From Podarcis melisellensis (Eukaryota), in assembly GCA_964234715.1 (NCBI GenBank), contig OZ174285.1: a DNA stretch of 64,000 nucleotides; one strand, written 5' to 3'. The notes under the pieces were generated by a model. The model saw only the letters and a list, made by a program, of their open reading frames with translations. It searched no databases and was not told the origin of the DNA. Shown here piece after piece: positions 1 to 64,000 of this stretch (position 1 is its first letter; each line of letters starts with the position of its first letter). The position numbers and the translations under genes were made by a program.

Positions 1-92
1 ATCTTTCTTTTCTCCCAGGCGCATGTTGGTTAGTGATATAGTGATTACACTGTTGTTTGACTGGTCATCATAAATTGGTTGATGCTCTTAAT

Positions 93-287
93 CATGGGTA
101 GGCAACCTAAGGCCCGGGGGCCGGATACATGAGTAGAATGTGTTCTTTTATTTAAAATGCATCTCTGGGTTATTTGTGGGGCATAGGAATTCATTCATTC
201 CCCCCCCCCAAAAAAAAATAGTCCAGCCCCCACAAGGTCTGAGGGACAGTGGACTGGCCCCCTGCTGAAAATGTTTGCTGACCTCTG
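93..287. mobile_element. Non-autonomous hAT/Charlie-type DNA transposon (OC1/hAT-HT-like ends)
   Basis: Imperfect TIRs catgggtaggcaacc ... tttgctgacctctg. The subterminal ggtctgagggacagtggactggccccctg resembles recalled OposCharlie1-type 3' ends. No clean TSD. Confidence 0.75.
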
Positions 288-1483
288 TAATACTGGTTTT
301 ATCTGGTGATGTCTTTAGGTATTTATGATTATTTGTATTTTATTGTTTGTTTAAATTGTAATGGCTATACTTTAAATTTCTTTTGTTTCACTAGAGGTGG
401 TTGATGAATTCATTCTTCAAGTTTGGGATAAATGATATTTTTTGCAAAATAAAAGCATCAACTGCAGTTGTAATGTTGCATATTTAAAACAATTATTATT
501 TGCCATTGAAATTCATAATGTACACATTAACCTGTGATGGCGTTTGAATCAATATTGCCGTTTGGAAGATGTGATTCCTGGACAGCTTTCCTAAATATTG
601 ATTTAATTGTCATTTGTTTAAGGTATGAAACAAATTGCATGCCTTACTGATATTGTTAATCTGGCCCCTTTGAACTGCTGAATCTATGGGTTCATGTAAT
701 ACATGGCATTACATTACAAAAATATTGAAATTATTGTGGAATACAATTGTCTTGTGCATTAGATTTGCTGGATTGCTGCAAGATTCATATTAGATCAGGG
801 GCATAGTCTTACCACTTCTTCCCCCTCTCTCCCTTTCAATTTATGCCAACATGTTTAATGTGGTAAAATTGAGCTTGTGACTATTGGCTGTTTGGCAATG
901 TATTTTGAATGGGAAGAGTTTCCTTGATGGAAATTCACTGTGTTGTCTGAAATATGAATGCACGTGGAAATTGGCATTAATACATTATATTACGTTGGAT
1001 AATTATAACACTTAACTTGGCAATATAGAGTTCAGTGAGATTTACTCTCTAATAAGTATTTAAATGTTTGTAGAATTGAAGCCTAAATTAAATTAAAGGC
1101 AACATGAATGGTGAAATTAGTTATTTTCAAAAGGAAATAAAACTGGTAGACTTACTAATGTTTTATTTTTTTCCCTAGCACAACCATATTTCATTACTCC
1201 AAAATTAAGCCCAAACATTGCTCTCTGCATTGTGCAATACAGATTTGTTATCAAAACTAGGCCCTATTTCCTTAGTTTTCTAGCTGTCCAAATAATTTTT
1301 GATCCGTTGATCAGCATTTGGCACTCTAAAACTTATGTATGTCTTGTTCCACTGCAGAATTAGTGAGTAAACATGCAGGTTGCTCTCATTGTTACAGTGT
1401 GAATTCAAGTTACCGTACATAGAATGTGAAGATAATTTTAAGTTGCAAAGTATTCATAATATTGTTAAATGGTCTTTTCCCAG

Positions 1484-1586
1484 GTAAAAGTGATCCATTT
1501 TGTGTAGTTGAGTTGAACAATGATAGACTGCTGACCCATACGGTGTACAAGAATCTTAATCCGGAATGGAACAAGATCTTCACATT
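1484..1586 (+). CDS. MCTP1: MCTP1 internal coding exon, third C2 domain: (G)[33 protein letters not shown](F)
   Basis: Acceptor cttttcccag at 1483, donor gtaagt at 1587, 103 nt, phase 1 to 2. The translation has the C2 motifs SDPF and NLNPEWN and matches vertebrate MCTP1 as I recall it. Confidence 0.96.
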
Positions 1587-3099
1587 GTAAGTCTTAATGT
1601 TTCACTTTTGAATTTTACTTGTATACCTGGCTAATCATTTCAAAGCTTTCAAGATAAAGCTAAATTGCTTTGATTTCTTAAGTGGAACAAGAGATTTCAT
1701 TGGAACGAACAGAAGTATAAAGTAGATAATTTCTCTCTTTGATTTTGCCTTCTGAGTGATGATACTCCAAATGTCAATATACTTTGAAGGTACTATAGTA
1801 CACTGCTGTGCAGCTACTAGGCTGAAACTTTTTAATGTTCATTCCAATAATTTTTAGAATTTATTGGGCAGTTTTACCCATATTCCTGACCACCCATACT
1901 GCTGCTACCGAGTTGATGCTGAGGAAGATGTCCAATATAACCCCATTCATGTTATTTCAACTTTAAATGTGAGTAAGCGAACTCACCAATACTGGACTCA
2001 GAATAATGCTGATTTTCTTTCACAATGATCATCTCTTGCATTTAGAACTGTAGGGCAGAGTCTGAGAATCCTGAACATTTGTTGACCCTCATAATAGTAT
2101 CTTGAATGCTAGACCCGTGGGTTCCTTCATTATATTGAGATTATTCCTCTGAATTAATTTTAGAGGGGAGGGGAGGAACCATAGAGGTAAACAAAAAGAA
2201 ATATTGGAACTTTTATATATTGTTTTCCTTGGTGCATTTATCCTAGAGGTGTGAATTTGGTTTATTAACTTTAAAAGGTGAGCAGGATGAAATTCTCATT
2301 GTCTCTACTAAACCAGTGGTTTGGGGGGGGGGGAATGAAGGCCTGTCGTGATTATAGGTGAAAGCCATTGCTCAGTAGTACAGCACGTGAAACCCTGCCT
2401 GGTGACAGAGGGTTGAGCTACACAGTCTGCTGAACAGCAGATTGTTGGCACACAACCCTTCAGCTCTGTTACTATGATTATTCACATAATGAATGGGAGC
2501 TGGATATAGGAAAGAATATTAAGCGGCTTATTCTTCTGGAAGATCTTAGTTTTCCCCTCTTATTAATTATGCTCATTCCTTTGCTTTTTGTAATGTTCTG
2601 ATCTCTGAAGTCTGTTGGATTGAAGATGATATTTTAGATTAAAAGCCCTAATCAAAGGGGTTTCCTCTAGCATCGGGGTGCTGTGCTAGATGAGTTGCAT
2701 TACAACTTTAGAATTCTGTGGAACCTCTATTTATGAAACACTCTTTGTGATGGAAAATTACTTCAGTACTTAATAGTTTCTCAGTGGCAATATTTTGAAA
2801 CATTTAAAAATTAAAGAATCAAGCATCTTCTTTTTGTATGGCTGCTCCAATTGCAGTACAACACAAAGAGAAAGTAAATCTGTTTCAGGTTTGTTTGTTT
2901 TTGCTGCTTCACTATCCACTAAATGTTCCCAGCTGGAAGCTTTAGTCTTATGTGTGTTCAGGCAGTCTCCTTCTACATTTTTGGTTTTATAAGAACCAAG
3001 TTAATACTTACTATGTAGCCTGTAAGATCTATTTAACCCTCTTCCCCCCCTTCTTTGTGAGATTGAAGAAACACAACAATAAACTATCAATTTAATTGT

Positions 3100-3280
3100 T
3101 ATCATTATTGTTATTTGTTTGTTTGCTTATTATCTGCCCTTCACCTTAAGGTCCCAGGGTGGGGTATAACATTAAAACAGAATATTAAAACTGTCTAAAA
3201 CACCTTATAATCAAAAAATAAGGTGAGTAAAAAATATACACTTCAAGTATTCAATTCCAGGGTGAAGAGGTGTGTATTAA
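3100..3280 (-). mobile_element. Degraded L2-type LINE/SINE 3' tail
   Basis: A ttatt/ttgtt simple tail followed by atctgcccttcaccttaaggtcccagggtggg, the reverse complement of a squamate L2-like terminal stem-loop. Confidence 0.55.
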
Positions 3281-3603
3281 GGGGTGCATCCCCATTCAGT
3301 ATTCTGTGTATTTGCAAAATATGCTGCATTCATTGCGAATTTTGTTTATATGCAAAAGTTCCAACAATCAACCCCCATTATTTCATTATATAACATCTCA
3401 GTTAACTATTTCAAATTATCTTGAATGCAGTATATCATGAGTCACACATCTTTAATCTTTGATTTTTGCCCCACACCTTACTTGTATATATTTTTCAAAG
3501 TTGATTATACCACATTCCTCTATGTATTACCTGGATATGAAGTGCTACTTGTTTTTCCAAAGTAAATATCAGTAGCAGCTAAATATTTATAAAAGTATAC
3601 ATG

Positions 3604-4077
3604 GAGCTTGTTTAGACATAAGGGCCAAGCTATAGTTTAGCGTGAACATGCAGGCTCTTGGGCAGGCATAGGCAAACTCAGCCCTCCAGATGTTTTGGAC
3701 TACAGCTCCCATCATCCCTAGCTAACAGGACCAGTGGTCAGGGATGATGGGAGTTAGTCCCAAAACATCTGGAGGGCCGAGTTTGCCTATGCCTGCTCTT
3801 GGGAAGAAAATTCCATGCAGCTGCTTTGTTCTTCCTCTGGTCCTGATGGTGTAAGCTAAGTCATTGTTTGACTTAGTTATCCAAATTTGGGGTCATATCT
3901 TCTCTAGACAAACCATGAGCTTGGAACTAAAGCTTATTCTTGGGGTTTGTATGGAGAAGAAGCGTAGCCGCAAGAGGTCTGGAAGAGGCTTGCATCAGGC
4001 ATAATCTCTTCTTTGGGGACCCTCTCTCATTCACGCTAAGCCATAGTTTGGCTCAGCACTGCATGCCAACTAACTCA
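3604..4077. mobile_element. Older TIR-bounded non-autonomous DNA element (possibly PIF/Harbinger-like), host of the MITE at 3663-3795
   Basis: Inverted arms gccaagctatagtttagcgtgaa (3624-3646) and ttcacgctaagccatagtttggc (4030-4052). The same taagccatagtttg motif recurs near 51867 and 56981. Confidence 0.65.
3663..3795. mobile_element. 133-bp palindromic hAT MITE with a perfect 8-bp TSD
   Basis: TIR caggcataggcaaact ... agtttgcctatgcctg, nearly fully self-complementary. TSD ctcttggg at 3655-3662 and 3796-3803. Confidence 0.93.
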
Positions 4078-4998
4078 TAATTAAACCATATTTAAAGGTT
4101 GAAAGACTGAACCTTACAAATCTTCAGGCTTGCATATTTCATCCCTCCTCTGGCACAGCCATGCGGGCTTTAGGATAATTTACTTCCATCTTAGGTTAAC
4201 TGTGGCTTGCCATGTCATCTGAATGTGGACAAGCTGTGGTCGAGCTTAGCTATAGTTAATGAAAACAAACCAGCTTCTAGTATTTAGGAAACTAACTTTT
4301 TTTCTTACTAATCGTAATTAAGACTAAACACAGTTTAGGGTTTCATATAACTTGCCTGAGTGCAACAGGCTAAACAACCAAAGAGAAGGGGGACGTGTGT
4401 GAACCTGGTAGCAGGCTAGACCTAACATTTTTTCCCTACTAAACCATGATTTATGTTTACATCTGAATGCAGCCTAGCTAGCATACAATTTAATACCAGA
4501 AAGTTGAAACTCTGTAGCAGTTAAAGGAATGGAGAAAGTGAGAACTCTGGAAACATCTTAATGGCTTCTAAATCTGGTGGCGACAATTTGATTGGTTTTT
4601 TTTGGGGGGGGAGTGTCTATATGAAACCCACCAAGGATCTGGTCATGTCCATTTTAAATTTCAAGTGCTTTTTGATTGCAATCTTACTTTCTAACTCTGC
4701 AAACGTATCACTTATTCAGTACACTAAATCAGGGTAAGTATTAATGAAAGGCTTTCTTGTGCTTCTTGTAGGTTGTATAATGCATGTCCAGTCATGAAAT
4801 GATCGATATCATGCCTGCGTTGCATTCCTGGACATTTCTATTTCAACTCATGCCCTCTTTTTAACTCCCTTTTTCTAGTTTACACTTCTAAAAATTCACA
4901 CAGTTTTTCATTTTCCTCTAACTTGTTAATGCATTTGCCTTGATAATGATTCAGTTAGGTGACTTTCTTACCTCTGTTCTGCCCTATCCCTTTCATAG

Positions 4999-5101
4999 CA
5001 ATATTAAGGATATCCACTCAGTTCTTGAAGTGACAGTTTATGACGAAGACCGAGATCGGAGTGCTGACTTCCTGGGCAAAGTGGCTATACCATTGTTGTC
5101 T
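4999..5101 (+). CDS. MCTP1: MCTP1 exon, third C2 domain: (F)[34 protein letters not shown]
   Basis: Acceptor ccctttcatag, donor gtaagt at 5102, 103 nt, phase 2 to 0. Completes the split TT|C (Phe) codon of the previous exon and carries the Ca2+-binding loop [13 protein letters not shown]. Confidence 0.97.
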
Positions 5102-5180
5102 GTAAGTTTATTATTATTATTTGGTTAATGCACTGCTCTGTATATTTTTATGCTCATGGGAAAAAAAATCAGGGCTGTCT

Positions 5181-5656
5181 NNNNNNNNNNNNNNNNNNNN
5201 NNNNNNNNNNNNNNNNNNNNNNNNNNNNNNNNNNNNNNNNNNNNNNNNNNNNNNNNNNNNNNNNNNNNNNNNNNNNNNNNNNNNNNNNNNNNNNNNNNNN
5301 NNNNNNNNNNNNNNNNNNNNNNNNNNNNNNNNNNNNNNNNNNNNNNNNNNNNNNNNNNNNNNNNNNNNNNNNNNNNNNNNNNNNNNNNNNNNNNNNNNNN
5401 NNNNNNNNNNNNNNNNNNNNNNNNNNNNNNNNNNNNNNNNNNNNNNNNNNNNNNNNNNNNNNNNNNNNNNNNNNNNNNNNNNNNNNNNNNNNNNNNNNNN
5501 NNNNNNNNNNNNNNNNNNNNNNNNNNNNNNNNNNNNNNNNNNNNNNNNNNNNNNNNNNNNNNNNNNNNNNNNNNNNNNNNNNNNNNNNNNNNNNNNNNNN
5601 NNNNNNNNNNNNNNNNNNNNNNNNNNNNNNNNNNNNNNNNNNNNNNNNNNNNNNNN
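5181..5656. other. Assembly gap of 476 N, probably hiding one MCTP1 exon
   Basis: Run of N. The orthologous peptide between ...PLLS and VKAS... is not found elsewhere in the window. Confidence 0.95.
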
Positions 5657-5847
5657 GAATGCTCTTCTGCCACTGGCTGAGACACCCACTTTGCTACTAC
5701 TGCTGCTAATGTATACACAAGCATAAGTTTCTGTGCCTCACATTTCTGGATTATAGTCTTGGCCCCATGACTTTGAAATGCTACAGTGATGATTCTATAT
5801 ATATTTGTGCAGTTCTCAGTTCCTAAACAATATATTTTGATATATAG

Positions 5848-5922
5848 GTAAAAGCCAGCTTCCGAACGTTAATGCCCAAAGAACAGAAGTATATTGAAGA
5901 AGAAAACAGAATTTCTAAACAG
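5848..5922 (+). CDS. MCTP1: MCTP1 exon: VKASFRTLMPKEQKYIEEENRISKQ
   Basis: Acceptor tatatag, donor gtaaag at 5923, 75 nt, phase 0-0. Matches the MCTP1 post-C2 linker. Confidence 0.95.
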
Positions 5923-7403
5923 GTAAAGAGTTGGAAACTATTATTTATTCCCAATAGACAGAATATCAAGTGAAACCTTATGACTGTATTTTGTCAAGCA
6001 TTGATAGCTAAGAGAATAGCACATCTCATTTATATTGAAAAACTTATCTGGAGTTATCAAATAAAATTTGCACAAATGCAGATTTTAAAGTCTTCTAAAT
6101 CCCTTTCTGCCAGATTTAGTTATTTGTAAAATGTGTGCATGATAACTCTAATTAAAGTTGTCAGTCTGCCCCCATGTATCAGGTTATAGCACAGGTGGCT
6201 GTAAACTTAGTCTAGCATAAATTTTGGTGGCCAACTTTGACCTGGAGGAACTCCCATATTGTTTTGGATTATGGTATGTATCAGCCTTTTGTTCTCTTAG
6301 TTCTCCTTTTAAGGTGCTTATTAGAAACTTAACTCAGGCAAATATATAAAATTCCTCTGATTCTGCAACATGATTGACAGGATTCTTCTTTTTCATGTAT
6401 GTTTACTAACTAATTGCTGCAATATTTACCAGCAGTAACTGTTTTCAAAAGTGCAGTCCTACCAAATGCTTTCAACTTAAATAATTTTTAAAATCTTGCA
6501 GCCATGATGTTCATGTTTCCTTCTGGAGGATAAGAATGTTGGTCACTGAAGAGTCAAACACTAAACAACTCTTCTTTGTAGGATCTTATTTGTGTGCTTT
6601 TTAGTGTTTTAATTATTGCATGAAATCATCAGTACAGAGATTTTATAAGCAGCTGCTTATATGTATAGGTCCTGCTCAGAAATGACTAGACTCATATGCA
6701 GAAAAATAGTAGCAAGGAACTTATGACTATTACTAATCAATGAATATTATCAAACCTTGGTTTGTAGTATAAGAATCTCATTAGAGCAAGTGCTTTTCTT
6801 AAATATCCGAGATCTTGAATTAGTGAATATAACCTAATACTGTAAAATGTAAGTTTCGTAAAAGTTAGTGAGTTCATCTCCAAATGAACTTCGTGGTACT
6901 CAACTATTCGTTTTAAAACATAATTCCTTAAAAATCTACTTGTTCATCCTTTTCATGAAACGTATTGTAGTTTCACAGCTTCCATGGGAAAAGTTACTTC
7001 AGTTTCCTCAGAGATAATTACTCAGAACTGCATACGTGGTTTCTCAGCAGTCATCTCTTTAGTATCAGAAATTGATTCAGCCAACTCCAGTGCAAAAAAA
7101 CCTAGGTTGATATATCAAATCTCTGGATCTCAGTTCTTAGAGCATGCTTAAAGATTGGGAAGGAAACATTAGTAGGTACAATTGTACTGTCATTTAAATT
7201 ATTTTCATGCTGTACAGCAGAACAGTGCAAGCCTACAACTACTGATAATACTGATAAATATCTAGATAATGAGTTTTCCCCTTTACTGCAATACAAAATA
7301 TTGTCTGTACAGAACAGTATTTTCAGTTGAAATGTGTTGTGAGCAGTTTTCATAGCTAAAATGCACAAACTGAGCCGACACATTCTACGTTTCTTTCCTC
7401 CAG

Positions 7404-7523
7404 CTTCTTCTAAGGAACTTCATGCGGATGAAGCGTTGTGTCATGGTTCTTGTAAATGCCGCCTACTATATAAACAGTTGCTTTGACTGGGATTCACCAC
7501 CAAGGAGTCTTGCTGCTTTTGTG
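7404..7523 (+). CDS. MCTP1: MCTP1 exon: LLLRNFMRMKRCVMVLVNAAYYINSCFDWDSPPRSLAAFV
   Basis: Strong pyrimidine tract ttctttcctccag, donor gtatga at 7524, 120 nt, phase 0-0. Contains the MCTP motif SCFDWDSPPRSL. Confidence 0.97.
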
Positions 7524-7903
7524 GTATGATATTAACCTTAATATTAATATATGTGTATACAAAAAAATAAATAAATGTAATGGTCTCATCAATAGGACAT
7601 ATATGGAAGATCACAGTCAATACCTAATAATCAATCTGTAGTTTAAAGCCAATATTAGAACATCCAGGGCTTCCTAGAATTGGCTTTCTTCTACAATCAG
7701 TGACCTCTAATACCCTAACCTTAAAACTCCAGTAAGTTTAATGCCAGTACATTCTTCTCTCTAATTTCCAGTGGTATAGGAAACTTCAAAGTGCTTGAGT
7801 TCACCATGGCATCATAGCCATGCTCCCAATGATAATCTATAAATGTAGGCAGGTGTATTGATCCTAAATAAGCTCTGTATAGGCATACTTGCATACACAT
7901 ATA

Positions 7904-8139
7904 CAGTGAGGGGGGAAGGTATTTGATCCCCTTCTAAATTTGCCCATTTGCCCTCTGACGAAGAAATGACCAGTCCATAATTTTAATGGTAGGTTTATTG
8001 TAGCTGTGAGAGACAGAATAACAACAGGAAAACCCCCAGAAACCCAGAAGACAGAAGACGGAGATGGATGTGCATTATAGTAAGTGAAATAAGTATTTGA
8101 TCCCTTTGCAAAATATGACTTAGTACTTGGTAGCAAAAC
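7904..8139 (+). mobile_element. One end (IR/DR-type ITR) of a Tc1-like transposon
   Basis: TA then cagtgaggggg. Internal direct repeat gtatttgatccc at 7919-7930 and 8093-8104. The body resembles recalled fish and amphibian Tc1 ITRs. No transposase or opposite end seen. Confidence 0.85.
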
Positions 8140-8740
8140 AGTATGGCACACATACTGCCATTTTACATGCTGGTGGGACCAATTTTCAACTGATTAATAA
8201 CAAATTATAGAACAACTGTGTATTCCCCATCACATATTCCCCATCCCTCTGCTATTACAGTCACCCCAAGTTAACAACACTGGCAAATGTGGTTGCTGCA
8301 GATGGGTGATGCCATTAGCACTTGTTTCACAGTAGGAACAAAGTTCAACTCCTTTGCAGTCATGTCCCATGCCAACATTGAGGACCTTTAATATGTCATT
8401 CTTTGGGTATGAGATTCTAAACCTAAGCCATTCATACCTGCCAGTCTTAGATGAAATATCTGATTGTGTGAGAAATGGATCCTCAGTTGTTTATGTTATA
8501 CATATCCACCAGATCTGCCTCCATCCAAAAGAACTTCCCACCCAGTATTTTCTGTGTATCAGTTTAATACAATTTTCTTCTAGACGTTTTAACATAGACC
8601 TTTTTCTTCTGCGTCTTCACTTCCTTGCCACGACACCAAATAGGAGCATTTTGAGGGGAAAAAATAGAGGCCCCAAAAGCTTGCAACTTCTTTATGTTAG
8701 TCATCTTGGACTCCTTTAGGAGGAAGGGTGAAACGGTAAA

Positions 8741-8757
8741 TAGATAGATAGATAGAT

Positions 8758-8792
<35 letters not shown>

Positions 8793-8815
8793 GATAGATA
8801 GATAGACAGACAGAC
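8741..8815 (+). repeat. Compound (TAGA)n/(CAGA)n microsatellite at the tail of a decayed retroposon 3' end (about 8695-8740)
   Basis: Read directly. Confidence 0.95.
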
Positions 8816-9789
8816 AACTGATCATTTTAAGATCTGAGAAATGTGATAAGAGACATTCCAGGAGCCTTGATAAAAGGTTATGCCTATATACATAAGTTTC
8901 AGAAATGGTCGCGTAATAACTTTACCCAAAATGCTTCTACTTTTGTGTGTTTACTTCCTGCATTAGCTCTGGGAGGTGCTTGTGGCATAATGGCATAACG
9001 TTCCTTTTGCCTGATGAAGGGAAGCACTCGTATAGGGCATCCTCTCCCTTGTGGTCTCCTGAGCTGGAGTAATAAAGGGTGTGACCATATGGCTTCTGTA
9101 ACATTACTTCTTTAGACAATACAAGGTGTAGCTTAATAACAGAACCGATATGTTGATACAGGAACAAACTTTATTCTGCAGGATATACCAGTCATGGCAA
9201 TTATTGGCTTTATTTTATTTTTATTATTTAAACTTGTATGCTACTTTTCCACATAAATGTGCCCAAAGCAGTACATATGATTAGAGGCAGCATGCTTTGA
9301 ATACCAGGGGCTAGAGAATCAGGTTCAGCATCAGCACATAGCACAGTCAGGCAAATGCCCACCACCACTGATACCTATGCACTGGGCTAGGTGGGCCCTT
9401 TAGCTGCTTGGCATTGAGAAGAATTCCAAGTGATTGCAGTGAGGAAGTCATTTTAACCTTTCCCTAATGACTTTGAATGCAGCATTGTTCCAGAGTGGTT
9501 CTGTATTGAGGGTGCTGGGAAGAATTAAATTGATGGCTCTTGCATGCTGTAGCAGCCTGGAGCTTCTGTTAGCCCCGAATAGCAAGGGGAAAACACCAGC
9601 AGCACAGGATCCTTTCGGATTCCTCCCTCTTCATTGATCAGCACTGAGAAGACTGCTAAGCAGTTGCAAAAAGGGACCATCAGTTAAATCCCTCCCCACT
9701 GTCTTTGATGTTGTAGAAAACTGGGTTTAGGTGAGATTAAATTCACTTTAAGAAAAGCAACCGACTTAGAAATCTGTATGACGCCCCCA

Positions 9790-9900
9790 AAAGTGCCCTG
9801 CTAAATGAGAGTACAGTCATGTCCTCCAGCATCTTGTTTCCAATAGTGGGCAAGCAGATGCCCATGCGATGCCCAAAGGCAGGAAGTAGAGGCGACTGCC
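9790..9900 (-). mobile_element. Decayed CR1-type 3' end
   Basis: The reverse complement ggcatctgcttgcccactattggaaacaagatgctgga resembles the CR1 3' copies at 27489-27768 and 34273-34417. Confidence 0.55.
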
Positions 9901-10733
9901 ATCTCCCTCTTGTTCTCCACAGGACCAGGTCTGAGATGACCTTGGCCAGATTGTCCTCACTGGGCCCCCCAAATGGCCCTGTCTTGGGGGGACATACCAC
10001 ACAGTGGGGGTTATAAATAATGGTGCAAGCTGTGCCTTGAGAAAGCCGCCATTCTTGAGAAAGCTGTAGTCAAAACAAAACTACTATGAAAGAAAATTAA
10101 ATTGTATTTCCCCCTGCTCCTCAGATATATCCATCTATCCTAAATATTTTTATGGTTTATACATGCCCTTTAGAATCTTATTCAAGATCTACTGTAGGAT
10201 CAACTTTGTGCCTCAGGTGTAATGAACATGAATGAGTAACGACCTGTTCTTTCTTAGATGCTGCCTGTCCTTTTACAGGCACTGTTGCTTCAGAACTGAC
10301 AAGCTAAAGTCCATTGGTGCAATGGACTGTATTTTTAATCTTCAATAAAGTCTCTTCTGATCCCTGTTCCTGCCCTGCCTCTTTTGAACCTATTAAGTAA
10401 TCTGCTGTGATGTCACAGCGTGGCATTGGAGATATCACAGCCCATCTGTCTTCCACAGCCTCTGATGTCATATGTGGGTTGCCAGTGTTGGTCTAGGCAG
10501 AAGTGCTGAGAGGGTCTTGTGAAAGACACATAAGTTGACAGGCAGATTAAAAAATTAAACACTTTCATCTTTGCATGCCGTGGTCTTTAGAACCTCTTTA
10601 CACCTTGTTGAGAGGTTTCAAAGCCTTTTAATAGAGGCAGATAGCACATGGCAGCTTATACCCTAGAGTTGTGACCAAGATCGTAAACCAGAACTCAACA
10701 ACCTACAGTGTTGTCAGAAAACCGCAACATGTA

Positions 10734-10735
<2 letters not shown>

Positions 10736-10781
<46 letters not shown>

Positions 10782-10815
10782 TACTATTACTATTACTATT
10801 ACTATTACTATTATT
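10736..10815 (+). repeat. (TAT)n then (TACTAT)n compound microsatellite
   Basis: Read directly; it produces the spurious poly-Tyr ORF. Confidence 0.95.
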
Positions 10816-11083
10816 GCAGTTCTGCATACAGTTCCACATTGTGTCCCCCTGTGAAATCTCTGAATCTTAGGTGGGTTGATTAGCTCCAGGAATGTAACCT
10901 AAAGGAGTGCAAACTAAAGGAGCACATCTTGAGGTTTGAGTTAAGGAGACATTGGATTTAAATAGTCCCTTTATCGTAACATAATATATGAGATTTAAAT
11001 GTTGTAGCACTTTTGGGGGGAGATGCTGAAAACCACCGGATTTCCTATTTTAATATCCCTATTGCCTACTCTATATTTTATTT

Positions 11084-11260
11084 GGGTGAAATCCAACATA
11101 GTGCATGCAACAGGGCTTCTTCTGTTCCTGACTGTCGCCCTGCCCTCTGGATCAGATTTTGAAGGTGGACAGGGGGCTGCATCAGGGTGGAGAGGAAATA
11201 GTCCTGCTGCACAAGCAGAAATCTGTTGTGCCTGCAGTTGGGCACAACTGGATATCACCC
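11084..11260. mobile_element. Short TIR element (Harbinger-like MITE)
   Basis: Ends gggtgaaatccaac ... ctggatatcaccc with ttt on both flanks. Same termini as 20450-20575 and 55280-55391. Confidence 0.6.
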
Positions 11261-13308
11261 TTTGTTTTTAACACTTGGAGAAGACAATAAGTAAAAGCAA
11301 CTTGAATATTTCATTCATGAGCTGTTCTATCAAATGCATTGCGGTGCTTAAATTAATCAGTTTGCATTACTCCTACGTAATTTTAGCAAGAAATGATTAT
11401 TACAGAAATACTTTATGCAGTTTTCTCAACTGTGGAAATGGCAAGGTTTGTCTTTAGAACAACCTAATGAAGATACTGAAATGCTTTCTAAATTGCGTTT
11501 CGTTTTCTCCAGGCTCTTGATTCATGCACCTGTGGATGTGGGCAATTGCAGGGAGATACAGGGCAGGAGATGAGAGGCCATATGCAACCTCTTTCACTGT
11601 CACTTCTTACTTTAATGAGCCAAAAAATAATTGGACAACTAAGCTATCAGTAAAAGGACACACTTCAACATGAGTCAGTGAATTATTTTGCAGGACAAAC
11701 TTTAATCTTTATATATGATTGTGGATAATTTGTGGTACCATTTATCCAGCTTGAATTGTTTTAGCCTTTTCGGTTGTTATACAGTAAGTACTGCTATGTT
11801 AACATTAACATTTGATATTTTACACATTTAATTCCTGTACTGTTGTGTGTGGTCTTTGGGGAAATGCGCTCCGGTGCTACAAGAGAGAGACAAAGTATTG
11901 ATCAGCTAACATTTCAGCTACATTTATGTATGTCGCAAAATTAATGAAAATGCCAGACAAAAATGTCAGAGTGCACAAAAAGGTAGGATTTGAATTTTGG
12001 TAGTATAATGAAAAGTTTAAGATGAACGTTATCACATGTCTGTTAGCCTGCATTGTGCAGTTCATAACACAATAGCTAAAGGGGAAACACACATTTTACT
12101 GGAGGAGCACTGAACATGAATCTAGAAGGAAATTTAGAAGGAAATATGCAGTCCTGAAAGTAGGTGATGTTCCCAAATTTGGGAAATGTGAGTTCATTTA
12201 TTCTAACATGGCTCAAAATAACAAACAGCATATGCAAAAATGGTGCTTACATTTTCCTCTTCAGTTGGGGAAGTTATGCAGTCCTCTCCTTTCTACTGTA
12301 GCTTATATTCTTCCAAAAACTACTTTTGAAAGTAAAAAAACAAACCCTGTAGTAATAATAATCTTTCTCTGGATTTTCCTAACCGTTTTTTGAGGTATCT
12401 GAGTAAGGCCAACTCATTCAATATTTTTGTTCCTATTGTCAGAGCCAATGCGAGATACTGTTCTGTGTGAGGCAGGCATAGCTTCTATCCCCTACTGCTG
12501 CCACCCCTCTTCACCCCTGCCTACTTACCCATTTAACTTTTTTTAACGTCACTAATGCAGTGTCAGTACTGGCAGTCTCCCCTCTCTCTGGGCAAGGTGT
12601 CCCAGGAGACTGAGTGCCTGTGCTGCAGTGGCTTTATCACCATAGCTAAAAATTCTTTTAAAATTCTAAAAGTTACTTTAGAAACATTAAATTTAAGAGA
12701 GCATGTTTAACTGCTGTGTCAAAGCCACAGTGAGGCAAATGCTCTCCTATTAACAGTTGAGAGATAAGGTTGCGGTTGGTGGGAAGTAGTGGGGGCTGCA
12801 GTGGTGAAGGAAAGGGATTGGGCAGGGTATTGCTCTGGAAAGCCTATAGGAGCCAGGTGTGCATGGCTGACTTCCTTGGGATTTCCAAGAGAGACTGTTC
12901 TGACACAACGGCAGTGGTAGTTCTCTTGTCTTCTGGGCTGTGAGCATGGACCAAGTGACATGCATCAGTTGCTATATAATAGTCCTTCCTTCAGTTATAG
13001 AAAGTTTTCACGATGATGCAACATGAGTATAGCTTTGGGCTGCATAATCTGACAGAAGATAATTCCTTTTGCTGGAATCTAAAGGGTTGCATGTACCGTT
13101 TAACACTTTCACCATTGCCCTTTCCACCACCATGTGTGTCAGCTGAAAAGCTTGTGAGAGTCAGAGGCTCCTCCAGTACAAGAAAGGGGGATATATTGGA
13201 AGGGGCTTGGTAATGCACACACCTGTGTTCGCATAGAAATGCTATCTGCTCTCAGACAGGAGGACTCTTTGGAGACACGGCTTTAAGCTGAAGAAAATGG
13301 CTCGCCAT

Positions 13309-13445
13309 CAGTGCTGTTTTTCTAGAAAAAGGGGTGCCGAAACTCACCATGAACACCTTCTTTGTTCTCTTGTAACACCAATATTGCCTACCTGAGAGGT
13401 GCCGGAACTGAGTTCCGGTTGAATTCCTGCTGAAAAAAAGCCCCG
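13309..13445. mobile_element. 137-bp hAT MITE
   Basis: TIR cagtgctgtttttc ... gaaaaaaagccccg, TSD ctcgccat/cttgccat (7 of 8), internal repeated ggtgccg(g/a)aact motif. Confidence 0.85.
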
Positions 13446-16400
13446 CTTGCCATACTGATTTTATATTGATCAGTATTTAAATGCCCTATTGCCCGCCCCC
13501 CCCGCCCCCAGTTCTGCTAGACGTTTTCTTAGGGATGACAGAAACAAAATGTGCAAGAATCCTGCAGTTTGCTTCATGGTGCAAATGAAGTGCACAGAAG
13601 TTCTTTTTCCTTCAGTAAATTGTGTGCCAGTGACCTAACATGGATGGTTAATGATCAGATTCATACACAAACAAAGCAGTATTTAATGGCAGAATTTGGA
13701 GAGGTATTCCCAACAACTTTGGTGTGCCTAGTGGGATATTTGACTTTGGGCAGTATAATTCCGTGCCATTTCACACATTGCGTCTGCAGACAGGGAGGGG
13801 AGAAAGAAGAAAGGGGGGGAAGTGATTTTTTTTCTTCCTGAAACAACTATTTAAATACATCTTTGTTCTGCACCATAGATTTACTGGCACAGAATCAAAC
13901 ATTTTTTTCTGATCTAAACTCTTGTCATCCCCTAGAAATCACTGTTAGCCTTGCCGAGAGGGGAAAGACAGAAACCTCTTTTTCCCTCAGTGGGCTGACA
14001 CTAGGTAAAGGAGGCAATTTAGACCAGGGAAATACGTGATTTCATACAGTTTAAACAATGATCATTAATAATTTATAAAGTAGGATAAATGGGAGATGTG
14101 GCGTATTTTATTTGATTAAAGAGTATTTAATAACGCAAGTAAGACAACTTGCAAGGAAACAGTTTTGAAACATGTCATGTAAGGAAATACTTTTGCATAT
14201 GGAATGTGTAAAGCTATTTCCTGTGTAATTACATCACTTTAATCTGCAGTTGGTCATACATATAGCGATTGTACAATAAAAGATCCCATCCAACAATAAG
14301 CATGCTTATTTGCTAAATATTCCAACCGAATGCAAAACAGTAAGATAGAGAAATATATATTTAATATGAAATCCCTGCTTGGTTTAGGAATAGGAAACAT
14401 GCTCAGTCAACTTTTTTAAAAAAGGAATATCAAGTGTGCAGCCAAGGAAGAGCTTACTTATCCTTCAGTTTTTCAAAATGTTCCTCTCTGCCAAACTAGT
14501 GCATCAGATCAGTTTCCTTATATATGAAGGAAAGAATTATCTTGATTCTCCGCTTAGGACATCTACCACAGGTAAACATGAGTGTTGAAAGCCCCCCTTC
14601 CTCTGTTTCCAAGTCTTTCTGTGTCCCTTTTCAGGCTCATCTACTTGTTGCCCTAGGCCAATACTGCTTTGCTGACCCGGTCTTCTTTGATGTCCCTCAC
14701 AAACAGTGTCGTTTTCCCCATTTGTTTTCACATTTCCAAGGGCTGCTTTTGTGTTGACTCTTTGGACAGCAGGTGCAATTCCAACTGACAACAATTCTTC
14801 ATTAAAACAGAGTGCAATCTAGGCTGTATGTTTGCCTAGATTCCTTAATTAAAGAGTTAAATAAGTAGCCGGCGAAAGTTTTAGAGAAGACTCTAGGACA
14901 GGCAATATTCTTTTGCTCTTGAAAACTAGATGTGTGCAATTCTCAGTGTTAAATTAGACATTAGAGCTAGGTTACCATTGAGAAAGAGTAGATCTTGCCT
15001 TGTTATTCAAAGCAAGCACCCAACTGGATGTTGTTGGACAGCAGATTTGAAATTAATCTCCTTCCAGAAGAGAGTAATCTAATTTACAGTGTGAGAATCT
15101 GGATGATTAGACGTGGTTTTGTGGGGGGGGGGGGGTTGCCTGAAATGGAGATTTCTTTCAGAAGTATTTTTCTGTAGAATTGGTGGGAAATGCTGTTTCG
15201 TGGATGTTTTCAGAACTGAAGGTCTGCATTTTATAATCATTAATGTATTTGAAGGAGAGTACATATAATACTCTACAAAGCAGAATGTTGATCAAATTCA
15301 TGATACATTTTTTAAAAAACAAACCCTAACAGTCATTAGCTCAGAAAAAGTGAACTTTCTGTTAAAGGGCAATGCAAAATTGGAATACAGTGAAACTGCA
15401 ATTAATGTCTACCTCACAGTAGCCTTTATTGCTTTCCAGAACTATATTGTCAACATGATTAGGCATGTCTGTATTCATATTATAATGGATCACCTTCCTT
15501 AACTAGAAATAAGTCATTAATGGGCCAATTCAAGTTTTCTCTGCCTCATTAAAAAGATAAAGCTAAAAAACCCCACCTCTTTTTGACTAATCTTGTATCA
15601 GTTAAATCCTGCATATTTATTACTTACAACATAAGTATTCCCCCATATGGAAGAAATGTGTAGAATCCATTCTAGGGTGTATTTGACTTCCTAGTAAAAC
15701 GCAACATTTGATAAAAATCCAAAGTATTCATGTTGGCCTACAAGGAATATCCATAATGGCATTGCCATACTCTGTGTTTTGGATTGTTTGAGAATTTTGC
15801 TTTGAACAGCTTTTGTGTTTCCCCATGTAAACTTAAGCAAGTAAGTAAATGCTGTGTGTGTGCGTGTGTGTTTGTGCAACCATTGGATCAATTTCAGCCC
15901 CCCTCCTCCTAATTTTTCTTCCATAAGAATCTGTATGTCACATGTCAATAAGTAATGCATATTACTCTGCTATAAGATTGTCACCAACTTTTCTCTGTTA
16001 ATGAAAGCAGTGTGTGTGGGCAGCATCTCTCTCCCTCTCTCTTCGCTGCCTGTTTATAATGGGTGGGGTGGGGGAAGAGAGTCTTCTCTTTCATTCTGTG
16101 TAGTGTTTAATCCCAGGGATTCTCTCCACATCATCCCTGCCAGGGTGGTTTAGCTAGCTAGCAACATTTCATTAGCTTCATTTCCTCCCCACTTTTCCTG
16201 CCACAACGCTGTGCAACTCCCAACCCTTCACTCTTTCCTTCTCTGCAATCTTCCACTTGTTGTGCATAAGATCAAGGCAAAACTTGCACACTGGAGTGCT
16301 TTCAGAGCTATGATGGGATAGTAAAATCTGTTGCTTCCCCCCTCCTCCAAAAAAACCCAGGAATTGGTAGGAGGCTTGTGTGCCTACACCAACCAAATTG

Positions 16401-18344
16401 GCAAGCGTACAATGGCTCTAGTTTAAAACAAAGCCTATTAGAGGTACAAATAATTATTATTTAAACTCCCTTGGTAAATTGTGGATTATTGGAATTCTTG
16501 ATGAAACAGACTGCAAGATTTTGTATTGACTGAAAGAAGCTCTAATGCAAAAGAACAACAACCCACTATATGCTTAAGATGACTGCAGATTTGAGAAGGA
16601 GTCTGCCTCCCTCATGTTGTACTATTAGCATAGAAAACATGAATTAATAAAAAAATGTCACAATGTTACATAATGTTAACAATTAACAGTGTGAGGACTC
16701 ATTAACAGTACTCTTAGCACTCAACTTTTAAGTAAATTGTCACATTTCTAACCATGAATTTATAACACTTCACAGATTTAGTTTCAACCAAAAAATTAAT
16801 TTGGCTAGCTAAATGCTAACACTTTTTTGTGGCTGATAGCAATTAAGCATTTTTGATGCATTGTATAGTATTCAAACCTGTTTATTTTCAAAGCTTAGAA
16901 AGAACTGTGAAACTAATAACAACTGAGTTATGAGAATGCGTTGTTTCTTTATGTGTCCTAATGCTACAGTTGTTCACTGTATATCATCTTACTATCAGCC
17001 TTTATAAAATGTATCCATTTCAGCGATGGATCATTTGAGCATGCCTATGCAATTCACAATTGAAAACTCTGGCAGCCCTATCTAGTACTACCAAAATGAT
17101 ATCAATGAACTGGATGGAGTTACCTACCACAGGAACAATTACCCGATCGGGGTCAAATACCCTTCCACCTTTCTACCTGAACACCTGCAAATTGAGCTGT
17201 GTCCCATTCAGAATTTTAAGAACAGAGCCATTGTCAGGGAAGTAGTTTGTTTCTGGGAGAAAATTATGCCAGTTCTCTTTTAAATGAAAGACAAGTCTGT
17301 TGTTACTTAAGGGATATTAGGCTTCACTGCATTTTTGAGGAAAACAAATTTGCTGTAACTTTATCTGTAATGTAGTACTGAATAGGTGCAAATAGGCTCT
17401 ACATTGTATGTAGCAGAGCAGGGGAAATAAGGGTTTGTTAATACCATAAAAGGGATTTGTAACCATTATATTTCTAAGGAACTGCTTTATCAGAGTCTGG
17501 GTTATAGGGGAAATGTTTTAGTTACAGCCTTAACATTAAATGCTTGCCTTGTATTTTACTCAAATGTAGTCTAAAAGAAGCAGGATTTTGTCTGTTCTGC
17601 TCTGCTCACTTAGTGAAATCACAAATTTCCTGAAAGTAAACAGGCTTATAATCTTCCATTTAGTGTTTTTAGCTAGCCAAGGATTACAGCACAGACTAAA
17701 CCAAATTAATCATTCCCAAAACTGAACATTGATTTGTTTTGTGCTATGATTTTAGTTTATTCATTTAGTAAGTAGCTGCTGATTTCACTATTTCAGTTTT
17801 TATTTTTTTTAAATACAACTTTAAATGCAGTTAAAATGCACCAGCGAATTAATTTCCCATTTACTCAGAGAAAATATTTGAAGCTAAATATTTTCCTTAG
17901 TGTTTCACTGGGTTATTTTACTTGGCTCATTCAAAACACCTTCTGTATCTAATATTAACAATACATCTTGACTTCACCATAGCAGTTTATTCATATAGAA
18001 AACAAGACAAAACAAATAGTATAGAGAATACTTTATCTTCATGAAAAGTGTGTTGCTGAGTTGTCTTTAGTTTCTTTTTTTTTAAAGTACGACTGTGAAG
18101 TGAAACTACTAAATTTATTGAGAGATATTTGTGAGTGGAGTCTACCTTATATATTTCAGGAAGCAGCCCTGAGAGTCAGAGGAAGGGCAGGTGAACAGTT
18201 GTACCTGCTAAACCCAAGAGTCAATTAACTCAGCCATTTTTCACCATAGTTTTCAGGATCATGCATGCAGAATATATGTAAACCAAGATTTGTGTGAAAT
18301 TGCTGGTTATGAAATAAAGATAATAGAGATTTGTACACTTCAAA

Positions 18345-18660
18345 AGACTGAACCTGCATTTCTCTGTACACTTACTTGGGAGTAAGCCTGTTGAGGTTGG
18401 TGGGACTTGCTTTTAAGTAAACATGATTAGGAACAACCTGTAATGGTGTGAACGTTTACTTAAAAAACAAATCTCACTGAGTATTTGAGTATTTATTTCT
18501 GGGTTAGAAGTTTATTTTAGGACCAAACTATTAATCAGTAACCGTATGAAAAATTTCTTGGGAGTAAATTCCACTAAAAGTTAGACCTGTAAGTAAATGG
18601 GACTTGGCAGTAAAAGTGCAACCCAGAGCCCCTATAATATGTGGGATTTCAGTATATTGA
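18345..18660. mobile_element. Cluster of decayed ~90-bp palindromic MITE-like repeats
   Basis: Repeated units such as acttacttgggagtaagcc...gggacttgcttttaagtaaacatg and cttgggagtaaattccact...gggacttg. A similar unit lies near 45085-45160. Confidence 0.5.
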
Positions 18661-20449
18661 GAATAAAAGTGTTGGTTGCCTGAACAGAATCGTGCCACAT
18701 CTTCTGTGCCCTTTTCTGTCAGTAGCAAGATGCAAAAAGCGCTTCTTGACTGACAGAATGGATCCATATTTACCATGATGTTGAAGCTGTCTGTATTTAG
18801 ATCTAGAAATAAAAGTTATCCATTAAAATGGCATTATATATGTTTCTGCTGTAAAAGTTAGAAAGTATAATTTAATTGCCATACCACTAAAAACCATTTT
18901 ATGTCCAGGATGGATGAGGCACAATTTTAGTGAGATTTAAAGTACAAAGCAGCATAGGCAAACCAGATTAAAGAATGATTTATTATATTTGGGTTTTCAC
19001 TTTTATTCACCTTTAAGACATCTATTTTAAAAGAAAGTTTAAAAATAATCTTGATAACCAGAACAAATGATAAAAATGAGACATCGAATTCGTAAAGGCT
19101 TTATAACTTTATGACAAGTAATTCATCTTTTGGGGTTAGTATAGCATTCTGCACCAACATATGACTCATAATTGACAATCTCAGTTGTGTATTTGTTCTT
19201 TTATGGATTTTAAAGACTGAATAATGCTAAAGATCAGAAATCTTCTGGAAAACCCATGCATTAGTTATTATTTTTCAAGAAACATTGTTAAAAGTTTTAA
19301 AAGGTAGTGATCCTTCTTTTTATGCAGAGAGAAATTTTGTGGGAAGACAGAGTTGTCATTAGAAATATGGAAATAATTCATGTCTCATTTCATACGCATT
19401 TTGAAACATGGAGCTTCTGAGAACTAATGTAGAATTTCAGCAGAGTTTATAAGCACACTGAAGTAATCTCTAAAAATATGTAATTGGCCAAGAATTGATG
19501 TTCACATGTGAAATCCAGTTTTGAGGCTGACTTTTCCTCTTAGTATTTCAGTGGGCACAGTTCTCCTGTATAATTTAAGGATCTGTGTTGATCGTTTTAA
19601 GACTAGCCCTATTCATTTAAAAATCTGTTAAAATGTTTTTTTTTAGTTTGTATTTTTGCATTTTGTATTTTCCTTAAAAAAATAATAATTATAAATTGTT
19701 GTAAATTTCAATACAGTTGAATTGGTTTTTTCTAATACAGTCCTCTTGAAAGCCTATAATATTGCCTCCCACCAAATATATTCACCATGATTTCAGTACA
19801 AATAAAAATGGCACTTAAAAAAAGTCAGCCCAATAAAGAAGTTTTTGCTAAGTAGGCATAATGCATTTTTAAAAATTAAGTATTAAGTAAAAATGCATTT
19901 CTCAGTTACGAATTGCAATCATTTCATTATAATGAATACATTTATTTATTTATTTATTTTATTTAAAAAGTTTGCTCTTTAAATATTTCTAAAGCATTTT
20001 TTTAAAATTGTGATTAGATTATTAGGTCAAAAATCTGCAGATTTCCATCCTGATTTTTTTAAGCTGAATAGAATAAATTTACAGCAATATAAAGTGAATG
20101 TTTTTTTAAAAAATATATATTCAGCAGTGTTTGCATTTAGATGGCACTCTTTCTTGATTTTAGACTCTTAAATAAGATTAGTGGAATTGAACTGTTACTG
20201 TAAAATCTGTATGCATACAATACTTCAGGCTGCAGTAGTCTTAAAACAAATATTAAACCTATTGATAGTTCTTTTGAATTATTTTAAAAAGAGTTTGTTT
20301 AATCAGTAATATGTATTGACATAGTTAATTTGCACATTTAATAGAATAAGAAATGTGAAGTGAAAATGTTGAATTCAGCTCACAGCTGTTTTACAGAGAA
20401 AAGCCATCTCGTACCGATGTTGAAAACTAACGAAGTGGGTAAATTCTTT

Positions 20450-20575
20450 GGGTGATATTCAGCTAAGTCATATTCAGAGTAGACCCCCATTGAACTCTGA
20501 GCATGACAGACAATGGATATCACCCGTTGATTTTAATGGGCTTACTCTGAGTATGACTCTCATCGGATAGCACTC
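20450..20575. mobile_element. Palindromic Harbinger-like MITE
   Basis: Arms agtcatattcagagtagaccc and gggcttactctgagtatgact, with a gggtgatattc terminus. Confidence 0.7.
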
Positions 20576-23500
20576 TTCATCATTTGCACAAAAAGCCTCC
20601 AACACGTATAGATCCTGCCCACTATTTAATAAAATTCATTTATTATATGTAGTTTGGAAATATTTTTAAGATGCTACTGTGTCCGTTAATGACAAAATGT
20701 AGTGATTCTGTACAATGCATTAATTGTCTTTCTGAAACAGGTGTAGCTGATGCCCTGATTATGCTTAAACTATTCTAGGAGATAGTATTTAGAAGTCAGC
20801 CTGATTCAAAGGCACCTTTTGTAGTTGCAGGAATGCTGAGATATTCGTAGAGATCTTCTGCATGTAAGTGATTTTCCCATTCACTTTCCTGTTAAGAGGA
20901 GTTCTGGCCAGGCATCTCCACTACATCCCCTCTCCTTGATGGAATTTCAATGTAGGAGCATTAGATCATGATCAGTAAGCACCAGCGGCCGAAGAGTATC
21001 AGTGTCTTCCCCCACCCCCCAATTTTTAAGCTTTCCTATATCTTTGTTGTAGAATGCTAGCTTGCCTTGTTTCCTTGAGTTCACTAACTGCACTTTTAGA
21101 AAATGCAAAATAAGAGAAACTCGTAAAAGCAAATGTGTGTTAATATTGGATTAACGGGGGTGGGGGGAGAGAACAGTTTAAATGTTGGGATGGGGAGCTA
21201 GACAAAAAATAAAAATAAGGCCATTCTAAAAACTGTGTATAATAAGCAAAACAAACCTTTTATACATCTGCTATGTCGATATTTTAATATGGGGCGTTGT
21301 GGTGATTTTAAAAATTTCCGTCTTGTCTGTTGAACAAAATAACCATTAAATGCTGTTCTTCATTTGAGCCTGTAGGTAGCACTGTTGCCTCACAAAAGCA
21401 ATGATCTTTCAAAGAGGCACAGCCTGTTTTATTTATTTATTTAATCTTGGTAGCCTAAATCCTAGCTAGCAGTACATTTGCATAATTTCCAGACTTTCAT
21501 GATGATCTGTGCTATTACAACAAGTGGCCTAAATATTGTCTTGGCCTTGGTGGGTCTCTCTTTCAAAGATGTTGTGTTCTGTTCTTTCCCTCTGTGATCT
21601 GATGGAGCCTCAGCTCAGCACCAAAGCCCAGTATGCTATTTGAAATCCCGAAAGTTACAGTGATAAGCTATCTGAAAAGAAAATTCTTTTTTAATGCATT
21701 GCTTTTCAGATACAAATGCATCTGTGGGGTTCTCTCTTAACGTTCTGCATTCCATTTTCTTCTTTATACAAAACACTATTCAGCGCTTGCTTTATTTTCA
21801 ACTCACTAATGAGGTAAATGAAGTCTCAATCTCTTAATCTTGCTTTTCTTTTCATCTCCGGACACGGCCACCTACAGTATTTCCATTAACTTGTGTGAGA
21901 ACTGGATTGGTTCGTATGAGAGTGGCATATAGCAGTAGTAAGCGGTCCCTGCACGGCGCTTACGCCATTTATTAACTAGTACTCTGAAGTTAGCAGCATG
22001 TGTGAATAACAGTTGCTGTTTGGAGAGTTCCCTGGTAAATGCTGTGAATAACCGCTGTAGGGTGAAACAACATAATTCAAAGCTTGCACGTTCGTAATTC
22101 TCCCAGAAGGGATGCATTGTCTTAAAATTTCCCAGAATGGCTAGTAAACAGTACACCAGCTACCAGAGTGCATCTTTGTCCAAGGTTCACATGGCTTTAC
22201 CAGTGGCACTTTGAATCATCAAAATAGCCTTTTTTTTTTTACTAGAGGGATTGTTCTGTCCCTTAATACGTACTTTCTTTTAGATCCATTATACCCATAA
22301 TCAGTATATGCTACCAAAGGAGATTTAGTTATTATTCTAACTAGCAATCATAGCTTCCCTGAATGAAAATTTGGAGCTTTATTCTATTTTATTAACAACA
22401 AAGCAGAGAAAAATACTGTTTTGAAGTTATCATAGATTTGTTATATCTTGTCTCTAAGGAAGATGGCCTTTAACGATTACAATAGTTTCCTTTTATTCAT
22501 TTGTTTTTTTGGTTAACATAAGGCAGCTGTGAGTATAAAATTCATTGAAATTCACTAAGTGGGATTCAAAAAAAAACTTACAAAGGCCTATTAATGTGCA
22601 TCTTTATTATTCCTTTGTCAGTGTGCTGCACCATGGGAGACTTGAGAAGGGAACACTACAGCCTTCTATGAACAAGCTGTTTTCTAATCATATTATCTGT
22701 GCATTTGTGCGTATACTAGAACATGCAAAGTCAAATGCAGGTGGGAGGGAGCTAACCTTTGACTCACTGTAGCAGCAAAAATATTTCAGGCTATCAGCAT
22801 GGGAGTTTTCAGCTTTTCATTGTCTCAATAGAATAGAAGGTATCTTTATCTTGAAGGCGAAGAGCACAAATAGATCCCCTGTGTATGCTGTACCACTGTT
22901 TGCATGGATTCTTATAAAATGTGAACCTTGCAATTTGAAAAATTAGTGAGGGAATTCAAGCATAAAAGAAACCGAGAAAAAGTATTATGCTATCTTATCT
23001 GAGTGAATGCAATAAGGTTAACAACGAGAGCCTCTCTTGCCTTTTTGGGGTGTGTATGTGATAGGTTCTCCTTTCTCTTTTTCTTCTCCCCCCGCTGCCT
23101 CCGCCCCAATTTTCACTGTCACTAGCGAAGTTAGAACAACTGGTGTTCACAAAAATGTTCATAGCTTTATTAGTCAGAGAAGGGAGACCATTTCCATTAT
23201 AGAGGGCCCCAAAGAATGAATAAGAGCTGTTGAATGCCTGGGCTCCATTGAACAGGAACACAAACTGATGTAAAGGAATCTTCTATCTATACATAATGAA
23301 ATCTTCACAATGTTGTCTTTTTTTTTCCCTTGTGGAAAGCGCCCAATACAATATGCTATAGCAATAATGATTTTTTGTGTGTGTGTCTACAAAGTTATAA
23401 AGCTTTTATTTACATGAGAAATAGCTAAGCCAAGTAGGTTTCTTAATTTTGAAAATAAGTAAATAAAAAACTGCCCTCGCCTAGTAATTTGGCAAAGTAA

Positions 23501-23799
23501 AAAGAAATGGGGGCAGGGGAGGGCTGTTGGTAACCATAAATGCTGCTAGGATTCAAAGAGTTACCAATCACTTATGCCAGCTCAGTAAGCTTTGCGGCTT
23601 TCTTCATCTGCCTGCAACATATATGCACTGGGTGGCAGTCCAGAAGAGGCTCCAACTTTTCAGGTGATGCAGGAGGGCTTCAGTACGAAGGTAGTGGGCT
23701 CAGAAGCCCCTGGCTCAATTGTGCTTTGTAGAAAATGTAGAATTGGATGTAATTTAAGCAGTGGCAAAACACAGGTGATATTATGATCCTATATTATTT

Positions 23800-24155
23800 A
23801 GCTGAAATAGCGGTCTTGCAGCCCTTTAAACATTAACAAATCAATTGTGACATAAGCTTTCATGGTCTGGAATCCACTTCATCAGATGCATGAAGTGTTA
23901 TCTTCAACTGGCAGGTGTATATACATATGGGTGTTGAGAAAGGAAAATTATAAATAGTAGGGTCAAATAGTAATGAAATGCAAAAATGCAACAGTCTGTG
24001 TACTTTGACCCTACTGTTTACATGTCATGCATCTGATGAAGTGGACTTGAGTCCACTAAAATTTATGCCATAATAAATGTGTTTAGTTCTGAAGGTGCTG
24101 CAAAACTCTTCACTGGTTTTGCTACAACAGATTTGCATGGCTACCCTTCTGGGAG
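23800..24155. mobile_element. Inverted pair of Penelope-like element terminal repeats with hammerhead-like cores
   Basis: tcatgcatctgatgaagtgga on + at 24025 and on - ending at 23893. The + copy continues ttatgccataataaat...gaaggtgctgcaaaactct...catggctacccttctgg, the typical reptile Penelope end as recalled. Confidence 0.8.
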
Positions 24156-25381
24156 CATTTACATGGTGTGGCTGAAGGTGTTGTAGATGTGGTGTGGTAG
24201 TAGTTGTTGCTGTTATCTTCACCAGGTTGCCCAGGGCTGGCCTTAGGGAAGTCAGTAGTCAAATGTAAAATGTAGAGTACTTGTGTTGCCACCCCCCGGA
24301 CCTCTCAAGGAGGAGGCACACAAAGAAGGGTCTTGGAAGACGATCTCAGGGTCCAGGTAGGTTCATTTGGAAAGAGGCGGCCCTTGAGGTATTGCGGTCC
24401 TGAGCCATTTAAAGCTCTATAGGTCAAAACCAGCACATTAAATTGGGCCCAGAAACTAATTGGTAGCCAGTGCAGTCGGACCAGGATCTGTGTAATATGC
24501 TTAAACCCTCTTGCTCCGGTGAGCAACCTGGCTGCTGAATTCTGCACTAGCTGAAGTTTCCAAACCATCTTCAGAGACAGCCTTGCATATAATGCATTGC
24601 AGTAATCTAACCTTGAGGTTACCAGAGCATAGACAACAGTAGTTAGAGTATTCTTTTCCAGAAAGGGGCGTAGCTGGGCCACCAGCCAAAGCTGACAGAA
24701 GGCAGTCTGGGCCACTGAGGCCACTTGAGCCTCGAGTGACACCAAAGGATCCAGGAGTAACCCCAGGCTACGAACCTGCTCCTTCAGAGGAAGTGTAACC
24801 CCATCAAGAGCAAGTGATCTCCCACCCACCCGGTTTAGGGAACCACCCTCTAACAGTGCCTCAGTCTTGTCTGGATTGAGTTTCAGTTTGTTGGCTCTCA
24901 TCCAGTCCATTACTGAGGCAAGACACTGGTCCAGCACTTCCACTACCTCACCTACAGATGTAAAGGAGAAATAGATCTGAGTGTCATCAGCATACTGCTG
25001 ACAATGTACTCCAAAACCTCCGGATAACCGGAGCAGTTTCGTGTATATGTTAAACAATGTAGGGGATAGGATTGAGGCATGCAGAACCCCACATTGAAGA
25101 TTCCACTGGGCTTAAAAGCATTCCCCAAGTAACACCCTCTGGGAAGGACCTTCCAAGTAGGACTGGAACCACCACAAAGCAGTGACACCCACCCCTAGTT
25201 CGTACAGCTGCTCCGAAAGGATACCATGGCCAATGGTATCAAAAGCCATTGAGAGGTCAAGAAGAATTAACAGGGACATGTTTCCCTTGTCTCTCTCTCA
25301 GCAGAGGCAACCAAAGCAGTTTCTGTGCCAAAACCGGGCTTAAACCCCATTTGAAATGGATCCAGAAAATCAGTTTCTTCC

Positions 25382-26516
25382 GGGGTGCCACTAGAGGGCG
25401 CATCGGAAGATGGCTGACAATAACATCTCTCCGACCCACATGAGGTAATTTGGAGGCTATGTTGGGAGTAATTAGCCTCCCTACCCCCCCCCCCAGGATG
25501 GTGGGGGGGACTGTCCTTGCCTGCTGTGCCCTATACCACCCCCGAATTTGTGGGGATGGGGGCACTAGGCACAAAGCCCTCCTGTGGGATTCCAGCACTC
25601 CTGGACGCCATCCCTGATCCGCGCCACTAGCTGCAAGAACTTCAAACGAAACAATTTGGATGAAGGAATGCACATATTTCAAGGAAGGAGGGGGAGTAAA
25701 GATTGCTAACAGAAGAGATTTCTGATAAAACAAGACAAGAATAAAACATGAGAAGATATGTCAAGATACGGTATGGCAAATGAATGATGGGGGAGGGGGA
25801 AAAACTTTCCTTTCTTTCCTTATGTGATTAAACAAGAATCCCCTCCCCTCACGAGTCAGAATTGTCGTTTTAAGGACTTAAGCTGTGGATTTAAGGCTGT
25901 GTGGAGATAAACTTTCGAACCAAAGCATGTTTTAAGAAGAGCGTGGAATGTATAAGAGCTTTGGAATGACGCAGTTAAAAATGCCGTCGCCATATTGGGA
26001 AGTTCTGTCGGAGGACTTAAGTCTGAGAGGAGAAATAGAGAAATAGAGCTGTTTATATGTTGAGGGTGAAACTCCTCAGAGGGACTTAAGAGCGACAGTT
26101 TTACGAGATCAATGATGGAAAGAGCGAAGTTATCTATGAAGGTGATGATATATGGAAACCATCTCAATTTGAGGATTGGAAGAACGGAAAATTCACACAG
26201 GATTATTATTGGTGTTTATTGGCTTAAGGAGACTATCAGAAGAGATCATAAAGAAAAAAGAGAAAATATATGAACAAGATGTGATGTGGAAACAGCAATA
26301 TAAGATTGGATAGAATTATGAACTCTGTTTGGACTGATTTAGATTGATTTGGACATTAACGCAGTAGCAAGAAGATGATCAGAATCCCACTTCGGATCTT
26401 GAAATATGGGTTCTCCCAACAAAATTTAAAATTCGGCTTTGTAATTCGGAATTTATGTGATGTGATTTAATTTGATTTGATTGGCCGGTTAATAAACATA
26501 TTTTTTAAAAAAAAAT
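25382..26516 (+). mobile_element. 1.13-kb non-autonomous polyadenylated retroposon with L1-type insertion hallmarks, nested in the L2
   Basis: 17-bp TSD gaaaatcagtttcttcc at 25365-25381 and 26517-26533. G-rich start, AATAAA at 26491-26496, A-tail at about 26507-26515. No RT motifs. Confidence 0.88.
25386..25414 (+). promoter_or_regulatory. CTCF core motif (tgccactagagggcgca) followed by a YY1-type motif (aagatggc)
   Basis: Direct match to the CTCF consensus CCAC(C/T)AG(A/G)(G/T)GGCGC and to the YY1 core AAGATGGC. Binding is untested. Confidence 0.6.
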
Positions 26517-26707
26517 GAAAATCAGTTTCTTCCAAAAGTGCCTGGATCTGGTCTGCAACCACTCGCTCCAGAACCTTGCTCAGGAAAGGGAGATTAGCAA
26601 CTGGCCAGTAGTTAGTTAGGTTTTCCAAAACCAGGGAAGGTTTCTTAAGGAGTGTTTTTACCACTTCCTCCTTCAAACAGGCAGGGACCACCCCCGCTCA
26701 TAAAGAG

Positions 26708-26816
26708 TAAAGTTACCAGATTTCCTGGTCCCCAGATTTACAAATCAGCCCCCATACAAAATCCATTGAAGTTGAAAAGTGTCCCCGGATTCATTGAAAA
26801 AAATCTGGTAACCTTA
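26708..26816. mobile_element. 109-bp hAT MITE (Blackjack/Tip100-like termini) nested in the L2
   Basis: TIR taaagttaccagattt ... aaatctggtaacctta. Perfect 8-bp TSD ataaagag at 26700-26707 and 26817-26824. Confidence 0.92.
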
Positions 26817-27070
26817 ATAAAGAGGCATAGTTCACCTTCCTGGCCCAGCCAGCTGTTCCCTCCCTACTAGTTTTTATCAGCTAAGAGGGGCACCCTGACT
26901 GATCCGAGCACCTTGTCCACATCCTCAAGCCTTACCAACTGAAACTCATTCAACAAGACTAGACTGTGCTCTGGACACCCCATGAGATTCATCTGCTCTA
27001 ACAAGAGAGTAAGGGTCTTGGTGGATGCAAGCAATTTTATCCTCAAAATGCTTTGCAAACATGTCATAAC

Positions 27071-27223
27071 AAATGTGGAGTTTTTTGGGGGGGCTATTGA
27101 GTTGTTTTTATTCTGATTAAGTATTTTGTGGTTTTATATTTTTACCTTATTCTGTGAACCACCCTGAGACCTCCAGTTATAGGGTGGTATATAAATTCAA
27201 TAAATAAAAATAAAACAAATAAA
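27071..27223 (+). mobile_element. 3' UTR and tail of an L2-type LINE in sense orientation, probably the same insertion as 24285-27070
   Basis: T-rich UTR, stem-loop aaccaccctgagacctccagttatagggtggtat, (taaa)n-like tail. tacttgt flanks the composite at 24278-24284 and 27224-27230. Confidence 0.8.
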
Positions 27224-27488
27224 TACTTGTTCCAACAGAAAATAACCCCTCTCTTTTTCTAGATGCATTTTCACAGCTCATCTTGTAATCACAATTCGGA
27301 TACTTTACTGGCATAGTTATAGTATACATACATACCCGAGTATATACAAAGGGATGACTCCAAGCATTTGCTAGGATGTGAGCAAAGGACTATATGTTCT
27401 GCTACCCAGGACATGCTCAGATCACATGCTTGGTCTGTGATTCCTTTGTGTCTCGTATTGGGGACAATGTGTTGCACATTCTGACCAG

Positions 27489-27768
27489 AGGCAACCAACG
27501 TCAGTGGCTTTAAAAGAGGATTAGACCAATTCATGGAGGATAAGACTATAAGGGGCTGCTAGCCAGTATATTCCACTGTTTGCTGCCTTGGAAGTCAGTA
27601 TGCTCCTACAAAGCAGCTTCTAGAAACCATAGGAGGAGAGAGTTCTGTCACACTCAGGCCTGCTTGCAAGCTTCCCCTGGCATCTTGTTGGCCACTATGA
27701 TAACAGAATGCTTAACTAGAAAAAGGGCACTAGCTGGATCCAGCAGGGATCTTCTTACTGTCTTATGT
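27489..27768 (+). mobile_element. CR1 LINE 3' end
   Basis: ORF2 C-terminus tggctttaaaagaggattagaccaattcatggagg (GFKRGLDQFME) followed by the squamate CR1 3' UTR ending ggatccagcagggatcttcttactgtcttatg. Confidence 0.85.
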
Positions 27769-28321
27769 GAACACTACACCTCTCTGCTTTTGAGATTCTT
27801 GCTATGGCACGCTATTCAATTCCTATGTTCCTGTCAGAGTTGTTGGATATCCTTGTGCACTGTACTAACATTTCAGGAAGACAGATCCTGTGGATGCCTG
27901 AAAATGTAATGTGCTTCCAGAGAGCTCTGAGAATACAAGTATATATATATATACAAATAACATACTGTAGTCATCAAGGCTTTAAATTTCCATTTATTTT
28001 AATCTTACACCTCCTAAGTTACGGAAGTATCAGAAATTGTGAAATGCCAAAAAAAAATTGTATTGACAGTTGATATCAAGCTGAATTCCTGTGATGGCAC
28101 ACATTGGGAATTTCTGGTGTATTTTGGTAGGAGGACTGGGAAAGTACTGAAAATTACAGTGACTTTCCAAGGGTTCAGACAGGTATGAGTTAAATGAACC
28201 AAGGCAACTCTACATATGTTTGAGTCACAAAATTGTGCCAAGCAAATGTGTTTGGGTTAGTGTCTCTTTTTGCCACATAGGCTATATACGATAAAGTAAT
28301 GCAAAAATAACTTTTGGGCCT

Positions 28322-28435
28322 CCAGGGGGCCAAAAGTTACAAGTCCCGTCATCCCTGGTCACTGACCGTGCTTGTTGGGGTTCATGGGAGTTGTAGTTCA
28401 GCAGCATCTGGAGGCCCAGAGGTTCCCCACACCTG
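28322..28435. mobile_element. Older relative of the 133-bp palindromic hAT MITE
   Basis: catccctgg...atgggagttgtagttcagcagcatctggagg...ccacacctg parallels 3663-3795. Confidence 0.7.
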
Positions 28436-31400
28436 ATGTGTAGACAATTATTCTTTATGCTTCAAACCCCAACACTGAATAATATGCCAACAGGGTGCCA
28501 AGAAGTTATGTGTGAAGACCCAGATTAGGCAGGACTGTACTTTCACCTGTTAAATTCATTATAGTTTTTAAAAAGCAGGTCTTCTTAATCCAGACTTGTT
28601 TTACTGTTTTATTTTGAACATTCTGCCTGCCACTGACTGCTACATATTTCTATGCTTGCTTGTCTGTCTTGGTGTTCTGATAGCACACAGTGATTCTCTT
28701 GGAATGATCCTGACTTTTCTCCTCGGATGGTGAAATCTTGAATCATTCTAACCATTTCCTTTCTCAATTGGTTTTGCCTTTTCTTTTCTTACATTTACAT
28801 TTGCCTGCCTTCCACAGCACTGTTGTATTGGCTAGGCAGATGATAGGAGTTATAATCCAGAACATCTAGAGGGCACCAGGTTGGGGAAGGCTGGTAAATA
28901 TACACTTGTTTTTCTCAGTCTGTGTAAATGCTGTGAGACCCAAGTGGAAGCTGCTTTTAACAATGCTAAGCTTGGTGTTAATTAACCAAAATAGATTATC
29001 CCCTTGCCTCTGCCGTTGCATTTGTGCTAACATTTGGTTATTACCCTTTGCTACGGATTTCAAGTTTTATTTTCATATGTTGAAGCAAATTCTCACACGG
29101 TCTTCAAATTATCTCCTTGGGGGTGTTTTTCCTGAGTTAATCCTGACAGAATCTTCCTGCCAGATATGCCCATCAACTCTCTACATACAGGAACCTCTGT
29201 GCTTCAGGCTGTATGCAAATTTAATGCCCATCTCATTTCTGTTTCTCTTACATGGATGACAGATATTGTAACAATAACCTACACATTTCCCTATGGGGTT
29301 TCGATTGGATTTCCGTATATAAGAGTGCTTATATATGTTTTTTTGTTTTGCATGTGTGTTTCAGTACAATATTGGTAATGTATATATGGGTGTGTGTGTT
29401 GTTTGCTTACATTTATGCATAGGTAAAATGTATATGAATGCATGTGTCAAGGCAGTAAACAGCCAAGGAATATCAGAAATGTATCTAGATCCCAGGGAGA
29501 CTAATCAGTTACTAAAAAATAGATATGGTGGGGGAAAGTGATAAACAAGGAATGATAAACACGGGGTGTATACTGGAAAATACTTCCTAACATTCGAGGG
29601 TTTCTGCCTTCATAAGGAAAACAAGAAGCAACAGCATAGGAAATGAGCTTTTGTTTTCTGATGTTTCAAAACCAGCATAGTGAGGGCAAATGATATACCA
29701 GCAATCACAGAGTTTTCTTTACATGTGTCTGCAGTCGTCAAGGCAGACTTCAAGTGTTTGTCTGAAACTAATTTTCATCATAAGTAGCTTAGAAGGATTG
29801 GGATCAGTTTAACACCACCTGCTATATTATGTATCTTAAACGGGAATGGTCCTCATTAAAAAGAAAAGAAAGAAGCCTAAACTTAGATGGTGTGTGCGTG
29901 CGCCTAAGATGGGGGGAAAGGTTTGAAGTGGAGCTGGTTCATATTTTACTGTGCCCCTTGCACCAGCACCTCAGGAGAATGCAAGGTTGCAGTTGAACTC
30001 TCAGCTAGCCATGCTAGTATGGTTTCATGCCACTGTACATTTGGGTTGCTTTAATTGGAGTCATTGCTACATCTTGGGAAAAGAGCTGCTATAATGACTT
30101 CATTACAGCAGTGGCAAATGCAGCTCCCACAGTTAGTACACTTGATGCTTCTGCTTGATCATAGTCCAGCTGCAAACCAGATGATGGTCTCACATGGTCT
30201 GAGGTGCTCATATCAGGCCCACCCTAGAATATGAACCAGCCCTGAGAGACTGGCTGAATCATGGAGACCATTCAGTCGTGGTTCATATGCTTCATAATTA
30301 TACCACACTATAATTATGCAGATCAGGTGATTTAGGGAAATAGAGAGTATGGTACCGCTGTCCAAAAGTTATCCTCCATGCAGTTATCACCCAACCCCTA
30401 GAGTTTCTGTGCTTTAAAAAAAATGATGCTTCATACATATTGGCACGATGGCAAGTATACTTTGCTATTCTGAGGAGGAAAGCTCATTAAGACAGAATTT
30501 ATGGTTTTTTTTCCTAATGAAAATGCTACTGATGGAATATTGCTTTTTGGTATTGGGAAAATGAGAAAGGAGCTTCAGTCATAGTCGAACTGTGAAATAT
30601 TTGTCACTAGCAACCTCATACCTAGTGTTGCTCGGGAATTCTAAGAAACAAAAAAATCAGTGCAGTTGTGAAAGGTTCATTTTGCCATCTTGATTCAAAA
30701 TGGTGTCCAGATACTGATGAAAACAAGTTACTTGATCTCAGGAACTGTAATATATCTAAAGAAGTATGTAAATGCATAGCAGACAAATAACTTTCTAAAA
30801 TATATAGTATATATCTAGAAGGCACATGAATTGTAGATTTTTCACAAATACTGAATAGCCACATACATGCAATTGAGGGTGCAAGTAGACTAATTTTTAT
30901 AAAGAAAGACAGTTGAAATACACATAACACCTTCTCTGTTGGTAAAGGGAATCTTCAGATATTTCTATAATTAAAAAAAACCTGCAATATCTGTTTAGCA
31001 AGGAATGTGTGTATATACCATGGGAAGCAAAGCCTGTCTCTGATCACTTTCACCTCTTAAAAACTATTGTCTGTGTATAAGTAGTGAGGGAGAGAGGAGG
31101 GAAAGCAGCAAATTAATGCTGGATTTCACAAAAATATCCTTGTAACAATTTCTTAGCTGTTCTTGGCCTAAACATGTATCAGAGGGGTTTGCTCTTTTGT
31201 GGTCACATTTTACAGATCGTTGATAGTAAAATTGTTACTGGGCTCAAAATCTGTCTTTCAGAATAAATCTGTGTTGGTTTTGGGAGGGTCTGGCTGATTA
31301 AACTGAGAGCAAAACCAAGAACGGGGATTTTAGAAATTTGTTGTGAGAATCCCAAACAAAGTCCTCATTTCTAGTTTAATTAGATTTATAGGAAACAGAT

Positions 31401-32750
31401 TCAACTAAAATATACCTGTAATTGCATGTGTTGTGTATACTTTGAGACTGTTTTCAGTAATTTTCTTTTCCTCTACACCAAACTTTGTGAAACATGATAA
31501 AAATATCTCATGACTGAAACATTTCAATTTAGTACATCTAGTCAGGACGCTATGTATGCATGTGTGTAATTCTACATTTGTTCATGTTGAATAATATATG
31601 ACTAAAATATATGGAATGGTAGTATGATTTAGAAGAGGCGCTTTTGACACTATAGATACACAGTTTGATTAGTGTAATAGCATGGCAGTATATTTTCATT
31701 AGAATATTTCACAATGCACTTTGATGGAACATACATTCTATCAGTAGAATTTTGCTTGTGTTATGTTTCTGTGTTTTCTACATCTTTTTTTTAAGCTGCA
31801 GGTAAATCTCTGAAACAATGTAAACATTCAAAAAACTAAAAGAACCTGGTTCTTGGGCAATTGTACTATATTGCTGCATTCATCACTGATTTTATTGCCT
31901 CCAACATGAATTGTACAAGTTTCAATGCTATCTGTGTAGTTCAGATTTCCAACTGGGGCTAGCCATTTATATTTCCTGTTTTGCAAGAATCTCCAGATTG
32001 TTTCCCTCTATCTCTGACACTATAGAGCTACCTTATATTGAACTGTGATCACACGGTATCATGCATGTTGAATTTTCTACACAGAAGTAGCTTCCATGTA
32101 GGGAATTACATGAATCCCTTCATTGCAGCGGGGGCAGGGCATTTTTCATCAGAACCACACTAGGAGGAAGAGTTTGAATCCCCACCTCTGCCCGTCAGAC
32201 TCCCAAGCATGATTGGAGTCTCAGCCAACTGTTCTTTGCACTTTGAGATGATTTGTGCAACACAGACATTAAATATGTAGGCTCTAATATCTACTGCTCT
32301 GGCAAGTTCACCAGTCTGGGTTACCATCCTGTAGGGATTACCTGAATGTGAGCTGCTGAAGGAACCTTCCTCCTGGCATTAGTTGAGAGGTTTTAATATT
32401 GTATGTTGCCTCAGTTGCCTTTGGAAAGAGAGGCGACCTATAAATAATAGTACAGGAAGCCACGCAGAAGCACAGAATCAAAAGGTGTTTTGACAGCTGT
32501 TCCAAGAAGTGTAGCTAAGCCTTTACATCATATCACAGGTTCCCTTTCGACTGCTTTTTCAGTTGCTTCAAAAGCTCTAAAATCAACATTTTCCACACAC
32601 AACCCCTTTCATACACCAGGGATGGGTGAAATGATGTGGGACAGTGTCCTCAAGCTAAACTAGATTTGGGGGCATAACATATTTCAAACTCACAGGCAAG
32701 GGAATGGGCTTGGGTACTTGAACTTGGTGCTGCACTCTTTCCATTCAGAT

Positions 32751-33051
32751 TGTTACAAAAGTTGGGCGCCACCTCCACTCTTTGCAAGATTCCAGGGGAT
32801 TCCAGGCACTCACCCGGGGTCTGTATTCCTTTGGAGAATTGAGACACAGCAGAGACTGTTGTAGCTTTAAGAAATGTAGTTTATTCACCTAATTACACCT
32901 TCAGTGCAAATGGAGGGAGTCCAGATTTTACAGCATGGTCATTTCAAGAGGGGCTTGCCCCGCTCACAGCAGTGCAGCCCTGGAGTCCAAGCCATCTCTC
33001 CCAGCCACAGCTGAGATTTTTCAAAACTCTTAATCCTTTGCTTTTTACACA
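32751..33051 (-). mobile_element. Possible LTR fragment
   Basis: TG...CA boundaries, minus-strand AATAAA near 32880, higher GC than the flanks. No TSD found. Confidence 0.4.
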
Positions 33052-33748
33052 TCTGAATATACACAATACAAGCTACATGGCTTGTAAAATGAACGTTTGT
33101 TGCTGTTCCGAGATGATCCTTGTACAGCTCTTTAACTGCCTTAATTTTCTGAATTCCTTTGTTTTATTCTGTAATATGAAGAGATGAAAACTGGAAATCA
33201 TTTGTAAGCAATGTAGAATTTCCAATTCTGGACATAATTTAGCTTAATCCAAAGACTTACTAGGAGAAATACATATTTGCATTTAAAAAGGAAATGGAAG
33301 ACAATCAGAGTGACCCTGATTGGGACTATGGGGAATGGGTTTAACGCCTTGCTCCTACCCAGTGCACTCCATATGAATTTCCTGCCACCAGCCGCTATTT
33401 GTTTCTGGAGCGTTGCTGCTATTCATGGGGCAAACAGAAACTTCAAGAAGCAAGTTTGGGGTGGGGATTTAAGAGTGAAGATTCATCGCCCATATATCAT
33501 CTTAATCCTCATTGCCCCCTCCCATGACTACTTTAAAACAAAACATCCAATAACACATTTCTTGTATCATCTAGTCGTCTTCCCCAAAGTATATTTCTCT
33601 GAAGTTTGTGCTAAGTAAATAGTGTGAACTAATCAAGGAATAAGAAAACCATTGACAGTCTCGTCAGACTGTGCTGTCCAGAGAATGTACAGGTAATGCA
33701 GGGGAGGGGGAGCATATCAAGAGATCTCAGTCATATTCCTACAGATAA

Positions 33749-34243
33749 TGTCAGGGAATCAGATCCCTCCCACAGTTGGCAGCCAAGAATTAGATAAACA
33801 AGGAGAGCTCTTACCAAGTATTTTATTCAATATCCACAGAGAGAGGCTCAGAAAAAGGGCCTCTCACAGTAATGGCGTTGCTCTGAGTAGAGCCCCTCCC
33901 CCTCCGTTTCTCCTATTATATGTCATCCCTACATTGGCTGATCTGTGCTTTCTGCCTCTGAGCTTTCTGTTCTCCTACTTTCAATGCCCTCCGGGTTCTG
34001 GGAGAGGGCAGGTCTGGAATGCTTTCTAAAGATGCTGAGTCTGTCAGCTGTCTCTCCCCTGGTGCTGCTTCTTCTTCCTGCTCCTCTCCCAATATCTCCT
34101 ATCTTTTCCCCTCTGCAGTTTCTGAGCTGTGACCTCCCACACACCACTGTTGTAAATCTATACTGTCTTTCTCTTCTCTGGAAGGTTCAGGCTGGGGAGG
34201 TGGTGTCCACCATTCCTCTCGCTCCTTTGGCCAGTCTCTGACA
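33749..34243 (-). mobile_element. Solo LTR of 495 bp, probably Gypsy-like
   Basis: tgtcaggga ... tctctgaca inverted termini and a 5-bp TSD gataa (33744-33748, 34244-34248). On the minus strand CCAAT (~33933), TATA-like (~33916) and AATAAA (~33823) occur in the expected order. Confidence 0.88.
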
Positions 34244-34272
34244 GATAAGTAGGTCTAGGTCTGTGTAATCAG

Positions 34273-34417
34273 ATGAGAAGAATCCTGCAGGATCAGACCA
34301 AAGCCCCATCTAGTTCAGCATCCTGTTCTCCACAGCAACTAGCCAGGCTGTGGGAAACCCACAAGCAAGGCATGAGCACCACTGCATTCTCCTGCTGCTA
34401 TTCCCCAGTGACTGGCA
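34273..34417 (-). mobile_element. CR1-type 3' end
   Basis: ggatcagaccaaagccccatctagttcagcatcctgttctc is the reverse complement of the tail type seen at 27680-27768. Confidence 0.8.
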
Positions 34418-36129
34418 AGATCCTGGAAGTATCACCCAAAACATGCCACCCTGAGTTCCATGATGGGAGGGAAGAGGGAGGAGGAACAGAGTTGTCTAGC
34501 TGTATTTTTATAAAGAACATATTCCATATAAATTTAGCTGCAGAATTGGACAGAACTGGCTAAATGTACTGCCGTGTAGTTCTGAGTCAAATTCTTTGCT
34601 AATGTGCCACTTATATGTAGCATGCAAAAGGGTTCTAGTTTTTTCTGCTTTATTATTGTAAAGAATATTTGCCAACATATGTTGAAATGTCAAGTAAGCA
34701 GATGTAGAAATTAACTCCAGCATCGAAACAGTAATTTGAGAGGTGACATTCTTGAATAGTAAAGTACTTAAAAAGCAAAGGCTTTTGCGTGAAAACTTGT
34801 ATGCCACCAAAACTGAAGTTATTTGCAGCCGTTGACTGAATCAGTGACTTGCAAAGTTAATATTCTCTGACTCAACGCTAACGCAGGCCCTGTTTTAATA
34901 CCTAAATGACTCAACAGACCAATCCAAGGCATACACTATTTTTTACATTAAGCAAATAATAAATGCTGTAAGTAAAAATTAAACACAATTTAATTGGAAG
35001 CACCTTACATGAGTTTCAAATGGAATGTCCAAGTAAGCATTCAGAGCCAGAAGAATCTGTTCAAGCATGTCCACCCCCAGGAATGAATCTGAAAATTGGA
35101 GGCTAAAGCTTACAGATTTGTGCTCATGACTTGCAGCTTTTTATTTTACCTGAAACTTATCTCTTTTTTTTGTAATTTGGAACTAGATCAGTGTATGATG
35201 CATAAAACAATTACTTTCTTGAATACAAAAGTGCCGCCAATTTGTTGAAAGTGCTCTTTTAAAAAACACCTAAAATGTTGCTTTGCATCAGGATCCTTCT
35301 AAATTAAAGAGAGCACTTAAGTTTTGTAACTTTGTTGGACAATTGTTAAGGAACTTTACAAGCCACAAAGAATCAGAAAGCTCTCCAACCTGAAAGGCAT
35401 GGGTTTTTCTGAAAGCTTAATAGGGACATAATTGAATTACATAATAACTTCTTATAGATTGTGATTACCCCTCACATCAGCACTACATTGAAAATATAAC
35501 TTGACTTTCAGGGCGTACATAATAATAAAGCAAAAAACAAATTGAGAATGGGCTATAAGAGTAATGTGTTCGTTTAGCAAATAACTAATGTACAGAATGG
35601 TCTGCTAGGTAAAATGACCAAGACAAAGGCCCAAGAAACAATTGGCAACTCTGTTGGGGGAAATTGAGTACTAAAAAGAGATAAGCTTCAATGAACCTGA
35701 AACCTTTACTACTTAGACATTATTTGATCCGGTCATTAATGCAAGCCAGCTGCAATTTGATACTAGTGTATTTCTACCATGAAAAATAATGCCAGCTCCT
35801 CTTGGTTGGGACTGTAAATCTGAGTGAGTAAATGAGTGTTGAACTGCAGTTAAGTGCCACGTTGACTGCAATGTGTGTATTCTACTTGGATTCTTTAAAA
35901 TGTTTGTCAACTTAGTAATGTATGAAAGATCACTTACTCTTTGAAGAAATCATCTAGCTGAAATTGCTGTGATGAGCATATCTTAATAGACTCTTATCCA
36001 ACCATATGCATATGAAAATTATGTATCTTTGAGTGTTTTCTTATGTAAATGTTAAGATTGTATCAAGGAGTATATCAAGAGAACCCATGGCACAAAGCAG
36101 AAAGTGTGGCCTCGGATCAACACTGCCAG

Positions 36130-36372
36130 AACAGCAATACACAACATGGTTGTGTCCTTCCACAAGAACATGCATGGCACCATCCAGTATGATGGCTTAT
36201 CCTCTGACATCTTACTTATAAAGAGCTCATTTGCCCCAGTGCAACAAAGCATGTCTCTCCTGTATTGGTCACTACAGCCACAGCAGGTGCTGTAACTCTC
36301 CAACAGTTTGACTTTACCCCCAAAGATGGACTCCTCTATTGTCTCCAGAGACAAACGGATTCCAACACACAA
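36130..36372 (+). mobile_element. Internally deleted RTE-clade LINE: RT fragment joined to the 3' end
   Basis: HNMVVSFHKNMHGTIQYDGLSSD (RTE RT), then a decayed terminal zinc-finger region (tgcaacaaagcatgtctctcc...tacagccacagcaggtgctgt) and a caacacac tail. Confidence 0.75.
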
Positions 36373-36889
36373 AAACTCTGGAATTTTGATAACTTGGTAA
36401 CCTTTGTCATTGAACCAGTATTTTTCCTCTCTCCAAAGCAGGGAGCTATAGAAATTCTCAATTTGTTGTAAACAAAGATTTATCTATCTTTTGCAAAACA
36501 GGTAGCTACAGGTGGCACGAGAAGATATAGGAGGAATATTTGAAATTTGGAAAGCATTTAATCTCACCCCATTTCAAGTCGTGCTCCAATGCACTTTTTC
36601 TTTAAACATGGTAGCCACTTTCCCCTTCAGACTTCACAATAATGAAAGGTTACATGTATGTATCAAGTGTTATATTGCACTTCGTTATATAGAAGCTGGC
36701 AGCCATCTAAAACTCTATGAAAAGTTTAAGAATAAAATAAATGCAGTTTATTAAAACTGCAACTTTAGTTTAAATATTGATAGCAAGTGGAACAGAATGA
36801 AACCTTTAAAAAAAACACACATACAGAATACTTCTGGTTTACAATATTAAACACTAAACCTTACATGAAAAGTTCATGCTTGTCTTATA

Positions 36890-37240
36890 CCTGATGTTGT
36901 CAATTAAGGCATGTGATCTTGGCTTAGTCAAGAAGAAAGCTAGATCCAACGTGAGCTTCAAGCGCCAGGCGCAGTCGGCTTTTATCCTTAGCCAATGGGC
37001 CAGATCAAGAACTTCCATGCTCAGGTCCACTGGCCAGACTCTGTCCAATCGGCTGCTTATGATTGGCCAGTTTAAACTTTAGACTAGGAGGGCTATCCCA
37101 CCCTGCAATGCGATCAGACAGGGAATTTGCAACAGCTGGTTCCTGGGACTTGACTCCTTGCAGCCCTGGGAAAGGAGGGCAGCCCGCGAGGGTTTGCAGC
37201 CACTGTCCACTGGAGCAGGGTAAGTGGCCATTATGTTACA
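36890..37240. mobile_element. Possible LTR-like remnant
   Basis: GC- and CpG-richer island with several CCAAT/ATTGG boxes, ending tgttaca. Boundaries unclear. Confidence 0.3.
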
Positions 37241-37829
37241 ACTAAACACATAAAATTTCCTTCCAGTATTAGGCAGGATTCATTTGATGTTCTTCGGCTT
37301 ATCCAATTTTAGTATGAAACATTAACTGGAGATATTCCACATGAAGAACTGCAGAGTTGATGGAGCCACCTAATCAAAACAAATTTACCTTGGCAGATTT
37401 GTCAACATCAGTGAAGTCTGCTTTTAGCTAAGGCCCTAGAAGTTTTGCAGAATTTCTTGTTTTAATATAAATTTGGGTTCCCACCCCTTCCCTTTTCCCA
37501 CTTACAATTGTGTAAAGACATTTCACATCATTTTATAGAAGTTAAAGATGAAAGTGCTGTGACTTTGCTTTGAAAATACTGACAATTCCACAATGCAAGC
37601 CCCAGAGTCTGTAGATACAAGCATCACATTAGCAGTCCACGAATTACCGATGAAAAATTCATGCCACTGTAGTAACTTTCATATTGGCAAAAGTCAGACA
37701 GAAGTGAAAACAGCATATTTAACAGAGAAATCTCTAAATATTCACATAATGATGATGATCTCTGAGACACTTCACTCCCCCTCAACTGAGGATTGCATTG
37801 TACACAAAAAAGAGGAAGGAAAAGTCTCT

Positions 37830-38440
37830 ATCTGCAGCCCAAATTGGTGGTGCAGCTTTCTGTATCACTTATTCCTTGTCTTACTTCCATAAAGCAGTGT
37901 GTGCTCAACACACAAGCATGGTAGACCTTTACCTTGGTATTGGTTGTTAGCATCACATTCTCCCCAACCCTCTTGGAGAGGTGAGCCACTGCTGTTGACT
38001 GCCTTGACAATATGTTTGTCCAGCTCAGCATTGATAGAGAAGTTGCTGGTTATGGTGGAATCTAGGGAAACAAAATCATCTACAGCTTGGGCTGCAGAGC
38101 TTCCTGGAAGTGCGCTGTAAATACTGTGCCAGGTTGAACAGACCCCCGTTGTTCCACCATCTTCAGTTGAGCTGAAGGCAGAACAGAGCAACAAGGCAAA
38201 GTATATGCCAAAGAGAGTTGGAGCAGAAACACAGCTCTGTTTCACAGCACTCTTTATAGAGAAGGCATCAGAGTATGAACTATCATACTGGAAGGTGCCA
38301 TGGATGTTCTCGTGGAAGGACACAATTATATTGTGGAGCTTAGGTGGGCATCCTGTCTTATTGAGCAGTATGAAGAGTCCTTTTTGGCTGACAAGGTCAA
38401 AGGCTTCCATCAGGTCTATGAAGGTGATGTACTCCTACCA
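37830..38440 (-). mobile_element. RTE-clade LINE RT fragment with internal deletions
   Basis: ORF 37865-38410: AFDLVSQKGLFILLNKTGCPPKL...SAVKQSCVSAPTLFGIYF, then ELDKHIVK and LLYGS. Confidence 0.9.
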
Positions 38441-40134
38441 CACTTAACTGTAGCACGATCTTTGATAGAGGAATATGTTTTTTTGCTGTAAGTAGCTAAG
38501 ATCTTTTTGCTTTGAACATAGGCAAGAACCTTCTTAATCCAATGAGAATTAGGCTAAAGCTATTCCACTGTACGTTCCATTAAGTCTTTAAGGTGCCACA
38601 AGACTATGTCACTTATTCTACACTTTTTTTAGTACGTTAGAAAAATCTCACAATAGAGACATTTTCAGAGGTGCAAAAATTGCCACTATAGTCTCCAGGT
38701 ATCAAGGTGGATGGGTTGAGCTGACAGAATTATGTTAAGGCCTAGTTTGCATGACACATGCAGGCTTTCAGAGAGGAGCTTGCAGCCACTGCCATGGGAT
38801 AGTGGCTGGATGGAATGTCAGCTCAGGTGCCTCTGCAAGAGGAATTCCTTCCTTCCTCCTGTACTGCATTCAGGCATTGTTCCCCCGCCCCACAAACAGC
38901 CAAGAGGGTGACCTGCACTTGGCTGCCACCTTAAATAGGCCAAGCACAGGCTGTGCGCAGCTCCCAAGCCCCTTCCACTGATTGGCTCTGTGGGTGCTGC
39001 CCGCCCATACCTGAGAGGATCGTTGTGGCTGGGGGTGAATGGTAGCTGGTAACCATCTCCTTCCCTTGCTACACTAGATGATGAAGGCCTACCTGGACCC
39101 ACCACGGCTGTGCCATGCATCAAAACGTTTCCCCCCCGGAGTCCCAGATGAGCTGTTATTCCCTCCCCCTGTACTCCAGGCATTGTTTGTCCCCAGTGAT
39201 GTCACTGTATAATCATATCTGGTTTGACTGCGTGATCATCACCAGGTTTACTGATGTAGCTGCAAGAAAGGAGCACAAATTCTAAAAAAAAGCTGATACT
39301 AATCTCACAGAAGATTGAATCAAGTGCTTTGTGTGGATGGCTTCAGCATCAGTTTCATTTCATTTTTCCCCTCAAAGATGTTGTAATTAAATATATGAAA
39401 ATGATGCATCTTTTATTATTAGCTCTTTCTCCATTGGTTGTGATCCTTCATTTAAAGTTGAAATCTTAGGTTGCCCAGCAACATTGCAGTCCTGTGTATT
39501 TATCTCTTATTAAAAACAAGGTAGCTTTCTATTTGCACAGGTGTGTTTAAAATGGCTGGACAAGAATCATTCTACGATTTTAAGAATTAAAGGGTGTTTT
39601 TTGTGAGTCTAGACTCCCATATTTTATACATTTTTTTCCATTTTATACATTTTAGCATGTATGGTTTTATTTTGGACTTGGGCTTGGTATGGATCATTTT
39701 GGATGTTCTAAAACTATTAGAATTATGTGATCATTGGTTCCCAGAAATATAATAAAATGAATCTGAACCCAGACTACCACATTATGCCTACATTTCCATA
39801 GTGTTATAAAGGATATAGCAGTTACATCCCTTCTTTTTTAAACGCCTATTTGCTTCATAGGTTATAGTCTACTTTATGGTAATAACTCAAAAGGGTGAAG
39901 CATGACTGCTCATGAGGAGGCAAGTCATCTGTGCATTGAGGTTTTTTTTAAAATGTAGCTGTTAATTTTTTAATTTATTGGTCTTGTTTTTATGGGTTCT
40001 GTATGTTTTTTCTGTTTATATTTATTATTATTTATTGTGTTGTTACCCAATGTGGAATTGAACAATTCAGTGAAGAGTGGGTTAACAACAACAACAGCAA
40101 CAGCAACATTGAATTTCTGTTTGGAAATAAGGAT

Positions 40135-40748
40135 GGAGGACATTCTTTGATAGAGATGATGCATTCTACTGGAAAGATCAGGCAGGCCTTTTGCCTCCTC
40201 TCTAGGAGGAGGAGGAATCCTCTTTCACCAGACCAACTGGCAGAGTGGACAACTCCCCGACCCCTAAACGATTATTCAGCTGGAACCACATTGATGACTG
40301 GAACCTAACTGTTACAATGCTACGGATAACAGGAAAGAAAACGGGGAACTAACAAAGGAGACAGAAGTAACAAAAGAACCTAACAAGAAAAGACAGAAAT
40401 CTCAATTAAGGAGCAAAAACCTAAGGAAGGGAAAGGAAGCCCTAACAGTATGTGAGGCAGCAACAGAAGGCATAACCCACACTCATCAAGATTGTCAGTA
40501 GAGGCAGGAGTGGAGGGTGGAACATACTAGATCTCCAAACAGAAATTCATAGTAAGAACATGTTTTCATTTTTGTGAGATGAGCCCGGAGGATATTCCTT
40601 GACAAGGAACATACCAGAGCAGTTTCCTAAGCCAAGGCAGGCTTCCTCTACCCCCACCCCCATTCCTTGTTCCTCTCAGTGTTTTGGAGAACCTTTGCAC
40701 TGAAAGCATTGTCCAAGGAGGCATCATCCCTATCAAGAGATGTCCTCC
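40135..40748. mobile_element. DIRS-like (tyrosine recombinase retroelement) non-autonomous remnant
   Basis: 28-bp inverted arms at 40135-40162 and 40721-40748 plus an internal third copy at 40587. The minus strand at about 40676-40722 reads ASLDNAFSAKVLQ, similar to DIRS YR C-termini as recalled. Confidence 0.55.
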
Positions 40749-41931
40749 AATTTTGTCTCATAAACAGACAGTAGTATAATTTTAGGATTATAATCTGCTT
40801 TATACCATTGCAGAGGGTTTATGTCACTTCCCACATATCACTTAATTATCCATAAGTTTTAATAGATGAATTCATTGATTATATCTGCAGAAACTTGCAT
40901 ATAAATAAAAGTCACTCTTAAATAAGATGCATGGCAGGCACCATGTTAAGATGTCTTCTCTGAAAAAGAGGCAGAAGAATACCTTCTAAGATAGCGACTG
41001 TATATGTTTGTAATACATTTTCTCATTTGCTGTACACCACTTACGGAAATTTATATATTAAGCAGTAATATTTTAAAATAAAATGAATCTGCCTCGTGGG
41101 TTTTTCCATGAAAATATGTTTTTAACACAAGTAAACATTTATTTTAAGTCTCCTTCTTTAAGTTTACTGTGCGATTGGTAGTTATTATAATATTTTTGTT
41201 AATCGACTAATCTGTTCTTAATTACAGTGAACTGGGGAGGGGACGATATTTGTTTTCAAATACTTGTGCCTTGTTTCACTTCTGAAAAGATTCCTTATAT
41301 CAACTTCCGTGAACAAATGAACTGTAACATTTATTATCTCTTTAGTGTTAGTGTGGCTACAGAAGACTCAAGTTTTATTTGCCTAGTGCCTGCTTTGTTA
41401 TCCAAGCTCAGTTGTTAGGGCTCCAAAGCTATTTTCCTATCCCAGTAGTAATCCAAATGCTGGTCTCAGTTGTTCCTGTTGACTTCTGAATCAGTACTGT
41501 TTAAAGTACACTTCCCAAGAAGCCTGTAAGTTTCTCAATTCCTGACTGCCCTCACATGAATCCTTGGAAGGATCATGGTGGCAAGCTGCTGCTGCTGCTG
41601 CTGCTAATGTTAATAACATTGAAAACATTGTCTTGTGTGAGTCCTTGAAGCTTTGGGACACTTCTTTGCCAAAATTACAAAATTCACAGATGGCTCTGCT
41701 GCTATGAGAGAAACGGTGACTAAACTCTAGGCTTTGAAAAGTATCAATTTTTTCTTTTTGCCTGAGATAAAGTGGGTTGCCCTGTGTAAGAACTGCTGAA
41801 AGCAACAGATTTAAGAACATGTTTAATAGTTTTTTCTGTGCCAGAAATGGGAAATTATTGTGTATAATACTCTATTTTGCATATTGTCATTCAAGGAAAT
41901 CTAAATACCTTGTCGTTCTCTTTGGTTCCAG

Positions 41932-42051
41932 CTCTTCCTCTTTGTGACCTGGAATTTTGAGCTGTACATGATTCCTCTGACACTGTTGCTACTGTTGGTG
42001 TGGAACTATTTCCTGATTATTTCAGGGAAAGATAATAGACAACGTGATACG
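41932..42051 (+). CDS. MCTP1: MCTP1 exon, first hydrophobic membrane segment: LFLFVTWNFELYMIPLTLLLLLVWNYFLIISGKDNRQRDT
   Basis: Acceptor ttctctttggttccag, donor gtaagt at 42052, 120 nt, phase 0-0. Not in the supplied ORF track; read directly from the sequence. Confidence 0.97.
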
Positions 42052-44089
42052 GTAAGTGTCTCTTAAACTTTTTTGCTGTGGGGGCAGAGGGCAGAAGACA
42101 CTTCTCTTCATGGAGGCAGAACTTTGAAGTGGAATTTAAGCAATAAGCCTATTTGGGTGCTGGTTCACCCCTGGAGAGACATTAAGTGATTGCCTCTTAG
42201 GCTTTGCAGTTCTACCACACTCCTCACATAATAAGAAGTTGAACATCCAAACAAGAGACTCCGTAAATATGAGGACCTTTCATGAATTGCTGCCGTCCTT
42301 TTTAAAATCCCAAGGAAACTGTGGAAAACACCAGAGACCTGGTGCAAAGTTGTGGATGCCAGAACATAAAATCTTGGCATGTACCTCCTTCCAGCACTTC
42401 TCTGATGAAAATGGGGACAATGGGTGGAGTTCGGGGCAGAATCTGGGAACCCAACAGCGTTGACAGTGGCAGGGCAACACAATCTTGACTTGGAAGTGCA
42501 AGGGGAAACTAAAAGCACATGAGATAGATGGCTCCGGTTGACAGAAAAACAGTGCTGTATGCAGATCAAATAACAAATGCATATTTATTAAAGAGTATTG
42601 GTCTAATTTTATAAAACATAGCAATAAGTGACTAGCTGAAGTCCAGTTAATAGATGGTAGATAATAATTATGTACAGGCAGCTACCATTTTGCACAGGGG
42701 TTCAGTTCCTGATCCTTGCATGCGTTGGCAGATTACACATAAGCCCACCCTGTTCTGCCACCATTCTGCCTTCTTCTGAGTCCAGAAAACCCCTGTGTAG
42801 GTGGACATGTTTCAGTTGGGTGCGTGTAAAATGGTTGCTGCAGTTAGAAGCATTTATGAGTACAGGTAACTTGCAGCTTGGGCACATTTAACTTACACAA
42901 TTTCAGCTTTATGCACCTGATGGATGGCCGTTTGAAATCACACAAACTGAACATAAGGAAAGCGGAGAACTTAAAAAGCTCTTTTTGCACAGGATATTCC
43001 CAGTGCGGAAAGAGTTTTTAAGCTTTCCACCTCGCTTACTGGGGTTTAGGAGGCCTTTCTTGGGGGATGAGACCCACTCAGTGCACTAGCTCCGGAAGGT
43101 AAGATTACTCATACAGGGGTGGTTCTAAGGGGTTATTTTGACATTCACAATAAGTTGAAAGTTATCTGTACCTTGGAGCACATGTACGTAGAGGGCTGAG
43201 TCAAGCATTCCCTTGGCCCAGCATACCCAAATTCATGGAGGTTGTCTTTATATTTCAGTGGCTATTAGCCACAGTGGCCGTATTGAGCCTTCATGTGCTT
43301 CCTGGAGTCAAGAATAGGAAACAGAAAAGTGGGCCGGGTGAATCATTGGTTTGATTCACCAAGCTTCCTTTTCTGTTCTTATTCCTCTTTAACATGCTGA
43401 TATGCATTAAAGAAAATTAAAATGCAGCATCTCAGAAGGCCTTTGCCCATAGAATGCCTCTCCTACATAACAATCTCAGTTTCCCAATCAATTCCAGCAT
43501 GAGAGCCTGTAATAATGCTTCAGATCAATGACATTATTCACCAAGTTGCTGTCTGATTATGACAGATGGACCAATCTTGTCTCGTCACTTTTAAGTGGCA
43601 GGGAAACATTTTCCACCTATATGTATGCTTTGTTCTACTTTGTAGTATTTTTAACTAATTTTCTAATGGCTTAAAATTTTCTTTTATTTCTGAGTGTTAC
43701 TACGTGTCCAAGGGCAAATACCATTAATCTTTTTTTGTCTCAGTCTAGATACAAAATGGTTGCCTTTTTACAGCAATATATAAAAATAGATAAATAAATA
43801 AATAAAGGAGAGGGGTTTGCCTTGTGGGACAAGGAATAGGGCTTCTTCAGTTGTGGAACATCTTCTTTGGAACTCCCCTTCTCAATGAAACATGCTTTGT
43901 TGTGTATTACATAGGTGATACTGAGTTATAGGGAAGGACCTCAGTAGCATGTTCTAGATAGGGATATTTCTATTTAGAAATATTTATTTCACTTTATTTC
44001 TACTTTATTTCTTTCTCCTAATGATAAAGCTCTTTGGCCTGCTAAGGGCCTCCCCTTTGTGGCCTCTTTTCTTTTCACTCGTTCTAGAA

Positions 44090-44218
44090 CAGGCATAGGC
44101 AAACTTCGGCCCTCCAGATGTTAGGGACTCCATCATCCCTAGCTAACAGGACTAATGGTCAGGGATGATGGGAATTGTAGTCCCAAACATCTGGAGGGAC
44201 GGAGTTTGCCTATGCCTG
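44090..44218. mobile_element. Second copy of the palindromic hAT MITE family of 3663-3795
   Basis: Same TIR caggcataggcaaact ... agtttgcctatgcctg. TSD ttctagaa/ttctaggt (6 of 8). Confidence 0.92.
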
Positions 44219-47200
44219 TTCTAGGTCAGTCTTGGAGAAAAGGAAACAGAATGGAACTCAACTTAGAATCGGTCAAAAGTATTTATGAGCTGAGTTGAAA
44301 TTGAAAGGGATATTTGACTCTGATTACAAAAGTTCACTATGTGTTTTTGAACTGTCACCACCGCCCCCAGTTCTGAAACTTGACAATAAAACAACTGTTA
44401 CGGTATATATTTTGGTCTTCTCCCTAAGTTTCTGCCAATCTTTCCTTATCATTCTGTTAGTAATGTAAATAGAAACTACAACACAAAACAGTGGTGCCAC
44501 TGATATAGCCCAGGTGTGGGTCACAGTTTCTCAGTTGAACACTATTTTAAAATTATTCATTTGTGGGGAGGGGTTTCAGTTTATCATAATTAGCTGCAGC
44601 TTTTCCAGTATCTCAAGGTAGTTATCAAATTAATAAATCAAATATTTGATTAGGATGCAGTTCTATGCAGAAAGAATGGTGATGTGCCTTCCCCATTTAT
44701 CTTTGCAATGCAAATAAGGAAGTCCCAGTTCCTACACTTGTTTGGTGCTGCAGTCCACAGAGAGTTCCTCATTCACGCACTGCACTTCCCTGTCCCCCAT
44801 ATAAAGTTCCCTTAGAGCAATTCAACTCTCACCTCCTGTGTTTATGCAGTGTTTTTCTCATGACTGAAGGCTAGTTTTCAAACAGGGTAGTCGCCATGTT
44901 TGGGGGCAGTCTTCTTTCAGGGCGAAAATGCTATATTGCTCCCACAAGCAATAGAATGTGTAAATACACGGTTGAGGCTGACCGTGTAAAGCATGTCTCC
45001 ATCCTTATTATGACTGCTGGGCAGTCCATTTGTGCCCTCAGACTCTGAAGTCATGCCATAAGTTTGAGCTGCCCAACTAAGGCCTGTAGTCCTATCCCTT
45101 TTATCTAGCCGATTGAATGCAATAGGACATACTTTTGAGTAGACCTGGCTAGGATTCTCTTGTATATAATAATATTAATAGGAAGAAGTGAAACAATGTT
45201 TTCATAACTGTTTATATGAAACATGCTTAACTGCTAAGGTCCAAGTTCCTAACTGATCCCAGCTCCATGATACTAAAATCTCACTTGATAAACTATATTA
45301 ATTCATTTGTCCCAATCATGCATACTTTGAAATCTCCCTTGAATTTATGGGTAATCGTAAATGTGCAGTTTGGGGATATGTGTACAAGAAAATTACAGTG
45401 GACTTTAAAATCCTTTAGATGGAGACATAGTTCAAATAAACATTCAATATACTGCATAGTTCTTTGTGAAAAAGGTGAGAAACAGCACACAAACTCATTA
45501 AAGATATATACAAGTGTAGATTTGCAGTAGTCTTGGTATTAACTGTACTAGCATAAAGAGCACATTAAGCTAATAATTAAAATTGCATATTGCAAATTAC
45601 TTTGGATTTACTGTAGTGCCTGTTTATACTACATAGATCTCAATTGTTTTAAAAATCCGTTGATCATACAAGGCTATTATGTAATGAATTGAATGCACCA
45701 CAAGTGAAATCCCCACTTCCTATGAGATGTCTGCCTAAAATTACAACATTAACATTTTCCTTTCCCAGACTAAAGCAATGAAACTTTTGAAAGCATTTCT
45801 TAAAAGATAAAGATGCCTGTCTTTCCACTGCAAAGTACCAGTGCTGCTTTCTTTCAACTTGCTGCCTTATGTAGAGCAATATATTCAACCTTTAGTGGCA
45901 AGCTCATCATATTAATTATGACATCTAATGGTTCAGTTACCTTGATGACTATGGTAGATGAGATAGCCCAAGGTCAAATGTTTAATAGCGGCTTGGTTTT
46001 ATTCATGCTGCCATGGGTTTTCCAAATACTGTTGCAGATATGCTATACAATTAACATCAATTGTTTATAAATGCCTTCTAGAATTTCTACCTGTGTGTAG
46101 AAGCAGGCTTTACATGCCTAGCCTGGGGATAACATTGTGCACAGGAAAGCACATCCAACATAGGTTGTGAGCCTGGTAACCTCAATACTTTGCTTAAGCA
46201 GCTTGAGCCTGCATGTGCTCTGACCACAGGTGCATATGTTTATCTTGAAGCTGCCATTCTGTAAGAGATGGATGTTTTGTTTCAATTACGGCATTTTAAA
46301 AAGTTCTTCTTCCACTGTTCTGTGTGAGAGAAGCAGATGCCCTGTTGTGAAAATGACCACATAAGACTCTGATATTAGGCTTATTGACTGTAGGGAATCT
46401 TCAGCTTGACCTAAAGTACTTTCAGATGACCTGCAATAGTCTGAGTGGTTTTACACATCCTCTTCAATCCATGCACATTCAATAATTTTATATTATAATT
46501 ATGTGTAAGCACTGTAAATCAACTGACACGCAGACACATATTGTGGTTTAGATTTTGCAGAGACAAATGGGAGGGCAGGGAATTAAATCAGCTCCAGATT
46601 CCTCACGAATCCCTTTGTGTCCCTAGAGTAGAAACATTGACTCAGGACCCAGTTCTGTTTCCTTTATTGAATAAAAAAATAGTGTCAGGCCACAGTTTCA
46701 TATTATTTTAGGTTGAAATAAATATACAGTATATGCAAATACAGTATTTGTTTTGGTAAGTTATGTTAACTTCTGTGTACTTTCAAAAAACAGGTGTGCT
46801 CTGAATGATGTCGGAGTGCTCCAGGATTATCCAGCATTTCACTAGTTGAGATGCCTACACTTTTTATCATTTTTCAACTATTGAGAATACCCACATGACT
46901 TGTGATTTTCTGTAGCTTTCATACTTTATATTATGCAATTTATTCAGAATTGTTGTATGGCTTTTTAACTTAGGCATTTTTCTGTAGCTTTTTGGTAAAT
47001 ATTAAAGTCAGCACTATTTTTATTATATAAATGCAGGACCATGATGGTGGTACAACAGTTAATAAAACAGGACTGCCTATCTTTGTATGGGAAACATTTT
47101 TCTGTGTTGACTGCCAAGTGACAAAAAGGGCCATTCTGCATTTTATTCATTTCAGAGGTTTACCCGGGTTTGACACCCAAGTGAAGAGTCCATACAGCGT

Positions 47201-50200
47201 TTCTGTTACCCAAGGTTCCCTAAGAAGCATTTATTTATGAAAAATGATTGCAAATAAATGTTGGTAGCATTCATATTCCATATGTTTAGGTGTAGGGTAT
47301 GATTTAGCCAAAGTGAAGTTCTTTTAAGTCATATTGATGTCACAAGGAGAGCTAATCAAATGCCTTTTCACTATTTTAACTATCATGACCAAAAAGTTCT
47401 AAGTAGCTCTGTGATTCTGTAAAATTGCCATATTAATATGACCCTACCTAACAGGAATCTAGTTGCAAAGAACAATAATATTAATATATTAATAACCCTG
47501 GCTACATGCAGAGGAAATGTGCAGCCATGTGCTGGGTTACATAATAATGTGGGCTGATCAAAATAGATATGACAGTTACGTGGAGTGAGCCTATTTTGTT
47601 GTGTGTCTGTTTCTACATATAACCTTGCATGCATTAGCACACTTGCACATCTACAAACTTTCCTCTTTTCACATGTTTTTCGTGTGAAACATCCTTTCAC
47701 ATATTTAAAAGTACCATTGGTCCAGTGATATTAAACCGTATTACATTGCAATTGGAGTTATGTCAGCTCCAGAATTTAAAGTCAACTGTGTCCTTGGGGT
47801 GTTTGTTTGTTTGTTTGTTTTTTGGTGTGTAGGTCAGCACTGTTGCTTGAACCGTCTGGGGCTGTTCGTTCTGCAGGGAGCTTTGCTGCTTTCTGCTTCT
47901 AGTCTAGCATGCTGTGGTCTGGTTTGCAGAGGCTGATCTGTTTCAGGTCTACCGGTACTTGGTTGGTTTCGTTTTCCTTCCTTTTGATCAGGATATCAAG
48001 CTCCCCAATGTGTCTTTGCATGACACAGAAGGTGAAACACCCAGAGAAACACCATTGGAAGTATTGAGTTGAGGGCCAACAAGACCTGTTTGATTGCTAT
48101 AGCCAATTCAGAGGAAACATAGCCAGAATTGAATGGAGCCAAAACTAGAGTATATTCAGGGTGGTAGGGAATTGAAGTTAGCATGAACCTAGAAGACAGC
48201 CAAGGGAGAGGGATGACTGTGAAGCACCAGGTCCCACCTGCCCCTGAGGTTTGGCTGGCCAGACCTTTAGTGTGGCGGGCCCTGCCTTATGAAACCCCTT
48301 CTTGATAGAGGTTTGGCAGGAATCATTCCCAATCATTGTAGACATCTTTAAAAGAAAAAGATAAACCTGTGTTAATTAAGCAGGCCCTTAAAAACCGAGA
48401 TCTTTAAAACCTGAGACCTGCAGCTCACACTTGCCATTATAACCAGTTCAGGGTGGGGAGCTTCATCCTTCTTATTCTCACACAGTGAAGATGAGGATGG
48501 GGACAAAGCTAGAATACGTTGGTTCTGCCTGTCAATTGGACCTGGCTCCACCCACTGTTGGGTTCCCTGCCTCCCATCCTCCCTGTTCCAGTGGGCATCA
48601 GTCACCACTGTTTCTAACTATATAATTACATGATTTCAATGTATTCTGCATATTTCAATTGCAATTATATCTGTTGTGTTGGGATGGATATGGGCATCTA
48701 AGCAACTTATGTGTCATGTTGTCTGCTGCCTATTTCTGTTGCATTTGTTATGTGTATACTATGATGCTTGCATTCTGGCAGGAGGAAATGATATATGGTC
48801 TGAATGCTGTCATACAAATAATTCTGTCTTGCTTTTTTGTCAATAAATACCTTGCAAAGCAGAAAGGGAAGAGGGTTCTTGAGCCATATTGTGTAATTTA
48901 TGGCTAAACAGTAAGCACAATAAAGAAACTCGTGTGTAATATGTGAGACTATCTTATCTGTGCTCTTAAGTGTCATCTATATTCGTATAATAATCATGGA
49001 TCAGCACCAGGAATTAGGTTCTTTCAATATCTTCCACTGCTATGTGTCATATACATCTGTGACAAGTGACATTACAGAAGGTCATGTCACTTTTAACTGC
49101 TTGCATTAGAGCTTTCTGATTTCCCCGGTGCCTTTCCTTTGTTTGATTAATAATGCTGGATTTCAAGCAAGGTTGCAGACAGCAAAATTTAAAGCACAGA
49201 TTCTGAAGCAATGTTAAGCATTCCCCCCCCCCCACTACATAAACCTTAAGTAAAATACTGTTTCCTTAATGTTTGCCCTATAATATATATATATATATTA
49301 CTATTTAGATGCTATGCCATCCAAAGGTCTGAGAAGGAACAGCAATGCCTTATAAAGCAAAGCTGAAATGATCCTAAATAACTACAGAATAAATACAGTT
49401 GAAATGTATATGCTGCAGAATAAACTTTCTCTCCAAAAGTCGGCTGCATTACTTGCATTGCCCCCAATAACACATGAGTTATTTGAACAGAAAGATAGAA
49501 CCAAAGACAGAGGGTGGAGGGAGTGTTGTTCTCTCACCCCTGAGAACCACACTTTGGTTCCTGCAACACCTTCAGGTGATCCTTTGAATCGACAATGAAA
49601 ATGAAACATTGATGGCCTGCTCCAGCACAAACAGTAGCAGAAGCTACATTAACACTCATATTTTTGGCACTCCTCCTGTGCTGCTCTTTTCAACTTATAA
49701 GGATAAAAGGAAGTATTGCTGTTTAGTGGGAAAGCATTGCTAGGAAAGGGATGGGGGGAAACTTTTAAAAAAAAACACAAGTAAAAATAATGGTCTCTAA
49801 AAAGTATTTGTATAAGTTCTTCACACAACTCGATAGACTTCCAAACTGCAGTTCACATAGAAACCTAGCATATACGGGCTTCAGTAGTGTGTGGTCAGTG
49901 GACTAGGGGGACTAGGCTAGTCCCCTAAATGTTCCCCTGGCACTTCCTTCCCACAGCCTGGGAAGTTTCTGTCTGGCTTAGGGAGGAAGATGCGATGCCT
50001 CTGGCCTGAACTGTTCCCCTATGGGAAATTTCACTGCATGCTGCTGAAGGGCTTCTGCCTTACTTTCTCCATGACATGTTCATGAATTCCATTTCCTGTT
50101 AAGGACAAGCCAGAAATATATTTTCTGATTCTAGCAAGACCTTCCCATCACCACTTATGCCCTTCCACTTCTCAGCAATATGGGGAGAGATGGCTGGGAA

Positions 50201-51859
50201 AGAGAAACTAATAGGATAGAGGCAGGCATACTTCATTTAGTTTTTTTTTTTTTTGCTTTCATCAAGAGTAGTTGGTAGGAAATGATCAAGGTTACCTACC
50301 CCCACAGTATTATCAAGGAAAGGGTAAAAAGACCAAATAGATTTTCAATGAGAGTTTGCTCATCACAAATAATGACCAATTTGGGATGGAGATTATTCAT
50401 TGCCACAATTTATTTCTAAAAGGGGAAATACTTATTTCCACCGTCTGCCCCTTCTCTAGCCTACACGGTGTATATCCATTCTCTTACAAGCCTTAGCAGT
50501 CACCCCCCCCCCCCCGGCAGCTATTTAATAGGGATAACTACTCACAAAGACTAGTCAGCTTAATAGGCAAACTTCTCTATCATCAAATCACATAGATGGC
50601 CCTGTTTATAATCTGTTCTGAGAAAATGGCTAGGATTAATCTCATGTGTAGAAGCAACCTATGGTACAGATTTTCCTGAATCTTATACCTAGGTAATAGT
50701 TACTTTGAATATTTTTAAAAAGCCTTCTTACACATAGAATTTAAGAAACCAGGGTATTTTGCATGGTTATTGTTAGTAGTATTTATTCATCTTTGTATCA
50801 CAGGTCCATATCAGATATATCTGTGCCCTGCATAATATTTCAATTGGAATCCAAAACAATGAAAACAAAACAATTTTGAGGCAAAATACATTAAAGAAAT
50901 AACCCTAGCCTTCTGCATACAGTGTATTGTTCATGTGAGAGTGTTGTGATCACCTACCTTAAATCTAAACTGTGTTACAAGAGTTAAGCATGCAAAGGCT
51001 TTTGGTACATATTGGCTGTTAATACATATATCAGAAGTCATGATAAGTCATAAAACAAGCCATAGAGAATTTCTGGTTTGCACATTTCCCAGCCCTTCAT
51101 TCATCTCCCCATTTCCTACAGCCAGGAGGATGTGTTTGGGCTCTTTCACTTCCCCTTTTGATCAACTACAGCATGTTACTTAGTTCAGACTTGGAATTGT
51201 GCTTAAATTTTACTATGGTAGCTTCCAGTAGCTATAGTTCGAAGATGGTTTGAAATAACCATATTAATCTTAACCGCAATTTGTTCGTCTTGATAGTATG
51301 GCAAAGCACAGTTAAGTAAAACCAAATGCAGCAGTTTCTGGATAAGCAGGAGGAGGGAAGAAGGGAGTGAATGAGCCTGATGCTCACTGCAGCTTGTTGC
51401 CACAACAGACCGTCAGTCATGGCCATATGGCCATAGTGTGATCATGCAAAATATGGTTGCAAACTGTCTAGTAACTGCAGTAATACTATAAATAATACAG
51501 TGTCAACATGCAAATAGTGTCCTGTTAAGTGAAGGTCGCAATCTTTCAGTGGTTGAAAGATTGTTTCTTCAATTCCATTTCTATACTTCTCAATGTGTGT
51601 CTTTTGTATATCTTAGTGCTCTAACACTCAGTTAAGGAGTCTTTGTCCTTGGACTCCTTACCTTCAGGGACCACCTTTTACTTTGTTTTTGGTCTGCTAC
51701 ATTCGTACAGCTTGCTTTTTACAATGATGTTAGTTTCCACCCAATCATGGCAAATCTCCTTTCAGTTCAAGGATCAATTGCTTGGCAGGGATATGAGAGT
51801 CCTGGAAAGAAGATCACAGCTGCTTCACTCCTTTCTGGTTGCTTTGCTCTTGGGCTGTG

Positions 51860-52125
51860 CTGACATAAGCCATAGTTTGCCTTAGTGTGCCATCAAAATC
51901 CTAGTTTTGGCTCTAAACATGAGACATAATGAAGGTTTGTCCTATACAGGTTACTGCTAATGGTTTGTTCCGAAGAACTAAACCACAAGTCTGGGTTCAA
52001 ATGACATGCTAAACCAAACTATGAATTAGCTGAGTGCCAAACAGCAGCAAAGTGATGAGTGCAGACTCGGTGTGCACATTCATAACGAGCCATGCTTTTT
52101 TCTTAACATAGCATTCAAATCAGGG
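51860..52125. mobile_element. Decayed relative of the 3604-4077 element
   Basis: Shared motifs taagccatagtttg and aaaccaaactatg. Another piece lies at about 56865-57000. Confidence 0.5.
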
Positions 52126-52323
52126 CACCATCTTGATGGGATTGCATACAGGACAAAGCTTTTCAGAGTATTACCATAGTGTGAATCTGTAGGTTAAATT
52201 TTCCTGTTGTGCATTTATTTGGAAATATTTAATAAAGATTTCCAACCACGGAAGGCTTAATGATTTGGCAGAACAAAAACTACCTTGTTGACTCATGACA
52301 ACTACTCCTGTTTGTGTCTGCAG

Positions 52324-52377
52324 GTAGTGGAGGACATGCTAGAGGACGAGGAAGAAGAGGATGACAGAGATGACAAG
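52324..52377 (+). CDS. MCTP1: MCTP1 exon, acidic stretch: VVEDMLEDEEEEDDRDDK
   Basis: Acceptor tgtttgtgtctgcag, donor gtaatt at 52378, 54 nt, phase 0-0. The next expected exon (DSEKKG...) was not found before 64000. Confidence 0.96.
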
Positions 52378-55279
52378 GTAATTATCTTTCCTAGCACTTG
52401 GGTACCTGGGGATGGGAGAATTTAGACATGACACTGTTCTTGCAGACAGTTAAAAAGGAGCTGAAGTGTTTTTAGTCCAGAAAATTGGACAGAGCTGTTT
52501 ATCATCCTAACAATGCCAGTGTATATTGTAGGAAGGGAAAGAGGACTATAAATCCTCCCTTTTTTGTCCAGAGCTGGGTCAATTTTTTTTCCTCCTACCA
52601 GGAACAAAAATAATTCAGCTTGTCTGGAACTTGATAGCTGTTGTGAAGATAACTGCAGTGACAACTGTTTTTGAAGGACAAAAATTTGTCCTGTCTTGAG
52701 TATTACAAATAGGGCTGTACTTACTTGTGGGAAGAAATGTTGTAAAAATAGAAAAGCCACACTGTTTGAAGGTGGTCTATTGCCATCTATAATTTTCTGA
52801 GAATTACTTGGCAGAAGAATGTTTGGTTCGTGTTTCACTCCATATGATATTTAAATAATCACAATTCTCATGGGCCTCTTACAGATGGATTTGGGATTGG
52901 TGTTGTGCAGCCCAGCATCAACCTAAGGGACTATGGTAGCTCTTTTAGCTCTTGAGAATGTTGCTCAGTTCCTAGGTTGCTGGTCAGGTCGAGGATTTGC
53001 CACCACAGTAAATAACAGCTAGTTTATACAGGTTATTGAAGCAAGCAATAGGACTGCATGGTCGTCCCTAGAGGGGAGGGAAGAGGCACAGAGAGGAAAT
53101 TAGAATGACCTTGTAAGAGTGAAGCAATGGCATTAGTTGGCAGGACTGGTTTGTGGGGAAGTAAAAGTACAGCAAGATAAATGTTTTGTTGTGTTTTAAG
53201 TTTTGAAATGAGGGCATTTATAGAGAAAAGTATTCAGATTCTTTTAAAGCACTTCACGTTAAATACAGAAAACATTGACCTTTACGAACGTTCTTGTACT
53301 TCTGTTGTAATAAAGCACTGACTTTTTTTAAGGCTAGAGAAAGAAAAAGTATCTTAATTTATGCCCTTGACCTTTGTTGCTAGTAGAGATGTACAGTTCT
53401 GTACCGCTATAAGAATTCGTAGGCTGGCAGCTACTAAACATTTCAAGTGTCAGAAAATTCACTGTGATTAGTTAGCCCTTTGAACAATTAAGGTCTGTGT
53501 TTTGAAAGATGAAAATTTGGACTATTTCCTTATTATCTTAACATTCAAGAGACAGAGACAGCATTTTTTTTCTTGTACACATTTAAATCATTTTGATACA
53601 AGCTGCAATCATGAAATAACGTCATACCTAAATTTTCTTTGTGCAAAGCCACGTGTGCTTTCTTTCAGTAGTGTATATGTCTGGCAACAGAATATGTGAT
53701 TTATTGTGAAGGTCAGCCATGTAGATGTAGTGAGCTTGTATATTAACTCAAAAGCATTTCTCCTCTGATAAACGTAGGTCTGCTATCCATTTGTGAGTAT
53801 TTTCCTCCTCTTATTCATATTTCATTATAATTATAGCATATTATATGGGAATGTCCAGTAATTTTTGTATCCATAGAAATATCTGCAACACCTGTAAAAT
53901 GTATACACATAAGTACTTCTAATATACCCTTTGTTTAAATAAATCTTAGCTACTTAGTAATTAAGGAATTGACCCATTCTTTTTGTTACTAAGTAATCAA
54001 GAAAAGTATTTTATTGTCTTGTGTAAATTACTTAACAAGCAAAGCATACTAAGCTAAAAATAGCATACTATCTGGAACGGTATTTGGCAGTCTGAATCCA
54101 ACAAAATGGTTCCAAAATACTTATTGAATATAACTACTCAAACCATGAAGATATGAATTCCCTGCTATTTATTCTTATAGGAAAACGTTTAGACTGAATA
54201 TTCACAATATAATGTTCATAAGTGTCTGGGTTTATGTAACACTATAGTTTGATGCAAATAATGTACACAGGATTATTTTGCAAAGCATTCCTAGAGACTA
54301 GACACTGTATTTTTGGAAGACAACCTTTACATTTGCAGAATTTTAGAAGGATTAGTTTTAGTTCTCCTCCATACCCTAAACTAGACTTGTATTGCATGGA
54401 TAATTGTGTATAATACACAACAAGAGTGAATTCACACATTTTAACGGTGTGTATAATACAGTTTTGAGAGAAAACAAATGTAAATTCTGCAGTGTTGATT
54501 GATGCTGACCTCTAGCTCTCATTACTTTTCTGTTTTCTCATTTGGTAAAATAGCAAAGTGAGGTCAGTGGGTCCCCTTATAGAATAAAAGTCAAAAGATT
54601 AATAAATGTGCCAAAGCCTCACTTTAATTGAAGCTGAAGCATATGTTGCAAGCATATAAAATATGTCCCAGATGTTTGACCATGCCAAGTAACTTAGTTT
54701 CCCCCGATTACCACAAGGCAACTATTAGTCCAGTAACCTTTGGACTTGGGGGTAAATAGGGTATTACATGGCAGACAACAAGAGCACCTGTTTTCCATTC
54801 AATAAAGACCTTTGGCAAGCTTTGCCTAAACTGCGCCATATGTTTTCACTTAGCAGATAGTTGGGTGATTATGAAAAGTGTCTTTCCTCAGAACTGGTAT
54901 AGATATTTGCCTCTTACTCAAAACGAATGGATAACTCCTTGACTACTTCTAGAAAGCCTGTGTGGGCACTCTCTGCAATAGGTTTTTAGATGAAAAGGGT
55001 TTTCTCTCTGACGGCCCCAAAGAAACTGTAGATTTATGAGCAGAATAATTAACCTTTCTGTGATATATGTTTGTTAGTAGCCTATGAGGAGCTTTTAAGT
55101 GGCTGGAGAAGTGTAGTTCTTGCCCACTTCAGTATTAATTGCATTACATTGTTCTGACTTGCTCTTCCACTGATGTTCAAGTCATGTGCCATAGAACACT
55201 CTTACCTTGTTTGCTGTTATCCTGTTTAAAACATTCTAAATATTACAGTTGATATTCAGTTGGTTAAATTCAAATCAGT

Positions 55280-55391
55280 GGGTGATAGCCAGTGTCAGTC
55301 ATACTCAGAGTAGATCCATGGAAATAAATTGAGTTAAGTCTGTTCATTTTGACAGGCCTACTCTGAGTATTACTAACATTGGATATAACCC
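55280..55391. mobile_element. 112-bp palindromic Harbinger-like MITE
   Basis: gggtgatagccagtgtcagtcatactcagagtag pairs with ctactctgagtattactaacattggatataaccc. Confidence 0.8.
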
Positions 55392-56626
55392 AATATGTAA
55401 AACTCAATACTGCTAGACTAAGCCCCAAATGTTGCAGAATTCCAATTTCCTACATATGTAGCTACCGCTTGTTCTGCAAATTCCTCCCTCTGATCACCTA
55501 TTCCAGCTGTGCCTGCAGCTTGAACTAAGGGGTGTGATCAGCTCTGCTAGTGTTTAGTCAGACAGTCAAATAATTTGAAACTCCAGATCACCTCATCAAT
55601 GTAAGAATACGTGCCTGCCTGTGTGATGGTAAAGGCCATCACCTACTTGAATCTGGTTGAATCTGGAATCCTTCAGAAATGACAGGATGAAAAAATCAGA
55701 TGCAATAAAAGATAACAGAAAAATTGTTTGGTTTCCATAACCCCTTGGTCCAAACAAGCTACTCTCATAACTTTGACTTTCCCAGTATGTACTTAAATTG
55801 GTGCTGGTTTTACTTGGGACAGTCAGGAATTAATCATGCCCATCTTCAAAGCCATGTCTCCTCACAAATTTTACAACCCTGTTTCTAGGGGCTGTCACTC
55901 AAATTAAAAATGTCTTGTTTCTTGTGTTAAATGCAGAATTAGCCATATTAACATTTTCTTCAAAGTGTTAATAACTAAAAGACACTCTAAGCATCACTTT
56001 TGAAAGCAGCCTTGATCGTTCCTGATCTCACATTAAGGCAATTGACATCAAAAGCAGCACTGTTTGGTTCTGAATTAACTTGCAGTAGCCATTCTGAGTT
56101 CAGCATTGAGAGATCACATTTGGACTTGTGTTAGTCTCTCTGGGACTGTGGGTTTGCAAACTATTGAATACATTACTCTGATTCTTGCAAGGAGCTTTCT
56201 CTCTCTCGTCAAATATAATATACATAACAGTGATCAATTTATTGAGTATTCCAAGTATGACGCTAGTCATATTGAAGGCAGTTCTTATTAACTTTATTAA
56301 CTGTTTAGGAACATAAACTAAATTAGATTTCTCTCTTTACTAAAATGCCCCTGGATTTAGGGAACTTGTTACTTAAATGTATAGATAAATGTTCTAAGAA
56401 TGGGTTTACAAAATAACACAATGGAAATATATTTGCTGGGAATTTCTGAATCTAATGAGGTTATGTAATTATTTATTATAGAATTAAACATTTCAATTAC
56501 TGTATGTCCAAGCTCTGGACAAGGACATTTTAAAACTATAGCCCAGGAATATTAAAGAGAATATTAAAAATGAACTGCTTCTTAAAAATAATGCTCTGCC
56601 CATCTCTAGTCACGATAATGCTTGCT

Positions 56627-56628
<2 letters not shown>

Positions 56629-56668
<40 letters not shown>
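56629..56668 (+). repeat. (AC)20 microsatellite
   Basis: Read directly. Confidence 0.97.
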
Positions 56669-56670
<2 letters not shown>

Positions 56671-57117
56671 TCAGTGCCAAGCTTGCCCTTGTTTGCTTTC
56701 TTTCCCATCAATAATTTTGTATGGATAGTGATAGATTTTTAACGTTGCATTCTGACACTTTTGCTAAAGGTACACATTTCCGACAATTTCAGATGTCCGC
56801 TTATGTCCTTAGTTGGCACTTAAGTTCCATATTCCAAGTGATCAGCTTTCTGATATATAAGCACAGTGGCTTAGTTCAAATGTGATGCTAACCCAAATTA
56901 TGGTCTAGCACAAGAATGCAAGCATGTAGAGAGATCGCTGCCACTTTGTTCCCCTCTGACAGTTTTGCTGCCACGCTGAACTAAGCCATGGTTTGGTTTG
57001 GGGTGAAAAGGAGTCCTTCTGTGGAATGTATTTGTTCATACCTCCTAGGAACCTTCCACTAACCAGCTCCACCCATTATATCTGAGTTTCTGGCTTGCAG
57101 ATGGGCCTGAGCTTATA

Positions 57118-57426
57118 CAGGACACCTTGTTCTTTACAGATATTGCTCTTTACGAGGGCACGGGTGCAGCTGTGGACAGCTCAGCTGCTTCCAGGGAAAG
57201 GAAGCCTCCTGCTGCCATCGCCCCTCTTCTGACCTGGCTAGGGCTAGAGCTTTGTCCCCCCCCCCTGCAGCCAGCTAGCCTGGCTTAATAGACTATACTA
57301 TAGTGTAAACACAACTTTTATATGCACTGGGAAACTTTTAAAAAATGGTGCGACTCACTTTATTGCTATACTTGTTTTATTGCGGTCGTCTGGAACCAAA
57401 CCCGGCATATCTCCGAGGTATGCCTG
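57118..57426 (+). mobile_element. Tigger1-like (pogo superfamily) non-autonomous derivative
   Basis: TA on both flanks. 57284-57426 closely follows the recalled mammalian Tigger1 3' end (...ttattgcggtcgtctggaaccaaacccggcatatctccgaggtatgcctg). The 5' end caggacaccttgtt...cagatattgc is degenerate. Confidence 0.85.
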
Positions 57427-59999
57427 TACATTTTTCTTTTCGGAAATTAGCCATTGGCTATATAGGTGTAATTCATGCTGGTGAACAACCAAGATGTTAG
57501 AACTAATGGCCATGAAGATTAATGGGAAAGGAAAATTAGATTTGGTCTTGAGAATTTTCCTTCTGTGAAGTTTTATTTGTTTAACTGTGCTATATTCTTT
57601 GGCTTTCTTACTCTTCCAAATAGGGTCATATGCTGGAAGATTAGTAATAACTGCTTCCATGCAAGCTAATTCTGTGGTGGTTCCGCATTGTGGAAAAAAG
57701 TGTTTTCTGGTTATTCTTGGAAGCTACATATCTCATGACATTTTAACTGGCAGGGACTAATTTAATTTGTTTGGGTGTAGTATTTTTTTCAAAAAATGGT
57801 CACTCTGATTCCATAACGTTAATCACTCTGCCTAATAAATGGTGAGTGCCAACAGGATTGAAGCTCAGTTGAGACCACAGACAAACAAGAGGGCAAAACC
57901 ATTGAGGACTGAGTACGTTCGGTAACCACAGAATATTAGAATGGCAGCAAGGAAGTTCAGAAATGGTTCTGTGACCAGCCAGGGGAGAATAGTGGAATGT
58001 CTTCCTTGGTGTGAACATCTGGTTAAAACCCGAAACAAGAGCATTCCTTTTAGTAAGAAGGATACACTGCGACATCTTGTTGTACGTCCCACTTGTTTCC
58101 TGCCTGTTTTTTCTGCAAAAATATTTGTGTTGACAGAGAAGATGCTTTGTTACTATACTCCTGAGAAAGAAAGAAAAAGGGAGGAATAACTTCTTAAAAT
58201 GTTAGTGTTGGTTTGACTTGGGGTCAAAATGGGTAGCAAGAAGAGCAGTTGTTGTTTTTTTTAAATGCTCATATATAAATATGTTCAAGGATGGATTATC
58301 AATGGCGCAGTTGCTGATGTTTTCAAGGGGCCCCAGGCTCTGACCTTACTTTTTTTAAAAAAAGGTGGTTAGGCAGCCCTCTCAGAAAGAAACTTAGGAG
58401 GCAGGCAGGTTCAGTCAGCCTCACCATTCTGCCTTTTTAACCAAGGAGTTTCTAATTAATCACATTAGTTTGTATTTCCTTTGTTTGGGATATGACACTT
58501 TCAGCGACTTCCACATTCTATATACAAGCAAGCACTATAGCCACTGAGGGAGGAAAGAAGTCATTCCTCTGTGTTTGTTCAACCACCTGCTGCCCCCAGA
58601 ACCGGAAAAGTGCAATTGCAAATGGATTCAGAATAACTGAAGAAGGGGACAGAACTTTTACATGTATGCTTGTAACTTCTGATCCCAGTTCAAAATAAGT
58701 GAAGGGAGTTCACTCATCTCTACCCAAAATGGCCTTGCTTACCATCAGTGGTATCTGCAAGACCTGGCAAGATGCTTTATGTGCATTTTTGAGGTGGTAT
58801 TTTTTTTTTAAAGTATCAATATGCGTAGAGGTAAGTTACAACACTGTTTCAGTTTCTATATTTTGCAGTGGCTATTTCCATTCACTACTCAGCATTGTGG
58901 AAGTTACTCCAAGAAGATATCCAATTCATATATTAATACTTCATTGGAATAATCAACAATTCTTTCTTTCTTTTTGAACAAATCAGTATAGTGTATATGC
59001 TTACACATTTCTTTGGGGTACATCATTCCCACTATTCTTTGGAAACATTCTTCTGAATATATACATTTGGATATATGAATTAGAAGATGAGCTATCTAGC
59101 CCTCTTGTATGGCTGGAGCACTTTTGTGAATAAGTAGGTTACATTTCTTAATCTTTTCAAGGGTTTTTCTTTTTAAGAGACTTTCCTTTTCAGTGTCGCA
59201 CCCTCCCCCACAAGTACATTTCTTCTGCTTTTGCCCTGTGGAAAGAAATTAGAACTGTGATTTGGTATGCTAAATTACCTGTACTAAAAACTGTAATTTG
59301 CAATATTAAGTCATCACTGTCATAGTTTTAGAGTTCTTTCCTCTTAAATCAGCCAGCCCTAATTACTTTTTTATTATTAAAGATGTTCATAGTGGCAATG
59401 AAGCTAGCTGAAAGTGTTAGTAACGTAAAGTGTATTGCCCACTTAAACCTATTCCAAACAAATTGTATCCTTTTTTGCATTATAAATCCATAATTTCAGT
59501 TTAAGCATTTCCCCCCCTCTTTTATCCTTTACCTTTCTAATGGTATCCAAGCATTATAATCTGATATCATGACATTGCATCAAGTTGGAGGGGTTAGTTA
59601 GACATTGGTATGTGTATTGAGCTCAGGATAATGCTATATAATGTACACGAATATGCAAAGCTTTTAATTCTACTTGGTGCTTTCCAGCAATCCCCTCTAT
59701 TGGCTGCATCACCCTTAAAACTGTTTTTGAGGGTAGGGGGGTCCTCTGAAATGAGATATTGCATTGGGAGCTGCAGTCAGTACGGGAGATTGCTGAAAAA
59801 TTGGTGCCTTGCCATTTGTGTGTGGAAGCTCTTTCTGCTAGCTCAAAACCACCCTTGGATACTACTAGAGCTGGACAAATATTTCAGTTTTAGTTTCTCC
59901 TAGCTTCTCACTTTTCAAGTTCAGTTCACCTTTCCAAAGCAGTCTGCAATAAAGAGGGGTTCTCATGAAAAATCAGCTACTTTAGTGCCTATTTCTTTA

Positions 60000-60250
60000 G
60001 AGCCAGTGTGGTGTAGTGGTTAAGAGCGGTAGTCACGTAATCTGGGGAACCGGGTTCGCGTCTCCGCTCCTCCACATGCAGCTGCTGGGTGACCTTGGGC
60101 CAGTCACACTTCTTTGAAGTCTTTCAGCCCCACTCACCTCACAGAGTGTTTGTTGTGGGGGAGGAAGGGAAAGGAGATTGTTAGCCACTTTGAGATTCCT
60201 GAGGGGGAGTGAAAGGCGGGATATCAAATCCAAACCCTTTTTCTTCTTTT
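60000..60250 (+). mobile_element. Full-length tRNA-derived SINE (CORE/MIR-like body, L2-type tail; lacertid Squam-type), inserted in an older hAT-like element (about 59865-60490)
   Basis: Pol III A box tggtgtagtgg (60009-60019), B box gggttcgcgtctcc (~60052-60065), core gggtgaccttgggccagtcac, tail gaaaggcgggatatcaaatc followed by (ttc)n. Confidence 0.9.
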
Positions 60251-63200
60251 TCTAACACACTTCTTTGTATGCAATTTGCCTAATGTGAACATTTTTGCAA
60301 AGCATTTTTGACTGTAATGCATTTCTGTATGTTATTTTCACTATTATATGCATGCTTTTACCCTAGTATATGCATTTTCGTTGCACATTACCTGGCTGTG
60401 GAACTGCATTGAATAACTCAGAAAGGGGCGAATTTTGAAGTATGTCTATGTTTCAGTTTGCATATCGTTTTGCAAAATGCAAATTAGGCAAGTTTGCTTT
60501 ACGTGGGGGATTTCTACCCCTTCTGCAGATACAACCTGTTAGGAACGGGCCTGAGTGAGGAAGTTCCCAATGGTTCTTACCATGTTTCTTGTTCCTGGTT
60601 AGAACAACTCAAGGAGCAGTTGAAGGTCCCACGTAGCCTCTGCCTCTGCTACACTAGCTATAACAATCAGCACTCCTCCTTTAAGACAGAAGCAGTTATT
60701 CTGTGTGCCTAAACAAATGGTAGCTTTATCCATGATAACATTGCATTCTGTATTTTTGGTGCTGCTTTTCTAATTCTTATTCTCCATTTAATAGACTGCC
60801 TATTTGTAAGATTTGTTTAATGCTTCTAAACATAGCTTCAGTTTAGCCTTTTTCCCTCCTCCCCCTTCTTCTTAGACTCCTTTTGTATTTAGCTCATTCC
60901 TTCTCATGCTTGTGATCTGTGTCCTTATTCCAGGCAGGGCAAACCCCTGTATTTTCTAGTCTACTGAGATCCCGTTCCTGCCAAAGGAAAGGAAGAAAGA
61001 GAGGACTATTTTCCTTGTATCTCCCTTTTCTTCTATGAAAAATCTTGCAACAAAGAATACGGCTCCTTTTCCCTGTAGTGTGAAGAGATTTCAGACAAAA
61101 CACTTAACCTGCATCCAATCAGGATTTGCTGCCTCTGGTTGCCAAGGGAACTTCTTTATATTCACATCATTTTAGCATAACTCAATGACTACAGTTATTT
61201 GCGCTGACTTGGTGGGAAAGCACTGTGCGTTGGTGACTTTTCCAGTGTTTTCTCTAGTGTTTTGGGTAAGCCTTGCTGGAGAATATCCATTATTTCTCCG
61301 TAACACATAGCTAACAGAAAATGGCCATTGTAAGGAAACGATATAATACACACACAAGCGAAACATGCACAGGAATATTACCCATTGTCCAGAATATATA
61401 GCGAAAGTTGTTATTCATTGCATATTTGGTGAAGGATCAGTTTTCTAAAACCTAGTTCACCTTGAAGCTTTTTGCAGCAGCGACGAAACGATTCCTGAAT
61501 CTATCCCATCTGTGGTGGGGAAGACCAAAAAGGAATGTTGCCTGTGTAATGTCAGAGATCAGTATCTGCCTCTGTTCTGAGTCATAATGAAAGTCAGTAG
61601 TGCTCTGTATAATACATACAGATAATGCATGAATATATCCAGTGGAAATCTGGTAGCCTTCCATATTAACTTCAGTATAATATGTTGTGGTTGTGTATTG
61701 AGTATTCCTTCTGAATCTCACCTGGTACATTTCGGAGAATAAGCATGTAGACTGCAGAATATATTTATATTTATTTTTCAGGTGTGGCTTTGTTAATAAC
61801 TGTTAAACTTCATCCAAAGTTGGCTAATGGGCAGAGAGAAAACTCTCTCCTGCCCAGTCTACAGTGCCATTGATCCTCACCCAAACAGCCCAAAAATCAT
61901 ATTAAGACCTCCAGCTGCCCTTGCTGCCTTTGTCAGCAGCTAGAAAAGACATTTATTAGGTATATGGCAAGCTAGTGCCATTAATTTTCTTTGTGTAGCT
62001 AGTTAAGAGCCCATTAAATTTCACAGGTAAAGGGAATACAGAACATGCCCTGAATTCATCTCTTTGTGGGAATGAATAGGCTGCGTATATAAATGGAAAA
62101 AGGTGTTGCGTAAAATTATATGGGTCTCTGCTCATGAACAGATTTCAGATCATATTCTATTTAGGCTAAAAATGTGCATCTTACATCCCAAGGGCTTGTT
62201 CACACATTCCTGTTAACTGTTTGATAACTGCAGCAATGCCTTGTATGCGTGTATGAACCAGCAGAGAGTTAGATACAATTTTAACATTACTAGAAATGTT
62301 GAGCTTGAAGCATTTAGCTGCTAGTCATTCCATGTAATCAAGTTACCAAGCTGATGCTGCAACACAATAACATGGTTGCCCCAATGAAAACTGTTCAAGT
62401 AATGTGCCTGCATTTGTGAATCAGCCCTAAATGTCTGGAATCTGACAAAATGTCTGTAGCCATCTAATCTTCAGCAAACCTGCAAGCATCTTAGGGGTGT
62501 GTGTTAATAAAGTTGAAGCAAGCTACTAGGCTTGAGAAGAACAGATACACACACACACACACACTTTGGAGGGATGGGGGAGAGAAAGTGCAGGAGGCTG
62601 AATATGTTCTGTCTTCCACTCCTGTTCCAAGGATCATAAAAATTTCACAACCCTCCCCCGCCCCGTTTACTTAGCATTGCTGTGCCCTAGATCTGACAAT
62701 ATATACCTCCAGTAGCTATAATGAAATCCATGGAAAGGAGGCACAAAGAATCGGGGGGGGGGAGGGGGAGGAAGACATCAAATGATGGCAGCTTTTATTC
62801 CCTGCTGTTGAACTGAAAATGGGTAGATAGTTTGCAACCAAGGCTGGGGGAAAAAGCATTTAAACTTTATTTACAAGACAATAAATAATACAAAACCTAC
62901 CTGACAAATACTGGAGATGAGTGCTGTCATTGAATTCTTATATTGTAGCTGGTGATATTTTCTTTGAGACTCACTGAAATGAGCCATAAGTACTATTTTG
63001 GGGAGGAAAATGTTTTTACAGAGGCCCAAACAGTGCCATTGTTGCGGAAACATTGTGTGTTAGATGTGCAGTCAAATTGCTTGCCTTTATCACGTTTACG
63101 TGATGTATTAACTCCTCCGTTTATACACGGGGATATCAAATTTGTAGATTCAGACATTGTAGAGCTGCACATCTTTGTCCTGGCCTTTGTCTGACCCACC

Positions 63201-63382
63201 TTGCAAGGATTGCTGCCCCAGGTAGTTTACTCTGAGATCTAAATAGTGACGCGTTTAAAACACACAATAAGAGCTTAGTTTGGAACAAGGATTTCACCAC
63301 AAATCTTATCCTCCATGCCAGCATTAGCAAGATGTGATTTGTGGGGGTCCCAGCCTGAGCACATTCATGTCCCTTGCTAGGA

Positions 63383-63630
63383 GATTCCTGCTTTGTAGGG
63401 GGTTGGACCATATCTTTCAACTTTCAGATTTGAAAATAAGGGATCAGCAGCCTCACCTGTCCTAGGGACAGTCTACAGCCTATCTAAGAATCCGGGATAG
63501 CAGCAGGAAGCAGCGGGAAACGGCACTGGAATAAGGGAATTTCCCGCAAAAAAAGGGAAGGTTGACAGCTAAGGGTTGGACTAGATGGCCCTTGGGTCCC
63601 ATCCAGCTCTAAGATTCTGTGATTCTATGA
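63383..63630 (+). mobile_element. CR1 terminal fragment interrupted by a hAT MITE
   Basis: gattcctgctttgtagggggttggac | tagatggcccttgggtcccatccagctctaagattctgtgattctatga, ending in the canonical CR1 (ATTCTRTG)n repeat. Confidence 0.85.
63409..63573. mobile_element. 165-bp hAT MITE
   Basis: TIR catatctttcaac ... gttgacagctaag. Perfect 8-bp TSD ggttggac at 63401-63408 and 63574-63581. Confidence 0.9.
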
Positions 63631-64000
63631 AATGCCAGGCTATGTGCTACAAGAACTTAAAAAAATATTTGCATGACAATGCTGCTAGATTTTTCTTAAA
63701 CTCAAATAGAGCTGACTGAAGTGCCATATCACATTAAGGAAAGTAAACTGTATTCCATTTCCAAAGACTTAATTTTCAAACATATTACTCCCTCCAATAT
63801 TGAACTCTGGTAGAGAGCAAACAGGATAGGAGGCAAAAGGGGAACCACTGAGAAACAGGTGAGATGTATTTACATACTTAGATGAACTCGTACGGTGAAG
63901 TCTAGAAGATTTTTTTTTTTCTTTTAAACCCAACAGGGAGAAAAAGCACACATGCCTAAAACAATTCATTGGGGGAGAGGGGTTAGTTTGGTCTGTTTGA

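What the first reader, a model, noticed from the sequence alone, without database searches (positions are those of the whole stretch)
25382..26516. Complete 1.13-kb RT-less retroposon with a CTCF + YY1 head, possibly an undescribed non-autonomous family
Seen: an insert splits the L2 RT coding sequence and is bounded by an exact 17-bp TSD starting gaaaa. It has a GGGG start, AATAAA and a short A-tail, all hallmarks of target-primed reverse transcription by L1-type machinery. It shows no Pol III A/B boxes, no RT motifs and no long + strand ORF, only a purine-rich body that looks like decayed coding sequence (for example EINDGKSEVIYEGDDIWKPSQFEDWKNGKFTQDYYWCLLA). Established: mammalian L1 5' ends carry a YY1 site (AAGATGGC) near the start. 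Inference: this is a full-length, Pol II-driven, L1-dependent non-autonomous element (HAL1-like or a long SINE-like family) that I cannot assign to a named family.
Basis: partly seen in the sequence, partly recalled or inferred. Interest (0 to 1): 0.75.

Follow-up and report, generated by a model that had tools for sequence, protein, structure and literature searches.

The report
Many-copy non-coding L1-type lizard retroposon
The 1.1-kb insert is a real, complete copy of an abundant, transcribed jumping element in lizard genomes that codes for no protein and probably borrows L1 enzymes; this kind of element is known, and the scan has probably met this family before.

Summary
A 1135-bp insert (25382-26516, + strand) has an exact 17-bp target-site duplication, AATAAA and an A9 tail. 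It splits an L2-type reverse-transcriptase frame that reads straight through once the insert is removed.

It is not a one-off processed pseudogene. Public lizard runs hold roughly 6,000 genome-equivalents of it in one species and about 1,100 in the species that matches the window. The host L2 is equally abundant in both. Coverage is level from head to tail.

In a stranded RNA run of another species, reads over the insert are about 20:1 on one strand. L2 reads are about 1:1.

No protein, Pfam or Rfam signal and no tRNA-like head was found, and three internal T4 runs argue against Pol III. The "decayed coding sequence" idea has no support.

The first ~212 nt fold into a closed four-armed structure (z -4.0). 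They carry a perfect CTCF core and an L1-style YY1 core.

Best reading: a non-coding, probably Pol II-transcribed, L1-dependent non-autonomous retroposon. It is not HAL1-like, because it has no ORF1.

Earlier notes of this scan describe what appears to be the same 1.1-kb family elsewhere in this genome. Dfam and Repbase could not be consulted, so "undescribed" remains open. The shared 5' end could not be checked directly.

The parts
25365..25381 (.). 5' copy of the 17-bp target-site duplication GAAAATCAGTTTCTTCC
   Evidence: 17/17 identical to 26517-26533
25382..26516 (+). Complete 1135-bp copy of a many-copy, ORF-less, A-tailed retroposon family
   Evidence: summed contig depth averages about 4.7e5 (X1) and 8.5e4 (X2) against about 75 in the single-copy flank, with sharp falls at both ends; no coding signal.
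25382..25593 (+). GC-rich head (59% G+C). It is predicted to fold into a closed four-armed RNA structure in which nt 1-18 pair with nt 195-212.
   Evidence: -117.6 kcal/mol, z -4.0, and 0 of 200 shuffles fold as well; the full-length fold keeps the four arms and the inner closing stem, and only the outermost 5' pairs change partner; the minus strand folds nearly as well (z -3.8), so the strand is not decided by the fold.
25388..25401 (+). CTCF-type core motif CCACTAGAGGGCGC
   Evidence: the only match in the window, with 0.02 expected by chance. Binding was not tested.
25407..25414 (+). YY1-type core AAGATGGC at +26 to +33 of the element
   Evidence: Resemblance to the CAAGATGGC of L1 5' ends is taken from PMC5381506. 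The motif alone is not significant (0.55 expected).
26491..26496 (+). Polyadenylation signal AATAAA
   Evidence: the tail starts 11 nt downstream
26507..26516 (+). Short A tail (A9 followed by T)
26517..26533 (.). 3' copy of the 17-bp target-site duplication
24305..25364 (-). Host L2/CR1-type LINE, RT part downstream of the insertion point (as read on the minus strand)
   Evidence: RVT_1 E 3.1e-08. YADD and DLSMAFD motifs; the frame continues across the empty site.
26534..27227 (-). Host L2/CR1-type LINE, part upstream of the insertion point. Repeat depth ends at 27227.
   Evidence: depth falls from 2e5 to about 75 at 27228....VLERVVADQIQALLEETDF.

Best explanation
The insert is one full-length copy of an abundant, lineage-specific, non-coding retroposon family of lacertid-type lizards.

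The element is transcribed on its sense strand, most likely by RNA polymerase II from a promoter inside its own GC-rich head. The GGGG start with a YY1-type site at about +26 resembles L1 5' ends. The transcript is cleaved and polyadenylated at its own AATAAA. Its poly(A) end is then used in trans by the endonuclease/reverse transcriptase of an L1-type LINE.

That enzyme nicked the T-rich bottom strand of the target (5'-GATTTTC/TGG) inside an old L2. It copied the RNA by target-primed reverse transcription and left a 17-bp target-site duplication.

Shown: the insertion anatomy, the empty site, the high copy number, the level 5'-to-3' coverage, the strand-biased RNA, and the lack of coding signal.

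Inferred: Pol II, the internal promoter, L1 as the driver, and any role for the folded head or the CTCF and YY1 motifs.
For: Insertion anatomy: TSD, AATAAA and A tail.

Empty site: the L2 RT frame is restored across it, and the exact empty junction is seen in paralogous L2 copies, in 3 contigs of X1 and 1 of X2.

Copy number: mean summed contig depth over the insert is about 4.7e5 in X1 and about 8.5e4 in X2. Contigs in the unique flank 27227-27400 have depth 75-76. That gives about 6,000 and about 1,100 genome-equivalents at 88% likeness or more. The L2 flanks are nearly equal in the two runs (for example 4.5e5 vs 4.4e5), so the 5.5-fold difference is specific to this family and points to lineage-specific amplification.

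Coverage: the head bins (4.7-5.9e5) are as deep as the body, so there is no LINE-like 5' truncation gradient.

Spread: runs under 10 organism labels from 11 studies hold 21-54% of its 31-mers.

RNA: in raw reads of run X23, first mates lie on the minus strand at a mean depth of about 29, against about 1.5 on the plus strand, across the insert. Over the L2 part 24400-25005 the ratio is about 1:1.

No coding or known RNA signal: Pfam, Rfam, tRNA and protein-representative searches all found nothing.

Against Pol III: T4 runs at 25868, 25930 and 26099.

L1 likeness: L1 elements of mammals start G2-6...CAAGATGGC (a YY1 site), and all vertebrate L1s end in AATAAA plus poly(A) (PMC5381506).
Against: No second copy could be fetched. 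It is therefore not directly shown that other copies start at the same base as 25382. The only support is that earlier scan notes give a near-equal length (1138 letters) for one copy of a pair in what appears to be the same family.

Summed contig depth is only a rough proxy for copy number.

The library type of X23 is not on record, so 'sense' rests on the usual dUTP convention. Most X23 reads match only in part, because they come from a different species.

The target TTTTC/T is close to the L1 consensus TTTT/A but not identical to it.

No L1 from this genome was available for comparing heads or tails.

The A tail is short, and this copy differs from the family majority at 15 or more sites, so it is not a very young copy.
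Confidence: 0.8

Rival explanations
1. The 1.1 kb is not a family unit of its own. It is the 3'-terminal part (a long 3' UTR) of a longer L1-type or ORF-bearing element, and this copy happens to be 5'-truncated at 25382.
For: Depth only measures what lies on the window sequence, so it cannot show that other copies end at 25382. Vertebrate L1 3' UTRs can reach 1-2 kb (PMC5381506). The last 100 nt are about twice as deep as the rest.
Against: The head is as deep as the body. The copy starts with GGGG plus a YY1-type core, as L1 5' ends do. The head forms a self-contained fold that begins at nt 1. Earlier scan notes give 1138 letters for one copy of a pair of full-length, TSD-flanked copies of what appears to be the same family (not checked here).
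Confidence: 0.08
2. It is an ORF-deleted derivative of the 1.9-2.0 kb ORF-bearing 'half-L1' family, or of an L1 of the same genome, and keeps only that element's head and tail. This concerns origin and is compatible with the best explanation.
For: Earlier scan notes report 1.9-kb L1-dependent elements with a 203-aa ORF that 'keep the head and tail of an L1', and a 2-kb ORF-less element with YY1 and CTCF-like motifs at its 5' end (unchecked leads). The + strand is A-rich and there is a short T-rich (TGATT)5 repeat before the AATAAA, as described for lizard L1 3' UTRs.
Against: No sequence of those elements was available. Nothing in this 64-kb window resembles the insert. No remnant of any ORF was detectable.
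Confidence: 0.3
3. It is a processed pseudogene, that is, a single retrocopy of a host mRNA or lncRNA.
For: It has the shape of a Pol II transcript: a GC-rich start, AATAAA, an A tail and a TSD.
Against: Depth over the whole insert is 1e3-1e4 times single-copy depth in two species, and the sequence is held by runs under 10 organism labels. No contig or read evidence for exon junctions was listed.
Confidence: 0.02
4. It is a Pol III-transcribed SINE with a structured RNA-gene-derived head.
For: The roughly 212-nt closed multi-arm head recalls SINE heads derived from small RNAs.
Against: ARAGORN finds no tRNA. Rfam finds nothing even at E<=10. There are three internal T4 runs, the first at nt 487. 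The length is 1135 bp, and the element has its own AATAAA.
Confidence: 0.03

Closest known systems
SVA / LAVA-type Pol II non-autonomous retroposons of hominoids
   Same: About 1-2 kb, non-coding, with its own AATAAA and A tail and a 7-20 bp TSD. Mostly full-length copies. Dependent on L1 proteins in trans. Lineage-specific bursts.
   Different: No composite make-up from other repeats and no VNTR (one search shows only four tiny repeats). Unrelated sequence. Found in squamates, not primates. The head has an L1-like GGGG/YY1 start.
HAL1 (half-L1) elements of mammals
   Same: RT-less elements with L1-type ends that parasitise L1.
   Different: HAL1 keeps ORF1. Here the longest stop-free + stretch is 67 aa and has no Pfam hit, so the defining feature is not met.
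L1 5' UTR start with YY1 site (mammals: G2-6..CAAGATGGCGGA; anole clade 1: ..ATGGCG; PMC5381506)
   Same: A G-run at the first base, and AAGATGGC in the same orientation a few tens of nt downstream.
   Different: The site lies at +26 rather than about +13. No ORF follows. Homology to a lizard L1 5' UTR was not tested.
CTCF-site-carrying SINEs (for example rodent B2)
   Same: A repeat family whose copies carry a strong CTCF core motif, which could seed many sites.
   Different: B2 is a short Pol III tRNA-derived SINE. Here binding is untested, and it is not shown that the motif is in the family consensus.
The 1.1-kb ORF-less L1-type family noted earlier by this scan in the same genome (s1-494029, s1-494030, s1-494044)
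   Same: Length (1138 vs 1135 letters), no ORF, A tail, perfect TSDs, and a stable four-armed head of about 210 nt.

Membership tests
L1-dependent non-autonomous retroposon (TPRT product) | Flanking target-site duplication of about 7-20 bp | tested here: met
   17/17 exact
L1-dependent non-autonomous retroposon (TPRT product) | 3' poly(A) tail after a polyadenylation signal | tested here: met
   AATAAA at 26491-26496 and an A9 tail at 26507-26515
L1-dependent non-autonomous retroposon (TPRT product) | T-rich first-strand nick site (TTTT/A type) | tested here: inconclusive
   The bottom strand reads 5'-GATTTTC/TGG. This is close to the consensus but not identical, and it is a single event.
L1-dependent non-autonomous retroposon (TPRT product) | No RT or endonuclease of its own | tested here: met
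   No Pfam hit in any + or - piece and no RT motif inside the insert
L1-dependent non-autonomous retroposon (TPRT product) | Many dispersed copies with common 5' and 3' ends | tested here: inconclusive
   Many copies: yes. Depth falls sharply at both ends at 100-nt resolution. A common first base was not shown directly.
L1-dependent non-autonomous retroposon (TPRT product) | Mobilised in trans by L1 ORF2p (with or without ORF1p) | not testable with these tools
   Needs a retrotransposition assay
HAL1 | Retains an L1 ORF1 | tested here: not met
   No ORF. No Transposase_22 or other Pfam hit at E<=10.
Pol III SINE | Head derived from tRNA, 5S, 7SL or snRNA with an internal promoter, and no internal Pol III terminators | tested here: not met
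   ARAGORN found none. Rfam found none. T4 runs at 25868, 25930 and 26099.
Processed pseudogene | Single or few copies derived from one spliced host gene | tested here: not met
   About 1e3-1e4 genome-equivalents
SVA-like composite element | Built from pieces of other repeats plus a VNTR | tested here: not met
   TRF finds only four small repeats of 2-5 units. No similarity to other repeats in the window. Repeat libraries were not available.

The most novel reading that the evidence does not exclude
The family is more than a passive passenger of L1. Its conserved, folded 5' head would be a functional module in one or both of two ways. As RNA, it could recruit the L1 machinery, giving an Alu-like strategy in a 1.1-kb Pol II transcript. 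As DNA, it could have seeded thousands of oriented CTCF/YY1 sites across lacertid genomes in a recent, species-specific burst. That would be a reptile counterpart of the SINE-driven CTCF waves known from mammals.
Probability: 0.12. Interest if true: 0.7.

Novelty: new member of a known kind. Interest (0 to 1): 0.35.

Why it matters
Squamates keep many L1 lineages active, but their L1-dependent parasites are poorly catalogued.

This family is a useful marker of recent L1 activity. It has thousands of copies, it is transcribed, and its abundance differs about five-fold between two species while an old L2 is equally abundant in both. It is also a potential source of insertion polymorphisms.

If the CTCF core is in the family consensus and is bound, the family would also be a source of lineage-specific chromatin-boundary motifs.

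For this locus the practical message is simpler. The CTCF motif in the gene desert arrived with a common repeat and is not a conserved regulatory element.

Tried and rejected
Looking for other copies:
- In the window: blastn (word size 9) and nhmmer found none.
- Through ORFs: the search for homologous proteins with the 103-aa minus-strand ORF found 0 hits.
Orthologous loci and other individuals could therefore not be fetched, and the presence or absence of this insertion in relatives could not be dated.
- Exact-pattern scans for the head and the tail in metagenome contigs, and for the head in viral contigs, found 0.

Coding hypothesis:
- Pfam on all + strand pieces of 35 aa or more at E<=10 found 0.
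- Pfam on the minus-strand ORFs found 0.

Known RNA families:
- Rfam at E<=1 over 3 kb, and at E<=10 over the head, gave only chance-level hits.

Other checks:
- No L1 lies in the window for a comparison of heads or tails.
- Literature searches found no description of such a lizard family, but they cannot show that none exists.
- No consensus of the family was built, because no copies were available.
The N run at 5181-5656 was left alone.

Full report
**1. What is in the sequence**

The stretch 25382-26516 (1135 bp) is bounded by an exact 17-bp direct repeat, GAAAATCAGTTTCTTCC, at 25365-25381 and 26517-26533. The insert begins GGGGTGCC. It carries AATAAA at 26491-26496 and ends in A9T at 26507-26516.

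Both flanks belong to one L2/CR1-type LINE on the minus strand:
- Pfam RVT_1 on 24305-25057, E 3.1e-08.
- YADD and DLSMAFD motifs.

I translated the two flanks separately. The upstream piece ends ...ALLEETDF with one base left over. The downstream piece starts after two bases with DPFQMGFKPGFGTETALVA. The RT frame is therefore continuous (…F-L-D…) once the insert and one repeat copy are taken out.

In contigs of two lizard runs, other (paralogous, about 10% diverged) L2 copies show exactly this junction. The joint is 25364->26517, with 17 letters fitting both sides, in 3 contigs of X1 and 1 of X2.

**2. Single retrocopy or repeat family?**

- Runs under 10 organism labels from 11 studies hold 21-54% of the insert's 31-mers.
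- I laid contigs of X1 (organism A) and X2 (organism B) on 24400-27400 at 88% likeness or more. Summed depth over the insert averages about 4.7e5 in X1 and about 8.5e4 in X2.
- The unique flank 27227-27400 is covered by single contigs of depth 75-76.
- That gives roughly 6,000 and 1,100 genome-equivalents. The tool warns that summed depth is not a copy number, so these are orders of magnitude only.

The X2 contig over the unique flank is identical to the window (0 differences in 174 nt). The X1 contig differs at 11 of 147 positions. Organism B is therefore the window's species or very close to it, and organism A is another species.

The old L2 is equally deep in both runs (for example 4.5e5 vs 4.4e5 and 2.8e5 vs 2.4e5). 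The 5.5-fold excess of the insert family in A is thus family-specific and points to lineage-specific, fairly recent amplification.

Depth falls sharply at both ends of the insert. The head (4.7-5.9e5) is as deep as the body, and only the last 100 nt are about twice as deep. This is unlike the 5'-truncation gradient of LINEs.

This copy differs from the family majority at 15 or more listed sites. Four of them are CpG in the majority and TpG or CpA here. So this copy is not brand new, despite its perfect TSD.

**3. Transcription**

Raw reads of a stranded-looking RNA run of another species (X23, organism I) cover the insert with first mates on the minus strand at a mean depth of about 29, against about 1.5 on the plus strand. 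Over the L2 part 24400-25005 the two directions are about equal.

With the usual library chemistry this means sense-strand RNA. Even if the convention were reversed, a 20:1 bias summed over many dispersed copies is hard to get from read-through of host genes. It argues for transcription directed by the element itself.

Caveats:
- The library type is not on record.
- Most reads match only in part.
- In that species the segment 25729-25786 is replaced by other sequence (loose ends).

**4. No protein, no known RNA**
- The longest stop-free + stretch is 67 aa.
- All + pieces of 35 aa or more, and the minus-strand ORFs, have no Pfam hit, the former even at E<=10.
- The 103-aa minus-strand ORF has none in the word-indexed search.
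- ARAGORN finds no tRNA, and Rfam finds nothing beyond chance.
- Three T4 runs (25868, 25930, 26099) would stop Pol III long before the AATAAA.

The purine-rich look (57.5% purine, 32.5% A) is the A-rich sense-strand composition also described for L1 (PMC5381506). It is not evidence of coding.

**5. The head**

The first 259 nt are 59% G+C at their 5' end. They fold at -117.6 kcal/mol, with z -4.0 against dinucleotide shuffles. The structure is closed and four-armed, with nt 1-18 pairing with nt 195-212. The MFE of the whole element keeps the four arms and the inner closing stem. Only the outermost 5' pairs change partner there.

The complementary strand folds nearly as well (z -3.8). With a single copy no covariation can be tested.

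The head holds a perfect CTCF core at 25388-25401. It is the only match in 64 kb, with 0.02 expected. It also holds AAGATGGC at +26..+33, which is not significant on its own.

According to PMC5381506:
- Nearly all mammalian L1s start G2-6..CAAGATGGCGGA, a YY1 site needed for accurate initiation.
- Anole L1 clade 1 starts ..GGTGN8ATGGCG.
- All vertebrate L1s end in AATAAA plus poly(A).

The head therefore works like an L1 start. Homology to a lizard L1 was not testable.

**6. Mechanism proposed**

The model has three steps:
- Sense transcription starts at the GGGG, from an internal promoter of L1/YY1 type, read by Pol II.
- The transcript is polyadenylated at its own signal.
- L1 proteins capture the poly(A) RNA in trans and copy it by target-primed reverse transcription at a T-rich nick (5'-GATTTTC/TGG on the bottom strand), which gives the 17-bp TSD.

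By analogy with Pol II-driven substrates in human cells, ORF1p may be needed as well as ORF2p (PMC2666806). The steps from the promoter onward are inference.

**7. Relation to earlier notes of this scan**

The same genome has notes on the following:
- a '~1.1 kb non-coding, polyadenylated, L1-mobilised retroposon family (two full-length copies)' of 1138 letters (s1-494029);
- its four-armed head of about 210 nt (s1-494030);
- long-range helices (s1-494044);
- 1.9-kb ORF-bearing 'half-L1' elements;
- a 2-kb ORF-less element with YY1 and CTCF-like motifs at its head.

My copy matches the first in length, anatomy and head fold, so the scan has most likely found this family before on other DNA. 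I could not compare the sequences.

- the copy-number and between-species contrast;
- the paralogous empty site;
- the strand-biased RNA;
- the negative coding searches.

**8. Limits**
- No repeat library is on hand.
- As a result, the common 5' end, the partner LINE, the family name and the age of this insertion remain open.

**Verdict**

This is a real, ordinary-in-kind but well-defined element, and a new member of the known class of L1-dependent non-autonomous retroposons. Interest is moderate to low. It would be higher only if the head proves functional.

Noticed in passing
window 26700-26824: A 109-bp MITE-like insert (26708-26816) with 16-nt terminal inverted repeats (TAAAGTTACCAGATTT / AAATCTGGTAACCTTA, 94% complementary). 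It is flanked by an exact 8-bp duplication, ATAAAGAG (26700-26707 and 26817-26824), and is nested in the same L2. Depth there is very high (8e5 in X1, 6e5 in X2). The 8-bp TSD suggests a hAT-type element.
   Followed up: partly
window 25874, 26013, 26082: The 9-mer GGACTTAAG, which contains the palindrome CTTAAG, occurs three times in the middle of the retroposon. Its meaning is unknown.
   Followed up: no
window 25729-25786: In RNA reads of another species (X23), this segment of the family is replaced by unrelated sequence (loose ends on both sides). DNA depth also dips here in X1 and X2. This is a variable middle region of the family.
   Followed up: no
window 24400-27400: The retroposon family is about 5.5 times more abundant in organism A than in organism B, while the host L2 family is equally abundant in both. 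Organism B matches the window's unique flank perfectly; organism A differs there by about 7%.
   Followed up: partly
window 5117-5726: The five overlapping 'ORFs' of 176-201 aa on both strands are an artefact of the N run at 5181-5656. They have no Pfam hit. The N run was left untouched.
   Followed up: yes
window 25898-25918 with 26176-26199; 26212-26224 with 26487-26499: The full-length MFE fold predicts long-range helices of 7-13 bp that bracket the middle and the 3' part. An earlier scan note claims conserved long-range helices in this family. This was not tested here, because there is only one copy.
   Followed up: no
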